A DNA stretch of 64,000 nt from an uncultured Holophagales bacterium (lineage in GTDB: Bacteria; Acidobacteriota; Thermoanaerobaculia; Multivoradales; UBA5704). The stretch's first letter is position 1. Every line of letters begins with the position of its first letter. The stretch lies in the NCBI GenBank assembly GCA_963842525.1, contig CAWJGT010000003.1:1696001-1760000 (forward strand), given 5' to 3'. Of this stretch, positions 1-64,000 are shown piece by piece. The notes below the pieces were generated by a model. The model was not told the DNA's origin and did not search any database. It was given only the letters and a program-made list of their open reading frames with translations. The position numbers and the translations under genes were made by a program.

Positions 1-86
1 GGAGTTGGAGCGGGACCAGCGGGCGTCGAGCACGCGCGATTATAGACACACCACCGCCGGCGGCGATTTGAGGCTCCTCGGCCGCC

Positions 87-320
87 CGACGGACAGTTGG
101 CCCTGGTCTGGCCGCAACCAGCGCCGGAAAAGGGGCGGTTCGCTCCGCAGGTCGGACGGTTAATGCTGCGGGTCGGACAGTGCGCTCTGAAGGTCGGACG
201 GTTGTGGCCGCGGGACGGACAGTTTGCTCCGAAGGTCGGACAGTTGCTGGAACGGCTCGGACAGTCCATTCCGAAGGACGGACAGTTGACGTAGCAGGTC
301 GGACAGCTCGCTCCGCGAGG
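87..320. repeat. 21-bp-period degenerate tandem array (core GGWCGGACRG), followed by inverted copies to ~460
   Basis: Cores at 150, 171, 192, 213, 234, 255, 276 and 297, with 87 in register; reverse-complement cores (CYGTCCG) recur at 325-460. Confidence 0.8.
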
Positions 321-559
321 CGAACCGTCCGACCCGCGGAGCCGACTGTCCCTTGTCCGGCACAGACTGTCCGTGTCGATCCTCCCGGAGCCACCATGCC
401 GGTACGAACTGTCCGAGCCGGTCCCGTCGCTCAGGCGAGATCGGCGCCTACCGTCCGTACCGGTCTGGTGGACTGCGCGGGATCAGCCCCCACCATCCAT
501 TTGGAGCTGCTGGAAGCCGCGAGACCGGAGCGATCGCCACCCGTCTCTATCTAATAAGG

Positions 560-1102
560 TCAGCTTTCCGGTCCGGCAACCTGCCGGTCGAGGATCGCTC
601 CGGCCCGTTCCAGAGCGATCGCTCCCGCGGCCTCCAGCAGCCGGGCCAGCGACTCGGGCGACCTCACCAGCATCTCGGCCACATGCAGCGCTTCAATGAG
701 CCGGTCGTCAAAGAGGGCCAGATGACCGACGAGCTCGCCGCTGCCAACCACGGCGTAGCCGGCCAGCTCCGGATCGACCTGCAGCCGGAATGCAGCATCC
801 CGGCCCGTGCCTGGAAGGATGGCCGCAGCCAGTAGAGCCACCGACCGACGCCGGAACACCGCGAAAGGCCGGAACCGCCGGGCCGGTTCCTCGCCGAGGC
901 GGAACAGCCCCCAGCCGGAGCCGGGGATCTCCTCGAGCTGCCAAGGCCCGGCCATATCGGCCTCGCCCGCCGTAAGAGGCTCATCGCGCTCGCCCACCCG
1001 CTTCAGAAACTCCGGGGTGAACGCATTCGCGGGATTGACGGGATACTGGGAGGACGAAACGTCGGGGACAGACGGGGTGCTATTCTCTTCAGAGCCCTTC
1101 AT
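560..1102 (-). CDS. Hypothetical protein (180 aa)
   Basis: Protein-like ORF with strong SD (AAGGAGG) and an upstream sigma70-like promoter. Confidence 0.8.
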   Translation of the reverse strand: MKGSEENSTPSVPDVSSSQYPVNPANAFTPEFLKRVGERDEPLTAGEADMAGPWQLEEIPGSGWGLFRLGEEPARRFRPFAVFRRRSVALLAAAILPGTGRDAAFRLQVDPELAGYAVVGSGELVGHLALFDDRLIEALHVAEMLVRSPESLARLLEAAGAIALERAGAILDRQVAGPES

Positions 1103-1281
1103 GGAGTCTACCTCCTTGTGGGGTCAGGTCCGGGAGTTGAGCCTCCACTCACTTCCGGGCCGCTTGTGGATTGGCCGCGAGACAACGCGGCCGGCGAGAG
1201 AACGCTGCGGTGCGGCTTCGCGGTTCTTTGGATCTTGCCTGGCCACCTCCCTTCGTGGTTTACTGCCTTGATACCGCCTGC

Positions 1282-1311
1282 ATTGTAGAGAGGGGCGGCT
1301 GGGGGTGTCAA
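1282..1311 (-). promoter_or_regulatory. Sigma70-like promoter TTGACA-N18-TACAAT
   Basis: Near-consensus boxes ~170 nt upstream of the 1102 start. Confidence 0.65.
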
Positions 1312-1400
1312 GAGGGAAGTTGTGGGGATTGGGAAATGAGCGGCTGATTTGTTGTGTGTTGACGGATTGTTGATGGTGGTAGGTTTGCGACCACGGGTGT

Positions 1401-1814
1401 ATGCTTCCGATGTCTCGTGTGAACGAACCAATGTCAGCCTGTGTTAAGTGTGGCTCGAATGATTTCGGCGTTTGGACCTCAGCTACAACCGGCCGGGTTC
1501 ATCGCTACTGCCGACCGTGTCGTCGCTTCCGAGCTGCCGCGTACTCTGCTCGCAAGGCCGCGAGCGGCGAGTCTCATACTCGCGCAGAGTGGCTTGCCAA
1601 GCTTGCCCTGTTCGACCGCTGCCCGATTTGCAATCGCCTTTGGGGTGATATCCCACGGCGGCCAGACCGGCGGTATCATCACGTCTGGACCAAGGATCAC
1701 ATTGCTCCACTCACTCGCGGAGGCAGTGACCACGTCGACAACATTCAGCCCGCCTGCTACCAGTGTAATTCAGGCAAATGCAATGGCAGAACACCCAAGA
1801 ACCGCAACGCCTAA
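1401..1814 (+). CDS. HNH endonuclease with Zn-binding CxxC motifs (start may be 1431)
   Basis: CPIC...TKDHIAPLTRGG..HVDNIQPACYQCNSGK HNH signature. Confidence 0.85.
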   Translation: MLPMSRVNEPMSACVKCGSNDFGVWTSATTGRVHRYCRPCRRFRAAAYSARKAASGESHTRAEWLAKLALFDRCPICNRLWGDIPRRPDRRYHHVWTKDHIAPLTRGGSDHVDNIQPACYQCNSGKCNGRTPKNRNA

Positions 1815-1872
1815 CGAAGGCGCGTTCAACCTGATGAGCATAGGGAACTCCCATTTCTGACAGGTTAACGAG

Positions 1873-2337
1873 ATGAAAATTCTTCGTGTCTACATCGATA
1901 CTTCGGTTGTGGGTGGGTGCTTTGACCCCGAGTTCTCGCCTTGGTCCAATGGGCTCATTCAAGATTTCCAAGAGGGGCGATTCATTCCGGTTGTCTCTGA
2001 GGTCGTTGCGGTAGAGCTTGAATTTGCGCCCGATGCTGTAAAGGCCAAGTGGGATGAGATTCTGTATATGGAGCCAGAGCTTCTCGAGGTGACTGAAGAG
2101 GAGAAGGGGCTTGCCGGCAAGTATGCGGAGCGCGGTGCTCTACCACCGAAGTTCCGTAACGATATGCTTCACATCGCGCTAGCTACGGTGGCAGATATTG
2201 ACGTCCTGGTGAGTTGGAATTTCAAGCACATCGTGCGGTTGGAAAAGATTCGCATTTTCAATGCTGTAAATCTGGAGCTGGGTTATAAGCAGCTACAGAT
2301 CCACTCGCCGAGAGAGGTGACGAGCTATGGAAAATAA
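1873..2337 (+). CDS. PIN-domain (VapC-like) toxin
   Basis: VYIDTSV N-terminus, DMLHIALA, LVSWNFKHIV motifs. Confidence 0.9.
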   Translation: MKILRVYIDTSVVGGCFDPEFSPWSNGLIQDFQEGRFIPVVSEVVAVELEFAPDAVKAKWDEILYMEPELLEVTEEEKGLAGKYAERGALPPKFRNDMLHIALATVADIDVLVSWNFKHIVRLEKIRIFNAVNLELGYKQLQIHSPREVTSYGK

Positions 2338-2506
2338 GGAAATTGATGCAGTCGGTATGGTGCGCCGCATCCGTGATGATCTTTACGAAGAAACAAAGGA
2401 TCTGTCAACCGAAGAGTTGATTGCATTCTATCGCCGCCGTGCTGCTCCGACGAAGGAGAGATTGTCTCGGCTGCACGCGGAAAGAAAAGCGACCAGGCAT
2501 GCATGA
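2327..2506 (+). CDS. Small putative antitoxin (59 aa, MENKEIDAVGMVRRIRDDLYEETK...)
   Basis: Read by hand; overlaps the PIN stop; paralogous to the N-terminus of 3713..4165. Confidence 0.7.
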   Translation: MENKEIDAVGMVRRIRDDLYEETKDLSTEELIAFYRRRAAPTKERLSRLHAERKATRHA

Positions 2507-2650
2507 CGTGTGTCAGACCTACCGACGCGGGACAGGGCCAATAGATGAAAACTGTGAACGCGCATTAACGCCGGGTAACCTACTGGGAGAACAGTGCGGA
2601 TCTCGCGCCTGAGTTTCCTTGCAGATAGCAGAAATGGGGCGTCGGTGGCG

Positions 2651-2833
2651 ATGAGAGAGGTTGAGAGTGATCCGGTGATCGACGAGATTCGAGAGATTCG
2701 GTACCAAATCTCGGCACGATTCAACCATGATCCTGCCAAGTTGGTGGAATACTATATGGAACTGCAGAGGCAGTATGAAGACAGGCTTAAAGCACTGAGG
2801 GGTGCGGATGAAGAGAACGATCTATCTGGATAG
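2651..2833 (+). CDS. Small putative antitoxin (DPVIDEIREIRYQIS type)
   Basis: Short helical ORF of the type found next to PIN genes; overlaps the next PIN start. Confidence 0.65.
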   Translation: MREVESDPVIDEIREIRYQISARFNHDPAKLVEYYMELQRQYEDRLKALRGADEENDLSG

Positions 2834-3284
2834 CACCATTCCCAGCTACCTCTTCGACCAGAGAGACAGCATTCGAGAGTTCATTGGGATAACGAAGAGA
2901 TGGTGGGAGCAAGAGCGGAAGCATTTTCGCCTTGTAATATCTGAGGCGACTATCGCCGAAGTGAGCTCTGGTAGCCATCCTTACAAAGAGATGATTATCA
3001 GGGAGTGTATCTCCGGTCTCGAGGTGCTGCCTCCGCATGAGCGGCTGAAGGAAGTTGTATCTACCTACATCGAGAATCACCTGATGCCGGGGGGAGCAAC
3101 GGGAGACGCAGTGCACCTTGCCTATGCGTCATTCTATAAGGCTGACTTTCTTATGACCTGGAACTGCAATCATCTGGCAAATGCCAACAAGAAGCAGCAT
3201 ATAGCCATCATGAACGCCCGCTTGAGGCTGTTCATTCCAGAGATCGTGACTCCAATGGAGCTGTTTACGGAGACTGAATCATGA
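2808..3284 (+). CDS. PIN-domain (VapC-like) toxin
   Basis: IYLDSTIPSY, DAVHLAYA, LMTWNCNHLAN motifs. Confidence 0.9.
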   Translation: MKRTIYLDSTIPSYLFDQRDSIREFIGITKRWWEQERKHFRLVISEATIAEVSSGSHPYKEMIIRECISGLEVLPPHERLKEVVSTYIENHLMPGGATGDAVHLAYASFYKADFLMTWNCNHLANANKKQHIAIMNARLRLFIPEIVTPMELFTETES

Positions 3285-3490
3285 TAACGAACCACATACT
3301 CGAAGATAAGTGGAAGGTGCAGAAGGAATTAAGTGAGCAGGCTGGACATGACCTCGGCAGATACATTGCGCTTATTCACCGGAAGGTCGAAGAGGCGGAA
3401 GAGCGTTATGGAATTAGGTTCCGGTACACTGAACATGAGGTTTCAAAGCCTAGACGCGGTCGTATTGGTTCGAGATCTTCCGGTACATGA
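3281..3490 (+). CDS. Small putative antitoxin
   Basis: ATGA overlap with PIN gene; similar to 2651..2833 type. Confidence 0.6.
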   Translation: MITNHILEDKWKVQKELSEQAGHDLGRYIALIHRKVEEAEERYGIRFRYTEHEVSKPRRGRIGSRSSGT

Positions 3491-3668
3491 TCTTCGCGCG
3501 GGGGACTTGGGTGCGGTCGTTGAAGTCTATGAGCCTGATGGTCTCGAGGTAGAGTTCGTTACTGCTTCGGGTAGGACGAATGCATTGGTCACATTGAATG
3601 TGGACGACGTCAGGCATATCGCTGATACAGACCTCGTTACGGTGCGGAGTCTGGCACGGTCGGCGTGA
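3435..3668 (+). CDS. DUF4926 family protein
   Basis: LDAVVLVRDLP..L.AGDLGAVVEVY....EVEFV..SG.T pattern. Confidence 0.8.
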   Translation: MRFQSLDAVVLVRDLPVHDLRAGDLGAVVEVYEPDGLEVEFVTASGRTNALVTLNVDDVRHIADTDLVTVRSLARSA

Positions 3669-3712
3669 TGCGCTCGGGGAAGAAATCGGCTCGCCTGGCG
3701 AGGTGACGGCCT

Positions 3713-4165
3713 ATGGGCAATAAAGAGTTCGATGCGGTGGCCATGGTGCGACTAATTCGCGATGAGATGTACGAAGAGACAAAGGACCTATCCAGGGAAA
3801 AGCTGATTGCGTTCTATCGCCGTCGCGGTGCTGCAGGCAGGGAAACACCGGCTCGCGCGCAACAGGTTACTGTGGGTGAGGAAGCACTGACCGTTGATCT
3901 CGTAGATGGAAGGACTCTCATTGTTCCCTTGATCTGGTTTCCACGACTTTGGCATGGAACGGCGACGGAACGTGACAATGTTGAACTTGTCGGGGATGGG
4001 ATCTTCATTCACTGGCCAGATTTGGATGAAGATTTAAGTGTGGCCGGGCTCTTGTCCGGCAATAGAAGCGAAGAGAGTTCTCAATCTTTGAAGAAATGGC
4101 TCGAGGCGCGTTCCGCCCAGCCCAATCCCCGGACTGGAGACGCAGTTCGTCGGGCGCCCGATTGA
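3713..4165 (+). CDS. Chimeric ORF: antitoxin-like N-terminus fused to DUF2442 domain
   Basis: N-terminus mirrors the 2327 ORF; C-terminus VDLVDGRTLIVPLIWFPRL...IHWPDLDEDLSV. Confidence 0.75.
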   Translation: MGNKEFDAVAMVRLIRDEMYEETKDLSREKLIAFYRRRGAAGRETPARAQQVTVGEEALTVDLVDGRTLIVPLIWFPRLWHGTATERDNVELVGDGIFIHWPDLDEDLSVAGLLSGNRSEESSQSLKKWLEARSAQPNPRTGDAVRRAPD

Positions 4166-4188
4166 AGCCGCGTTCACCTTGAGGCAGC

Positions 4189-4485
4189 ATGGACCACCCG
4201 ATCTACCGCGCGACTTCAGTAGAGCTTCTCGGTAGCTACAGGCTTCGAGTCGGCTTTGATGACGGCAGCACGAGGGAGATCGACTTGGAGCCAATCCTTG
4301 AGGGCGGGATCTACGGACCTCTGCGCGGCAGTACCTTGTTCGCTGCTGTAGAGATCGACCCGGAAGTACATACGCTCGTGTGGCCCAGCGGAGCTGACTT
4401 CGATCCGGCGATTCTGCACGATTGGCCAAAGCATGAAGGTGCAATGCGTGAGCTCGCCAAGCGATGGGCGATGGCAGGCGTATAG
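4189..4485 (+). CDS. DUF2442 family protein
   Basis: YRLRVGFDDG..REIDL....TLVWPSGADFDP pattern. Confidence 0.85.
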   Translation: MDHPIYRATSVELLGSYRLRVGFDDGSTREIDLEPILEGGIYGPLRGSTLFAAVEIDPEVHTLVWPSGADFDPAILHDWPKHEGAMRELAKRWAMAGV

Positions 4486-4562
4486 GAAGGGTGCCGCGTT
4501 GGCTTACGCCGCCTGACACATGGCCTGCGGTCCGCGAGTCGCTGCAACGGAAGGAGAACCTC

Positions 4563-4955
4563 ATGTACACGTTCAATCGCGTCATTCCCCTCCTCGTCTA
4601 TGAGGATATCCCGGCGGCTCACGACTTCCTGGTCAAGGCGTTCGGCTTCGATTCCGGAGGCGTCGACCGCGACGGCGAGGGCCAGGCAGTTCATGGCGAG
4701 GTCCGTGCCGGGGATACGACGATCTGGCTGCACCGCATGACCGCGGAGCATGAGCTCAAATCTCCGCGTGCCGGGGGGATGTCGAGCTCAGGTCTTGTGG
4801 TACATGTGGATGACGTCGACGCGCACTGCGAGCGCGCTCGCGCGGCCGGCGCGCACATTGAATCCGAGCCGACAGACATGCCCTACGGCCAGCGTGAATA
4901 TGGGGCTCGGGATCCGGAAGGCCACCGGTGGTGGTTCGCGGCTCCCCTAAGCTGA
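4563..4955 (+). CDS. VOC/glyoxalase-bleomycin resistance family protein
   Basis: VDDVDAH.ERA.AAGA...P.D.PYG.REY.ARDPEGH.W. Confidence 0.9.
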   Translation: MYTFNRVIPLLVYEDIPAAHDFLVKAFGFDSGGVDRDGEGQAVHGEVRAGDTTIWLHRMTAEHELKSPRAGGMSSSGLVVHVDDVDAHCERARAAGAHIESEPTDMPYGQREYGARDPEGHRWWFAAPLS

Positions 4956-4972
4956 ATGGCAAAAGGAATGTC

Positions 4973-5392
4973 ATGCACATCAAAGACCTGTATTCGGTCA
5001 TCGTGACTGACAAACATACCGAATGCCGCGACTTCTATGTCCGCTGGTTCGGTTTTAAGGTTGTGTTCGAGGCGTCCTGGTTTGTCTACCTCGCAGCAAC
5101 GGGGGACCATGCGTTTGGCGTTGCCTTCATGTCTCCGGATCATCCTTCTCAGCCTCCGGGTCCCGAAACCTTCAATGGCAGAGGGATGTTCATCACGATT
5201 CAGGTCGCGGACGCGGCTGCGGAGCACGAGCGTCTGGAACGCGCCGGGCTTGCGATCGCGTATCCACTGCATGACGAGCCCTGGGGGCAGAGGCGCTTCG
5301 CTGTGTACGACCCGTCGGGAACGTGGGTCGATGTCATCGAGCAGATCGAGCCGGCGCCGGGATTTTGGGATAAGTATCTCACTGGAGAATGA
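4973..5392 (+). CDS. VOC/glyoxalase family protein
   Basis: DFYVRWFGF...L.DEPWGQRRF..YDPSG. Confidence 0.9.
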   Translation: MHIKDLYSVIVTDKHTECRDFYVRWFGFKVVFEASWFVYLAATGDHAFGVAFMSPDHPSQPPGPETFNGRGMFITIQVADAAAEHERLERAGLAIAYPLHDEPWGQRRFAVYDPSGTWVDVIEQIEPAPGFWDKYLTGE

Positions 5393-5402
5393 GGTTAAAA
5401 CA

Positions 5403-6536
5403 ATGACATCACTCCAGCTGTTCGCCATTCTTGCGATAATTCTGGGTGCCGGCCCCGGGACGCCTGCTCTGGATTTCAGCCGCTCTGTTCCGCTGGAAAC
5501 GAAGGCGGAGGCTACGGCCAATGCCAGCCTGGGCGACTTGGATGGCGACGGCGATCTGGATGTCCTGTTGGCCAAGGGGCGGCATTGGCCCCAGCTCGAC
5601 CTAGTCCTTTTGAATGACGGCAAGGGGCGCTTCGACCAGCGACACCAGCTCGGCGACAAGGCCGATCGGACGTACACGGCGGCTCTCGGCGATCTCGACG
5701 GCGACGGCGACCTCGATGTCGTGGTGAGCAATGACTCTCCCGACGCGAAGGTGGTCTACCTCAACGATGGGAAGGCACATTTCACCCTGGCAGGCACCTT
5801 CGGACAGCCGGAGTGGCCCACGCGGAACATCACGGTCGCCGATCTCAACGGCGATGCCCGGCCCGACGTGGTCGTGGCGAACCGAGGAGGCCCGGAGAGC
5901 CTGAGCGCAAACCAGGTCTGCATGAATGACGGCCGCGGGCGCTTCCCGGCCTGCGCGGTGCTGTCGAAGGAATCGGCCACGTCGATCGCCGCGGGAGATC
6001 TCAACGGCGATGGTAAGATTGATTTGGTCGTACCGCACCGGGACGGAGGTCAGAGCTACGTCTTTTTAAATGATGGCAAAGGTGGCTTGGGGGATCGCCG
6101 CCCCTTTGGTCCTCCCAAATCGGCCTCGCGTGCAGTGGCGCTCGGTGACCTCGACGGAGATGGCCGTCTGGACGTCATCGTCGGCCATGAAGGCCTAGGC
6201 GGCGCGTTCGTCTTCTTGAACCGAGGAGAGGCGGCGTTCGCCGAGCCGGTGCCGGTGGCGGAGAAGAGCGACACTCCGTACTCGATCGCCGTCGCGGACC
6301 TAGACGGGGACAAGGACGCGGACCTCATCCTCGGGAACGAGCAGACGGCGGGGGTCGTGCTCCTGAACGACGGGACAGGCCGCGCGTTCACGCCGGTGCG
6401 CTTTGGCGACGGAAGTGGAGCGGTCTATGGTCTCGCCGTCGGAGACGTCAACGGCGACGGGTCCCCGGACATCGTTGCCGCTCGATCGGACGCCCTCAGC
6501 ATGCTTTTTCTGAATTCACTGTCGAGGCAGAAGTAG
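5403..6536 (+). CDS. Secreted FG-GAP/VCBS repeat protein
   Basis: Signal peptide plus seven [GA]D[LV][DN]GDxxxD...L[LF]N repeats. Confidence 0.9.
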   Translation: MTSLQLFAILAIILGAGPGTPALDFSRSVPLETKAEATANASLGDLDGDGDLDVLLAKGRHWPQLDLVLLNDGKGRFDQRHQLGDKADRTYTAALGDLDGDGDLDVVVSNDSPDAKVVYLNDGKAHFTLAGTFGQPEWPTRNITVADLNGDARPDVVVANRGGPESLSANQVCMNDGRGRFPACAVLSKESATSIAAGDLNGDGKIDLVVPHRDGGQSYVFLNDGKGGLGDRRPFGPPKSASRAVALGDLDGDGRLDVIVGHEGLGGAFVFLNRGEAAFAEPVPVAEKSDTPYSIAVADLDGDKDADLILGNEQTAGVVLLNDGTGRAFTPVRFGDGSGAVYGLAVGDVNGDGSPDIVAARSDALSMLFLNSLSRQK

Positions 6537-6546
6537 TCGAGGGTCC

Positions 6547-7141
6547 ATGCACGCGACGAATATCACCTTTTTCGCTGCGCCCGCTGACTTCCGTGCATGG
6601 CTCGAAAAGCATCACGCCAAAGAGCAAGAGCTTCTGGGTGGGATTCTACAAGAAGGGCTCGGGCAAACCGAGCATCACGTGGCCCGAGTCGGTGGATGAG
6701 GCCCTGTGCTTTGGCTGGATCGATGGCGTTCGCAAGAGCATGGGCGAGGAGAGCTATACGATCCGCTTTACGCCCCGGAAGGACGGCAGCATCTGGAGCG
6801 CGGTCAATATCAAGCGCGCAGGAGAGCTGATCAAGGAGGGGCTCATGCAGCCGGCGGGTCTCCGGGCCTTCGAGGACCGCAGGGAGGACCGGGAGCGCCG
6901 CTATGCCTATGAGCAGCAGGGCTCGAAGCTCTCCGACGAGTATGAGGAGAAATTCAAGGCCGATCCAAAGGCCTGGAGCTTCTACCAGTCACAAGCGCCG
7001 TGGTATCAGAGGACGACCGCCTGGTGGGTGATGAGCGCGAAGAAGGAAGAGACCCGGCTCAAGCGGCTCGACCAGCTCATCGCGGACTCAGCGCGAGAAC
7101 AGACGATCCCGGCGTTGACACGCGACAAGAAGCCCAAGTGA
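6547..7141 (+). CDS. YdeI/OmpD-associated family protein (apparent +1 frameshift at 6628-6634)
   Basis: FRAWLEKHH..E.ELWVGFYKK..ESVDEALCFGWIDG..AKKEETR.KRL restored by removing one base in GAGCTTC. Confidence 0.85.
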
Positions 7142-7152
7142 AACCCGCCTGA

Positions 7153-8511
7153 CTAGGGGTCCTCCTCCTTGGGATGGAGCACCAGCTCGAGCTCGATCGG
7201 CGGGTCCTGGTCGCCGCTGCCGATCACGATCTCCAGCGTGTCGCCCTTGATCTTCTGGCTTCCCCGTCCGAAGCTCGTATACAGCTCGTAGCGTTGCCCC
7301 TCGTACCCTTCCAGCCGGAAGCGGCCGGCCTCGTCGGTGTCGGTGCCATCGCCCCAGGTGTCCGGGTCGCTGAGGTAGACGGAGGCCCCGGCCGCGGGGC
7401 GGCCGTCCGGCCAGCGGACCACTCCGGTGACGGGGCGCCTCGCGAGCTTCGGCGGGAGCTGAAAGTCGATGGCTCGGACCTCGGAACGCCGCAGGGTGAT
7501 GCGAGTGGCCTTCGCCGGGTCGTCGGTGCCAGGGTACCAGGTGGCGGCATAGGGCGAGTCCTGGGCGCCGATTTTCCCATCCGGGTTGACCGCGACGAGG
7601 TAGTCCCCGGCGGGGAGCTCGTCGACGACGAAGCGGCCGTCTTCATCGGTCTGGGCCGACTGACTCGAGGACTCGTCTGTCGAGCGGGGAGCGTCCGCCT
7701 GCTGGATTTTGAGCCGCAGGTACACCGCGGGCTTGCCGTCGGCTTCGAATGCCCGGCCCCGGAGGGCAGCCAGGCGGCCGGCCTTGATCTCGACCCCGGT
7801 GCACTGCCCCGCGGGCACTTCGACCTGCTGCGGCTCGGAGGGCGCCAGATCCTTGGGCAGCCTGGCGTGGACGGTATAGGCGCCTTCGAGGCGGCCCTTG
7901 ACCTCGAACTCTCCTTCCGCGTCGGTCCGCGCCAGGTACCGCTGACCGCCGGGTCCTTCGACGGAGACGACGACCCCCGCGAGAGGCTCGGTCGAGCTGT
8001 AGCTCTCCAGGTCCTCTCGCTCCGCCCGGAAGACCCGGCCATACAGGGCTGTACGGACGCCTCCGCGGGCGACCAGCCGGGCATAGGCGACGTCGGCGGC
8101 CGCGTCCGCGAGGCGCTTCGTGGGGCTGCACAGCCAGGCGCTGAGCTCGCCCTTCTCGTTGCGTCCGGCATAGAGGAAATAGCTCGTGCCGATCGGAAAG
8201 TCGATCCCACAATCGCCCCCGCCGCTGCCGGTCAGGACGTCGACGGTCGGCCCCTCGACTCCGACGAAGGCTTCGACGACCTCGAAGGTAAAGCGGCGCT
8301 TCGGGCCGTAGTGGTCGCGCGGGCCGGGGATGTCCGCAACGCTGATCGCCCGGCCGACGAACACGGCATCTTCCTGATAATTCCAGTACGCCTCGCACGG
8401 CTGGTCGGCTCCATAGTCCATCGTGCAGGAGCAGGCGGTGGCGGCAGGGGGTGCCGCGAGGGCCAACCCCAGAAAGGTGAGAAGGGCGAGGGAGCGGATG
8501 GTGGATCTCAT
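7153..8511 (-). CDS. Secreted protein, TIMP-like CSC N-terminus plus carboxypeptidase-regulatory-like domains
   Basis: Signal peptide, ACSC, GGGDCG; repeated G.V...G.P...TD..G.F. Confidence 0.8.
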   Translation of the reverse strand: MRSTIRSLALLTFLGLALAAPPAATACSCTMDYGADQPCEAYWNYQEDAVFVGRAISVADIPGPRDHYGPKRRFTFEVVEAFVGVEGPTVDVLTGSGGGDCGIDFPIGTSYFLYAGRNEKGELSAWLCSPTKRLADAAADVAYARLVARGGVRTALYGRVFRAEREDLESYSSTEPLAGVVVSVEGPGGQRYLARTDAEGEFEVKGRLEGAYTVHARLPKDLAPSEPQQVEVPAGQCTGVEIKAGRLAALRGRAFEADGKPAVYLRLKIQQADAPRSTDESSSQSAQTDEDGRFVVDELPAGDYLVAVNPDGKIGAQDSPYAATWYPGTDDPAKATRITLRRSEVRAIDFQLPPKLARRPVTGVVRWPDGRPAAGASVYLSDPDTWGDGTDTDEAGRFRLEGYEGQRYELYTSFGRGSQKIKGDTLEIVIGSGDQDPPIELELVLHPKEEDP

Positions 8512-8586
8512 ATGGCTATAGACCCGCGAGACGCCCGGAGCGTTCCCTAGTACCTCGTCACAGTCCGAGTGACGGATAGCGTTTCA

Positions 8587-8644
8587 TGTAGGGGCGGCCC
8601 TTGTGGCCGCCCTCCGGAAGGGCACCCACAAGGGGCGCCCCTAC
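8587..8644. repeat. GTAG-type REP doublet
   Basis: TGTAGGGGCGGCCCTTGTGGCCGCCC ... GGGCACCCACAAGGGGCGCCCCTACA inverted pair between genes. Confidence 0.7.
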
Positions 8645-8711
8645 AGAGGGACGATCCATCTTTTCCGACGTGACAGGGTACTAGGCCTCTTCACCTTCCT
8701 GGGTACCGCTT

Positions 8712-11700
8712 TCAGTCGAATCCCTTTCGGCTTTCGTACCACTGCTCGGGACGGCGGAGCTTGAAGTCCCGTTGCCCGTTGCGCAGCTCGATGCCGACCG
8801 CGAAACGGCCGTAGCGGAGGAACAGGTCGCCCTGCTTGGCGTCTTTGGTGAATCGCAGGCGCGAGCGGAGGTCGAGACGGCCGCCGGTCACCTGCAGGGG
8901 ATTGATTTCGATGAGGCCGTCGCCGAAACGCAGATCTCCCCGTGCCACGATGCCTTCGATGCTCAGGACGCGGTCGAACCAGCGCAGGAAGCTCTTCTTG
9001 CGGGCGAAGAGGGTGAGGAGGAAGCCGGAGTCCTTCATCTCCAGGCGCGCCGAGCTGCGCAGCGAGAGCGGCCGGCTCCAGACCATCGAGCCGTCCGTCA
9101 GCTCCAGATGGGCCCACCACCCTGGGCTGTGCTCGCCGGGAGCGGCATCCGTCTCGCGATAGGTGACCTCGTCGAGGTCGAGCCGGGTGCCGCCGAGCTG
9201 GAACCGGCCCGCCCGCAGGTCCGGGCTGGCGAGCTTCGTTCGCAGCATGAGCCGTCCCGCCAGCTCCAGGTCCTGGAAGCGGGCCTGGATCGCGTCCGAG
9301 CTCAGCACGATCTCACCCTGGCCGGACTGCGCGGCGCCGTCGAGGTCGAGCCGCAGCCGCAGCCGGCCCGTGCCGGAGAGAATGGCGACCCCCGTACCGG
9401 GAGGAAAGTAGGCATTGTAGACAGTGATGTCCGGCACCTCGGCCGCCGGCAGCTCGATGACCGCCCGCAGGTCGGTGACCGGCGTCGCCAGGTCGAGGTC
9501 CTTGGATCTGACGTCGAGCCGGAGCCCGCTGCCCCGGATGTAGGAGGGCGGCGCCGGCACGGACGGATCGTCGACGCGCGGCGAGATCTCGAAGCGGTCG
9601 AAGGCGACGCGGAAGGCCGCTCCCGTGCGCGGGTCGACGCTGCCGGTCACGGTGCCCTCGCCGATCGCCAGGCTGTCGAGGAAAGCGGCGGCCACGCGCG
9701 CGTTTCCGACGGCGAGGCGGGTGCCGGGCAGGAGCCGGCCCTTGTCCAGTCGGAGGTCGACGTCGAGCCGGCCTTCGCCGTCGATCCGCAGCCAGGGAAA
9801 TTTCTGGAACCAGCGCTGCAGGAGGCCCAGGGATGAGACCCGGCCCTGCACGGCGGCGGAGCCCGAGACGAGGCGCAGGAGCTCGGCGCCGTGGAGCTGG
9901 CCGGGGACCAGCGGATCGAGCCGACCCTCGGCGCGCACGGAGAGCCGGCGGGCGACGGTGGCTCCTCCTGATTCGACGCGGCCGGCCGGCACCGCGAAGA
10001 GGATCCGCCGGACCTCCAGGCCTGACCGCGGATCGAAGGCCAGGCTCCCCTCGATCGAGCCGGGTCCGAGCAGCCGGTCCCCTGCTGCGGCGATCGAGCG
10101 GATTCCGGTGAGACGGGCCTCCCGGAGGGCCAGAGACCAGGGATTGCGCGTGCCGGCGGACCGCGCCGCCGCCGGCCGGGCAGGATCGATCCAGACGCTC
10201 ACGCCGTCGCCGGTGACCTGGTCCAGGACGATTTGGCGGCGCCGCAGGGCCGCGAGATCGATCCGCCCGCGGCCTTGCTCGACCGTCACCTGCCAGACGG
10301 CCTCCGCGGTCGCGGAGCTCAGGCGGAGCTGCGAGACCTGGAGATCGCCCGGGAGGGACAGGGCCGGTTGCGGCGCTCCCCGCAGCTCGCGGGCCTGGAC
10401 CAGGAGACGGTCGAGGCGCAGCTCGGCGGTCGTGGTGTCGATCCGCGCCGTGGCGCTCTGGAGCAGGGGCGGCCGTCCACGCCCGCCGCCGATCGCCACG
10501 TCCCGGGCCTCGGCCGTCAGCCGCAACTGCGGCCTGCCTCCGGCCGCCTCGACAGCGCCGAGGACGAGGAGGGGCCGGGAGGAGATCGCCGGCACGGGCG
10601 TATGGAGCGCGAGCCGCGAGCCCGGCAGGAGCCGGCCCCGGTCCAGGGTCAGATCGGCATCCAGGTCGCCGCCCCCGCCCCGGTCCTGCCGGCCTTGCGC
10701 CTGGAGAGAGCCGGAGAGGAAGGCGAGGCCCGCCATGCCCGGGTGCTCGCGGGGGAGATAGGGACCGAGCCGCGCCGCGGCGTCGACGTCGAGCGCGCTG
10801 GCGATCGGTCCGCGCGGGCCTTCCAGATGGCCGGCGGACGTCCGCAGCGTCGTGGGGTCGAGGGTGAGCATCCCCTGCTCGTCCAGGTTGAAGCCGCCCT
10901 CGACCGCGACGTCCCCCGCGAGGCGGTATCCGTTGACGGCCACCTCGCGGACCGCGGTCAGATGGGCTCCAGCGATGCGGACGGCCCAGGGCCGGCGCGG
11001 CGCCTGGCCAGCCTCGGGAACGACGCGCCGCTTCCGCTCGACCCGTCCGGAGACGCCCTCGCCGCGCAGGCCTTCGACCACGGCCTGCCGGCGGAGCAGG
11101 GCGGGCAGGTCGATCCGCCCGGAGGCACGATCGGCAGCCACTTCCCAGGAGACGGTCCGGCTCGCGGAGGTCAGGCGGAGGTTCTCGGCGCGGAAGTCTG
11201 CAAAGAGGGTCGCGGGCCCCTCACCCCCCTGGCCCCCCTCTCCCACCCGCACTCCCAACCCACCGGGAGAGGGGGGAAAAGGCGCTGCGCCGGAGCTTCC
11301 TGGGTGGAGACTCCCCTCTCCCGCAGGTTGGGAGTGCGGGTGGGAGAGGGGCCGGGGGTGAGGGGCCAAAGCGCGGGCCGTGGCGAGCAGCCGGCTGAGG
11401 CGCAGCTCGGACGTCGCAGCCTTCAGATGAAGGGAGTCGCTGCGGAGGAACGGCGGGCGGTCCTGCCGGCGGCCCATCGCGAGGCCCGCGGTCTCGGCCT
11501 CCAGGAGGAGCTGATCCTCGCGAGGGACCCTGAGCATCACCCGAAGCGGCCGGGGCGACCGGATGTCGATGCGGCTCCCTGCGGCCAGCCGCCCCTGGTC
11601 CACCCGCAGGTCCACGGCGACCTGGCCCGGGCCTTTCGGGGGACCTGCGGCGCGCGACAGGATGGGCACCTCCAGGATGAGGCCCCGGACCCGCAGCGTG

Positions 11701-12368
11701 CCGTTGATGAAGTCGAGGCCCGCGACCCCCGGGTGCTGCCGTGGCGCGTAGGGCGCAATCCGGGCCTCCAACTGCACCTCGAGGTCACGCGCGAGCGCCT
11801 GGTCCGCGAGCAGCAGCCGCCCCTGCGCCATCTCCAGAGAACTGTTGTCAAGGTGAAAGGAACCGCCGATCTCCAGCGAGACACCACCCCGGACGCGGCC
11901 ATCGCCGGCAAGGCGGAACCGGCCGAGGCCGATCTCCCGGACGCCGGTGAGCGACACGTCCTCGATCCGCACCGTCCAGCCGCGCCTCTTGCGAGGGGCC
12001 GCAGCCTTCTTCCCCGGAGTCAGACCGACTGCCTTACGAACCAAGGACGAGCGCACGCCGTCCCCCGCGAACCCACGGACGCGGAACCGTCGCCCGAGCA
12101 GGCCCGGGAGGTCGATCCATCCGCCGCCGCGGTCGACCTCCAGGGACCAGGCCATCCGCGCATTGCTGCCGTGGATTTCCAGCCCGCGCACATCCACCCG
12201 TCCGGGCAGCAGGCTCCAGGCCGCGGTCCAATCGATCCGCAGCCGCTCCGGCCGCCGATTCAGGGCCCAGGAGCCGACCGGCGTATTCAGGAAGGCGTTC
12301 GCGGCGAGGAGATAGAGCCCCGCGAGCAGCGCGATCGCCAGGAGCAGCCGCTGGAGCCATTTGCGCAT
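8712..12368 (-). CDS. Large N-terminally anchored beta-rich envelope protein (AsmA/DUF748-like, internally triplicated)
   Basis: 1218 aa; N-terminal TM; three repeats of G.IDL.AL..R..V....G.GV...W...I....LT.VR. Confidence 0.7.
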   Translation of the reverse strand: MRKWLQRLLLAIALLAGLYLLAANAFLNTPVGSWALNRRPERLRIDWTAAWSLLPGRVDVRGLEIHGSNARMAWSLEVDRGGGWIDLPGLLGRRFRVRGFAGDGVRSSLVRKAVGLTPGKKAAAPRKRRGWTVRIEDVSLTGVREIGLGRFRLAGDGRVRGGVSLEIGGSFHLDNSSLEMAQGRLLLADQALARDLEVQLEARIAPYAPRQHPGVAGLDFINGTLRVRGLILEVPILSRAAGPPKGPGQVAVDLRVDQGRLAAGSRIDIRSPRPLRVMLRVPREDQLLLEAETAGLAMGRRQDRPPFLRSDSLHLKAATSELRLSRLLATARALAPHPRPLSHPHSQPAGEGSLHPGSSGAAPFPPSPGGLGVRVGEGGQGGEGPATLFADFRAENLRLTSASRTVSWEVAADRASGRIDLPALLRRQAVVEGLRGEGVSGRVERKRRVVPEAGQAPRRPWAVRIAGAHLTAVREVAVNGYRLAGDVAVEGGFNLDEQGMLTLDPTTLRTSAGHLEGPRGPIASALDVDAAARLGPYLPREHPGMAGLAFLSGSLQAQGRQDRGGGGDLDADLTLDRGRLLPGSRLALHTPVPAISSRPLLVLGAVEAAGGRPQLRLTAEARDVAIGGGRGRPPLLQSATARIDTTTAELRLDRLLVQARELRGAPQPALSLPGDLQVSQLRLSSATAEAVWQVTVEQGRGRIDLAALRRRQIVLDQVTGDGVSVWIDPARPAAARSAGTRNPWSLALREARLTGIRSIAAAGDRLLGPGSIEGSLAFDPRSGLEVRRILFAVPAGRVESGGATVARRLSVRAEGRLDPLVPGQLHGAELLRLVSGSAAVQGRVSSLGLLQRWFQKFPWLRIDGEGRLDVDLRLDKGRLLPGTRLAVGNARVAAAFLDSLAIGEGTVTGSVDPRTGAAFRVAFDRFEISPRVDDPSVPAPPSYIRGSGLRLDVRSKDLDLATPVTDLRAVIELPAAEVPDITVYNAYFPPGTGVAILSGTGRLRLRLDLDGAAQSGQGEIVLSSDAIQARFQDLELAGRLMLRTKLASPDLRAGRFQLGGTRLDLDEVTYRETDAAPGEHSPGWWAHLELTDGSMVWSRPLSLRSSARLEMKDSGFLLTLFARKKSFLRWFDRVLSIEGIVARGDLRFGDGLIEINPLQVTGGRLDLRSRLRFTKDAKQGDLFLRYGRFAVGIELRNGQRDFKLRRPEQWYESRKGFD
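11215..11367. repeat. CCCTCTCCC/GGGAGAGGG palindromic element inserted in frame in the CDS
   Basis: Long inverted repeat; same family at 33096-33230, 40133-40186 and 43220-43287. Confidence 0.8.
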
Positions 12369-12399
12369 GGGGGTGTGCGAGGAAGCCTCGCACGAGAGT

Positions 12400-12714
12400 C
12401 TATCGGAGGTTTAGGAACGACGCCGCGAGAATGGTTCGCACATCCCTCGCTCCGTGCAGGACTCGCAAGATCTGAAGCGGGCGGGTTTCAGGGCGATAGA
12501 TGACCAGATAGGAGTAAACAGGCCAGAATCGGATGGGCTCCTCAGTAAGATCCTCGCGAAGATGCCCCATCAACGGCGTGCCGGCCAGTTTCGCCATGGA
12601 TTCCCGTAGCTTGCTGAGGACACGCTTTGCCGCCTCCGGACTATCCTGCCGGATGAATTCAGCGATCTCTCGCAAGTCCTCCTTCGCTGTTGGAGTGAGG
12701 AGGAATCGACTCAT
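12400..12714 (-). CDS. parE: ParE/RelE family toxin
   Basis: LTPTAKEDLREIAEFI...P.MGH.REDL...YLVIYR...ILRVLHGARD. Confidence 0.9.
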   Translation of the reverse strand: MSRFLLTPTAKEDLREIAEFIRQDSPEAAKRVLSKLRESMAKLAGTPLMGHLREDLTEEPIRFWPVYSYLVIYRPETRPLQILRVLHGARDVRTILAASFLNLR

Positions 12715-12983
12715 TCCTGGCGCTCGGAATCCGAGCCGATCCATTCCTCCAGAGAGTCGAAGACTTCGTCGCCATCCAAGAGCTCACCCTTCTTCGCTTG
12801 TTCCAAGCTGGGGGCTATCAGAACATAGGCGGCTTCTCGAGCCAGATCCCGTTCCTCCAGCAGCCGGAGCCCTTCTCGGACAACTTCGCTTTCCGAAGCA
12901 TAGCGACCCAAGGCGATACGTGAGGAGACGAAGTCTTCGAACTCGGGAGGAAGAGAGACTTTGCGAGGAGCGTGGCCGGACAT
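12711..12983 (-). CDS. parD: ParD family antitoxin (ribbon-helix-helix)
   Basis: VSLPPEFEDFV...GRYASESEVVREGLRLLEE; overlaps parE. Confidence 0.9.
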   Translation of the reverse strand: MSGHAPRKVSLPPEFEDFVSSRIALGRYASESEVVREGLRLLEERDLAREAAYVLIAPSLEQAKKGELLDGDEVFDSLEEWIGSDSERQE

Positions 12984-13093
12984 GACTTCAAGATACAACG
13001 TAGCGCAACAGGTTTCAACGAGGCGTCTGTCCGCGTCCTACGGCCCCGTTCCTGCAAGGTAGGATTGCGGTGGGTGTGGAAAGGGGGGTGAAG

Positions 13094-13501
13094 ATGCCAT
13101 GGCACCGGTGGGTGGACCACACGTCCGAAGCCCAGCTCCAGTTGGGAGCGGACAGCTTCGCCGGGATCGCGGCCGAGGCGGGGCGGGCATTGGCGGGCCT
13201 CCTGCTGCGCGGTGAGGCGGCTGAGCCCGATGGCACGCCGTGGATGCTCGAGGTCAGCTCCCACGACCGGGAGGCGCTCCTCGTCGACTGGCTCAACGAG
13301 ATCCTCTACATCGCCGAGACCCAGCTCTGGGTCCCGGTCGACTTCGACGTCCTGGAGGCCTCGGCCACGCACCTGCGGGCGAAAGCCCGAGGCGTGTCCG
13401 TTGCCATCTCCCCATCCCTTGTCAAAGCGGCCACCTTCCACGGCCTCCAGGTGGAGGAGGGGGAGGACGGACTGCGCGCGGAGGTGATTTTCGACGTATG
13501 A
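13094..13501 (+). CDS. Archease
   Basis: DHTSE N-terminus, LLVDWLNEILY, VKAATFH, C-terminal FDV. Confidence 0.92.
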   Translation: MPWHRWVDHTSEAQLQLGADSFAGIAAEAGRALAGLLLRGEAAEPDGTPWMLEVSSHDREALLVDWLNEILYIAETQLWVPVDFDVLEASATHLRAKARGVSVAISPSLVKAATFHGLQVEEGEDGLRAEVIFDV

Positions 13502-14949
13502 CGACCCAGACACTGAAGGCCAAGGCATCCAGCTATCCCGCCAGCCGGGTGAGCCCCGTGCTGGTCGAGATCCCGAAGTCGGCGCGGTCCGACATGAACG
13601 TCCCGGCCCGCGTCTGGGCCGACGAGGTGCTCTGGGAGAAGGCGGTCACCGACCGCACCCTGGACCAGCTCGTCAACGTGGCCACCCTGCCGGGCATCAC
13701 CGGCTATGCCCATGCCATGCCCGACGCCCATGAAGGCTACGGCTTTCCGGTCGGCGGCGTGGCTGCTTTCCGCGCCGAGGACGGCGTCATCTCGCCCGGC
13801 GGCGTCGGCTATGACATCAACTGCGGCGTCCGCCTGCTTGTCTCCGACCTGCAGGTGAACGAGGTGCGGGACCGCATCGAGCCGCTCCTCCATGACCTCA
13901 GCCGGAGCATCCCGTCCGGCACCGGCAAGGGCGGCGACCTGAAGCTGGGCGCGGACGACATGGACCGCGTGCTCGCCGAGGGGTGCGGATACCTCCTGGA
14001 GCGCGGCCTCGCGCTGCCCGAGGACGTCGAGCATACCGAAGCGGGCGGGGCCCTGCCGGGCGCCGATCCGGACAAGGTCTCGACGCGGGCCCGCGAGCGC
14101 GGACGCGGCCAGCTCGGTACCATCGGCTCCGGTAACCACTTCGTCGAGATCCAGCGGGTCGACCGCATCCTCGACGACAAGGCCGCCCGTGCGCTGGGGC
14201 TGCGCGAAGGGCAGCTCACGATCCTGATCCACACCGGATCGCGCGGCCTGGGGCACCAGGTCTGCACGGACTATGTGCGGGCCATGGATGCGGTCATGGC
14301 CCGCCACGGCATCAAGCTGCCGGATCGCGAGCTGGCCTGCGCGCCGTTCTCCTCGCCCGAGGGCAAGGCCTACTTCGTTGCCATGTGCGCCGCCGCCAAT
14401 TACGCCTTCGCGAACCGCCAGGCCATCACCCACGCGGCCCGGCAGGTCTTCAAGCATGCCCTGGGGGACCAGGGACGGCTGCGTCTCGTCTACGACGTGG
14501 CCCACAACATGGCGAAGCTGGAAGAGCATGGCAAGCGCAAGCTCGTGGTCCACCGCAAGGGAGCGACCCGCGCCTTCGGCCCCTCCCATCCGGAGACCCC
14601 GCGGGCCTACCGGGGAATTGGCCAGCCGGTGTTCATCCCGGGCAGCATGGGGACCGCCTCCTACGTGCTGGTGGGGACCGACGAAGGCTTCGGCCTCACC
14701 TTCGGCAGCACCTGCCACGGCGCCGGCCGGGCCATGAGCCGGACCGCGGCGAAGAAGGTGAAGTCCGGCCAGGAGGTGCGCAAGGACCTGGAAGAGAAGG
14801 GGATCGTGGTCCGCGCCTCGACGGGCGAGCTGGCCGAAGAGGCCCCCCACGCCTACAAGGACGTCGACCGGGTCGTCGAGGTCGTCCACCAGGCCGGCCT
14901 GGCGCGCAAGGTCGCCCGCCTCGTACCCGTCGGAGTCATCAAGGGCTGA
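13498..14949 (+). CDS. rtcB: RtcB 3'-phosphate RNA ligase
   Basis: MPDAHEGYGFPVGG, GYDINCGVR, GSGNHFVE, HTGSRG, VHRKGAT, HGAGR, EEAP.AYKDV. Confidence 0.97.
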   Translation: MTTQTLKAKASSYPASRVSPVLVEIPKSARSDMNVPARVWADEVLWEKAVTDRTLDQLVNVATLPGITGYAHAMPDAHEGYGFPVGGVAAFRAEDGVISPGGVGYDINCGVRLLVSDLQVNEVRDRIEPLLHDLSRSIPSGTGKGGDLKLGADDMDRVLAEGCGYLLERGLALPEDVEHTEAGGALPGADPDKVSTRARERGRGQLGTIGSGNHFVEIQRVDRILDDKAARALGLREGQLTILIHTGSRGLGHQVCTDYVRAMDAVMARHGIKLPDRELACAPFSSPEGKAYFVAMCAAANYAFANRQAITHAARQVFKHALGDQGRLRLVYDVAHNMAKLEEHGKRKLVVHRKGATRAFGPSHPETPRAYRGIGQPVFIPGSMGTASYVLVGTDEGFGLTFGSTCHGAGRAMSRTAAKKVKSGQEVRKDLEEKGIVVRASTGELAEEAPHAYKDVDRVVEVVHQAGLARKVARLVPVGVIKG

Positions 14950-15037
14950 CCGGGAGGTGACCGGAAAAGAGGAAAGCACACCGATTGCCACACCCGCGGT
15001 GTGCGAAAGCCGGGTCGAGCGTTTAAAATGAATACCG

Positions 15038-15310
15038 ATGACCGAAAAGAAGGAACCGACCCCAAACCCGGAAGCCGGCCAGGGCCGCGGCCCCACCACC
15101 GTCAATGCCGCCACCCAGGCGCTGGAGCGCGCCGGCCGGCCCCTCACCACCCAGGAGCTGATCCCTGAGATGAAAGCGCTCGGCTGGAGGAGCCGGGGCG
15201 GCGAGTACTACTCCGTCTTCGGCGCCCTGGCCCGGGCCGCGAAGCAGGAGGGGACCCGGGTGGTCAAGGCCGGACCGGGAGCCTGGGGGCTGCGCGACTG
15301 GTTGTTTTGA
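15038..15310 (+). CDS. Winged-HTH (HARE-HTH-like) protein
   Basis: AA..ALERAGRPLT..EL...GPGAWGLRDW. Confidence 0.7.
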   Translation: MTEKKEPTPNPEAGQGRGPTTVNAATQALERAGRPLTTQELIPEMKALGWRSRGGEYYSVFGALARAAKQEGTRVVKAGPGAWGLRDWLF

Positions 15311-15338
15311 AGAGACGGCTCACGGTGCGAGATGAGCA

Positions 15339-15404
15339 ATGAGCCGGGTCAACGGTCAGGTTGCCTGACGATGAGCCCGGCTAACGGTCAGGCTGCCTGA
15401 CGAT
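15339..15404. promoter_or_regulatory. 32-bp tandem repeat, each copy carrying palindrome GTCAGG-N3-CCTGAC (putative operator)
   Basis: AACGGTCAGGYTGCCTGACGAT at 15351 and 15383. Confidence 0.5.
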
Positions 15405-15496
15405 TGGCAGGGTTGAGGAGCCCGTCTGAACAAACGGGCCTTCGAGGTGTCCAGAGACGGCACGGTGTTGCCACCGGAGCCGAAAGGAGCCTCGCG

Positions 15497-17203
15497 ATGC
15501 GCCGATCCGTTCGTAGCAGCCGTTTCTTCCTCGCCTCGATCCTGCTGATCCTGCTGGCCTTGTCCCGGCCTCCCCTTGCGGCCCAGGCTCTTCCGGAGCC
15601 GGCCGAGCCCGGGAGGCGTGCCTTCGTCCTCGGCCAGGACAAGCTGGCTGTGATCGACGACGCCAGCTTCTCGCTCCTCGCCACCATCCCCCTGCCGCAG
15701 CGCACCATGACGTGGTGGCTCTCCGAGGACGGCACCCGCCTGAGCGTCATCTCGCAGGAGGGCATCTTCCGCATCCGCGAGGCGGCCCGGCTGACCGTCG
15801 TCGATCTGACGACCCTCAAGGCCCTGCCTACAGTGCCGCTCGATTTTCACTTCCAGAGCGCGCTCAAGGCCAAGGACGGCAGGACCGGGTACGTGCTCTT
15901 CACGGGCCGGCCCGGCAAGAAGGGTGCGGAGCATGTGCCGCCTTCGCTCGTGCGGATCGACGCCGCGGCGGGCCGGCCGGCTGGCCGCCGCGAGCTGACT
16001 GAGGTCCCCACCTTCATGACACTTACCGGCGACGAGTCCGCGCTCCTGCTGTTCGACCGCGGCGAGCTGGGCACGGAGCCGGCGAAGAGGCGCCCCGCGC
16101 ACCTGGAGATCCTGGACGCCGGCACCCTGGAGCCGCGTGCCGTGCTCGACCTGCCCGGCCCCTTCGCCGATCTCTTCTGGAACGGCGACCGGTCGCTCTT
16201 CTATCTGCTCGACCCCGGCATCGACCACAAGCAGCCGGAGCGGGCCGTGCCCGGGCACGTCTATGTGATCGATCCGGCCGCGGCCAAGCTGGTGGCCGAC
16301 CTGGAGGTGGGTGTCGGCCCCGGGCCGCTCTCCTGGGACCCGCAGAAAGAGGTTTTCTATCTCCTCACCCGGCCGCGCAAGGCGAAGGACGCGGCAGCCT
16401 CGATCCAGGTGCTCGACCGCGACCGGATCGTCAAGGAGCTGGAGCTGCCGCGCCGGCCGCTGTCGGTCGTCCCGGCGCCGGACCGCAGCCGTTTCTATGT
16501 CCTGGAGGACGCGGGAATCACGATCGTGGACGGCGAGATCTCGGGCATCGAAGGACGGATCCCATTGACCCGCCCCGCCGCGAATCTGATCCTCCTCGAT
16601 CCGCCGGTGCGCGGCTACGTCCTCCACCCCGACTCGGGCGTCGTGAGCGCCATCGACCTCCAATCGCGGCACGTCCTCGCCGAGGTCACGACCGGGCGCA
16701 CAGGTGTGAAAGTTGGCAAGTGGATGGCGGCCGTGGCGGCGACGACCCTGGGCGGCATGCAGGCGCAGATGCTCTACGGCAACTACGCCCTCGGCCAGGT
16801 CGTCACCGTCCCGGCGGCGCAGACCGGAGCCTTCGTGGCGCCGGACGGCAAGACGATCTACGTCCACAACAGCCAGACCAACGACCTGACGCAGATCGAC
16901 ACCGAGACCCAGAAGGTCCTCGGCATGTTCGGCGCCGGATCGCACCTGGAGACCGTGCTCGACGGAAAATACCTGGCCGCACCAAAGCCGGGCGAGCTGG
17001 TCCTGGTCGACCTCGCCGCCCGCCAGCCGCTGCCGCAGATCGAGGTCCCCGGCATGACCACCCTCTGCCCCGACGGCCGCCACGCCTACAGCCTCGGCAT
17101 GCGCGGCCTCGGCATCGTCGACCTGGAGACGAGGAAGATCGTGAAGCAGCTTCCGGAGGTGCCGATGGGGTTCGTCTTCTATTTTCCGAAGGAGGGGAGC
17201 TGA
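15497..17203 (+). CDS. Secreted YncE-like beta-propeller protein
   Basis: Signal peptide; repeated V.VID....KV...I.VG and PDG..YV blades. Confidence 0.8.
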   Translation: MRRSVRSSRFFLASILLILLALSRPPLAAQALPEPAEPGRRAFVLGQDKLAVIDDASFSLLATIPLPQRTMTWWLSEDGTRLSVISQEGIFRIREAARLTVVDLTTLKALPTVPLDFHFQSALKAKDGRTGYVLFTGRPGKKGAEHVPPSLVRIDAAAGRPAGRRELTEVPTFMTLTGDESALLLFDRGELGTEPAKRRPAHLEILDAGTLEPRAVLDLPGPFADLFWNGDRSLFYLLDPGIDHKQPERAVPGHVYVIDPAAAKLVADLEVGVGPGPLSWDPQKEVFYLLTRPRKAKDAAASIQVLDRDRIVKELELPRRPLSVVPAPDRSRFYVLEDAGITIVDGEISGIEGRIPLTRPAANLILLDPPVRGYVLHPDSGVVSAIDLQSRHVLAEVTTGRTGVKVGKWMAAVAATTLGGMQAQMLYGNYALGQVVTVPAAQTGAFVAPDGKTIYVHNSQTNDLTQIDTETQKVLGMFGAGSHLETVLDGKYLAAPKPGELVLVDLAARQPLPQIEVPGMTTLCPDGRHAYSLGMRGLGIVDLETRKIVKQLPEVPMGFVFYFPKEGS

Positions 17204-17373
17204 CGCTGGCTTTGGGGAGCGTACGCTGAGCCAGTGTCTCGGGAAACTGCGCCAGCGCGAGCTGACGCTGGCTTTGCGGAGCGTACGCTGGGCCAGTGTC
17301 TCGGGACGCTGCACCCTGGAGTCTGCTGTCAACCGCTCCCGCGAAGAGCCGGCAAGACGCCAGCGCTCCCAGG
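17197..17373. repeat. 62-bp direct repeat pair plus REP-like GAGCCGGCAAGACGCCAGCGCTCCCAGG
   Basis: GAGCTGACGCTGGCTTTG..GAGCGTACGCTG.GCCAGTGTCTCGGGA at 17197 and 17259. Confidence 0.65.
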
Positions 17374-17635
17374 GGGCGCTCCCAGGGTTTTCAAGGCACG
17401 TAGGGGTCACAGGGGTCGGCCGGTCCGGTGCCGGCGAGGAGCTTGCCCAGGGCTGGGCGCTCAGGAGGCACTCCGGTTGCAATCATAAGGGTATATGTGT
17501 TTATAACAAAGAATGTACCAGCTTGACAACTTTCTGGTCAAGAGTATTCTAGCTTTACAAAGTCATCTTCTTCACGGCGACCTGTGGGACTCCAGTCCCA
17601 TCTGGAGCCGGCCCGCCGGGGATCTTCGGAGAATT

Positions 17636-18751
17636 ATGGAACTGAAATCCGTGCCCTCGCCCTCTTCCAACATCTTTATCAACTATCGCCGCGACGACTG
17701 CGCGGGCCATGCGGGCCGGCTGAAGGATGTCCTCAACCGCCATTTCTCCGGCCGGGTGTTCATGGATCTCGACACCATCGATCCTGGAGTCGACTTCGTT
17801 GACGCGATCGAGCACGCCGTCGGCTCGTGCGAGGTGCTGATCGTCATGATCGGTAGGGACTGGCTGACTGCCACCGACGGGCGGCGGCGCCTCGACAACC
17901 CGGATGACTTCGTGCGCCTGGAGATTGCGAAGGCGCTCGAGCGCAGCATCCGGGTCATCCCCGTGCTGGTGGACGGCGCCTCGATGCCGCGGTCCTCAGA
18001 TCTGCCCCCGGTCCTCGCCAGTCTGGCTCGGCGCAATGCGATCGAGCTCAGCAATGCCCGTTGGGCTTTCGACGTGGAACGGCTCGAGCAGGTGATTACG
18101 GGCGTTCTTGTCGCTCGCGGAGCTGTCCAGATCGCGCCGCAATCCCCGGTTCCCGCGCGGACCCGTGGAATAGGCTCGAAGGCCTGGCTCGGCCTCCTCG
18201 CCGCGATAGTGCTGGCGGTGGGAGTCTGGGCGCTGTGGAACGCTGGCAGTCAGGGGCGAGTTCGCAACGGCAACGACGAACAGAACAGACCGCTGTCCGT
18301 AGAGACCGTGACGCCTTCGGACAACGACGTTGCGTTGACGCCCGCTCCCGGCGAGGAGAGTTCCGCAGTGGAGGTCTATTCCGAAGGTCGCTTGACCATG
18401 CGAGAGAACTCATTGTGCGATCTCGATGTAGGGAGCGAAAGCACGCTAGGCGCTGATCTCGCGTGGCGCCAGGTCTCGCGGACCAAGAGATTCCTCACAC
18501 CGCAGAATGGCACGGAGCTCAGCGTCGTCGGCCTGCGGGATTTTGATTCGATCAGACCCGCGGACCTGTCCCGGTTCCAGTATTCCCAGGAGGAGATCGA
18601 CGCCAGCAAAGCGACCTTCGGCGCGAAATCCCGACGGCTTCCCCAGGGCACCGTCATCGCCTATCGAACGAACGAGGGGCGATACGGGAAGCTCCGGGTC
18701 GAGGAATACGGTCAGGATCTGACCATCCGTTGGACCACGTATCCGAATTGA
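17636..18751 (+). CDS. TIR_2 domain protein with TM helix and C-terminal extracytoplasmic domain
   Basis: [35 protein letters not shown]; [20 protein letters not shown]. Confidence 0.88.
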
Positions 18752-18806
18752 TCCGATCCGCCCACTGACAGGGCGCGGCGCCTCCGAGGGCGAGCCGAGC
18801 GCCGCC

Positions 18807-19213
18807 GATTACAGAAATTTTACGTGCCCGCAACGCCTGCGGCACCAGCCTCCGTTACGATCGGAGCGCTCGCTCCTCGGGCTCGAAAAGGAGGACTCCG
18901 TGTCCATCCTGTCACGTCCTGTTGCCGCGGTCGCTCTCATCCTCTTGGCGTCGGTCGCTCTCGGGGCCGCTGCCCGCGACGCCTCGCCGGAGTGGCCGCA
19001 ATGGCGCGGTCCCAACCGGGATGCTGTCGCCAAGGAGACGGGGCTGCTCACGCAGTGGCCGGAGGCCGGGCCGCCGCTGGCCTGGAAGGCGTCCGGCCTC
19101 GGCAGCGGCTGGGCTGCTTCGCGCGCTGCTGCGCGAGGGGTGTAGCCGTATTCGCGGTCGAGCCCCCAGAGATGGACGACGCGCCCTTCGGAGAGGCAGG
19201 TGTGGATCGGCTG
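18807..19213 (+). pseudogene. Internally deleted duplicate of the PQQ-propeller/lipoprotein locus (30998-32811)
   Basis: 18807-19110 aligns by eye with 30998-31306; 19107-19213 with 32711-32811. Confidence 0.85.
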
Positions 19214-19214
19214 C

Positions 19215-19696
19215 GGAAGCTGCGCGACCTCCCGCCGCCGCCGAGCCCGTGGCGGTTCGTGAGCGGAGAAACCTTTTTGTATCTGGGCCGGCAATACCGG
19301 CTGCGGGTCGAGGTTCCCGGCGAGCCGAAGGCCGGCGTCAGGTTGCAGAGCGGCTGGCTGACCGTGGGCCTGCCTGCGGAGACGTCGGACGAGGCGCGGC
19401 CGGCGCTGATCCGCAAGGCGCTGCTGGCCTGGTACCGGCGGCATGCGGCCGAGAGGGGCCCGGAAAGAGTGACCTGGTGGAGCGAGCGGCTGGCACTGCA
19501 TCCCGCGGGCGTTCTGATCCGCAGCCAGGAGAAGCGGTGGGCCTCCTGCGATCCCGCGGGGGCTTTACGTTTCAACTGGCGGATCATCCATCCCGACCAC
19601 ACCCCCGCCTACTGGGCTGCCCTGGGGCAGGCACTGCCGGATTACGAAGACCGGCGGGACGCGCTGCGCAAGGCCGGGGCGCGGCTGGTGTGGTGA
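19215..19696 (+). pseudogene. Fragment of YgjP/DUF45 (M48-like) metallohydrolase lacking the HExxH region
   Basis: FVSGETFLYLGRQYRL, KRWASC, FNWRII joined directly to HPDH..YW. Confidence 0.75.
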
Positions 19697-19767
19697 GACC
19701 GAACGCACGCCGTGCGCCGGTTGTTCGTGACCCAATGTTGCGCGACCACGTCTTCCCGTGGGTGGCC

Positions 19768-20388
19768 ATGAAGCACACTATGCAGAATCGGCTCCGCGGG
19801 CTCGATGTCGAGGAGGCCGCCGAGGATCTGATCGATTATGCAGAGGGCCTTACAGAGATGCCCGGTTATGCCTATGCAGCCAAATGGTACAAAGACCAGC
19901 TCACGAACTGGATCAAGTTAGCGAAGAAAACAGAAAATCCCGACAAGAAAACGATTAATGTCTGGGTCGAGCAACTCCTCAGCTATCGCAATGCGCTTCC
20001 TCTGTCCGTCACCACCTACCGGCGGTCGTCGGGTGGGCATAACGAAGGGCTATTACTCGGGAATCTCGCGCACTATGACAAACTTGCCGAGGACGGTAAG
20101 CTCACAGATGCCAAGGACTGCCATTATGATCCGGTGGCCACCGTTTGGGCGGTCTGCGACTACCACCCACCCACTTCGGTCTCCGACGATGAGATCGCCG
20201 CAACCCTGGCGCAGTTCATCCACTCGATGGAGTGGGGATACCCAAGTCTTTTTGCTGAGGACGGGTTGATCGGAGAGGGCGCGATCTTCAAAGGGCTCGC
20301 TGGCGTGATCGACGGCTTCCTGGACCGCGTGGCGGATGCCAAAACGAGGAAGGTGGGGATTCTCACCAAGGTCCAGGCTCTTATGTGA
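19768..20388 (+). CDS. Hypothetical protein (206 aa)
   Basis: Protein-like composition, lower GC than host; no family recognised. Confidence 0.7.
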   Translation: MKHTMQNRLRGLDVEEAAEDLIDYAEGLTEMPGYAYAAKWYKDQLTNWIKLAKKTENPDKKTINVWVEQLLSYRNALPLSVTTYRRSSGGHNEGLLLGNLAHYDKLAEDGKLTDAKDCHYDPVATVWAVCDYHPPTSVSDDEIAATLAQFIHSMEWGYPSLFAEDGLIGEGAIFKGLAGVIDGFLDRVADAKTRKVGILTKVQALM

Positions 20389-20461
20389 AGTCTCCCTGGC
20401 CCCCTTGAAAAGGATCTCCACCGGTCCGGACAGAAGGCGAGACCGGGCATACGGCGCTGAA

Positions 20462-20689
20462 TCAGGCCGCCTTCAGCATGAAGTTGACGTGCACGGCGTC
20501 AAACGGGAATACGATTTGGCCGTCCTCGGTCTTTTGAAGGACTCCCGCGTTGAGCAGTGCATGGACATCGCCGTGTACCGCCTTGACGTCTCGTCCCACC
20601 CGCCGGGCCGCTTCACGGAGCGTCACCGGCCCGGCGCCTGTCAGCACCGAGAGCAGCTCCCACCGCTTCTGCGTCAGCACCTTGAACAA
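20462..20689 (-). pseudogene. N-terminally truncated HTH antitoxin-like protein (HVO_A0114-like)
   Basis: LT.KRWELL......LREAARRVGRDVKAVHGDV.AL...G..IVFPFDAVHV. Confidence 0.7.
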
Positions 20690-20834
20690 AAGCGCCGGGT
20701 GCTGTCAAATACTCCCGGGGAGGATAACGGTCAGGCAGCCTGACTTGAACCGGCCGGATGTTTTAGTAACGGCAGCGGAGATTGTCGCAACCTGCGTAAT
20801 GTTTATCGCAACTTAAGGACCTCATGGCCGCCCT

Positions 20835-21019
20835 ATCCGGCCCAACGGGCCGGGAGATCCCAGCCCAGGGATGAGGCCGCAGGCCGATTCCCTGGGATTC
20901 AAAGGCCGCCACGATCATGCGGCCTGAAAGGCCGCGGGGTAGATCGGCCTCCTAGGACCCAGGGCGTCGGCCTTCGGCCTCGGCCCTGGGCTATGTTCTC
21001 CCGGCCCCTTGGGCCGGAT
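20835..21019. mobile_element. REPIN/MITE-like palindromic element
   Basis: Terminal inverted repeats ATCCGGCCCAACGGGCCGGGAGA / TCTCCCGGCCCCTTGGGCCGGAT with internal CCCAGGG/CCCTGGG hairpins. Confidence 0.65.
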
Positions 21020-21317
21020 GGGAATTCAGTGCGCCTAGGTTATTTCGGACAGGCCCTAAGCAGAGTTTGTCGCAATCTGTGCAGGGAACATCGCAACTGG
21101 CAGGAATATTTTAGTGGATTCCGCAGCCCGGCAATGCCTGTGGCCTGACGACCTGTGGCGAGTGGCTGGAGAGCCAGGGAAGCGAGGGGGCGTTCGCCTT
21201 TTCCATGCCTCTCGCGACGCCGGCCGAAGCTCCGGCGAGCTGCGAGCAGGCGTTCCCCTGGCTGACGGGCGCCGTGAGCCTTCCCGCGGCGCCCCGATCC
21301 GGCTTCTGCTGGAGCTG

Positions 21318-23450
21318 CTACGGCACGAGGAATGGGCTGGTGGTCGAGCTCTTGCCGTTCACGACGAAGGAGAGCTGGATGGTGTCGGCGGTGACGCCGG
21401 CGGGAAGCCCTTTGACGACCAGCTTCTTGCGCGTCCTCAGGTCCAGGGCGTAGGTCTCGCCGCCGACCTTGAGGGTCGCTGAAGAGAGTGCGCTCGCGTC
21501 GGCGTAGTCCGGGTCGATCTCGATGAACGCCGTCGCGCTGGCTCCGCCCCCGCCGCCGGGGTCCAGGCTGCAGGTGGTGCAGGGGTTGGAGCCGGGCTGC
21601 GGGCCGACCGCGGCTTCAAGGTTGGTGTCGAAGCTCTGCCAGTGCGGGCAGCGGAAGGGCGGAACAGCCAAGCCGGCCGGGAGGAAGAGCCGCTCGGTCG
21701 CGGCGCCGCCGGGCGCCGTGGACAGCTTTGCGGCGATGGTCGCGGTCGGACAGGCGGCGAACGTCGGCGGGCTTGCGGGACGGAGTGCGCTGCGGTCGAC
21801 CTGCGGCGCGCCGGCGAATGCGCGGGCGATGCTCTGGCGCCCCTCGACGACGATCCGGAGCGGGATGGTCTGCCTGTCGAAGGACGGGCAACGCGGGCAG
21901 CCGGGGCCTTTGCACTCCGCGCAGGACCGGCCGGCGGTCGTCCGGACGTCGACGTGGCGCACCGGCGGGCGGCCGGCCGCCGGGCAGGGCGTTGCGGCCT
22001 TTCCTCCGAGGCAAAAGGCGGCCGGCCGCCGCAGGTCGCCGCCGTACTGGTGGAGACGGTCCGCCGCCGCAAAGGAGTCCAGGGCCGGGAGCTGGTGCCG
22101 TACCCAGGCAAGGGCCGTCGCGGCCACGACCGTGGAGACGGAGGTGCCGGTGAGCATGGCGGTGGGGGCGCCGAAGCGGTCCGCCACGACGGCATGGTCG
22201 CCGAAGGCCACCAGGCGCGGCTCGCCCGCGAGGCGGCTGTTCAACAGGAGCGAGCCGCCGGCCCGCACGCCGCCCACGGCGTGGATCAGCGGCCGGTAGG
22301 AGGCCGTGCCGGCGCCGGCGAGGGCCGGCAGACCCCCCGGGCTGAGGGCTGCCGCGCAGGCGGCCGGTACCGGGGCCGGGCGGACCTCCCAGGCGGCGGG
22401 CAGGAGCGGGCCGCGGCCCAGCTCAGGGTCCGGCCCCCAGCTCCGGTTGCCCGCCGCGGCCAGGGTGGAGGCGCCGCGGCAGATGGCATCCACCAGGGCT
22501 GCGTGCACGGCCTGCACGGCCGGCCGAGCCGTTGACAGGTCGTCTTCGAGGCCGCCGAAGCGGCGGCCGTTCCAACCCAGGGACAGGTTGAGGAGGAGGA
22601 ACGGCGGCTGGCCGGGCTGCTGCCAGGCCACCACCTCCTTGCGGATCGCCTCCGCCAAGTCTCCCATCGTCCCGACGGAGCCTCCGCGCACGAGGTCTGG
22701 CGCGCTCGCCGCGCCCGACGCCGGGTTGTAGGCCGGCCGGGGCAGGGCGAGCTGGGAGGTCACCCGGGCCGCGCAGGTGGCGCCTGCACAGGCGAGCTTC
22801 CTCGCCATGTTGGCCAGGCTGTAGCCGTGCGGCGAGCTGTAGTTGTTGTTCGGCCTGGCCGTCGGATCTTCCGCGGTCGGAGCGGTATCCAGCAGAGCCA
22901 GCCGCACCCGGGCGTCGCCCACCGGCGCCGACCCGGAGGTGCCGGCATAAGAGAGGAAACGCTCCTCCATCAACGGCAGCGCCGTCCGCAGAAGGGAGGG
23001 AGGGGCGGGCGCCCGCGCCGGCCGCGGGGCGGGAGGCTGCTCGGCCGGCAGCACGGCCATGCAGTCGCGGTCCAGGGCCGACAGGCCCGGCAGCTCCGCC
23101 AGCGTCAGGGTGCCGCCGCTCCCCGGGTGCTCGTAGAGGCAGAAGGAGCGCAGGCCGAGCGGCAGGATCGACTGGCCGCGGTCCGTCTGTGAAAAGAGCG
23201 GACGCACTTTCCAATCCGGCTGCCGCGGCGCCGGGCATTCCACGCAGGGGTCTGTCTTGATGCCGATCCAGCGCCACGCCGGGCAGGCCGCCCGCTCGTC
23301 GGAGGAGGACGGCGGCGTTTGGTCGATCCGCGGACCTTCGGGAGGGATGGTGACGGGGTACTGGGCGGCGGCCGGCAGGGCCAGGAGAGCCGCCGCGAGG
23401 GTCAGGACGGAGAGGATCTGCAACGGATCGATGGTCGGTCTGGGGCTCAT
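21318..23450 (-). CDS. Secreted divergent S8 (subtilisin-like) peptidase, Cys-rich
   Basis: Signal peptide; LLDTAP, PHGYSL, LNLSLG, AAAGN, GTSVS motifs in S8 order. Confidence 0.8.
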   Translation of the reverse strand: MSPRPTIDPLQILSVLTLAAALLALPAAAQYPVTIPPEGPRIDQTPPSSSDERAACPAWRWIGIKTDPCVECPAPRQPDWKVRPLFSQTDRGQSILPLGLRSFCLYEHPGSGGTLTLAELPGLSALDRDCMAVLPAEQPPAPRPARAPAPPSLLRTALPLMEERFLSYAGTSGSAPVGDARVRLALLDTAPTAEDPTARPNNNYSSPHGYSLANMARKLACAGATCAARVTSQLALPRPAYNPASGAASAPDLVRGGSVGTMGDLAEAIRKEVVAWQQPGQPPFLLLNLSLGWNGRRFGGLEDDLSTARPAVQAVHAALVDAICRGASTLAAAGNRSWGPDPELGRGPLLPAAWEVRPAPVPAACAAALSPGGLPALAGAGTASYRPLIHAVGGVRAGGSLLLNSRLAGEPRLVAFGDHAVVADRFGAPTAMLTGTSVSTVVAATALAWVRHQLPALDSFAAADRLHQYGGDLRRPAAFCLGGKAATPCPAAGRPPVRHVDVRTTAGRSCAECKGPGCPRCPSFDRQTIPLRIVVEGRQSIARAFAGAPQVDRSALRPASPPTFAACPTATIAAKLSTAPGGAATERLFLPAGLAVPPFRCPHWQSFDTNLEAAVGPQPGSNPCTTCSLDPGGGGGASATAFIEIDPDYADASALSSATLKVGGETYALDLRTRKKLVVKGLPAGVTADTIQLSFVVNGKSSTTSPFLVP

Positions 23451-23461
23451 GTTCGGATCCC

Positions 23462-26223
23462 TCAAGGAACGAAGGCGCGGAAGCTCTGCCAGGCGGAGCT
23501 CGCGCCCTTCTGTCGCAAGGTGAGCTGGGCGCGGCGCAGGGCCTCCACCGTCGAGGCGCTCCGCGGGAAGCTCGGCGTAGAAGGACTGCATCAGGGCCGC
23601 GGACTCCCGGTCCGCGACCGGGCGGACGGCGGCGATGACGGTCGTCGAGCCGGCTGCAAGGAAGGCGTGCGCCAGCCCGATGGACTCCACGGCGCTCTCC
23701 TCCGAGCTGGCGCCCGTCTCGCACCCGGAGAGCACCACCCGGGCCGGGGACCGCGGCAGCGCCAGGACGTCGTCCACGGTCAGGCGTCCCCCGGCGGCCA
23801 GGGGGAGATGGCTGTCCCAGCCGGCGAAGACGGCGTGCCCGGCATAGTGGAAGAGGCCGCTTGCCGCGAGCAGAGGCCGGACCGCCGGTCCCGTGGCCTG
23901 GCGGCCCAGGAGCACGCGGACCTCCGGAGAGGGCCGGCCGGCCTGCAGCTCCGCCTCCACCTGCCCGGCCTCCGACCGGGCCCCCGGCAGGTTGCCCTGC
24001 GGATCGCCCACCACCAGGGCCCGCGCGCCCTGGAGCGCGGCGGCCGGCGAGGCGGGAAGGTCCAGGGCATAGGCCACCGGCTTCGCGGCCAGGAGCACAT
24101 CGCTGTCGAACGGAAGGGCATGCAGGTCCACCCGCCGGAGAGGGCCGTAGGGGAGCAGCCGCACCTGCCGCGCCCGCCGGATCTGCGCGGCGAAGGGGAC
24201 GAGCAGCCGTTCCGCCACGAGGGCCGGCTGCTCGAGCACGTCCTCCACACGGCCGAGCCGCCGGGCGACGACCCCGGTTGCGTCCGCTGCAAAGCCTGCC
24301 CAGCCGTCAGGCAGCGGATGGAAGGCCAGCAGCACCTCTCCCGCCGCGAGCGGCGGCGGTGCGGCCTCGCTCGCGCCGGCGATCCCGAACCGGGCCAGGA
24401 GGGCATCGATCTCGCCGCGCAGCTCGCGCAGCCGGCGGGCCCTGTCCTCCACCGCCTGCCGCAGCTCGTTGCCTGGCAGGCGCCAGTGCTCGGCCGCCGC
24501 CCGGTCGAGCGCCTCGCGCTGCGCATGGTGCGCGGCGAGGGCGCGGTCCCAGGCCTGCCGCTCGTCCGGCGGCAGGCCCGCGAGGCGGACGGAGACCTCC
24601 AGGGTGCGCAGGAACCGCGAGCGGGCCCGGCGCGCCAGGCCGAGGGCCTCGCCGGGCCGGCCGGCGCGCAGCAGCAGGTCGAGGTGGCGGCGGGTGGCGT
24701 CGTCCCTCTGGCCGAGGAATGTGTCGCGGCCCTGGTGCATGGGGATGAGGAGGCTCTCCCGTTCCAGCAGCTCCTCGGCGCGCCCATAGGCGGCGAGGGC
24801 GGCCGGAACCTCCTGCAGCGCCTCTTGAGCCCGCGCCTCGCCGGTCGCGGCACGCCATTCGGCCTCCGGCGCCAGCGCCTCCCGGGCGTGCACGGCGAGC
24901 TTCTCGATAGGCGGCGAGCGCGCGCCGGGCCTGCCCGGCCGCGAGGTCGATCCGCGCTTCGAGGTCCGCCCACCAGAGCAGGATGTTGCCGTCCGGCTCC
25001 GGCATGAGCTGCCGCGCCTCCGCGAGCCGCCGGCGCGCCAGGCCCGGCTCGCCGTCCTGGAGGTGCGCGAGAGAGAGGTTGACCCGTACGTTGACCTGCT
25101 CTTCGGCGCGTTGGGGAAAATTCGGGCACTTCTCGTCGAAGGTGCGCAGCGCCTCCGCAAGGAGCGGCTTCGGGTCCTCGGTGGCGGCGCCGGCTTCACG
25201 GGCCAGGAGCCAGGACCAGGCCTGATTGTTGTGGAGCTGGGCGCGGGTGCAGACCGGGAGCCCTGCCGCCGCCTCGCCGCCGATCCGCGCGAAGAGAGCG
25301 CGGGCATCGCCGGTGCGGCCGGCCCGCTGAAGCTCCCGGGCCAGGACCTGGCCGGCCGCCGTCCGGTACCTCAGGCTCCCGCCGCGCTCCGCATGATCCA
25401 CGGCGTCCTGGAGCCGGCGCAGCCCGGCGCGCAGGTCCCCCACTTCCGTGGCGAGGACGCCCCAGGTGTACTCCCGCTGGAAGGCCGAGTCTGCGTGCCC
25501 CTGCGGATCGGGGAACGCCTCCAGCACGGTGCGGGCCGCGGCGAAGCCGCGCCGCGCGATGAGCTGCTGGGCGAGGCGCGTCGCGTCCTCCACCTCCCAC
25601 GATAGGGCGCCGCTCTCCCGGTGCGCCGTGATGGCGCGGCGCAGCTCCGCGAGCCCTCTCTCTTCCTCGCCGGCCGCGAGGTGCAAGCGCGCCGCCACGT
25701 ACAGGGCGAGCCCGCGGTCTGTGGGAGACGAGGAGGCGAGCCGCGGCTCCACCCTCTGCCGCGCCGCCGCGATGTCCCCGGCCGCGCCCACCTTGCGGGC
25801 CTCGGTGAACCAGCCTGGCGGGCGGTCCTCGTCCACCGCCAGCCGCCAGGTCCGGGTTGCGCCGGCGTGCCGGACCTCCACCACCGTCTCCCGCGCGCCC
25901 GAGGCCAGCTCTGCCTCGATCCGCAGCCCACCTGCCACCGGGACGGGCAGGCCCGCTGGCGCCCGGCCATCCATGGTGATCGCGGCTCCCGGCGCCGCCT
26001 CCATCCACAAGCGCAGCCGGCGGCTCTCGGGCAGCGTGCACACCGGCCCCCGGCGCACCGTTTCGCAGCCCGAAAACTCGACGTGCAACGGCTGCGGCAC
26101 GTGGCTTTCCGGCCCGGGCCCCCCGCATCCCTGGAGGCCCGCTCCCACGGCGAGGACGGCGAGCCAGCCGGCGAGGTGCCTGCCGGCCGCTCGTGCCTCC
26201 GCCGCGCGCGCTATGTCCGCCAT
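23462..26223 (-). CDS. Lipoprotein TPR-CHAT (caspase-like) protease; two apparent +1 frameshifts (24897-24903, 23567-23573)
   Basis: Lipobox LQGC; TPR-like helices; FHYAGHA and VLSGCETG dyad; C-terminal EALRRAQL..WQSF after frame repair. Confidence 0.85.
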
Positions 26224-26262
26224 CCTGCCCTCCATGGCCGATGAGCTCAGCGTCCGGCTGGA

Positions 26263-26291
26263 CATTCGCGTTCTCCTTCGATTTTCTGACA
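26263..26291 (-). promoter_or_regulatory. Putative ECF promoter TGTCAG-N17-CGAATG (CHAT-S8 unit)
   Basis: One of four identically spaced copies in the block. Confidence 0.7.
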
Positions 26292-26356
26292 AGGCGGGGT
26301 TTCGCCCTTTATTGAAAGTCTTCAAAGGATAGCAGGAATCTCCGGGATGCATCGGC

Positions 26357-26385
26357 TGTCAGAAAGCCCAAGGTCGCGGCGAACT
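26357..26385 (+). promoter_or_regulatory. Putative ECF promoter TGTCAG-N17-CGAACT (transglycosylase gene)
   Basis: Same motif and spacing. Confidence 0.7.
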
Positions 26386-26439
26386 TCGTGGTGCGTTAGC
26401 GAGCTGGCATGTCCACGTTTCCCCGAGAAAGGTCAAGAC

Positions 26440-27279
26440 ATGAAGAAGAAACCTGTCGAAACGAAGCCACCTTCCGATACTTCGATCCCTCAAATACTCT
26501 CAGGGGTGAAGGGCCTCCAAGCCAGTGTCGAGCGGCTCGAGCAATCCGATGAACAGATCAAGGCCGGCCTCCGCGCCCTCCTTCAAGCGCAGCCGCTTCC
26601 CATGGCGCCCGCCAGGGTCGACCTCGGACCGCTTCGCAGAAATGCCAAACAGTGGAAGGCCCGCGAAGACTGTCCGAGGAAGACCAAGGCCTGCGAGGAC
26701 GCGGTCCGTTGGGTTCGGGAAAAGGGCCGGTTCCCACCCGCAGGAACCGACAAGAACTTTGAAACAGCAGTGTCTCTTTCCGGGGGAGACACCCTTGCTT
26801 CCGCCTTCAAGCTCGCAAAGCTGCTGGGCATCCTTGGCCAGGAAAGCTCGTTCGGAACCAAGGAGGACACGGAAGGGCCGATCCGGGGTCCATTTCAATT
26901 GTCCGAAGCTGCCGTTCAAGACTACAACCAGAACAATGATCCTGATGTCAAATGGCCCGATGATGTGGATGGCCTGAACGACCTCAAGACGGCTGCACAG
27001 GTTGCGGCCTGGTATCTGGCTTCTCTGCTGCAACAGCTCACTTTTAACCAGCCCGTCGGACCGACGACCGATCCGGAAGAAGCGAACAAGCTTGCTGTGG
27101 CCGCGTACAACGCTGGAATAGGCAAGCTGCGGGAAGCACAAAAGAAGGCGAAGGAGGCGGGTAAGGATCCCCACAAGTGGGACGACATCAAGGAGCATAT
27201 GCCGCTGGAGACGCGCGGCTACGTCGACAACGTGAAGGGCTACGAGCAAATCGCCTACGAGCTCGGCTGTGTCCTCTAA
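26440..27279 (+). CDS. SLT-type lytic transglycosylase with N-terminal coiled coil
   Basis: GQESSF, GPFQL, AAYNAG, ETRGYV motifs. Confidence 0.85.
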   Translation: MKKKPVETKPPSDTSIPQILSGVKGLQASVERLEQSDEQIKAGLRALLQAQPLPMAPARVDLGPLRRNAKQWKAREDCPRKTKACEDAVRWVREKGRFPPAGTDKNFETAVSLSGGDTLASAFKLAKLLGILGQESSFGTKEDTEGPIRGPFQLSEAAVQDYNQNNDPDVKWPDDVDGLNDLKTAAQVAAWYLASLLQQLTFNQPVGPTTDPEEANKLAVAAYNAGIGKLREAQKKAKEAGKDPHKWDDIKEHMPLETRGYVDNVKGYEQIAYELGCVL

Positions 27280-27559
27280 GGCACAACGGCCCCTGATCGC
27301 CTGCCCATTCGGTCCCGGCCGGTTTGTGTTAGCCCCAATGCTGTTCACTTTGGCCGCCGCGGGCGGGGTTGCGCTGGAGCTGGCCGGGGTCGGGCTCGAC
27401 GCGATGTATCCGGAGGCGTCCACAAAATCGGACGGGTAGAGTTGCTCCGAGTCGTGGGCCAACCCAGTAGCCTTTGGGACCTCCTGCTCCGAGTCGTCTG
27501 GGAGCTGCTCGGGTTCGGGAGGGTTGGCAGCCGGTTTTTGTAGGTTCCTGGAGGATTTG

Positions 27560-27740
27560 TGGACCACCTGGACCGCGGTCGGGGCTGGCTGCACCGCGGT
27601 GCAGGTGGTCCGACCGCGGTGCAGTCGGCCTAGACCGCGGCGGGCCCACCCACGCCGCGGTGCAGGTGGCCTGGACCGTGGTGGGGTCGGCCTGGACCAC
27701 GGTGCAGGTGGACCCGACCGCGGTGCAGGTGGCCCCGAAG
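27560..27740. repeat. ~21-bp degenerate tandem array (ACCGCGGTGCAGGTGG core)
   Basis: About eight units visible. Confidence 0.65.
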
Positions 27741-27745
27741 CGCAT

Positions 27746-27886
27746 CCTGGGAGCGCCGGCGTCCCGCCGGCTCGGAGCTGCGCCGGTCGCCGAGGCACCG
27801 CCAGGCATCACCGCCGCTGCAACCGTCTGTGGCTCTGCCTCCTCCACGGCCTCGTGGAGAGCCGGCGGGACGCCGGCGCTCCCAGG
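27746..27886. repeat. REP inverted pair CCTGGGAGCGCCGGCGTCCCGCCGGCTC
   Basis: 28-bp inverted repeats at 27746-27773 and 27859-27886. Confidence 0.75.
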
Positions 27887-27965
27887 GACGAGCCCCTCCC
27901 CTACGTCAAGAACGCCTTAAACGAACGCTATTGGTGTTAGCCCCGGCCGGGACGCGCGCCGTCAG

Positions 27966-28769
27966 CTAACGAGCAGTCCCCTTCCGGAAGACCACCAGCA
28001 GGCTGCACGCCACCGCATTGCGGTCATGGGGGCGGCAACCCGGACCGCCGCGGTCGGACAGCTCTTTGGCCGCCGGGAGGGAGCCGCGGCGGCCGAAGAC
28101 GACGAGGAGCGTGCTCTCTCCCTCCGGCAGTTGGACCTCTTCTCCGATCACACCGGCCACGCGGATTGCGCCCTGTTCGGAAACCTCCACCGGAGCGGCC
28201 CAAGGGGCGACCTCCTCACGGCGCACGACAAAGGTTTCCACTGCGAGATCCTCTGCGGTCTCACGCTCGGGGGTGAGGATCAGCTCGAAGGAGTTGCCTG
28301 GGGCGAAAACCGGCGTGCCGCCCGATGCCGGTGCCTCTCCCGCGCGCAGATCCTCGGTGCCGCCGGCCAGGAGGGCCACATAAGGCGGCAGGGGCTCCTG
28401 CCAGGGCTGTACAACAAGGAGCAGGATGGAGGCCGCAAGGGCCGCCGCCGCGGCCGAGCCGGCGCGCCACCCGCGGCGGCGGCGCAGGGGAGCCGCAGCG
28501 GCCGGCGCCACTCGCGGCGACGGCGAAGCGACACGCTGCCGGACCGCCTCGGCCATCCGCGACCGGAAGTCGGCGCCGAGCGGCGTGAATGCTGCGTAGG
28601 TCACCCGGCCTGCCGGGGACTCACCCGCCTCGGCCCGGAGAGCTTCGGCGTCCGCCGCGGGCAGGGCGCCGGCGGCCAGGGCCTGCCACCGGGGATCGAG
28701 CCGTTTTTCCTCTTCGTCCTCCTGACGGGCCGTTTCGGCCAGGCGTGTCAGGAGCTCCTCTTCGTCCAT
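27966..28769 (-). CDS. Putative transmembrane anti-sigma factor
   Basis: Directly downstream of the ECF sigma; helical N-terminus, single TM (AAAAALAASILLLVV), beta-rich C-terminal domain. Confidence 0.75.
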   Translation of the reverse strand: MDEEELLTRLAETARQEDEEEKRLDPRWQALAAGALPAADAEALRAEAGESPAGRVTYAAFTPLGADFRSRMAEAVRQRVASPSPRVAPAAAAPLRRRRGWRAGSAAAAALAASILLLVVQPWQEPLPPYVALLAGGTEDLRAGEAPASGGTPVFAPGNSFELILTPERETAEDLAVETFVVRREEVAPWAAPVEVSEQGAIRVAGVIGEEVQLPEGESTLLVVFGRRGSLPAAKELSDRGGPGCRPHDRNAVACSLLVVFRKGTAR

Positions 28770-28788
28770 GGCCCACCATCCTCAAAGA

Positions 28789-28817
28789 GATTCGCGCATC
28801 CTATCGATTTTCTGACA
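28789..28817 (-). promoter_or_regulatory. Putative ECF promoter TGTCAG-N17-CGAATC embedded in the sigma 3' end
   Basis: -35 is encoded by the terminal M-S-E codons of the sigma gene. Confidence 0.7.
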
Positions 28818-29421
28818 TAAACTCATCGAGCAAACGTCGCGCCAGCTTCCGCAACCGGCTGCGCCAGGCATAAATCGCGTTCCGGCTCATGCGGGTCCGC
28901 TGTTCAACCTCCTCGACCGGCAGCCCCTGGACGAGGAGGAGCTCGAAAAGGTTCCATCCCTGCGGGCTGAGCTCCTCCTGCATCCGCCGGAGGAGGAGGC
29001 GCAGCTCCTGCCGGGAGGCGGCCCGGGCCTCGGGGTCGGGATCCGCCGCCGGCTCCTCCTCATGCTCCTCATCGAGCGTCGGGTCCTCCCGCCAGGGGTT
29101 CCGCCTGCCGCTGCGCAGACAGGAGATGGCCCGCCGCCTTGCCACCAGGCCGACGAAGTTCTCCAGCGATAGACCCTCGGCTGGACGCCAGCTCCGCAGC
29201 ACCCGCGCACCTTCGTCGAAGAGCGTGAGGAAGACGTCCTGTGTGAGGTCCTCGACCTGTTGGCGGGCGGAGCTTTCGTCTCCGGGAGGGTGAAACGCGA
29301 TGAGGACCTGGGCGACCCGGTTCTGGATCACAGGCGTGAGGAGGTCCACCAGGCTCCCCACAGCCTGCTCGTGCCCGGACAGGGCCTGCGTGACCAGCAT
29401 TTGCCGAGGGCTGGTTTCCAT
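28801..29421 (-). CDS. ECF RNA polymerase sigma factor
   Basis: VEDLTQDVFLTL (region 2); region 4 VEEVEQRTRMSRNAIYAWRSRLRK. Confidence 0.9.
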   Translation of the reverse strand: METSPRQMLVTQALSGHEQAVGSLVDLLTPVIQNRVAQVLIAFHPPGDESSARQQVEDLTQDVFLTLFDEGARVLRSWRPAEGLSLENFVGLVARRRAISCLRSGRRNPWREDPTLDEEHEEEPAADPDPEARAASRQELRLLLRRMQEELSPQGWNLFELLLVQGLPVEEVEQRTRMSRNAIYAWRSRLRKLARRLLDEFMSENR

Positions 29422-29520
29422 GCCCCGCAATCCCTCTCGTTGTAGAGGTTTGGCAAGACGTCGCGAGTGAGGATAGCAGAAGTGGCGGCAACTTTTCGGG
29501 GAACAAATGTGGCCTGGGTT

Positions 29521-29549
29521 TGTCAGAAAAGCCGGGCTCGCGGCGAATA
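29521..29549 (+). promoter_or_regulatory. Putative ECF promoter TGTCAG-N17-CGAATA
   Basis: Same motif; 3' half duplicated at 30286-30311. Confidence 0.7.
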
Positions 29550-29615
29550 CCAGAGCGGCTTGTGCTTTCACCCGAGACCCAGGAGTGGCCCCAAAGGGGA
29601 CCAAGGAGGTGAGCA

Positions 29616-30275
29616 ATGCGCGGCAAGAAGCCCGAAGCCGAACGTGGCGACAATCTCGCGACGGCCAGTTCTCAGCCGTCGGCCGAGCTCGCAGCCCTGC
29701 ACAGCAGGCTTGCCAAGCTCGAAGCTTTCTTCAGACCGCAAGCGCCAACTCCGGGAACGGTCTTGATTGATTCGCCAGCTCTTCCTTCCGGCAATCTGCT
29801 GATCAGCCAGGGCGGCTTCGAGTCGACGGCCGCAGTTGCAGGAGAGTTGGTCTCCCAGGCAGAGGACATGGCCGATGACAACGCGCTGGATCATGATGAG
29901 TTAGATCCTCTGATCGACAAGATCGGTAACGCACCTGCACCTTCGAGGGATAAAATAGAACCTTTCCAGACAAAAGCTGACGGACTGGCGAAAAGACTTC
30001 GCGAGACGCTCAACAAGGCGCGGGCTGCCAAGGGTAAGGTGGCTGGGGCCGCCGCCGCTGCAAAGCAGTTCAAGGCAGAAAAGATCAAGAAGGCCGAAGC
30101 TTCCTTCAAGGAAGCAGCGAAGTTGCTCCGAGAGTATGACGCAACTCCAAAAGCCAAATCGAAGGATACGGCCAAAAATCTGGCCGAACTGCTGAAGAAA
30201 GCCTTGGAGAAGCTGGCCACGGATCTGGATCATCTGAAGGAGGCCCTGGAAGCCATTGAAGATAAGAATGACTAG
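29616..30275 (+). CDS. Lys/Ala-rich coiled-coil hypothetical protein
   Basis: SD AAGGAGG; all-helical C-terminal half. Confidence 0.75.
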   Translation: MRGKKPEAERGDNLATASSQPSAELAALHSRLAKLEAFFRPQAPTPGTVLIDSPALPSGNLLISQGGFESTAAVAGELVSQAEDMADDNALDHDELDPLIDKIGNAPAPSRDKIEPFQTKADGLAKRLRETLNKARAAKGKVAGAAAAAKQFKAEKIKKAEASFKEAAKLLREYDATPKAKSKDTAKNLAELLKKALEKLATDLDHLKEALEAIEDKND

Positions 30276-30355
30276 CCGGACAGCCAGCCGGGCTCGCGGC
30301 GAATACCAGAGCATAAGCCGGGGCTGCCACCTGGCCTCAATGAAGGGGGAGTGAA

Positions 30356-30952
30356 ATGCTCAGCAACAGCCTGTTTGCAAGCCTCGTCTGCATGTTCCTG
30401 GCGATCGGCTGCCACGCCGTGAACGAACCGGCAACGCATCGCAACGGCAACTTCGACCTCCGTATCCAGCAAATGATCGAAGAGCGGGGAGACCCGATCC
30501 TGGTCGTGGCGGATGGCACGGCCCTCCTGCTCGAGGGCCTCCCTTCGGCCGTCCTCGAACAGGCCGGGATCAGCATCCATGGTGACGAGCTCATCCTCCA
30601 CCAGTCGAGCGGCGGCGAAGAGGTGTACCACTTTGCCTACGTTCGCGCTCCCCAGGCTCTGCTCTGGTATGCGCTGGAGCTGGAGGACAGCGGGGATCCA
30701 GTGGAGGTCACATACCGCCATTCCGAGTGCCTCACGCCGGTCGCCTGCCGGGTCGAGTGCCACACGGCCGGTCTCAACTTCTACGCCAAAGAGACCCCGA
30801 TCGGCGATCCGAAGAGGTGCAAGAGGATCCAGGAAGACAAGACCTGTACGGACACCCTGAAAGCGGTCTGCTCCCGGCAGCTTTTCTTCGACCCGCGATG
30901 CACCCGGCCCGCGGGCGGACCTTTCGATCGCGAAGACCTGCGCTGCAACTGA
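30356..30952 (+). CDS. Cys-rich putative lipoprotein
   Basis: Hydrophobic leader ending LAIGC; eight Cys in the C-terminal half. Confidence 0.7.
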   Translation: MLSNSLFASLVCMFLAIGCHAVNEPATHRNGNFDLRIQQMIEERGDPILVVADGTALLLEGLPSAVLEQAGISIHGDELILHQSSGGEEVYHFAYVRAPQALLWYALELEDSGDPVEVTYRHSECLTPVACRVECHTAGLNFYAKETPIGDPKRCKRIQEDKTCTDTLKAVCSRQLFFDPRCTRPAGGPFDREDLRCN

Positions 30953-31092
30953 GAGGGTCTCTCGACGCGGCGCACCCGGGTCGCCGTGGGAAGGGCGGAT
31001 TACAGAAAATTTACGTTCCTGCGACGCCGGCGCTCCCGGCCTCCGTAGTAGGATCGAGCCGCTCGCTCTTCGGGCTCGAAAGGAGAACTGCT

Positions 31093-32400
31093 GTGTCCAG
31101 ATTCCTGTCACGTCCTGCCGTTGCGGTCGGTCTGATCCTCTCGGCGTCGGTTGCTCTCGGGGCCGCTGCCCGGGATGCCTCTCCGGATTGGCCCCAGTGG
31201 CGCGGCCCCAACCGGGATGCGGTCGCCAAGGAGACGGGGCTGCTCACGCAGTGGCCGGAGTCCGGCCCGCCGCTGGCCTGGAAGGCGAGCGGCCTTGGCG
31301 GCGGCTTTTCGAGCCTGGCGATCGCCGGTGGCCGGATTTACACCCTGGGCGATCTCCAGGGCAGCCAGCAGGTGGTGGCGATGAGCCTCGCGGACGGCAA
31401 GATCGCCTGGACCGCGAAGGTCGGTCCCATCTGGGAGGACGAATACGGCGGGCCGCGGGGGACGCCGACCGTCGACGGCAACCGGATCTATACCCTCGGC
31501 ACCGACGGCGACCTGGTCAGCCTGGACGCGGCTTCTGGCAAAGAGGTCTGGCGGAAGAGCCTGGCCCGCGACTTCGGCGGCCGGATGATGTCGGGCTGGA
31601 AGTGGAGCGAATCCCCGCTGGTGGACGGCGACCGGCTGATCGTGACGCCGGGGGTGCCCGAGGCGATCCTGGTGGCCCTGGACAAGAAGACCGGCAAGGA
31701 GGTCTGGCGCTCCGCGGCATCAGCTCTCGGCACCCAGGGGAAGGACGGCGCCGGCTACGCGTCCGTGATCATCTCGCAGGGCGGCGGCGTCAAGCAGTAC
31801 ATCCAGCTCACCGGCCGCGGCCTGGTCTCGGTGCGGGCCCAGGACGGCAAGTTCCTCTGGGGCTACAACAAGGTCGCCAACCAGGTGGCGAACATCTCGA
31901 CGCCGGTCATCCGCGGCGACTACGTCTTCGCCTCGACCGGCTATCAGACGGGGAGCGTCCTGCTCAAGCTGAGCCGTGCCGGCGAGGGGGTGCAGGCGGA
32001 GGAGGTGTACTTCCTGCCGTCCAAGTCGCTGCAGAACCACCACGGCGGCCTGGTCCTGCTCGGCGACCACATCTACGGCGGCCACGGGCACAACCGGGGC
32101 TATCCCATCTGCGTCGAGATGGCGACCGGCAAGGTTGCCTGGGGCGGGGAAGGGGTCGAGACCAAGCACGGCGGCACCGGCTCGGCCGCGGTCACGGCCG
32201 CCGACGGCCATCTGTATTTCCGCTATCAGAACGGCCGCATGGCCCTGATCGAAGCCACGCCACAGGGGTACAAGGAGAAGGGCGCGTTCAGCATCCCGGA
32301 GGTCAGCCATCCGAGCTGGTCGCATCCGGTGGTGGCCGGGGGCAAGCTCTACCTGCGGGAGCAGGACACGCTGTACGTGTACAACCTGCGGCGCGGCTGA
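31093..32400 (+). CDS. PQQ-binding-like beta-propeller (BamB-like) secreted protein
   Basis: [15 protein letters not shown] repeats, WSHPVVAGGKLYLR. Confidence 0.9.
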   Translation: MSRFLSRPAVAVGLILSASVALGAAARDASPDWPQWRGPNRDAVAKETGLLTQWPESGPPLAWKASGLGGGFSSLAIAGGRIYTLGDLQGSQQVVAMSLADGKIAWTAKVGPIWEDEYGGPRGTPTVDGNRIYTLGTDGDLVSLDAASGKEVWRKSLARDFGGRMMSGWKWSESPLVDGDRLIVTPGVPEAILVALDKKTGKEVWRSAASALGTQGKDGAGYASVIISQGGGVKQYIQLTGRGLVSVRAQDGKFLWGYNKVANQVANISTPVIRGDYVFASTGYQTGSVLLKLSRAGEGVQAEEVYFLPSKSLQNHHGGLVLLGDHIYGGHGHNRGYPICVEMATGKVAWGGEGVETKHGGTGSAAVTAADGHLYFRYQNGRMALIEATPQGYKEKGAFSIPEVSHPSWSHPVVAGGKLYLREQDTLYVYNLRRG

Positions 32401-32403
32401 GAT

Positions 32404-33027
32404 CTACCTCTCGATTCTGGAGCCCGTCGACTCGGCGGGCTCCGACGTGCTCATGAGGCTTGCGGAGGTCACGCCGGTCCGCACGTCCAGAGGCTCAGTC
32501 TGCTTGATGGCTCCCTCTTGAATCTGGAAGGGAGAGTAGGAGGCGCTCAGCCAGACGGGCTCGCAACCGCTCTGGCCGCAGGGCTCCGACTGCATGATCT
32601 GGGCGAATCCGACGATCTTCGCGGTGCCGGATTTGATGGCCGGGATCGCGATCTCTTCGGTCCAGGCATGCTCACCGTTGGGCGGCAGGTCGAAGGGCTC
32701 CTCGCAGGAAGGCTGGTCCGCGTGCTGCTGCGCGAGCGTGTATCCGTATTCGCGGTCGAGCCCCCAGAGATGGACGACGCGCCCTTCGGACAGGCACGTG
32801 TGGATCGTCTGGTCTCCGGTGTTGCGGATCGTGAACCGCAGGGGCAGGCGCATACCGCCGGGAGACGTCGCCACGGCGGGCCGGATCTCGAGCTGCAGCG
32901 CGCTGTCGGAGGAAGCCACATGATCCGGTGCGAGCACAGGGCTTTTCGCGGCCGAACCACAGGCGAAAGACGAAAACGATAGGGTCAACAGGAGAGCCGT
33001 CCTGATTGTTTTCACGGTCATGGTCAA
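32404..33027 (-). CDS. Putative lipoprotein
   Basis: Signal peptide with SFAC lipobox; Ig-like segment. Confidence 0.7.
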   Translation of the reverse strand: MTMTVKTIRTALLLTLSFSSFACGSAAKSPVLAPDHVASSDSALQLEIRPAVATSPGGMRLPLRFTIRNTGDQTIHTCLSEGRVVHLWGLDREYGYTLAQQHADQPSCEEPFDLPPNGEHAWTEEIAIPAIKSGTAKIVGFAQIMQSEPCGQSGCEPVWLSASYSPFQIQEGAIKQTEPLDVRTGVTSASLMSTSEPAESTGSRIER

Positions 33028-33077
33028 AGCACCTCGTCGAGCTTCCGTCGCCGTGAAGCAGCGACAACCTGCCCGTC

Positions 33078-33093
33078 AGCAAGGGACGTGCCA
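33078..33093 (-). promoter_or_regulatory. Sigma54 promoter TGGCACGTCCCTTGCT
   Basis: Matches the -24/-12 consensus TGGCACG-N4-TTGC. Confidence 0.8.
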
Positions 33094-33095
33094 GG

Positions 33096-33230
33096 AGCCC
33101 TCACCCCCTGACCCCCTCCCATCCGCACTCCCTTCCCCCGGGAGAGGGGGAACCGAGAGGGAAGGGTGGTGGCGCCCCTCTCCCGGGTGGGCGTGAGTGC
33201 GGATGGGAGAGGGGGACGGGGGTGAGGGCT
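33096..33230. repeat. CCCTCTCCC/GGGAGAGGG palindromic element
   Basis: Same family as 11215-11367. Confidence 0.75.
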
Positions 33231-33231
33231 T

Positions 33232-34875
<1,644 letters not shown>

Positions 34876-34929
34876 TGGTAGATCAGTGTAGCGGGCGAGC
34901 TTGCCGTAGGGCAAGAACAGTGCCATGCA

Positions 34930-35839
34930 TCAATCCTCTTTGGGGCGCAGGCAATAGGACTGAAGGGCGATCCCGAAACGGTTCTTCGCGCTGTAGTGGA
35001 CGGCGACGACCGCATCCCTCTCGGTCTGGAAGCTCGATCCAGCCGGACGGTCTGCCCAGGCCGAGGTCGGTCACCGTGACCACCTGGAGAGGCAGGAGGC
35101 GGAGCGGCACGCCGGCGATCTCCTGACCCGACTCGTCATGGGCCCGGACGTCGGCGCGGGCCGTGTAGGCATCGCTCGCGGCGCTCCTGGAGGGCTTGCC
35201 TTCGACGTCGGACCAGACGACCACCCGGGTGCCGCCGTCGAAGTTGCCGCGGGTGAGGAAGCGGAGGGCGTGCCGGCCGCAGAGGCCCGGGCAGGCGGCG
35301 GCCGGGTCGATGTTGACCAGCGTGTCGCCCTCGCCGAGGGTGCGGCTGCCGTCGAGCAGGAAGTAGTCGCCCCAGAGGGCCGCCGGCGCCGGGTCGCCCA
35401 ACGCCTTGATCCGCACCGAGCCGACGGCGAGGAAGGGGGCCACGGGCGTCGCATAGTAAAGGTTGTCGCGGGGGGAGACCTGGCCCAGCAAGGCCGCCTG
35501 GAGGTGCTTCTGCTCGGTCCGGTTGATCTTGCGGCCCGGCATGGTGCCGGAGATCCAGCTCCGCAGGTCGAAGCTCCGCACCTGGCCCGGAGCGAGGGTG
35601 AGCTGGCATCGCGAGATCGGAACGCCCCAGTTGGTGGAGACGGTGACGGCGATGTCGACGGGGACGTCCGCGTCGTTGCCAACCGCGAACAGGGTGTTGA
35701 TGCCGTTCTGCCGCAGGTCCACCTCGAAGTAGGGGAGAAGGACCTCGGCGGAGGGCCTCTGCTGCGCCGCGGCCGGCCGGCCAGGCAGCGCGGCAAGGGC
35801 CATCACCAGGCAGCTCAGGAGGCTCGCGGGTCTCGTCAT
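34930..35839 (-). CDS. Secreted protein, paralog of the N-terminal domain of 35916..39893 (apparent +1 frameshift at 35029-35035)
   Basis: SAEVLLPYFEVDL..ALWGDYF; repaired end RFGIALQSYCL matches the paralog. Confidence 0.8.
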
Positions 35840-35862
35840 GGATTCTTCCTCTCCAGGATTAG

Positions 35863-35894
35863 AAAAACCCGGCGGCCGGAGCCGCCGGGGGTTT
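35863..35894 (-). terminator. Intrinsic terminator
   Basis: CCCGGCGGC stem followed by T-run on the minus strand. Confidence 0.7.
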
Positions 35895-35915
35895 ATGGGG
35901 AGAGGGGAGACCGGA

Positions 35916-38900
35916 TCAATCGATGGGGCAACCCAGGTTGTTGTCGCGGTCCAGATCCTCGGCCAGGTCGAGGATGCGGTTCCGGTCACGGCTTGCGAGG
36001 GCCGCATTCACGTCGCTGAGCACGCTCGCCACGCTGCGCGTGTAGGTGACCTCCGGGTGCGAGGCGTTGAGAAGGGCCGCGACGGCTTGCTTCAGCAGGT
36101 TGCCGGCCGCGCCGTTGAGGTCCGAGCCGCCGTTCGAGTAGAGCGCCTCGTGCAGGGTGTCCCAGGCGTGCTCCGAATATCCGGAGGCCGCGGAGAACAC
36201 GTCCTTCACCTTCTGGCTGGTCCGGTAGCCGGTGGACCCCCAGTCACTGGTGTGGTTCTTCCAGAAGCCATGCGAGCAGCCGTCGCAGGTCGGCTGGGGG
36301 GGCTTCTTGCCGTAGTAGTAGCTGGAGTCGTCGTCGCGGACCTGCGAGCCGCAGGGCGGATTCGCGGTGACCGTGGCGGTGTTCTTGTACTGCCCCTCCT
36401 TGGCGGTGCCGGTGAGGGTGCAGGTCATGGTCGCGCCGGGGGCCAGGCTGGTCGCCGGGCAGGTCACGACGCCTTCCTTGTCGTCGACCACCTTGATGCC
36501 GGAGAGGGCCACGTCGCCCTTGTTGGTGACGACGTAGGTCCAGGTCACCGGGGAGCCGACCGGGATCTCGGGGCCCGGGGCGCTGTGGGGCCGCACACCG
36601 TTGGTCCACTTGTCGATGTCGATGTCCGCACGGCTCTCGCCGAAGTAGAAGCTCATGTCGCTCGCGGTGACCGACTGGCCGCCGGGGGAGGTCGCGGTGA
36701 CCGTGCCCTTGTTGCTGTACTGGCAGGCGACGGCGACGCCGGTGCGCGAGCAGGTCATGGACTCGCCGGGCTGGAGGCTGGTCTTGGGGCAGCTCACCAG
36801 GCCTTCCTTGTCGTCGGTGACCACGATGCTGTCGAGGCGGACGTTGCCGGTGTTGGTGACCGCGTACCGCCAGGTCACCGGGCTGCCGACCTTGATGTTG
36901 CGGCCCGGGGCCCTGTCGCACCAGTTGTCGTTGGTGGTCTTGACGATCTTGATCTTCGGGTCTTCGGGCTTGTAGCCGAAGTAGTGGCTGGGGTCCTCGT
37001 CGCGCACCGTGGTGCCCTGGTAGGTGCCGGAGACCTTGCCGATGTTCTTGTACTGCCCTTCCTTGGCCGAGCCGTTGCCGGTGCAGCGCATGCTCTCGCC
37101 GGGCTGGAGGCTGGTCTTCGGGCAGCTCACGGACACGCCCTGGTCGTCGGTGACGCGGACGTCGGAGAGGGCGACGTCGCCGGTGTTGGTGACGAAGTAC
37201 TCCCAGAGGACCGGCTTGCCGACCTCGATGCGGGGACCGGTCGGGGCGTCGGCGTCGTCGCCGTTGGTGTGCTTCTCGATGTCGATCGCGACGTTGTTCC
37301 GGAAGCCGAAGTAGTGGCTGGGGTCCTCGTCGCGGACGGTCTGACCCCTGGGCGAGGTGCCCACGGCGGTGCCGACGTTGCGGTACTGCCCTTCCTTGGC
37401 CGAGCCGTTGCCGGTGCAGCGCATCTGCTCGTCGGGCTGGAGGCTGGTCTTCGGGCAGCTCACGGCCACGCCCTGGTCGTCGGTGACGCGGACATTGGAG
37501 AGGGCCGACTTGCCGGTGTTGGTGACGATGTACTCCCAGAGGACCGGCTTGCCGACCTCGATCCGCGGGCCGGTCGGGACGTTGGCGTCGTCGCCGTTGG
37601 TGAGCTTCTTGATGCTGATCTCCGGGCAGTCGCAGGTCTCGTCCTTGCCGAAGTAGTTGCTGGGGTCGGAGTCACGGACCGTCTTGCCCTTGGGCGAGGC
37701 GCCGGTGGCGGAGCCGATGTTGGTGTACTGGCCCTTGATCGCGGTGCCGTTGCCGGTGCAGCGTATCGTCTCGCCGATCTTGAGGGAGGTCTTGGGGCAG
37801 CTCACGGCCACGCCCTTGTCGTCGGTCACCCTGACGTTCGAAAGGTCGGTGTTGCCGGTGTTGGTGACGAAGTACTCCCAGAGGACCGGGCTGCCGACCA
37901 GGAGCTCGGGCCCCTTGGCCACGTCGGCGTCCTCGCCGTTGGTGTGCTTCTCGATGTCGATCGCCGGGCACTCAGGATCCGACCCGCCGAAGTAATTGCT
38001 GGGGTCCTGATCGCGGACGACCTCACCCTTGGGCGAGGTGCCGGTGACGGAGCCGAGGTTGGTGTACTGGCCTTCCCGGGCCGTGCCGCGGCCGGTGCAG
38101 GTCATGGACTCCTGGATCGCGAGGGTGGTCTTCGGGCAGGTCACGGCCACGCCCTTGTCGTCGGTCACCTTGATGCTTGCGAGGCTCGTATCGCCGATGT
38201 TCTTGACGATGTACTCCCAGAGGACCGGGCTGCCGACCAGGAGCCTGGGGCCGGGGGCGGCGTCGGCGTCCTCGCCGTTGGTGAGCTTCTCGATGTCGAT
38301 TCCCGGATGGTCCGGAGGCGGCGCGCCGGTGTAGTAGGCGGGATCGGTGTCCTTGACCTCGTTGCCGCAGGAGGTGGCGGCGCTGGCGGTGCCGACGTTC
38401 TTGTAGGCGCCGGAGATGGCCTTGCTCTGGGCGGTGCAGGTCATCGTCTCGCCGGGCCGCAGGGAGCCCCTGGGGCAGGTCACGGTGAGCGTCTTGTCGT
38501 CGTCGGTGACCTTGATGTTGTTGAGGGCCACGTCGCCCGTGTTGGTCACGAAGTAGGCCCAGTCGACCGTGTCGCCCAGCCTGACCTCGAGGCCCGGGGC
38601 GGTGTCGGCGTCGGCGCCGTTGACGAGCTTCTCGATGTCGAGCTCCGCGTTCTGGCCGCCGAAGTAGTGGCTCACGTCCTCGGCCTCGACGTCCAGGCCG
38701 TTCGGGGTCTTGCCGAACACGGTGCCGAGGTTCTTGTACTGGCAGGTCTGGGCGACGCCGCGGCCGGTGCAGGTCATGGACTCGCCGGGCTCGAGGGCGT
38801 CCTTCGGGCAGAGCACGTTCACGCCCTGGTCGTCCTCGACCTCGATCTCGGAGATCCGCACGCCGCCGTCGTTGGTCACGATGTAGTCCCACTGCACGGA

Positions 38901-39893
38901 GTCGCCGACCGGGATGGCCGGGCCGGGCGGGAAGTTGGCGTCCTCGCCGTTGGTCAGCTTCTTGAGCTTGAGGCCCGCGCCCGGGGTGATGGTGAACGGC
39001 AGGCAGTAGGACTGCAGAGCGATGCCGAAGCGGCTCTTCGAGCTGTGGTGGACGGCGATGGCGGAGAGCGCCTCGGTCTGGAAATCGAGCCATCCGGCCG
39101 GCTGCGTCAGGCCGAGGCTGGACACCGCCACGACCTGCATGGGCAGGAGCCGGAGCTGGTTGCTGCCGATCGCCTGACCGGCCTCGTTGTAGGCCTTCGC
39201 GCTGGCCGGGAGGACGGCCGTCCCGCCGGAGGTCTTCGAGGGCGTGCCCGCCAGGTCGGACCACACCACCACCTGGGTGCCGCCGTCAAAGGCGCCGCTC
39301 TGGAGGAACCGCAGGGCGTGCCGGTTGCACAGCCCGGGGCAGCCGACGTTCTGGTCGAGGTTGATCAGGGTGTCGCCCTCGCCGAAAGTCTTGGTGCCAT
39401 TGAGGATGAAGTAGTCGCCCCACAGCGCGGCGGGCGCAGGATCGCCCTGCGCCTTGATGCGGACATAGCCGACCGCGAGGTTGGGAGAAACCTGGGTCGA
39501 ATAGTAGAGCTTGTCCTTGGGCGAGGGCTGGCCTATCAGGACGGCCTTGAAGTGGTTTGCCTCGGCCTTGCTCAGCTTCCTGTCGGGGAGGGTGCCGGCC
39601 AGCCAGGGCCGCAGGTCGAACGAGCGGATCTGGTTGGGGGCCAGCGTCACGGTGCTCGTCGAGATGGCGATGCCCCAGTTGGTGTAGACCGTCACCGTTG
39701 CCTTGACGGGTGTGGTCTGGGCGTTGCCGATCGCGAACATGGTGGTGACGCCGGTGGTCGTCTGAAGGTCGACCTCGAAGTACGGCAGGAGCACTTCCGA
39801 GGAGGGCTTCTGCTGCGCTGCTGCCGGCTGCTGTCCAAGCAGCGCGGCAAACACCAGCGCCAGACAGATCTGCGTGTTCTTCCTTGTAGACAT
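35916..39893 (-). CDS. Large secreted repeat protein (DUF11/DUF7507-like Ig repeats, Cys-containing)
   Basis: Signal peptide; eight repeats IEK.TNG.DAD..PGP...VG.PV.W.Y.VTNTG...CPKTSL.PGE.M.C. Confidence 0.88.
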   Translation of the reverse strand: MSTRKNTQICLALVFAALLGQQPAAAQQKPSSEVLLPYFEVDLQTTTGVTTMFAIGNAQTTPVKATVTVYTNWGIAISTSTVTLAPNQIRSFDLRPWLAGTLPDRKLSKAEANHFKAVLIGQPSPKDKLYYSTQVSPNLAVGYVRIKAQGDPAPAALWGDYFILNGTKTFGEGDTLINLDQNVGCPGLCNRHALRFLQSGAFDGGTQVVVWSDLAGTPSKTSGGTAVLPASAKAYNEAGQAIGSNQLRLLPMQVVAVSSLGLTQPAGWLDFQTEALSAIAVHHSSKSRFGIALQSYCLPFTITPGAGLKLKKLTNGEDANFPPGPAIPVGDSVQWDYIVTNDGGVRISEIEVEDDQGVNVLCPKDALEPGESMTCTGRGVAQTCQYKNLGTVFGKTPNGLDVEAEDVSHYFGGQNAELDIEKLVNGADADTAPGLEVRLGDTVDWAYFVTNTGDVALNNIKVTDDDKTLTVTCPRGSLRPGETMTCTAQSKAISGAYKNVGTASAATSCGNEVKDTDPAYYTGAPPPDHPGIDIEKLTNGEDADAAPGPRLLVGSPVLWEYIVKNIGDTSLASIKVTDDKGVAVTCPKTTLAIQESMTCTGRGTAREGQYTNLGSVTGTSPKGEVVRDQDPSNYFGGSDPECPAIDIEKHTNGEDADVAKGPELLVGSPVLWEYFVTNTGNTDLSNVRVTDDKGVAVSCPKTSLKIGETIRCTGNGTAIKGQYTNIGSATGASPKGKTVRDSDPSNYFGKDETCDCPEISIKKLTNGDDANVPTGPRIEVGKPVLWEYIVTNTGKSALSNVRVTDDQGVAVSCPKTSLQPDEQMRCTGNGSAKEGQYRNVGTAVGTSPRGQTVRDEDPSHYFGFRNNVAIDIEKHTNGDDADAPTGPRIEVGKPVLWEYFVTNTGDVALSDVRVTDDQGVSVSCPKTSLQPGESMRCTGNGSAKEGQYKNIGKVSGTYQGTTVRDEDPSHYFGYKPEDPKIKIVKTTNDNWCDRAPGRNIKVGSPVTWRYAVTNTGNVRLDSIVVTDDKEGLVSCPKTSLQPGESMTCSRTGVAVACQYSNKGTVTATSPGGQSVTASDMSFYFGESRADIDIDKWTNGVRPHSAPGPEIPVGSPVTWTYVVTNKGDVALSGIKVVDDKEGVVTCPATSLAPGATMTCTLTGTAKEGQYKNTATVTANPPCGSQVRDDDSSYYYGKKPPQPTCDGCSHGFWKNHTSDWGSTGYRTSQKVKDVFSAASGYSEHAWDTLHEALYSNGGSDLNGAAGNLLKQAVAALLNASHPEVTYTRSVASVLSDVNAALASRDRNRILDLAEDLDRDNNLGCPID

Positions 39894-39961
39894 CGCCTTC
39901 TCCTTTTTGAACGGTTCCGAAGACCGTTGGGCTTTCTTGTCTCGGTATCGCCCCGGAGAAG

Positions 39962-39978
39962 GGCAAGCCGCGTACCAA
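39962..39978 (-). promoter_or_regulatory. Sigma54-like promoter TTGGTACGCGGCTTGCC
   Basis: GG-N10-GC spacing, upstream of 39893. Confidence 0.65.
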
Positions 39979-40020
39979 CGGACGGATCTTCGTAACTGTC
40001 AGAAAGGAAAGGCTTTGTGG

Positions 40021-40053
40021 TCTGACACGGCTTTCGTGGAAAGCCGTGTCAGA
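40021..40053. promoter_or_regulatory. Perfect 15-bp inverted repeat TCTGACACGGCTTTC-GTG-GAAAGCCGTGTCAGA
   Basis: Seen directly; lies among several TGTCAG half-sites; enhancer or terminator role unresolved. Confidence 0.5.
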
Positions 40054-40186
40054 GAGGTGTCGGCTGTGTCAGGGTCTGTCAGGCGTGTCTGGCCGGCCCA
40101 GGTGCGCTCTTGCCACGACGGCCGAGCTGCGTTCCCCCTCTCCCGGTTGGGGGGAGTGCGATGGGAGAGGGGGACAGGGGGTGAGG

Positions 40187-42712
40187 CTACGGCGCCATCA
40201 ACGGCTCGGTCTCGTTGCGCACGTAGAGCTCCATCAGCTTGAAGACCCGCCGGTATTCGTCGAGCCAGCTCGTGGGCTCCTGGAAGCCGTGGGGCTCGAC
40301 CGGGTAGACGGCGGTCTCGAAGTTCTGTTTCTTCAGCTCGATCAGGCGCTGCACCAGGAGGACGGTGTCCTCGAAATGGACGTTGTCGTCCACCATGCCG
40401 TGGCAGAGCAGCAGCGGCTTGGTCAGGCCCGCCGCGTACTCGATGGGCGAGCTGCGGTGGTAGGCCTCGGGGTCGTCTTCCGGCGTGTTCAGGATGTTCG
40501 CCGTGTATTCGTGGTTGTAGTGCGACCAGTCGGTCACCGGCCGCAGGGCGGCGCCGGCGGCGAACAGGTCCGGCTGGCGGAACAGGGCCATGAGGGCCAT
40601 GAAGCCGCCATAGGAGCCGCCGTAGACGCCGATCCGCTTCGGGTCGACATGGCGGTTCTGGATCAGCCAGGCGACGCCGTCCTCCATGTCCTCCAGCTCC
40701 GGGATGCCCATCTGGCGGTAGATCGCGGTGCGCCAGTCGCGGCCGTAGCCGGCGGAGGCGCGGAAGTCCATGTCGATCACCACATAGCCGTGCTGTGTCA
40801 GGTAGGTGTGGAACAGGAACTCGCGGAAGTAGTGGGACCAGCCGAAGTGGACGTTCTGGAGATAGCCGGCGCCATGCACGAACATCACGGCCGGGTACTT
40901 CTCCCCGCGGGCCGGATCAAAGCCCTCCGGCACATAGATCCGGGACCAGATCGCCGGCACGCCATGGGTGGACGGGACCGGCACGATCTCGGGCATGCTC
41001 CACTCCTGGGCCTGGAACTCGGCGGTCACGGTCTGCGTCAGCCGCCGCGCCTCGGCGCCGGGCCGGTTGTCCTGGACGAACAGCTCGAACGGCCGGGTGA
41101 TCTGCGAGTTGAGGAGCAGGAGGCGGCTCTCGCGGGGAGAGAGCTGGTACTCGGTCAGGCCGCCCAGGCGGGTGAGCTGCTCCTTGCGGCCGGTGGCGAC
41201 CTCGACCCGCCAGACGTCGTACCGGCCCGGGTGCTCGGCGTTCGCCGTGTAATAGAGGAAGCGGCCGTCGTGGTCGAGCACGGGGGCCGAGACCTCGAAC
41301 TTGCCGCTGGTGAGGGCCCGGGCGGGGCGGCCGTCCAGGCCCACCAGGTGGAGCTGGGACCAGCCGCTCTCCTCGGAGAGGAGCCAGAGCGTCGCGTTGT
41401 CCTCGAGCCAGCCCATGTCGTTGTAGTCCCAGTTGATCCAGGCCGGATCGGTCAGCCGGTGGCGGTTGACCAGAGTGCGGTTACCTTCCGGGTCTGCCGG
41501 GGCAGCCGGGTCGAGCGTGGCGAGCCAGCGGTCCTTGTTGTCGTAGGCCCGGAGCTGCAGGGCGAGGTGGCGGCCGTCCCGGCTCCAGGTGACCTGGGTC
41601 AACTGGACCGCACGCTCGGAGCCGCACTTCTTGTCGCACTCGTCCTCGCAGTCCCCCTTGCAGTCCGCGCTTTTCTCGTCCGTCTTATCCTTCTCACCCT
41701 TCCCGGCCGTGCCGTCTGTTTTGTCCTTTTCCTCTTTTGCTTCCTGCTTCTCCCGGATCGCTTTCAGAGGATCGTCCATGATCCCGGGCAGGCCCGCGAG
41801 GTCGATCTCGTGCTTCTGATGAGAATCGAGGTCGAGGAGCCAGATCGTGGGGCTGACCGGCTTGCCGGTCCCCACCTTGGAGCGGACCTCCTTGGGGTTG
41901 ACGTAGCCGCTCTCGGTGATCCACTCCGGCATGACCGTCTTCTTGCCCTCGTCCACCTCCTTGGGCAGGGTGGCGACCAGCATGTGCCGTCCGGTGGGGG
42001 AGAGCGACGTGTGCTCGATCTGCACGTCGTCGCCCAGGTGCCAGGGGAGGGGGGCGCGGGTGGGATCGGCGGCCCGCGCGGCGCGGTCGGCCTCCCGCTC
42101 TTCCTCCTCCTTCCTCTTCTTGTCGCGCAGGATGTCGAAGAGGCGGGACTGCTGCTTGTGCAGGAAATCGTCGTCGTCCTTGTCGGCCGGGTCGTCCTCC
42201 AGCAGGAGCTCGGCGGGCTGCGAGGTCAGGCCCGAGGCGATGTCGTAGACGAAGATCGCGTCGCCCCGCTGGTACCAGATGCGCTTGTCGCCAAAGAGGA
42301 AGGTGGGGTCGGTCTCTTCCGCGTTGGTGCGGGTGATCTGGCGCACCGTGCCGCTCTGCAAGTCCTTGAGGAAGAGGTCCCCCTCGCGCGACCAGATCTT
42401 CCACCGCCGGTCGCGGCTGACCTGGCCGGGGGCGTCGGCCACGCCGCGCTGGGCGAGCGGGACGAGCGTGGGCTCGCCGCCGTCCACGTCCACGCGCCAG
42501 AGGTCGAGCTGCTCCTTGCCCAACTGCTTGCGCTGGTAGTAGGCGGCGCGGTCGTCGTCACCCCAGTAGGGGTCCTCCGGCGGCCGGCTGATCCAATCAG
42601 GGTGGGCCATGATTTGCTCCAGGGTGACCGGAGGAGCGGCGAAGGAGGCGGTGGCAAAGGCGGTCAGGAGGAGAAGGAAGACGACAAGGGTGAGAGGACG
42701 CTGGGTTTGCAT
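40187..42712 (-). CDS. S9 family (DPP IV/acylaminoacyl) peptidase
   Basis: GGSYGG, HGMVDDNV, EPHGF triad; DPPIV-like propeller. Confidence 0.95.
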   Translation of the reverse strand: MQTQRPLTLVVFLLLLTAFATASFAAPPVTLEQIMAHPDWISRPPEDPYWGDDDRAAYYQRKQLGKEQLDLWRVDVDGGEPTLVPLAQRGVADAPGQVSRDRRWKIWSREGDLFLKDLQSGTVRQITRTNAEETDPTFLFGDKRIWYQRGDAIFVYDIASGLTSQPAELLLEDDPADKDDDDFLHKQQSRLFDILRDKKRKEEEEREADRAARAADPTRAPLPWHLGDDVQIEHTSLSPTGRHMLVATLPKEVDEGKKTVMPEWITESGYVNPKEVRSKVGTGKPVSPTIWLLDLDSHQKHEIDLAGLPGIMDDPLKAIREKQEAKEEKDKTDGTAGKGEKDKTDEKSADCKGDCEDECDKKCGSERAVQLTQVTWSRDGRHLALQLRAYDNKDRWLATLDPAAPADPEGNRTLVNRHRLTDPAWINWDYNDMGWLEDNATLWLLSEESGWSQLHLVGLDGRPARALTSGKFEVSAPVLDHDGRFLYYTANAEHPGRYDVWRVEVATGRKEQLTRLGGLTEYQLSPRESRLLLLNSQITRPFELFVQDNRPGAEARRLTQTVTAEFQAQEWSMPEIVPVPSTHGVPAIWSRIYVPEGFDPARGEKYPAVMFVHGAGYLQNVHFGWSHYFREFLFHTYLTQHGYVVIDMDFRASAGYGRDWRTAIYRQMGIPELEDMEDGVAWLIQNRHVDPKRIGVYGGSYGGFMALMALFRQPDLFAAGAALRPVTDWSHYNHEYTANILNTPEDDPEAYHRSSPIEYAAGLTKPLLLCHGMVDDNVHFEDTVLLVQRLIELKKQNFETAVYPVEPHGFQEPTSWLDEYRRVFKLMELYVRNETEPLMAP

Positions 42713-42788
42713 GTCGCGAAGGATAACAAGGCCTGGGGGAGGGAATGACTACCCACCGGGTCTCAAGTGTGTGTAAGATCCTGCGGTC

Positions 42789-43220
42789 ATGGAACCTCTG
42801 GCCTCCATCCCTGACGATGAGAGCGAGGACCACCTGCGCATCCTGGTGGTGGAAGACGACCCCGAGAGCCTCCAGATGATGGGCGCGCTCCTTGCGCTCT
42901 GGGGGCACGAGCCCAACCTGGTCTCCTCCGGGCCTCCTGCTCTGCTGGCCTTCGATCACGAGCTGCCCGACGTGGTCCTGCTGGACCTGGGGCTCCCCGG
43001 CATGGACGGCTTCGAGGTGGCGCGCAAGATCCGCAGCCGTCCGCGCGGCGGCAGCTCGGTCCTGATCGTCGCGGTCACTGCCTACCGCGGCGAAGAGCAC
43101 CAGCGCCAGGCGCGCGAGGCCGGCTTCGACAAATACCTCATGAAGCCGGTCGACATCGACACCCTGCGCCAGGTTCTCGCCCAAGCCCCCCGCCGCCCCT
43201 CCGGCCCCCAGCCGGTGTGA
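42789..43220 (+). CDS. Single-domain response regulator
   Basis: ILVVEDD, LLDLGLPGMDG, VTA, KP. Confidence 0.95.
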   Translation: MEPLASIPDDESEDHLRILVVEDDPESLQMMGALLALWGHEPNLVSSGPPALLAFDHELPDVVLLDLGLPGMDGFEVARKIRSRPRGGSSVLIVAVTAYRGEEHQRQAREAGFDKYLMKPVDIDTLRQVLAQAPRRPSGPQPV

Positions 43221-43287
43221 CCTCACCCCCTGTCCCCCTCTCCCGGGGGAAGGGAGGGCGATGGGAGAGGGGGACAGGGGGTGAGGT
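43220..43287. repeat. CCCTCTCCC/GGGAGAGGG palindromic element (short form)
   Basis: ACCTCACCCCCTGTCCCCCTCTCCC inverted repeat. Confidence 0.75.
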
Positions 43288-43360
43288 TCCCTGCACGCCC
43301 TTTGCACAGTCTTCTATGATCGCGGTGCAACGCGGGGTGCCAGGAAGGGGGAAAGGCCGG

Positions 43361-44239
43361 ATGCCGACCGACGAGGGAGACAAGAGCGAGCGCGACCTCC
43401 TGGACGAGAGCCTCGGGCTCTTCGTCGAGCTCCGCCCGGGCAAACACCTGGGCGACATCGAGACGCCGGCTTCGGCTGTCGAAGAGGCGGACTATCCCCG
43501 GTTCCGGCGCCTGACCTTCTTCGGGGTGCTCGGCGGGCTCTGTCCGCTCATCCCGGTGCCCATCCTGGACGATTGGGCCCGGGAGAGGATCTACCGGCGG
43601 ATGGTGCACGACCTGGGGGAGAGCCGGGACCTCGCATTCACCGGGAACGAGGTGCGCATCCTGGCCGGCGCCGGCGAAAAGAGGCTGTGGCCCGGCTTCC
43701 TCAAGGCGGGCGCCCGGGTGGCCCGCGACGCGATGGGCAAGATCGTCCGCAAGCTCTTCAAGACCGCCTTCTACGTCCTGCTCGTCCGGGAAGGGGTCCA
43801 CCGCGCTGTCGAGACCTTCATCGAAGGATACCTCCTCCTGTACGCCGCCAGTCTGCCGCAGGGGCTGCGGCCGGCCGGCCGCACCGAGGAACGCGTCCGC
43901 CGGGTGCGGGCCGCGGTGGTCGCCACCATGCAGGAGGCGGACGTGACGCCGATCCGCAATGCCATCGGGCGGGCCTTCCGCCGCAGCTTCAGCCTGCTGG
44001 GCGAGGCCGCGCTCGTCCTCGGCCGTCAGCTCGGCCGGCTCCGCTCGGCCCCGGCGGCGAGCCAGGACCAGGAGATGGCCGGGGCCTCTCTGGAGGATGA
44101 AGAGGAGATCCTCGGCGGCTTCGTCGACCGCCTCGCCGCCTCGCTCTGGGGAAATCACGAGTACTTCGAGGGCCTGGAAAAGGCCTTCGAGGAGCGGCTC
44201 GCCCGCATGGAAAACCGCGTGGAGGAGAGACGCGCCTGA
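43361..44239 (+). CDS. Hypothetical protein
   Basis: Host-like codon usage; GLCPLIPVPILDD hydrophobic motif. Confidence 0.75.
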   Translation: MPTDEGDKSERDLLDESLGLFVELRPGKHLGDIETPASAVEEADYPRFRRLTFFGVLGGLCPLIPVPILDDWARERIYRRMVHDLGESRDLAFTGNEVRILAGAGEKRLWPGFLKAGARVARDAMGKIVRKLFKTAFYVLLVREGVHRAVETFIEGYLLLYAASLPQGLRPAGRTEERVRRVRAAVVATMQEADVTPIRNAIGRAFRRSFSLLGEAALVLGRQLGRLRSAPAASQDQEMAGASLEDEEEILGGFVDRLAASLWGNHEYFEGLEKAFEERLARMENRVEERRA

Positions 44240-44630
44240 ACGCATCCAGAGTCACCTGGAATCGATTCAGGGTCACGCGGAATCGATTCAGAAAATTTGG
44301 AACCGATCCAGAAAATTTGGAACGCATCCCGAGTCACCCGGAATCGATCCAGAAAATTTGGAACGCGTCCCGAGTTTTCTGGAATCGATTCAGGGTCACG
44401 TGGAACCGATTCAGAAAATTTGGAATCGATCCAGAAAATTTGGAACGCGTCCCGGGTTTTCTGGAATCGATTCAGCCCAACCACAAAAAAAAAAGAGCGT
44501 CCCGAATTTTGGAATCGATTCAGGGTCACGCGGAACCGATTCAGAAAATTTGGAATCGATCCAGAAAATTTGGAACGCGTCGCGAGTTTCTTGAAATCGA
44601 TACAGCGTCATGCTGAATCGATTCAGAGTC
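44240..44630. repeat. 20/21-bp minisatellite (GGAAYCGATYCAG core)
   Basis: About 18 units with AAATTT, GTCACNN or GTTTTCT tails. Confidence 0.9.
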
Positions 44631-44682
44631 GTCTGAAGCCAACACAGGATCACGGGCGCAGGTTCCCGGATAGAATCCGCCC

Positions 44683-45267
44683 ATGCCTCCCCTTCCCGAC
44701 GACCTCCAGCGCATTCTGGACGACCTCGACGTCAATCTGCAACGGGCCGAGGCGGTGGTGCAGGACCTTGACGACGAGCGTCTCAACTGGCGGCCGGCTC
44801 CCACGTCCTGGAGCATCGCGCAGTGCCTGGACCACCTCAATGTGGCGAACCGGACCTATCTGGCGCCCATGCGCGAGGCGATCGAGAAGGCCCGGCGGCA
44901 GGGGAAGAGCCGGCGGGGCTCGATCCGGCAGGGCTTCGTCGAGCGCTGGTTCACCGAGAGCCTCGAGCCGCCGCCGCGCTTCAGGCTCCCGGCGCCGCGG
45001 AAGATCGTCCCCGCCGCCGTCCGCCTCGGCAAGGACGACATCGTGTCCGAATTCCGCCGCCTCCAAGCCGAGGCCGCGGCACTCCTGCGCGACTCGGCCG
45101 GGCTCGACCTCGGCGTCCGCTTCCCGAACCCGTTCATCCCCCTGATCGCCTTCACCGCCGGCACCGGCTTCCTGGTCATCGCCAGCCACGAGCGGCGGCA
45201 CCTCTGGCAGGCCAAGCAGGTGCGGAGGAACCCCGGGTTTCCGGGAGCGAGCGGCGGGCATTCGTGA
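44683..45267 (+). CDS. DinB family protein
   Basis: LNWRP...WSIAQCLDHL ... HERRHLWQ. Confidence 0.9.
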   Translation: MPPLPDDLQRILDDLDVNLQRAEAVVQDLDDERLNWRPAPTSWSIAQCLDHLNVANRTYLAPMREAIEKARRQGKSRRGSIRQGFVERWFTESLEPPPRFRLPAPRKIVPAAVRLGKDDIVSEFRRLQAEAAALLRDSAGLDLGVRFPNPFIPLIAFTAGTGFLVIASHERRHLWQAKQVRRNPGFPGASGGHS

Positions 45268-45274
45268 CCTCACG

Positions 45275-45770
45275 CAGCTCCAGTGTCCCGGTACGTTGCT
45301 TCATTGCCCCGGGGCAACGTGCCAGCGCCCCGGAGCAATGAGCCAGCGCAACTTCCGCGGCCCCAGTGCCCCGGTACGCCGCTCCATTGCCCCGGGGCAA
45401 TGATCCAGCGCCCCGGGACAACGTGCCAGCGCAATTTCCGCAGCTCCAGCGTCCTGGTACAGTGTTCCATTGCCCTGGGGCAGTGTTCCGGCGCCCCGGG
45501 ACAACGTGCCAGCGCAACTTCCGCAGCTCCAGCGTCCCGGTACGCTGCTCCATTGCCCCGGGGCAACGTGCCAGCGTCCCGGGGCAACGTGTCAGTGCAA
45601 CTTCCGCAGCCCCAGCGCCCCGGTACACTGCTCCATTGCCCCGGGGCAATGTTCCAGCGCCCCAGGGCAACGTGCCAGCGCAACTTCCGCAGCCCCAGTG
45701 CCCCGGTACACTGCTCCATTGCCCCGGGGCAACGTGCCAGCGCAACTTCCGCAGCTCCAGCGTCCCGCCC
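45275..45770. repeat. 20/21-bp minisatellite with ~62/83-bp higher-order period
   Basis: Units CCAGCGCAACTTCCGCAGCY, CCAGYGYCCCGGTACRCTGCT, CCATTGCCCCGGGGCAACGTG. Confidence 0.9.
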
Positions 45771-45790
45771 AGGTGTTTGCCGGCATCGAG

Positions 45791-49385
<3,595 letters not shown>

Positions 49386-49394
49386 CTCCACGAT

Positions 49395-49685
49395 TCAGAC
49401 GAGCAGGGGCTCGTCGAGGTCCGGCACGGCCTTCGTTCCATAGTGTTCGATCTTACCCTTCCAGCTCGATCCGAGATAGTAGACCCGCAGGCTGTCTTCC
49501 TTGTCGTTGATGATCCCCAGCAGGAGCAGCCGGAGCTGCGTCCATTGGGTTGGATCGACGATGCATTCGAAGACCGAGTTCTGGACGCGCTGGCCGAAAT
49601 CCAGGCAGGTCTTGGCGACCCGGCGCAGGCGCTTGCGCCCAGCCGGGGTCTTGGTGGAGACGTCGTAGCTGACGAGGACCATCAT
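49395..49685 (-). CDS. cas2: Cas2
   Basis: VLVSYDV...[20 protein letters not shown]. Confidence 0.97.
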
Positions 49686-49712
49686 GAGAGCTGGCGCGAA
49701 GCTGCCGGAGGT

Positions 49713-50744
49713 TCATTTCCAGAAGAACGGCGGATAACCATCGAGATCTCCACGTAGGTGACGGGCAAGGAGGCATGCCTGGAGCCAGGGGATGAGGCCG
49801 ACTGTGGTTTTCTCGCCAAGGAACGGATGGACGATCTCTTCCTGCTTCCTCTTTTGATATGCCACGAGCACGGTCTTGCGGGTGTCCTTGTCCATGACCA
49901 CGCCGCCTGATTCTTCCTGCGAGAAGCCCGCCGCCCGGACCTGTTGCAGGTTGATGAGCGAGAGAGCGAGCCGGTCGGCAAGGAAGGTACGTAGGTCTTC
50001 CATGAGGTCGAGGGCGAGGCTTGCGCGCCCGGGCCGGTCGCGGTGCAGGAATCCGACGGCAGGGTCCAGGCCCACGGACTCCAGGGCTGCCTCGAGATCG
50101 TGGCGGAGAAGGGTATAGAGAAATCCAAGGAGGGAATTGACGTTGTCGAGGGGCGGCCTGCGGCTGCGCTCGCGAAAGAAAAAGCCCTCCTTCTGTTGCG
50201 TGATGAGATGGTCGAAAACCCCGAAGTAGGCACGGGCGGCAGCGCCTTCGATCCCGCGCAGAGCATCCAAGGGGACGCCTTCCTGGAGGCTGGAGAGGTG
50301 CTGGGAGAGAGCCACCGAGGCGGCTCGCAATGCCTCGCTTCCGGCGGATTCGGGCCGGTCCCGCAGAGCGCGCAGGATCACCGTCCGGCTATTGGCGATC
50401 TTCGCGGTAATGACGGTCCGGGCGAAGGCGGCAGAGGCGATGTCGTCGTCTGCCCGGCGGTACTGTTCGCGTCGCAGCAGGACGTTGCCCGAGACCGGGC
50501 CTTCGACCCGTGCCAGGAAACGGCCGTTCTCTGTGAGGAAGGAGACTGCGACGCCGCGTTCACCGCAGAAGCCCAGGAGGAATGGGCTGGCGCTGACCTG
50601 GCCGAAGCAGACGATGCTCCCGAGGGTATGGATGGGGACATGGAGCCGCGTTTCTTTTTCGATCCGCACGGCGACGGCCTCGCCGTCCTTGGCGAGGTAG
50701 GCGCCCTGGGTGGTGACATATAAAGTGTTCTGATGGCGTCTCAT
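49713..50744 (-). CDS. cas1: Cas1 (type I-C)
   Basis: NTLYVTTQGAYL, LRGIEG.AA..YF, RRPPLD.VN, SLALDLME. Confidence 0.97.
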   Translation of the reverse strand: MRRHQNTLYVTTQGAYLAKDGEAVAVRIEKETRLHVPIHTLGSIVCFGQVSASPFLLGFCGERGVAVSFLTENGRFLARVEGPVSGNVLLRREQYRRADDDIASAAFARTVITAKIANSRTVILRALRDRPESAGSEALRAASVALSQHLSSLQEGVPLDALRGIEGAAARAYFGVFDHLITQQKEGFFFRERSRRPPLDNVNSLLGFLYTLLRHDLEAALESVGLDPAVGFLHRDRPGRASLALDLMEDLRTFLADRLALSLINLQQVRAAGFSQEESGGVVMDKDTRKTVLVAYQKRKQEEIVHPFLGEKTTVGLIPWLQACLLARHLRGDLDGYPPFFWK

Positions 50745-51427
50745 GACGTTCCGTCTGCCTCCGATTGGAGAGCCATCTGCAGGGCTCGATCGAAATAGCG
50801 CAGCGCCGAGCCCTTGGGAGCGCCCGGCATGCAGACTTCGAGAAGGGAGCAGCGGTCGCACTTGGGCTCGCGAACGGGCTTGGGAGTCATGCCGGAGGCG
50901 ATCATTTGATGCAGGCGCACCGCCGTCTCTTCGGTCAGGCGCCGCAGCTCGGCGTCAAAGGTGATGTCTGTCCGGTGGCGGGTCTGTCCGTAGAAGAGGG
51001 CACCTGCCGGCACAGCGCTGCCGAGCATCTCCTCCAGGCAGAGACCCTGGGCACAGAGCTGGACTTCGTCGGCGCGGTGGCTCTTGGGCTTGCCCCGTTT
51101 GTATTCCACGGGAAAAGGTTGCCACGAGCCGGCCACGCCCGGCAGGGAAGCTCCCGGCGCGCCATCCGGCACGCGATGGAATTCGACCACGTCCGCCCGG
51201 CCGGAAAGCCCGAGGCGCAAACTGCGCAGTGGCAACCCGCGGGCGATCCGCAAATCACCGCGGGACTCCCTGAATCCGCTGTCCGCCTGCTCATGAAGAT
51301 GCCGGCCTTCGACCGTCAAAGGGTTTTCCACCCAGATCTGCTCCAGATGGATCAGCGCACACTGCCGTTCACAGAACAGCAGGTGTTGCAGCGCGGAGAC
51401 CGGGAGGAGGTCGTCTTCGGGGAACAT
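50741..51427 (-). CDS. cas4: Cas4
   Basis: LQHLLFCERQ, G.ADVVEF, PVEYKRG, QLCAQ..CLEEM, C..CSL..C. Confidence 0.96.
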   Translation of the reverse strand: MFPEDDLLPVSALQHLLFCERQCALIHLEQIWVENPLTVEGRHLHEQADSGFRESRGDLRIARGLPLRSLRLGLSGRADVVEFHRVPDGAPGASLPGVAGSWQPFPVEYKRGKPKSHRADEVQLCAQGLCLEEMLGSAVPAGALFYGQTRHRTDITFDAELRRLTEETAVRLHQMIASGMTPKPVREPKCDRCSLLEVCMPGAPKGSALRYFDRALQMALQSEADGTS

Positions 51428-51437
51428 GGGGTTATCC

Positions 51438-52361
51438 CTACAACTTTTCGTGCAGGGTCACTCCTGGCGGCAGTCCTTCCCGGTTGATCTGCACGTCGTA
51501 ATCGTCATAGACCCGTGCGGGCCTGGAGGAATCCTTCCTCGTGGCCGTGATGCGAGAGAAGAGTGCGTGGGCTGGCGCATTGCCCAGGAGGCTCTGGTGC
51601 TCGAACACGATCAGTTTGCGGGTTGCCATCTCGCCGCGGGTGGCGGAACGGTCGTGCTCGAACATGTTGAGGAGGGCCTGCCAGACGAGCTCGAGGTCTT
51701 CTTCCGTGAAGCCTGTATCGGCGGCGAGATGGGGTGATACGAATCCGTGGCCGCGGTAGAGCGCATAGGGTACGATCTCCTTCCGGCCCATGGTGCCGAC
51801 AACCTGGCCACTCTTTTCGATCTGGCTGTCCGCCTCACGCTGGGTTGCGACAGCCTTGCGAGTGATCGACTGCTCGAGAGTGGCGATGGGATCGACCGAG
51901 CGTGAAAAGGTGACCTGGACCGGCCCGCGGACCTGGCCGCAGTTGATGTCGAGAGTGAGAACTGCGCCGAAGGTGCGGATGTCAAAGTAGGTCTGGCACA
52001 TCCAGGCGCGGGCCTTCTCGACGTTGGACTGCCGCGTTTCCTTGGATTTTTCGTCGACGACGAGACCTTGGACCTCATAGGCCTGACGGTGGAGCTGTTC
52101 CAGGACGCCGTGCTGCTTGACGTAGATGTCGTAGCCAGGTGCTGGAGCACTGCCCTGGAGATCGGATTTCGCCAAGGTGATGAAGTTGCGGATCTTGCGC
52201 TTCAAGGAAACGTCGCTGATCAGCCCATGGCCGGTTTCTGGGTCGACGCGAGGCGCGTTGCCGGCATCGGGGTCGCCGTTGGGGTTGCCATTGGTCACGT
52301 CGAAGAGCAGGACGAAATCGTAACGATGGGCAATGGTAGGGATGGCGGTCGCGGTCGTCAT
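51438..52361 (-). CDS. cas7: Cas7 (Csd2, type I-C)
   Basis: NGNPNGDPDAGN.PR, FDIRTFGAV, GQVRGPVQ, MFEHDRSA. Confidence 0.97.
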   Translation of the reverse strand: MTTATAIPTIAHRYDFVLLFDVTNGNPNGDPDAGNAPRVDPETGHGLISDVSLKRKIRNFITLAKSDLQGSAPAPGYDIYVKQHGVLEQLHRQAYEVQGLVVDEKSKETRQSNVEKARAWMCQTYFDIRTFGAVLTLDINCGQVRGPVQVTFSRSVDPIATLEQSITRKAVATQREADSQIEKSGQVVGTMGRKEIVPYALYRGHGFVSPHLAADTGFTEEDLELVWQALLNMFEHDRSATRGEMATRKLIVFEHQSLLGNAPAHALFSRITATRKDSSRPARVYDDYDVQINREGLPPGVTLHEKL

Positions 52362-54214
52362 TGCGCGTTCTCCTGTTCGGCGCTCTGGGCGCGCCGAGCG
52401 CGTTCTTCATGGGGCAAAAAGAGCTCGTGACGCTGATGGTGGTACCCGAGCACAAAAAGGCCCTGCTGTTCGAGCGGCAGGAACGGTGGGAACGAGGTGA
52501 TCGCTTCCAGAATGGAATCGGCATCTCGTTCGAGGTCATGGGCACGCCGTGGCCTCTCGCCGTCCTTGGCCTTGCGGGCATGATGGCGAAAATTCTTGAG
52601 AAGCCTGGGGAAGACTGCCGCAGGAGTGGCGGACGCCGAGCTGAAAAAGCGATCCACGACGTTCGCATTGATGTCTTTGCCCAGGGCTTCTTCCTGCATG
52701 CGTTCGAGGACGGCCATGAGCCGGCCGAGGCGATAGCCGGTTTCGGTGTTGTTCGGATCCATGGCTTCGGTGACCTCCGGGTAAAGGGCTGCGGCCTGGC
52801 GGCTGCGGCGGCGGTTGAGGACGGCCTTGATCAAGGCGGCGCGAGCGTCGTTGCGTTCCCGGTCGCTCCACTCGGTGCGGCCGATCTCAGCGCGGGAACG
52901 CTCGAGGGCACGCTGAAGAACGGCGAAAGGATATGGCGTGCCGCCGAGCGCGGCAGCCACCACCTGCCCGGCCAGGGCGGCAGGCACTCCTTTATCGTCT
53001 CCCCTCGGTGCGAGAGAGCGCATCAGGACCCGGAAAGGAAGGGCCGGAGGAGGCTCCTTTCCTTTTACAGCCGGTGTGTTGCGGACGATGGCGAGGTCTT
53101 TGAAGTGCTTTGCGAGATGGTTTGCCACCCGTTGAACCGTCGACTCGAACCAATCGCGAAGGATGGCGCGGCCTTGAGAGCCAGAAAGGGTAAGAGCATA
53201 GAAAAGCGATGCGTCTTCAATTTCGAAAGGCTTGCCTCGCCACAGGGAACGATAGAGCTCACGCACCTGCTCAGGATTGGCTTCCAGAAGGCCGGCGAGC
53301 TGCGAGGCCAGGCCGTCGCCGGCGGGATTGGAAGCCCAGAAACAGACGGCGGTGTCCGCGCTCAAGCGCAGGAAACGCTGCGGTAAAGTCTGGCCCGGCT
53401 GGCGGGGATCCGGGAATGCGGGATGCAGCAGGCGGTTCAAGGCGGTCGAGCAGGCCTCGGCCGCCTCCCGTGAGATCGGCGCATTCTCGTTTCCGGACCA
53501 GCCGTAGGACTCGAAGGCGCTGCTGTTGAAGGAGACCAGGGCCACTCCGCTGGTGCTTCCTCCAGGCACGTTCTTGACACCTGGAAGCTTGTCGACCGGC
53601 AGGGCCGGACGCCCTGAAACGAGGCAGATCTGCCGTTCGCCTTCAGCCTCTTCCGCCGCCGCGCGCTGGCGGCGCCAGTATTCCCGGACTCTCGGGCGGG
53701 ACGTCACCAGGCAGTCGAGATCCTTGTGGTAGACAAATCCGAAAAGATCGTTGCTCACACAACCCTGCGGCAGGGCAACGACGATCTCTCCTTGCTGGAG
53801 CCTGGCCAGAAGGGCACAGACAGCGCCGGTGCCTTCGTCGCCGGTCGCGGCGAAACAGTCCTCGGCGCGGTCACGGAAGAGGGCGAGACGGGAGGCCAGC
53901 TTCTCGGCTGGCCGCTGCTTGGCGGGATCGGGTTCCGGATCGATGCCGAGGGCGTATTCGGCTTTGTCGTAAAGAAAGAAGGCACGGTCGCCACTCGTGC
54001 GCCCCGGCTCGCGGGGGACTGCGAAGCTCTTCGGACGGGGCTTCGGCTTCTTTTTCTTTTCCTCGGAGGTATCAATCGTGTGAGTGCCTTGGATGCCGAG
54101 CAGCGCACCACCGTCCCCTACGGTGATCAGCCAGGCCAGCGGCTTCCACTCATAGTCGGGATCTTCGACGAGGTGCTCGGTTTGAGCGAGTTCGTAGAGC
54201 GCCTGGAGGATCAA
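52358..54214 (-). CDS. cas8c: Cas8c (Csd1)
   Basis: ILQALYE start (TTG overlapping cas5 stop), CLVSG, LVSFN..AFESYG, GYRLGRL.AVLE..Q, F.LGYHHQ. Confidence 0.95.
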   Translation of the reverse strand: MILQALYELAQTEHLVEDPDYEWKPLAWLITVGDGGALLGIQGTHTIDTSEEKKKKPKPRPKSFAVPREPGRTSGDRAFFLYDKAEYALGIDPEPDPAKQRPAEKLASRLALFRDRAEDCFAATGDEGTGAVCALLARLQQGEIVVALPQGCVSNDLFGFVYHKDLDCLVTSRPRVREYWRRQRAAAEEAEGERQICLVSGRPALPVDKLPGVKNVPGGSTSGVALVSFNSSAFESYGWSGNENAPISREAAEACSTALNRLLHPAFPDPRQPGQTLPQRFLRLSADTAVCFWASNPAGDGLASQLAGLLEANPEQVRELYRSLWRGKPFEIEDASLFYALTLSGSQGRAILRDWFESTVQRVANHLAKHFKDLAIVRNTPAVKGKEPPPALPFRVLMRSLAPRGDDKGVPAALAGQVVAAALGGTPYPFAVLQRALERSRAEIGRTEWSDRERNDARAALIKAVLNRRRSRQAAALYPEVTEAMDPNNTETGYRLGRLMAVLERMQEEALGKDINANVVDRFFSSASATPAAVFPRLLKNFRHHARKAKDGERPRRAHDLERDADSILEAITSFPPFLPLEQQGLFVLGYHHQRHELFLPHEERARRAQSAEQENAQ

Positions 54215-54891
54215 GGGGCACCTCCGGCTGCGGCAGACTCCGTCTCGGGATGTTCCGGGATGTGAAGAGCGCCCCGCTCGAGCCGCGCGTTGAAAAAGAG
54301 AGGCCGATTGCGGCCGGAGTTGTACTCGATGTCCCACAACATCCACCCGAGATCGCGGCTGTCGTCGAAGGGCTGTGGAGCGTCGGCGGCCGGCAGGATG
54401 TCGGCAACGAATTCGCGGCAGCCGAAATAGGGCTGATGGAAGCTCTGTCCTTTCTCGACCCGGCGTGTGAAGATCTCCACGAACTTCGTCAGGTTGTCGA
54501 GAGGGCCGGCCCGGTCGGTCATCTCGCAACAGGCCTCCACTATATAGTCCACGTCCCGCAGAGCGAGGGTGTTGCGCTGGGCGCGGTCGCCGTCGGCGAA
54601 AAAGGGGACGACGATGCCACCGTCGCGGACGACGGCGGCTGCGGGTGCTACGGCTTTCGAGCTCACCTCATTGCGGCGAAAAGCGATGAAGCGGATCTCG
54701 CTGAGGACGAGGATACGTTCGACCCGCCAGCGGATCGCAGGTTTCCAAAGAACGGCCTCGAGAAGGCCGCGGGCGGCGGAAGGAGTCATCACCGGGTAGG
54801 AGACGCGCTCGACCTTGAGCTCCGGCCGGGTGAAACAGGCCAGCGGGCCGCGGGCGCGCAGGCGGAGAGTCGGGCTTCGAGATGCAGTCAT
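54211..54891 (-). CDS. cas5: Cas5 (Cas5d, type I-C processing nuclease)
   Basis: ACFTRPELKVERVSY.V.TPSAARG, PYFGCREF, DLGWML.D. Confidence 0.96.
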   Translation of the reverse strand: MTASRSPTLRLRARGPLACFTRPELKVERVSYPVMTPSAARGLLEAVLWKPAIRWRVERILVLSEIRFIAFRRNEVSSKAVAPAAAVVRDGGIVVPFFADGDRAQRNTLALRDVDYIVEACCEMTDRAGPLDNLTKFVEIFTRRVEKGQSFHQPYFGCREFVADILPAADAPQPFDDSRDLGWMLWDIEYNSGRNRPLFFNARLERGALHIPEHPETESAAAGGAP

Positions 54892-54922
54892 CACGTCCTC
54901 CTGGGACATTGAAGGAGACCGC

Positions 54923-57128
54923 TCAGACGACCAGGCGCGCAGGATCAGGCTGCGGGTCATCGTCGGCCACCAGACCGAAGTCGAGGTCGTACAGACCATG
55001 GAAAGCCGCAGAGAGGACCAGGACACCGTCGGCGACCTCTTCGAGCGCGTCTGCCTCTTTCAGGTTTGACACGTCCTTCGGGAAAATGTTGACCACAAAC
55101 GGCTGCAAAGCGCGCAGCCGCAGACGGTCGGGTCCGAGGCGGCGGAGAGACGCCAACCGCTCCTCGGCCTCGCCATAGGGAACGACGACCGGCACCGAGG
55201 CGTCCTCGATGAGACGCAGCTTGCGGGCGACAGAGGCGAAGCTCAGGCCCTGGCGAAGGGGCTGGATCCCCTTGGGGTCGAGATCGCAAAGGAGATAGAG
55301 ACGCCGGAAAAAAGCCTCATAAGTGCCGAGATCGTCGAGATCGATGTCACCCTCCAGGAGCATCGACTCGACGACCGCGAGGCCCTTTTCCGGGATCCCA
55401 GGAGGTGGCGGCGTCTCCGCCCGGAAGAAGACGACCTTTCCCACAGCCAACCGGCCTTCGCGATTGCACCGGCCGGCTGCCTGAACCAGGCTGTCGATAC
55501 CCCCCAGGCAGCGATAGACCACGGGAAAATCGACGTCGACACCGGCCTCGATGAGCTGCGTCGAGACCAGCCGGCACGGGAAGCTCCGCATGGAGACGCG
55601 CCCTGATGTTGGCCAGCTTCGCCGAACGATGGGCCGGACACATGAGAGCCGACAAGTGAAACCGGTCTTCCGCAGGCAGAGCCTGGGCCAGCGCGCGCGC
55701 GTCACGGCGCCGGTGGACGATCGCCAGGACACGCTCGTGGCGACCGAGCTCCTCCGCCAACCTGGCATACGGAAGGACGGCTGGAGCAGCGTCCGGCCAC
55801 GTGAAGTGGACCCGCTTGAGATCCTGGACCAGCGATTTAGGATCGGGGGCGATCTCATGGACTGCTTCGAGCCCTTGGGGAAGGCTCTCCCTCCTGGTGA
55901 GCGCCGGTTGGGTCGCCGTCGTGAGCACGACCGTACAACCATAGTAATCGACCAGCTCTTTGAGGATCTCGAGAACCACGAGGAGGTAGTCCTCGGGCAA
56001 GGTCTGAGCCTCGTCGAGAAGGATGACGCTACGCGTGATGTTGTGCAGCTTGCGACAGCGCGACGGCGAGGCCGCAAACAGGGATTCGAAGAGCTGGACG
56101 TTGGTAGTGACGATGACCGGTGCGTCCCAGTTTTCCGCGGCCAACCGGCGGCGGATCTCGGCCTCGCGGTTCCGCTCCTCGGCGGCGAGCGGATCGAGCC
56201 CCGAATGGTGCTCGATCACGTTGGCCTCGCCCAGAGCGCGGCGGTAGACGGCTGCATTCTGCTCGATGATGCTGGTGAACGGGATGGCGACGATCACCCG
56301 CCGGAGCCCGTGCCGCTCGGCGTGACGCAGGGCGAAGGACATGGCCGCGAGGGTCTTGCCGCCGCCGGTAGGCACGGTGAGGCTGAGCACACCCGGCGAG
56401 AGCTCGGCCTTCTCGCGACAGGCCGCAAGCACCTCGGCACGGCGAACGTTGATGGGCGAAGACCGCAGCTCCTCGGGCACGCCTGCCGCAAGGCTGTCCA
56501 CATGATCGTCCAGGCGTAGCCGCAGCGTTGGGAGATCAGCCCATCCGGCGACGGCGGCCTGGCGCAAACCTGGCGAGTAGAAGTCCTCCGTCGCCAGGTA
56601 GTCTGCGTCGACCAGGCTGGAGAAGAGGAAGCGGATCCAGACCTCGAAGCTCCCCAGGCCGGCTCGCTGAAGGCGCTCCGGGAGACGGGGGAGGCTCGGA
56701 GAGGTGAGCTGCTCGGGAAGCGCGGGGCGAAGAGAATCAAGGATCGGACGGTTGACCTTGAGCCGTTCCTGGAGAGGAGAAGGGCCGCCCTCTTCGGAGG
56801 CCGTCAGGTTTGCCAGTCCGGCATGGTGGCCGGCGATGGCAAAGGCGAGCGGAAGACCGGCGATCCTGTCCTTGGCGTAAGCCAGTGCCGCTCCGGCACC
56901 GGAGTGCTCCACGGATTCACCGCTTCCACGCAAGCGACGCTGGAATTCGGGCAGGTACTTCCCCAGGTCATGCCACAGCCCAGCAAGCCGGCCCCACTCA
57001 GCGGCCTCGAAGGCGGCAGCGAAGTCTTCCGCGAGGCGGGAGACCTTCAGCAGATGGGCCTCGAGCTCTTCCCATTCCGAATCGGGGCGGCCTGCAAGGG
57101 TGTGGGCGAAGAGCTTGGAGTTGCTCAT
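54923..57128 (-). CDS. cas3: Cas3 HD nuclease-helicase (apparent +1 frameshift at 55580-55586)
   Basis: LWHDLGK, GHHAGL, PTGGGKT, ILLDEAQ, VSTQLIEAGVDVDF, QAAGRCNREG. Confidence 0.93.
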
Positions 57129-57151
57129 GGCACCGGTCCAGCCGGTTGTGC

Positions 57152-57769
57152 TCAACGCCAGTCTTGGGGACGCTCCAGAATGATCCCGTTCGGCTTGATC
57201 ACGTGGTCAGGCATCTGGCTTGCCGCCAGTTTACGACGGCCAATCGTGAAGTACGCGTGGGCGGCTTGTTGCAGGAGCCGAGAGCTTCGTCGCGGAGGAA
57301 ACGCTACGATGATTCGTTTACCGGGAATACCCCTGAGCTTGAGGAGAGCCGGCGCTAGGTCTCCATCCCCCGATACAAGAATTGCTTCGTCGAAGGTGTT
57401 TTGAAAGCCGTCTACCAGGATCTCTGTTGCAATATTTACGTCGGTCATTTTCTCATTTGGCACAAGGCACTCAAACCCACACTTCGAACACCGCCGAAGC
57501 TCATCCTGATACTGACCAAAATGCAGCGAGCAACGGTCGCCACCCTCTATAGCCTCCAGGAATACCTTCTGTTGAAGCCACTTGGAGCCGGGCCCCGAAA
57601 GGCGGGCAGTGAAGTACTTGACACCAACCAGCACCTGCCCATCTCTCAGAAGATTCTTGAGCAGAAGAACGGGGTCCAGCCAAAGAAACCGATCCCAGCC
57701 TCGTGTGCGAAGCCCAAAGTAGAAGTTGAAACCGTCGAGATAGCCCATGACCCTTTCAGCCACACTCAT
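57152..57769 (-). CDS. NYN (LabA/DUF88, PIN-fold) nuclease with CxxC insert
   Basis: YLDGFNFY, KYFTA, EKMTDVNIA, LVSGDGD, IIVAFPP. Confidence 0.9.
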   Translation of the reverse strand: MSVAERVMGYLDGFNFYFGLRTRGWDRFLWLDPVLLLKNLLRDGQVLVGVKYFTARLSGPGSKWLQQKVFLEAIEGGDRCSLHFGQYQDELRRCSKCGFECLVPNEKMTDVNIATEILVDGFQNTFDEAILVSGDGDLAPALLKLRGIPGKRIIVAFPPRRSSRLLQQAAHAYFTIGRRKLAASQMPDHVIKPNGIILERPQDWR

Positions 57770-57781
57770 TCCTTTCGCCGC

Positions 57782-57882
57782 TTGACGAAGGCGGCTCTCG
57801 TGGGGTATAAGTTCGCTTGAACACCCCCGGCGGTAGCACCGCCGGACCGACAGCCCCTGGAAACGGGGGCTGTTTCTTTTTC
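57782..57882 (+). ncRNA. Putative ~65-nt antisense sRNA with own promoter and terminator
   Basis: TTGACG-N18-TATAAG, hairpin CCGGCGGT-AGC-ACCGCCGG, then ACAGCCCC/GGGGCTGT stem with T-rich tail. Confidence 0.5.
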
Positions 57883-58099
57883 TGCCCTCCAGAGATTCAG
57901 TGTAGCGCTTTTCTGGTCCCGTGCACCCTCCATGGAGGCCTCTTCTAGTTCTAGCACTTCTACCACGAAGTGTAGAATACTACCATGGTGCGCCAGGATG
58001 GTCTCAATGCCCCATTAGGGCAGGTCAAGTCAAGCGACGGGTGAGCTGAGCTCGCTCACCGCCGGCTTGTGTAATCCTACCCACCCTGGGCGCCGGTTT

Positions 58100-58195
58100 G
58101 TTCGCTTCTGTCTCGTACAGGGCGTGGGTTGAAACGTGGTTGACGTACTCCGCAAGAGGGGAAGGAGGAGCGGTTCGCCCGCTCCTCCTGGTTTC
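58100..58195 (+). ncRNA. Putative crRNA-like regulatory RNA (solitary degenerate I-C repeat, short guide, hairpin)
   Basis: GGGCGTGGGTTGAAAC is 15/16 identical to the repeat 3' end; stem retained; guide matches 57966-57953 behind TTC. Confidence 0.65.
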
Positions 58196-58297
58196 TGCTG
58201 CGGCTCGCGGGCTCGGCGCTACCGCCCGCTGATCTACCAGGCCGCAGGGTAAGTTTCCTGCCGAGGGGCGCAAGCTCAGAAGGACGTGGAGGAAGGT

Positions 58298-58390
58298 GCC
58301 GCCGCCCCGCTGGGGCTTGGGGTCGATTGGGGGCCGCAGACCCAGGGCTGACGCCCTGGGCTACACGCCGTGGCCCCCTCCGGGGGCTCA
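58298..58390. repeat. REP-like hairpin cluster (CCCAGGGCTGACGCCCTGGG)
   Basis: Resembles the element at 20835-21019. Confidence 0.5.
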
Positions 58391-58420
58391 AAGCATTTCT
58401 CACTCGCTCCGTCCTCCAGC

Positions 58421-59107
58421 TCAACAATCCGTATACGACAGGCTGCCGGGCCTCCTGGGGTCCTCTTCGATCAGGACCAGCTCGTAATCATCTGTGGCCG
58501 ACGCGGGGTTGCGCCAGGCGGCGAACCAGCGGCCGTAGAGGTCGAAGACCTGGAAGTCGACCTCTTCGGGCGCGAGGGCTGGAGTGACCTCCGGTGGATC
58601 GGTGAGGGGCAGGAGGGTCCTGGGCCCGAGCAGGTCGCGCGCGGCCAGCTCCTGAATGCGCGCGGGGTCCATGCGGATCCACGTCTGCTGGCCGGCCGGC
58701 TCGAGGCCGGAAAGGGCCGGCAGGAGGAGGTCGGTCAGCACGTGCTGGATCGGGGCCGGATCGATGCCGGAGCCGTCTTCGACCGCGGCAAGGGCCTGCT
58801 CGAGGTCGGTGCGGACGTCGGCGAGAGTTTGCAGCGCGCCGGAGAGCACTGAGCCGGCCTGGAGGGGGACCGGCGTATGGGCCGGCGGGTCGAGGGTGAC
58901 GAGAAAGGCGCTGAGGTCGCGGATCGCCGGGTAGACGTGGTCGCCGAGGAGGCATTGCAGCCGCGCGTGGCGGTCGTGGAAGGCCGCCGGGTCCTCGGGG
59001 CTCAAAAGAGCCGCGAGCTGGTCCGCGAAGGACCGCAGGCGGTCGAGTGCGCGCAGCGTATGCGTCCGCAAGGCCGGCGGGTGGTGGGCAGATGACGTGA
59101 GCGGCAT
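58421..59107 (-). CDS. Hypothetical protein
   Basis: Host-like codon usage; follows the XRE gene. Confidence 0.7.
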   Translation of the reverse strand: MPLTSSAHHPPALRTHTLRALDRLRSFADQLAALLSPEDPAAFHDRHARLQCLLGDHVYPAIRDLSAFLVTLDPPAHTPVPLQAGSVLSGALQTLADVRTDLEQALAAVEDGSGIDPAPIQHVLTDLLLPALSGLEPAGQQTWIRMDPARIQELAARDLLGPRTLLPLTDPPEVTPALAPEEVDFQVFDLYGRWFAAWRNPASATDDYELVLIEEDPRRPGSLSYTDC

Positions 59108-59138
59108 GAGGATCTCCCTAGAAAAGAAGCGGTCGAAA

Positions 59139-59486
59139 TCAATCCCGGCCCCCGCGGAGGCGAGCGAGGAGGCGTTCCAGGAAGGCGACGTCATCGGCCG
59201 AGACCTGCCCTGCCGCGGCAGAGGCGGGGAGAGGACGGGAGGCGGCGCCGAAGACGAGGTGCTCGAGATCGGTCTCGAAGGTGTTGCGCAACGCGACCAG
59301 CTCGTCGAGCGTGGGGATGCGCCTGCCGTTCTCGATGCGGGAGAGGCGATGAGCCGGCAACCCGGCGCGGCGGGCGAGCTCCCTCTGTTTCCAGCCCTTG
59401 AGACCTCTCAGTTGCACGATGCGGGAACCGAGGGCCCGGCGATCGAGGACAGGAGCAACGCGGAGGTCGGGCTCGTTCGGGCTCAC
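59139..59486 (-). CDS. XRE-family HTH regulator
   Basis: LGSRIVQLR..KGWKQRELARRAGL....LSRIENG...P. Confidence 0.9.
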   Translation of the reverse strand: MSPNEPDLRVAPVLDRRALGSRIVQLRGLKGWKQRELARRAGLPAHRLSRIENGRRIPTLDELVALRNTFETDLEHLVFGAASRPLPASAAAGQVSADDVAFLERLLARLRGGRD

Positions 59487-59838
59487 GCGCAGAAGAATCT
59501 TCCGCGACGGAGAGGATTGTCAAGACGTTTCAGGGGATCTTGCGAAATCAATCCCCGAATTGCCGGATCGTTCCGCAAGCCGGCCGAAACCGTCGCGCTC
59601 CCTCGACGGTGCGCGCAACCTTTGCGCGTTCCGGGGAAATGATCCTAGTCTGCGAGAACCCGGTGACGTCTCCGCCGGGGGCGGAGCCGCCTTTGCGACC
59701 GGATTGCGGCCCGCTCGAGTTGTCCGGATCGTCGCGAAAGTGCGACGCGCGGAGCAAGTCACGGCAGACTACGCGGACAGGCGCGGCGACTTGGGTCAAT
59801 TTCGGCCCGGTTCGAGTCCGCGCGAGGAGGTTCGAACC

Positions 59839-60192
59839 ATGTACCGGAAGGAGGGAATTCGCTGGACGACCGCCCTGCTGCTGGTCCTGCTGCTCGCCAC
59901 GCCGGCGCTGGCCGGAGAGCGGCGGCCGGGCCGGGTGGGCTCTACCTGGCTGGAGCACGTGGTGCAGTGGCTGGTCGAGCTCCTCGAAGCCACCGAGTGC
60001 GATAAAGGCATCTCAATTGACCCTGACGGCCGCTGCGTCGCCGCGGCCGGAACGGCCGCCGCCACGCAGTGCGACGCGGGCTCCTCTATCGATCCTGATG
60101 GCCGCTGCGTCGCCGCGACCGGAACGGCCGCTGCCACGCAGTGCGACAAGGGCAGCTCGATCGACCCGAACGGCGGGTGTGCCGGCGAGTGA
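59839..60192 (+). CDS. Secreted precursor peptide with three CDxGxSIDP[DN]GxC repeats
   Basis: SD GAGGAGG; signal-like TALLLVLLLATPALA; 72-bp repeats at 59989, 60061, 60133. Confidence 0.85.
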   Translation: MYRKEGIRWTTALLLVLLLATPALAGERRPGRVGSTWLEHVVQWLVELLEATECDKGISIDPDGRCVAAAGTAAATQCDAGSSIDPDGRCVAATGTAAATQCDKGSSIDPNGGCAGE

Positions 60193-60270
60193 TGTGCGAC
60201 AATATGGTGAGCCTCCGGATATGCGAGAATCCTCTGGGCGACACTTCGCTGCACGAGGGGGGAACAGACC

Positions 60271-61605
60271 GTGGATCACGTGACGGATGGAGAGGTCGGC
60301 GATCTGTTCGAGGGCCGGCTGGATGCGGCGTCGCGCAAGCGGGTCGTGCGCCACCTGCTGAGCACCTGTGGCCCCTGCCGGCTGAAGATGGCGACCTTCG
60401 GAAGGTCCGTCTTCCTCAAGGCGGCGCCGGAGGAGAGCGAGTACGACGGGCCGATCGACCGGGCGGTGGTTTCGGTCCTGGAAGGCCGGAGCACGTTCTG
60501 GCGCGCCGAGGAGGAGCGGAGCAGGCGGCTGGCTGCTGCCCTGCCCGCGCGGTGCGAGGACCTTCTCCTCCCTTCGCCGGACCTCGACGAGCGGGACTTC
60601 CAGGGATGGGCCTGGGTGGAAGCGCTTCTCGCGCGCAGCCAGGAGGAACGCTTCCGGGAGCCTGCGCGCATGCTCGACTGGGCCTTTCTCGCGCTGGCCG
60701 CCGCGCAGAACATCGACTGGCAGACCTGTGGGGCGGCCCTTGCCGCGGACCTCCAGGCGCGCGCCTGGGCGGAGCTGGCGAACGCGTTCCGGGTGAGCGA
60801 GGATTTCGAGGCGGCGGAAGACGCCCTGGCGCGGGGGTGCGACGCCTACGAGCGCGGCACGGGCGATGTCCGGCTCCTCGCCCGCCTCCACGACGTCGAG
60901 GCCTCCCTGCGGACCGATCAGCGACGGCTGGGCGAAGCGCTGAAGCTCCTGGACCAGCTCCACCGACTCTATGTACGCCTCGGCGACACGCATCTGGCCG
61001 GACGCGCCCTGATCAAGAAAGGCATCAACTCCCACTACAACGGACAGCCCGAGGAGGCCGTGAGGCTCCTGCGGGCAGGTCTCGAACAGGTGGATACCCA
61101 AAGAGATCTGAAGCTGGCATCGGTCGGCCAGCAGGCGCTCCTGGACGCGCTGGCGGCGTGCGGACGGTTTCGCGAGGCGAGCAAGCTGCTTCTTGCCAGC
61201 GGTTTGCGGGAGGCCTTCGCTGGGGAGCCGCTCAATCTGGCCAAGCTGCGATGGCTCGAAGGCAAGATTTTCGCCGGCCTCGGCAAGCTCGCCAGGGCCG
61301 AGCAGGTGTATCACGAGGTCCGGACGAGCTTTCTGCGAGTCGGACGCAATTACGAGAGCGCGCTCGCTGGCCTCGACCTCGCGGGCGTGTGGCTGCGGCA
61401 GGAGAAGTCGGCCCAGGTGCGGGAGCTTGCGGAAGAGCTGGTCCGGGCCTTCGAGGAGGTCGGGGTGCGGAGCGAAGCGCTCAAGGCGGTGCGCTTCTTC
61501 CGCGAGGCGTGCCGCCGCGAGCGGGCCACGCCGGCGCTGGTAGAGACTGTCGCGGTCTTCCTGCAACGCCTCGAATGGCAGCCGCAGCTTCAGTTTGCGC
61601 CCTGA
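60271..61605 (+). CDS. zf-HC2-like N-terminus plus TPR-like helical repeat protein
   Basis: HLLSTCGPC; repeated A..LA..R...F.AAE.AL and LA.LRWLEG.I..GLG helices. Confidence 0.8.
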   Translation: MDHVTDGEVGDLFEGRLDAASRKRVVRHLLSTCGPCRLKMATFGRSVFLKAAPEESEYDGPIDRAVVSVLEGRSTFWRAEEERSRRLAAALPARCEDLLLPSPDLDERDFQGWAWVEALLARSQEERFREPARMLDWAFLALAAAQNIDWQTCGAALAADLQARAWAELANAFRVSEDFEAAEDALARGCDAYERGTGDVRLLARLHDVEASLRTDQRRLGEALKLLDQLHRLYVRLGDTHLAGRALIKKGINSHYNGQPEEAVRLLRAGLEQVDTQRDLKLASVGQQALLDALAACGRFREASKLLLASGLREAFAGEPLNLAKLRWLEGKIFAGLGKLARAEQVYHEVRTSFLRVGRNYESALAGLDLAGVWLRQEKSAQVRELAEELVRAFEEVGVRSEALKAVRFFREACRRERATPALVETVAVFLQRLEWQPQLQFAP

Positions 61606-61661
61606 GGCCTCACCTCGGAAAAACCCGCCGTAGATCGGAGGATCGTTCTATACTGCGTGCC

Positions 61662-62106
61662 ATGTCCGCTCCTGGCCCCGAGAACCTCGGCGGTGAGCCG
61701 CCCTCTGGTCCGGACGAGCGGGAGGCCCGCCGCCTTGCCGAGCGGCTGGCTCTCCTGATCCGGGCGTCGGGCCGTTCCCTGCGGTCGCTCGAGCAGGAGG
61801 CTCGGCCTGTCGAGCTCCATGCTGAGCAAGACCCTCAACGGGACCATGAGGCTCCAGGTGACCCATGTCTTCATGATCCTGCGGGTCCTCGGTGTCGGCC
61901 CCGGCGTCTTCTTCCGCTGGGCCTTCCCCGCCGAGTCACGGACGAGCACCTTGATCGAAAAGGTCCGGGCTTCGGAAGGGAGCCTGCAGCACAGGCCGCC
62001 GGACGACGATCCCGAATTCGAGGCGCGGGTGGAGAAGGTCGTCCGGCGCGTCGTGCGCGAGCTGATGTCCGAAGGCCCCGGCGCAGCCACCCACGTCGAC
62101 GGTTAG
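61662..62106 (+). CDS. XRE-like HTH protein (apparent +1 frameshift at 61797-61803)
   Basis: RSLRSLEQELGLSSSMLSKTLNG..RL...HVF.IL after repair. Confidence 0.75.
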
Positions 62107-62172
62107 AGGGGGCCCGGATCAAGGTTTTGCGGTTATACTCGGCTGGCTAACCATTTCCTCGGGGAGGAATCT

Positions 62173-63027
62173 ATGCAAGCCATCAGGGGTTCGTTTCGCT
62201 CTCTCCTGGCCCTCGGGTTGCTGGCCGTCGGGCTCGTCGCCTCTGGTGTCCCGGCCGTGGCGGCCGGCTTCGAAGGGACCTACACGATCGCCCCGAAGAC
62301 GTTGACCGTGCAGGTGGGGGTCGCGGCGACCGGGAGAAACGCGACGAGGAGCTTCAGGCGGTCCATCACGCTCGTCAAGGAACGGCTTCCGGCGGGGGTC
62401 TTCGAGGCCGAGAAGGCGTTCTGGCGGACCAAGATCGCTTCCTGGGACTTCCTGTCGTCGCGGCAGAAGCAGGAGGCGACCCTTGCCATGGAGCGCCATT
62501 ACAACGACCTCCAGGCGCAGATCAACCGGTACCTGCGCGGCTTCCCCGACCAGGTCACGGTCCGGGGGACCGGCCCCTCTTCGGCCGGTTTCGTCTTTGA
62601 AGACAAAGACTTCGGGAAGAAGCAGAGCGCAATGGTGCTCTACAACTCCCAGCAGGGGACCTTTACGATGTTCAGGCTCCCGCTGTTCCGGGGGGAGCTG
62701 GGGAGCAAGGGGTTGATGCTCCGGTTCGGCTCGTGGGGCTTCCAGGGCTCCCTGCCCGGCCGGACGGCCACTTGGGCGACGAACGCCTCCCTCCTCGGCT
62801 CGATCCCCAACGTGGGCGCCATCGCGGCGAGCCTCAACCTCCAGGGGCAGGTCGGCCTTGGAGCCGGCCGCGGGCAAGTAAGACGGGGCTGGGGAGAAAA
62901 AAAGCGGGGACGACCGGAGGATGGTGGGTCGTCCCCGTTGTCCGGGTTGAAAAGAGGTTGTGTGGCCTCTCTTCTATCTAGTTGCCGCAGCCCGGTTTTT
63001 TTTGACACTCCCAGCCAACTTTTTTAA
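62173..63027 (+). CDS. Secreted hypothetical protein (true stop may be 62881)
   Basis: SD and signal peptide; tail after ~62860 runs through a terminator and looks non-coding. Confidence 0.65.
   Translation: MQAIRGSFRSLLALGLLAVGLVASGVPAVAAGFEGTYTIAPKTLTVQVGVAATGRNATRSFRRSITLVKERLPAGVFEAEKAFWRTKIASWDFLSSRQKQEATLAMERHYNDLQAQINRYLRGFPDQVTVRGTGPSSAGFVFEDKDFGKKQSAMVLYNSQQGTFTMFRLPLFRGELGSKGLMLRFGSWGFQGSLPGRTATWATNASLLGSIPNVGAIAASLNLQGQVGLGAGRGQVRRGWGEKKRGRPEDGGSSPLSGLKRGCVASLLSSCRSPVFFDTPSQLF
62897..62937 (-). terminator. Intrinsic terminator
   Basis: CGGGGACGACC/GGTCGTCCCCG stem with T7 run on the minus strand. Confidence 0.6.
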
Positions 63028-63068
63028 AAAAACTTCGCCGAGGGGGTCCTCACCCCCCCAGATGGCCC

Positions 63069-64000
63069 TCAGACGTGGTGGTCGAAGGCGGCCAGGGCCG
63101 CCTCGGGGTCGACCGCAGCGCCGGATTCACGCAGTGCTTCCGCAATGGCTTGGACGGTCCGCCGGAGCATGTCCGGCCGCGAGGCCGCGTATCCCATGTG
63201 GCCGACCCGGAAGCTGGTCGTGCGGACCGCCGGGTGGAGGCCCCCTGCCACGATGACTCCGCGGGCGGCGACGCGGGGGATCAGGCTGGCGTCGACCCCC
63301 TCTGGGAAGTAGAGGGCGCTCAGGGTGTTCGCCGCCTGGCCGTCACGCGGGACCTGGCGGAGGCCCAGCGCCTCCCAGGCTTTGCGCAGGGCCGCGGCGG
63401 CGCGGGCGTGGGCCTCCCAGCGGGCCTCGACGCCGGTTGCGAGGATCTCTCCCAGGCCGGCCTCCAGAGCCAGGACCAGGGTGGTCGCCGGGGTGGCGAA
63501 GTAGCTCGCCCGGCGTTCTTCATAGGCGCGGTGGATCGGCAGCCAGGAGTCCCAGTCGAGGAAGAGGGGCGGCGGGGGGCTCCGGCGGGTGGCGCGGACG
63601 GCCAGGGCCCGCTCGCTCGCCACCAGGAGCGCGAGGCCGGGCGGTACGCCGATGGCCTTCTGGGAGGCGCTGAAATAGACGTCCGCCCCCCAGGCCTCCA
63701 TCTCGAAGCGCTCGCCGGCGGTGGCACAGACGCCGTCGACGACCGAGAGGATGCCGGCCTCGCGGGCCAGGCGGCAGAGGGGCTCGGGGTCGACCCGCAC
63801 GCCGGTTGAGGTATCCACATGAGTGGCAAAGAGGGCCTTGCAGGGACCCTGGCGGTCGAGGGCGTCGCGGACCTCTTCAAGGGCCGGCGCCTCGCCCACC
63901 GGCGCCTTCACCTCCACGACCTCCGCTCCCCAGCGGCTCAGGATCTGGGCCATGCGGTCGGAGAAAAAGCCGCTGTTCACGACCAGCATCCGCTCCCCGG
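63069..64000 (-). CDS. Class V PLP aminotransferase (serine-pyruvate/alanine-glyoxylate-like), 5' end outside the window
   Basis: THVDTSTGV, VVDGV, SASQKAIG.PPGL, FRVGHMG. Confidence 0.93.
   Translation of the reverse strand, partial: GERMLVVNSGFFSDRMAQILSRWGAEVVEVKAPVGEAPALEEVRDALDRQGPCKALFATHVDTSTGVRVDPEPLCRLAREAGILSVVDGVCATAGERFEMEAWGADVYFSASQKAIGVPPGLALLVASERALAVRATRRSPPPPLFLDWDSWLPIHRAYEERRASYFATPATTLVLALEAGLGEILATGVEARWEAHARAAAALRKAWEALGLRQVPRDGQAANTLSALYFPEGVDASLIPRVAARGVIVAGGLHPAVRTTSFRVGHMGYAASRPDMLRRTVQAIAEALRESGAAVDPEAALAAFDHHV

Follow-up and report, generated by a model that had tools for sequence, protein, structure and literature searches.

Autorepression through CreR, a crRNA-like RNA, has been shown experimentally in CRISPR-Cas systems of types I-B, I-E and V-A, while creA-like elements of type I-C systems have been found manually (Liu et al. 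2023, bioRxiv 10.1101/2023.03.10.532045). A single psi-repeat followed by a terminator has been described for a V-A CreR. In the type I-C CRISIS systems, repression of embedded defence genes by crRNA-like RNAs has been demonstrated experimentally, and these RNAs, 49-50 nt in length, terminate within a 3' hairpin, at its loop (Shu et al. 2024, bioRxiv 10.1101/2024.12.27.630466). The guiding of Cascade by a degenerate crRNA to a potentially harmful gene beside the cas genes is the hallmark of CreTA, whereas Racr is a solitary repeat-like RNA of viral origin that acts as a decoy. A further point of comparison is HEC-09, a candidate defence protein of the NYN/MARF1-like type which was reported from inside another defence system and which failed to protect against the coliphages of the sole published assay (Payne et al. 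2024, bioRxiv 10.1101/2024.01.29.577857); no report of HEC-09 toxicity was found in the available text of that study.

The window, by which is meant the whole 64,000-nt stretch of DNA that was analysed, carries a type I-C cas operon on its minus strand. The first gene of this operon codes for a 205-aa NYN-domain protein (57152-57769, minus strand), and 23 nt separate its stop codon from the start of cas3 (54929-57128, minus strand), which codes for the HD and helicase domains. These are followed on the same strand by cas5c (ORF 54211-55026; Pfam Cas_Cas5d, 1-213 of 217), cas8c (52358-54529; Pfam Cas_Csd1, 3-559 of 559), cas7 (51438-52361; Pfam Cas_Cas7, 1-249 of 249), cas4 (50741-51427; a partial Pfam Cas4 match, 67-159 of 160) and cas1 (49713-50861; Pfam Cas1, 1-283 of 283), the ORF limits in this cas5c-cas1 block (49713-55026) being mechanical and the true starts possibly lying further in. 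A CRISPR array of about 55 repeats (45790-49393, minus strand) is also present, and its minus-strand repeat ends in ...GTGGATTGAAAC. The cas3 gene is apparently frameshifted near 55584-55588, with Pfam matches in two frames, and a tblastn search with the 740-aa Cas3 of the congener G002 places residues 4-515 in frame -2 and the stretch 518-739 in frame -3. Given this apparent frameshift in the assembly, the I-C system may be decaying; Cascade itself looks intact.

On the opposite strand, starting 331 nt before the first operon gene, a crRNA-like element extends from 58100 to 58199. The degenerate I-C repeat with a 3' handle that the original prediction had placed at 58100-58135 was confirmed. 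This solitary psi-repeat (plus strand) aligns to the minus-strand reading of the array repeat and is identical to it at 15 of the 3' 16 nt, the sole such match outside the array in the 64-kb window. Genome-wide, the only other matches of this type are a 14/16 match within a gene, regarded as chance, and a two-repeat mini-array on contig C34. The predicted 11-nt 5' handle (58125-58135, plus strand), TGGGTTGAAAC, constitutes the 3' end of the psi-repeat and shows one difference from the array repeat over its 11 nt; Cas5c is predicted to cut between 58124 and 58125, leaving this handle. The psi-repeat has a predicted hairpin of 4 bp, a 1-nt bulge, 4 bp and a 5-nt loop, which ends at the base preceding the handle. 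Compensatory changes had been proposed to preserve this hairpin; its energy shows no extra stability (-6.4 kcal/mol against a shuffle mean of -7.9), so that the proposal is plausible rather than statistically demonstrated. The fold of the entire 116-nt region is also unremarkable (z = -0.66). The handle is followed by a 27-nt guide, or pseudo-spacer (58136-58162, plus strand), and exactly 27 nt after the handle begins the 11-bp hairpin that had been noted as closing the RNA (58163-58189), which together with a T-rich tail forms a terminator-like structure (58163-58199, plus strand). This hairpin may double as a substitute for the 3' repeat hairpin, and the expected size of the RNA is about 51 nt (11 + 27 + about 13 nt).

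The partial match between this guide and the region upstream of the NYN gene was likewise borne out. The protospacer-like site (57966-57953, minus strand) lies directly behind a TTC PAM (57969-57967), the two together occupying 57953-57969, and agrees with the guide at all of the 14 positions but 6, 9 and 12 (11/14), equivalent to 11 of 12 pairing positions. The position-9 mismatch falls within the seed. The match is confined to the first 14 nt of the guide, with only scattered matches beyond this point (12 of 27 overall). The designation of TTC as the I-C PAM follows Shu et al. (2024, bioRxiv 10.1101/2024.12.27.630466) and general knowledge rather than the spacers of the present array. The NYN ATG follows the TTC site at a distance of 184 nt on the coding strand, and 159 nt separate the target from the handle. 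Over both strands of the 64-kb window the target is the sole TTC-flanked site with 11/12, and within the cas3-to-handle region the runner-up TTN site has a score of 7. When the guide was shuffled, 7 of 200,000 versions reached 11/12 in the 330-nt intergenic region, which contains 14 TTC sites, indicating that the match in this region is non-random. Across the 9.95-Mb genome, with its 251,365 TTC sites, seven TTC-flanked sites attain 11/12, the target included. As six other genomic sites match equally well, match quality alone is insufficient as evidence, and it is the proximity of guide and target and their covariation across genomes that carry weight; off-target binding at these six sites would be possible.

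A strict sigma-70 consensus scan of 57600-58400 on both strands yielded zero promoters, and all promoters described here are thus read from weak motifs. A putative promoter of the NYN-cas operon (57977-58007, minus strand) comprises a -35 box, TTGAGA (58007-58002), a 19-nt spacer, and a TGG preceding the -10 box TAGTAT (57982-57977). The latter is found 7 nt upstream of the PAM, and similarly placed -10-like boxes occur in the relatives. The -10-like box named in the original prediction, TATTCT (57979-57974, minus strand), does lie 7 nt before the target, but the overlapping TAGTAT is the likelier -10 because the congener G002 has the arrangement TTGACA-N17-TAGCAT-N8-TTC. An overlapping plus-strand TAGAAT (57973-57978) could drive the crRNA-like gene divergently.

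Ten loci in which the N-terminus of Cas3 is at least 46% identical were examined, a Cas3 match being present in 29 of the 92 genomes of the family. The element occurs divergently from cas3 in seven of the ten loci (this genome and six relatives), while, of the remaining three, one lies on a contig that stops 44 nt upstream of cas3 and two show a deletion removing the element. In the relatives it is again made up of a repeat, a 26-28-nt guide and a hairpin. The distance from the handle to the hairpin is 26-28 nt in all seven genomes when read from the folds; the automatic length column marked outer helices and differed in four of the seven. A hairpin abutting the handle is absent in G006 and is 1 nt off in G077. 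Among 20 more distant cas3 loci (L191-L210), a search for solitary handles with the regular expression G[AG]TTGAAAC, which variant handles escape, gave none, bar a regular array in L208.

For each of the seven guides, the highest-scoring TTN-flanked site of its own cas3-to-handle region matches at 10-11 of 12 positions, the PAM being TTC in six cases and TTT in one. The second-best site inside the own region scores at most 7 and non-homologous pairs of guide and region at most 8 of 12. The seven guides fall into five unrelated families. In the family shared by G009, G067 and G006, positions 2, 5 and 9 are altered in guide and target alike between G009 and G006. Covariation of guide and target in homologous loci, the check which the original prediction had put forward, was therefore positive in all seven element-bearing loci. 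A mismatch is present at position 6 in all seven pairs and at position 12 in six, and these are the positions reported to be flipped out in I-C crRNA-like RNAs (Shu et al. 2024, bioRxiv 10.1101/2024.12.27.630466). The 6/9/12 mismatch pattern recurs in G067, while mismatches at 8 and 7 are seen in G065 and G077. Four relatives have their target on the strand of the crRNA-like gene; a TAnnnT box and the cas3 ATG flank the site, the PAM is 2-11 nt away from this start codon, and Cascade must there cover the start region. In G065, 28 nt separate the target from the handle and cas3 is about 370 nt away, a geometry that does not fit simple promoter occlusion.

Taken with its anatomy, these comparisons suggest that the element at 58100-58199 is probably a gene for a CreR-type crRNA-like RNA that belongs to the neighbouring type I-C system and would repress the promoter heading the operon, acting as a Cas autoregulator. 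The crRNA-like gene would be transcribed divergently from the cas operon, and Cas5c would cleave its transcript at the base of the psi-repeat hairpin to give the 11-nt handle. The 27-nt guide, together with the 3' hairpin, would then be loaded into Cascade (Cas5c/Cas8c/Cas7), which would read the TTC PAM and pair over only about 14 nt, too little for licensing Cas3. Positioned just downstream of the -10 box of the operon promoter, Cascade would repress transcription, providing negative feedback on Cas synthesis that would relax when crRNAs titrate Cascade or when anti-CRISPRs block it. The element shares with CreR and creA-like elements a degenerate repeat adjoining the cas genes and a guide with partial, PAM-proximal complementarity to a cas promoter, here a putative one, and the easing of autorepression under crRNA competition or anti-CRISPRs is expected for both. 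Unlike in the CreR systems described, the promoter here also appears to drive a non-cas nuclease gene, and the element is divergent from cas3.

The NYN protein matches the Pfam NYN domain (PF01936; E 5e-12, 46.9 bits against a cut-off of 24.2) and the PADLOC HEC-09 model (PDLC04163; E 4e-72, covering 2-203 of 203), while a search of NCBIfam gave no match. Of the 49 columns with at least 95% conservation among 163 relatives it retains 47, with D12, D110, D135, D137, C94 and C97 among them. The four aspartates are conserved catalytic-type acidic residues and would form the putative active site. Insertion of the NYN gene between the promoter and cas3 is restricted to this genome and one congener, and the gene is absent in five of the six element-bearing relatives. 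Comparison of the Cas3, Cas5, Cas7 and Cas8 proteins of the window with the 2.5-3 kb flanks of 160 NYN loci, drawn from two collection scans, gave none at E ≤ 1e-5, a threshold at which divergent Cas proteins might escape. No conserved third gene accompanies NYN in these loci, the largest neighbour cluster comprising 7 of the 160. A covariance-model search added a further locus, in G097, where a frameshifted NYN gene occurs beside another cas3 lineage, with no psi-repeat detected by eye. The HEC-09 proteins of Payne et al. (2024) are embedded in Hma systems, whereas the present one is encoded at the head of a type I-C operon together with a conserved small RNA.

This structured small RNA of ~62 nt (57820-57881, plus strand), absent from the original prediction, is encoded antisense to the interval from the target to the start of NYN. 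It comprises a first hairpin, with its stem formed by 57827-57833 and 57839-57845, then a linker and a terminator hairpin (57849-57874) ahead of a T-run. The small RNA is divergent from HEC-09 in 154 of 160 loci, which represent several phyla, and its 5' end lies at a median gap of ~49 nt from the NYN gene in otherwise variable surroundings. Cultured carriers, going by the labels of the records, include Flavobacterium gillisiae, Mucilaginibacter arboris and Lacibacter sp. In the alignment 98% of the cells are paired and 13 of the 15 base pairs covary. The RNA is 84-89% conserved in four relatives (BLAST), as against 48-56% identity for the NYN protein. The covariance model R1 recognises the RNA in this genome with 66.2 bits (E 2e-13) as a single copy. 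Searches against Rfam 15 gave sX12 as the best match in the window (25.8 bits against a gathering threshold of 106), nothing at the small-RNA site in the 19 loci searched whole, and DUF3800-I as the best match in L025 (18.7 bits against 44.2). The small RNA is a candidate RNA family absent from Rfam 15; no earlier description was found and it looks new. The terms 'CRISPR', 'ncRNA' and 'non-coding' are absent from the main text of Payne et al. (10.1101/2024.01.29.577857), the Table S2 of which could list such an RNA. A putative promoter (57782-57811, plus strand), with TTGACG (57782-57787), an 18-nt spacer and TATAAG (57806-57811), precedes the small RNA; the same position is occupied by TTGACA/TAnnnT in G002, G022 and G024 and by a TAnnTTTG-type box in loci labelled Bacteroidota.

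HEC-09 and the divergent small RNA would form a two-part mobile module that has been inserted between the promoter and cas3 in this genome and one congener. NYN is probably co-transcribed with cas3 and would hence share its control by Cascade. The search for terminators gave none on the minus strand between the target and NYN and, as the NYN gene ends 23 nt before cas3, any transcript from the regulated promoter that reaches cas3 must contain NYN. NYN may also have a promoter of its own near its start codon, and this possible proximal promoter, together with the oppositely transcribed small-RNA gene in between, makes Cascade control of NYN less certain than that of the upstream promoter. According to the original prediction the guide was aimed at the promoter of the NYN gene. 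The TTC PAM, the seed-only pairing and the putative promoter region heading the I-C operon all stand, but the arrangement is not NYN-specific, five of the six element-bearing relatives being without this gene. On this distribution, NYN would appear to be a later insertion behind an already regulated promoter, with the element primarily a CreR-like Cas autoregulator.

Several other explanations may be set against this one. A decaying remnant of the end of an array, or a Racr-like repeat-mimic decoy, with a promoter match that is fortuitous, would account for the six equally good sites elsewhere in the genome, the unremarkable energy of the psi-repeat hairpin and the apparently broken cas3. This is nevertheless very improbable, as five unrelated guide families match their own presumed promoter regions with the right PAM while unrelated cross pairs do not exceed 8/12, and as the guide length is held at 26-28 nt. 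The decoy, which had been named as the alternative from the outset, is disfavoured by the conserved, covarying target. The element resembles Racr in being a solitary repeat-like RNA, with binding of Cas proteins known for Racr and predicted here; in contrast to the viral decoy, it is chromosomal, adjoins cas, and is found beside cas3 in seven related chromosomes with a covarying DNA target. A different objection accepts the Cas autoregulator and places NYN outside its control, with a start-proximal promoter of its own and a Cascade-controlled transcript that serves cas3 and the effectors. In 154 of 160 stand-alone loci the NYN gene has only the median gap of ~49 nt to the 5' end of the small RNA at its disposal, in variable surroundings, which implies that it brings its own expression signals, and the retention of the element in relatives without NYN points the same way. 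Yet in G000 and G002 no other cas3 promoter is visible, the gap between NYN and cas3 is 23 nt and the stretch from the target to NYN lacks a minus-strand terminator, and we consider this arrangement improbable.

A CreTA-like addiction module, on which the original prediction laid its emphasis and in which the NYN protein is an RNase toxin silenced by the crRNA-like RNA and Cascade and serves to kill or arrest the cell on loss of Cascade or under anti-CRISPR attack, is possible, if somewhat unlikely. The architecture fits such a module, with NYN directly behind the regulated promoter; its catalytic-type acidic residues are conserved, HEC-09 was picked up embedded in defence systems, and established precedents for the concept exist in CreTA and in the CRISPR-supervised systems of Shu et al. 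(2024). As in CreTA, Cascade guided by a degenerate crRNA would repress a potentially harmful gene beside cas, but CreT is classically a small toxic RNA, whereas the product here is a 205-aa protein, at most a putative toxin, with an RNA partner of its own. Against addiction as the purpose, the element is older than NYN and persists without this gene in five of six relatives, HEC-09 has neither reported toxicity nor defence activity against the tested phages in the available text of Payne et al. (2024), its own small RNA may already neutralise or regulate it, and the frameshifted NYN gene of G097 stands beside a different cas3 lineage, with no psi-repeat seen by eye. More tentatively still, and with a rather low probability, HEC-09 could be a two-component RNA-protein module, in which the ~62-nt RNA acts on the NYN RNase as inhibitor or antitoxin, or serves as its sensor or substrate, and which was captured behind the CreR-controlled promoter. 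As an antitoxin the RNA would act by antisense pairing, as in type I toxin-antitoxin systems, or by binding to the protein itself, as in type III. Loss of Cascade would then raise the NYN mRNA, while convergent transcription would lower the RNA partner, giving a two-layer anti-anti-CRISPR trigger.

With the CreR-type autoregulator as the preferred reading, the locus can be placed beside the CRISIS systems. Both are of type I-C and have a solitary repeat unit, a PAM of the TTC/TTA type, an 11-nt 5' handle and a 3' hairpin. In both, guide positions 6 and 12 and the PAM-distal end are mismatched, and the target precedes a non-cas cargo which an anti-CRISPR would de-repress. The CRISIS cargo is, however, found between cas3 and cas5c, and its repeat unit follows it on the same strand and precedes cas5c, whereas the NYN cargo precedes cas3 and is itself preceded by a divergent repeat unit. 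Transcription in CRISIS starts 37-46 bp downstream of the target, while the present target is just downstream of the putative -10 box, and, unlike in CRISIS, one promoter here appears to serve the whole cas operon. Neither 'NYN' nor 'PIN' occurs in the main text of Shu et al. (10.1101/2024.12.27.630466), although its Supplementary Data 1 might list NYN/HEC-09 among the CRISIS systems. The original prediction knew of no characterised I-C/NYN example. None was found in the literature consulted, a crRNA-like RNA with NYN included, but type I-C crRNA-like RNAs that repress embedded defence genes were characterised in 2024 (Shu et al.) and I-C creA-like elements had been predicted in 2023 (Liu et al.).

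The five independent guide/target pairs provide comparative evidence for CreR-type autorepression in the type I-C systems of a soil Acidobacteriota-like family, such autorepression having previously only been predicted in the literature consulted (Liu et al. 2023, bioRxiv 10.1101/2023.03.10.532045). The locus further suggests that a foreign candidate defence gene can slot between a regulated promoter and cas3, merging Cas autoregulation and 'CRISPR supervision' in one promoter. HEC-09 is widespread and showed no phenotype when tested by Payne et al. (2024), and the strongly covarying small RNA that it carries, which adds a candidate RNA family beyond Rfam 15, gives a testable reason for its re-examination as an RNA-protein pair.

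Downstream of the crRNA-like gene, a remnant of a hicB-like gene (58217-58252, plus strand), the translation of which ends in RYRPLIYQAAG and a stop, was identified by tblastn with the HicB-like protein of G009 (E 9e-5, 600-nt subject). In the relatives, an intact hicA-hicB-like pair is located directly after the crRNA-like gene.

The type I-C CRISPR-Cas locus lies on the minus strand at the right end of the window. Its CRISPR array (45790-49393) comprises approximately 55 repeats, the minus-strand repeat ending 3' in ...GTGGATTGAAAC, and upstream of the array cas1, cas4, cas7, cas8c and cas5c follow in that order, with near full-length Pfam matches for all but Cas4 (partial, 67-159 of 160). 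The cas3 gene upstream of cas5c starts with an ATG at 57128 and is split over two reading frames. Against Cas3 of the congener G002 (740 aa), residues 4-515 align in one frame and 518-739 in another, with the change near 55584-55588 (minus strand), where there is no long homopolymer. This frameshift may represent a real step of decay or an assembly error; were it real, Cascade-based regulation would survive while interference would not. Upstream of cas3, with 23 nt between its stop codon and the cas3 ATG, an NYN-domain protein of 205 aa is encoded (57152-57769, minus strand), and the 430 nt upstream of this gene form the region under study. Several further features were observed. The repeat adjacent to cas2 (49362-49403) is degenerate at its 5' end and begins about 8 nt after the cas2 stop codon, so that a leader would not fit between them on the transcribed side. 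The far end of the array is bordered by blocks of 21/41-nt periodic repeats and five 83-nt tandem repeats (44244-44651 and 45273-45826). Seven to eight tandem copies of a ~330-340-nt unit with 64-85% identity (36309-38981) look like a repetitive coding region. An orphan mini-array distant from the cas locus of the genome occurs on contig C34 (~745140-745290, plus strand), made up of two I-C repeats that are nearly perfect (fully so over their last 16 nt), two spacers of full length and a third repeat that is degenerate.

A solitary crRNA-like gene divergent from the operon had been proposed in the original prediction to be aimed at the NYN promoter, and each of the sequence features described for it is present. 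Its degenerate repeat (psi-repeat, 58100-58135, plus strand) matches 15 of the last 16 nt of the array repeat, and no other such 16-nt match within two mismatches occurs in the window outside the array. The hairpin predicted for this repeat is borne out in its position, since the 34 nt preceding the 11-nt handle fold into a bulged 8-bp hairpin ending exactly at the handle; its energy is ordinary for the composition and lends the fold no statistical support. A 27-nt guide (58136-58162) follows, then an 11-bp GC-rich hairpin with a T-rich tail. Guide nucleotides 1-14 match 57966-57953 (minus strand) behind a TTC PAM, with mismatches at positions 6, 9 and 12. Scored over the 12 positions paired in a type I complex, the match is 11/12. 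No other TTC-flanked site in the 64-kb window scores as high, and among 200,000 shuffled guides 7 do so within the 330-nt intergenic region. Genome-wide, seven of 251,365 TTC-flanked sites, the local target included, score 11/12, and the guide resembles GC-rich coding sequence; the significance of the local match thus derives from its location rather than its uniqueness.

Comparison with relatives settles, as far as sequence can, what this element is. A match to the Cas3 N-terminus was found in 29 of the 92 genomes of the same family, and the upstream regions of the ten loci with Cas3 at least 46% identical were examined. Seven of these (in G000, the genome of the window, and in G002, G009, G067, G077, G006 and G065) carry a solitary handle, ...GGATTGAAAC or ...GGGTTGAAAC, divergent from cas3, with a guide behind it; on predicted folds, 26-28 nt separate the handle from the start of a GC-rich hairpin. 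Among the remaining three, the G005 contig stops 44 nt upstream of cas3, and a deletion in G090 and G083 has taken the element plus part of a neighbouring hicA-like gene; G090 retains a TTC-flanked target-like site. The seven guides belong to five unrelated sequence families, and the best TTN-flanked site of each falls in its own cas3-to-handle region, scoring 11/12 in G000, G067 and G065 and 10/12 in G002, G009, G006 and G077 (the last with PAM TTT). The second-best sites in the same regions score at most 7 and guides placed on non-homologous regions at most 8, so that the guide-target covariation called for by the original prediction is observed. Within the three-genome guide family, the G009 and G006 guides differ at positions 2, 5 and 9 and their targets change likewise. 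Position 6 is mismatched in all seven loci, where the target base is always A, and position 12 in six; flipped-out bases should give this pattern, which Shu et al. 2024 (10.1101/2024.12.27.630466) noted for I-C crRNA-like RNAs. In relatives (loci L184-L187) a hicA-hicB-like pair immediately follows the crRNA-like gene; all that is left of this pair in the window is the final 11 codons of the hicB-like member (58217-58252, plus strand). A sub-threshold match to the Rfam family Acido-Lenti-1 lies at 58341-58388 (plus strand; 29.9 bits against a gathering score of 37; E-value 0.0002 in a 1.6-kb search), and a similar sequence was seen by eye downstream of hicAB in G067.

The NYN gene is absent from five of the six relatives carrying the element. 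In G009, G067, G077 and G006 the target shares its strand with the crRNA-like gene and is flanked by a TAnnnT box on one side and the cas3 start codon on the other, with the PAM only 2-11 nt from the ATG, so that bound Cascade must cover the cas3 start region. On these grounds the element appears, by its sequence context, to serve primarily in CreR-type autoregulation of Cas. The targets of G000 and G002 lie on the opposite strand, 7-8 nt downstream of TAGTAT/TAGCAT, and in G002 a perfect TTGACA stands 17 nt ahead of this box. A -10-like box is visible in six loci (G065 shows no clear one), and in at least five of these it overlaps another TAnnnT lying on the other strand (57973-57982 in the window, TAGAAT on the plus and TAGTAT on the minus strand, with similar overlaps in G002, G009, G067, G006 and G077), suggesting one bidirectional promoter for cas3 and the crRNA-like gene, through which the RNA may also limit its own synthesis. 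A strict consensus scan called no promoter in 57600-58400, and the promoters at this locus are inferred from weak motifs.

The RNA would be cut by Cas5c at 58124/58125 and loaded into Cascade, which likely keeps the operon promoter repressed through seed-only binding that depends on the PAM. Such autorepression would tune Cas levels to the crRNA load and allow them to rise under anti-CRISPR attack. Counting against this reading are the weak promoter motifs, the ordinary energy of the psi-repeat hairpin, the seed mismatch at guide position 9, shared with G067, the equal-scoring off-target sites in the genome, and G065, where the target lies beside the handle, far from cas3. As NYN is situated between target and cas3 and no minus-strand terminator was found between target and NYN, its mRNA should share the operon's control, a reading that is on balance favoured. 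Repression of this kind follows the established logic of CreR, demonstrated for types I-B, I-E and V-A, with creA-like elements noted for I-C, by Liu et al. 2023 (10.1101/2023.03.10.532045). The locus shares with CreR a degenerate repeat that keeps the handle, a place beside the cas genes, partial PAM-proximal pairing and guide-target covariation, and its target would adjoin the operon promoter. Under the name CRISIS, Shu et al. (10.1101/2024.12.27.630466) described type I-C systems in which a crRNA-like RNA (11-nt handle, 3' hairpin, TTC/TTA PAM) represses an embedded defence system; two of the defining features given there are absent from this locus. Phage mimics targeting I-C loci have also been described. 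The regulatory element is therefore of a kind already known; the locus differs from the known systems in that the cargo is upstream of cas3 and is itself different (HEC-09/NYN), the RNA gene is divergent, the target falls just after the -10-like box, and one promoter would serve both cargo and cas genes.

The NYN protein matches the PADLOC HEC-09 model end to end (E-value 4e-72) and no NCBIfam model. Payne et al. 2024 (10.1101/2024.01.29.577857) introduced HEC-09 as an NYN/MARF1-like candidate that occurs embedded in Hma defence systems, and in their assays it gave no protection against the coliphages tested. The genome collection yields 321 relatives and the metagenome collection at least 471. 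Of 49 columns conserved to at least 95% across 163 relatives, the window protein retains 47, including D12, D110, D135 and D137. Among the 160 loci analysed (the best 80 fetched from each collection), with record labels including Bacteroidota, Ignavibacteriota, Dehalococcoidia, deltaproteobacterial groups and Calditrichota, none has a match to the window's Cas proteins near NYN and no neighbouring ORF family is common to more than seven. These variable surroundings argue for a self-contained mobile unit, which in G000 and G002 thus appears to have inserted itself ahead of cas3, behind the CreR-controlled promoter. A frameshifted HEC-09 gene and its small RNA also lie ~230 nt upstream of cas3 in G097 (L218/L209, ~1-2700 of the merged stretch), where no psi-repeat was seen by eye upstream of cas3; this cas3 belongs to another lineage (36% identical to the Cas3 N-terminus of the window), making it a second, independent association.

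The only part of the intergenic region conserved by BLAST in relatives is 57817-57881, at 84-89% identity, while their NYN proteins are merely 48-56% identical. It corresponds to a small RNA (57782-57881, plus strand, with its upstream box), homologs of which, ~60-70 nt long, accompany NYN in 154 of the 160 loci (L021-L180). In all 154 they sit upstream on the strand opposite NYN and divergent from it, and the median distance to the first NYN codon is ~49 nt. Three of the six loci without it are cut by a contig end and three derive from two distinct contigs of one lineage. Aligning 136 distinct copies reveals three parts: a hairpin whose loop is conserved, a linker that is conserved as well, and a terminator hairpin with a T-run behind it. 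At 15 named base pairs 98.0% of cells are paired, compared with 28-45% when partners are slid by 1-3 columns; both sides have changed in 13 of the 15, and none of 500 shuffles reaches any of the five measures used. G-U pairs are frequent (47 at one pair, 34 at another), and only the strand opposite NYN fits this frequency. The upstream box varies with labelled phylum, being TTGACA/TAnnnT in most and TAnnTTTG in Bacteroidota-labelled records, as would be expected if the small RNA is transcribed on its own. Searched with the covariance model, this genome contains a single copy (66.2 bits), and nine of the 92 family genomes have copies, eight of them adjoining NYN.

No Rfam 15 family matches the small RNA, no description of an HEC-09-associated small RNA was found in the searchable literature, and the terms 'ncRNA' and 'non-coding' are absent from the main text of Payne et al. 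(10.1101/2024.01.29.577857); relative to the main-text literature, this is the part of the locus that looks new. The HEC-09 unit, as these alignments portray it, is thus more than one gene, comprising NYN and the small RNA. The latter might regulate the NYN leader in antisense, or bind the nuclease as its inhibitor or partner. A transcript from the Cascade-regulated promoter would run antisense through the small-RNA gene, and it may be speculated that de-repression raises NYN mRNA while disturbing synthesis of its small-RNA partner. Since selection acts on the fold and single-stranded sequences of the small RNA across phyla, action with a protein partner is somewhat favoured.
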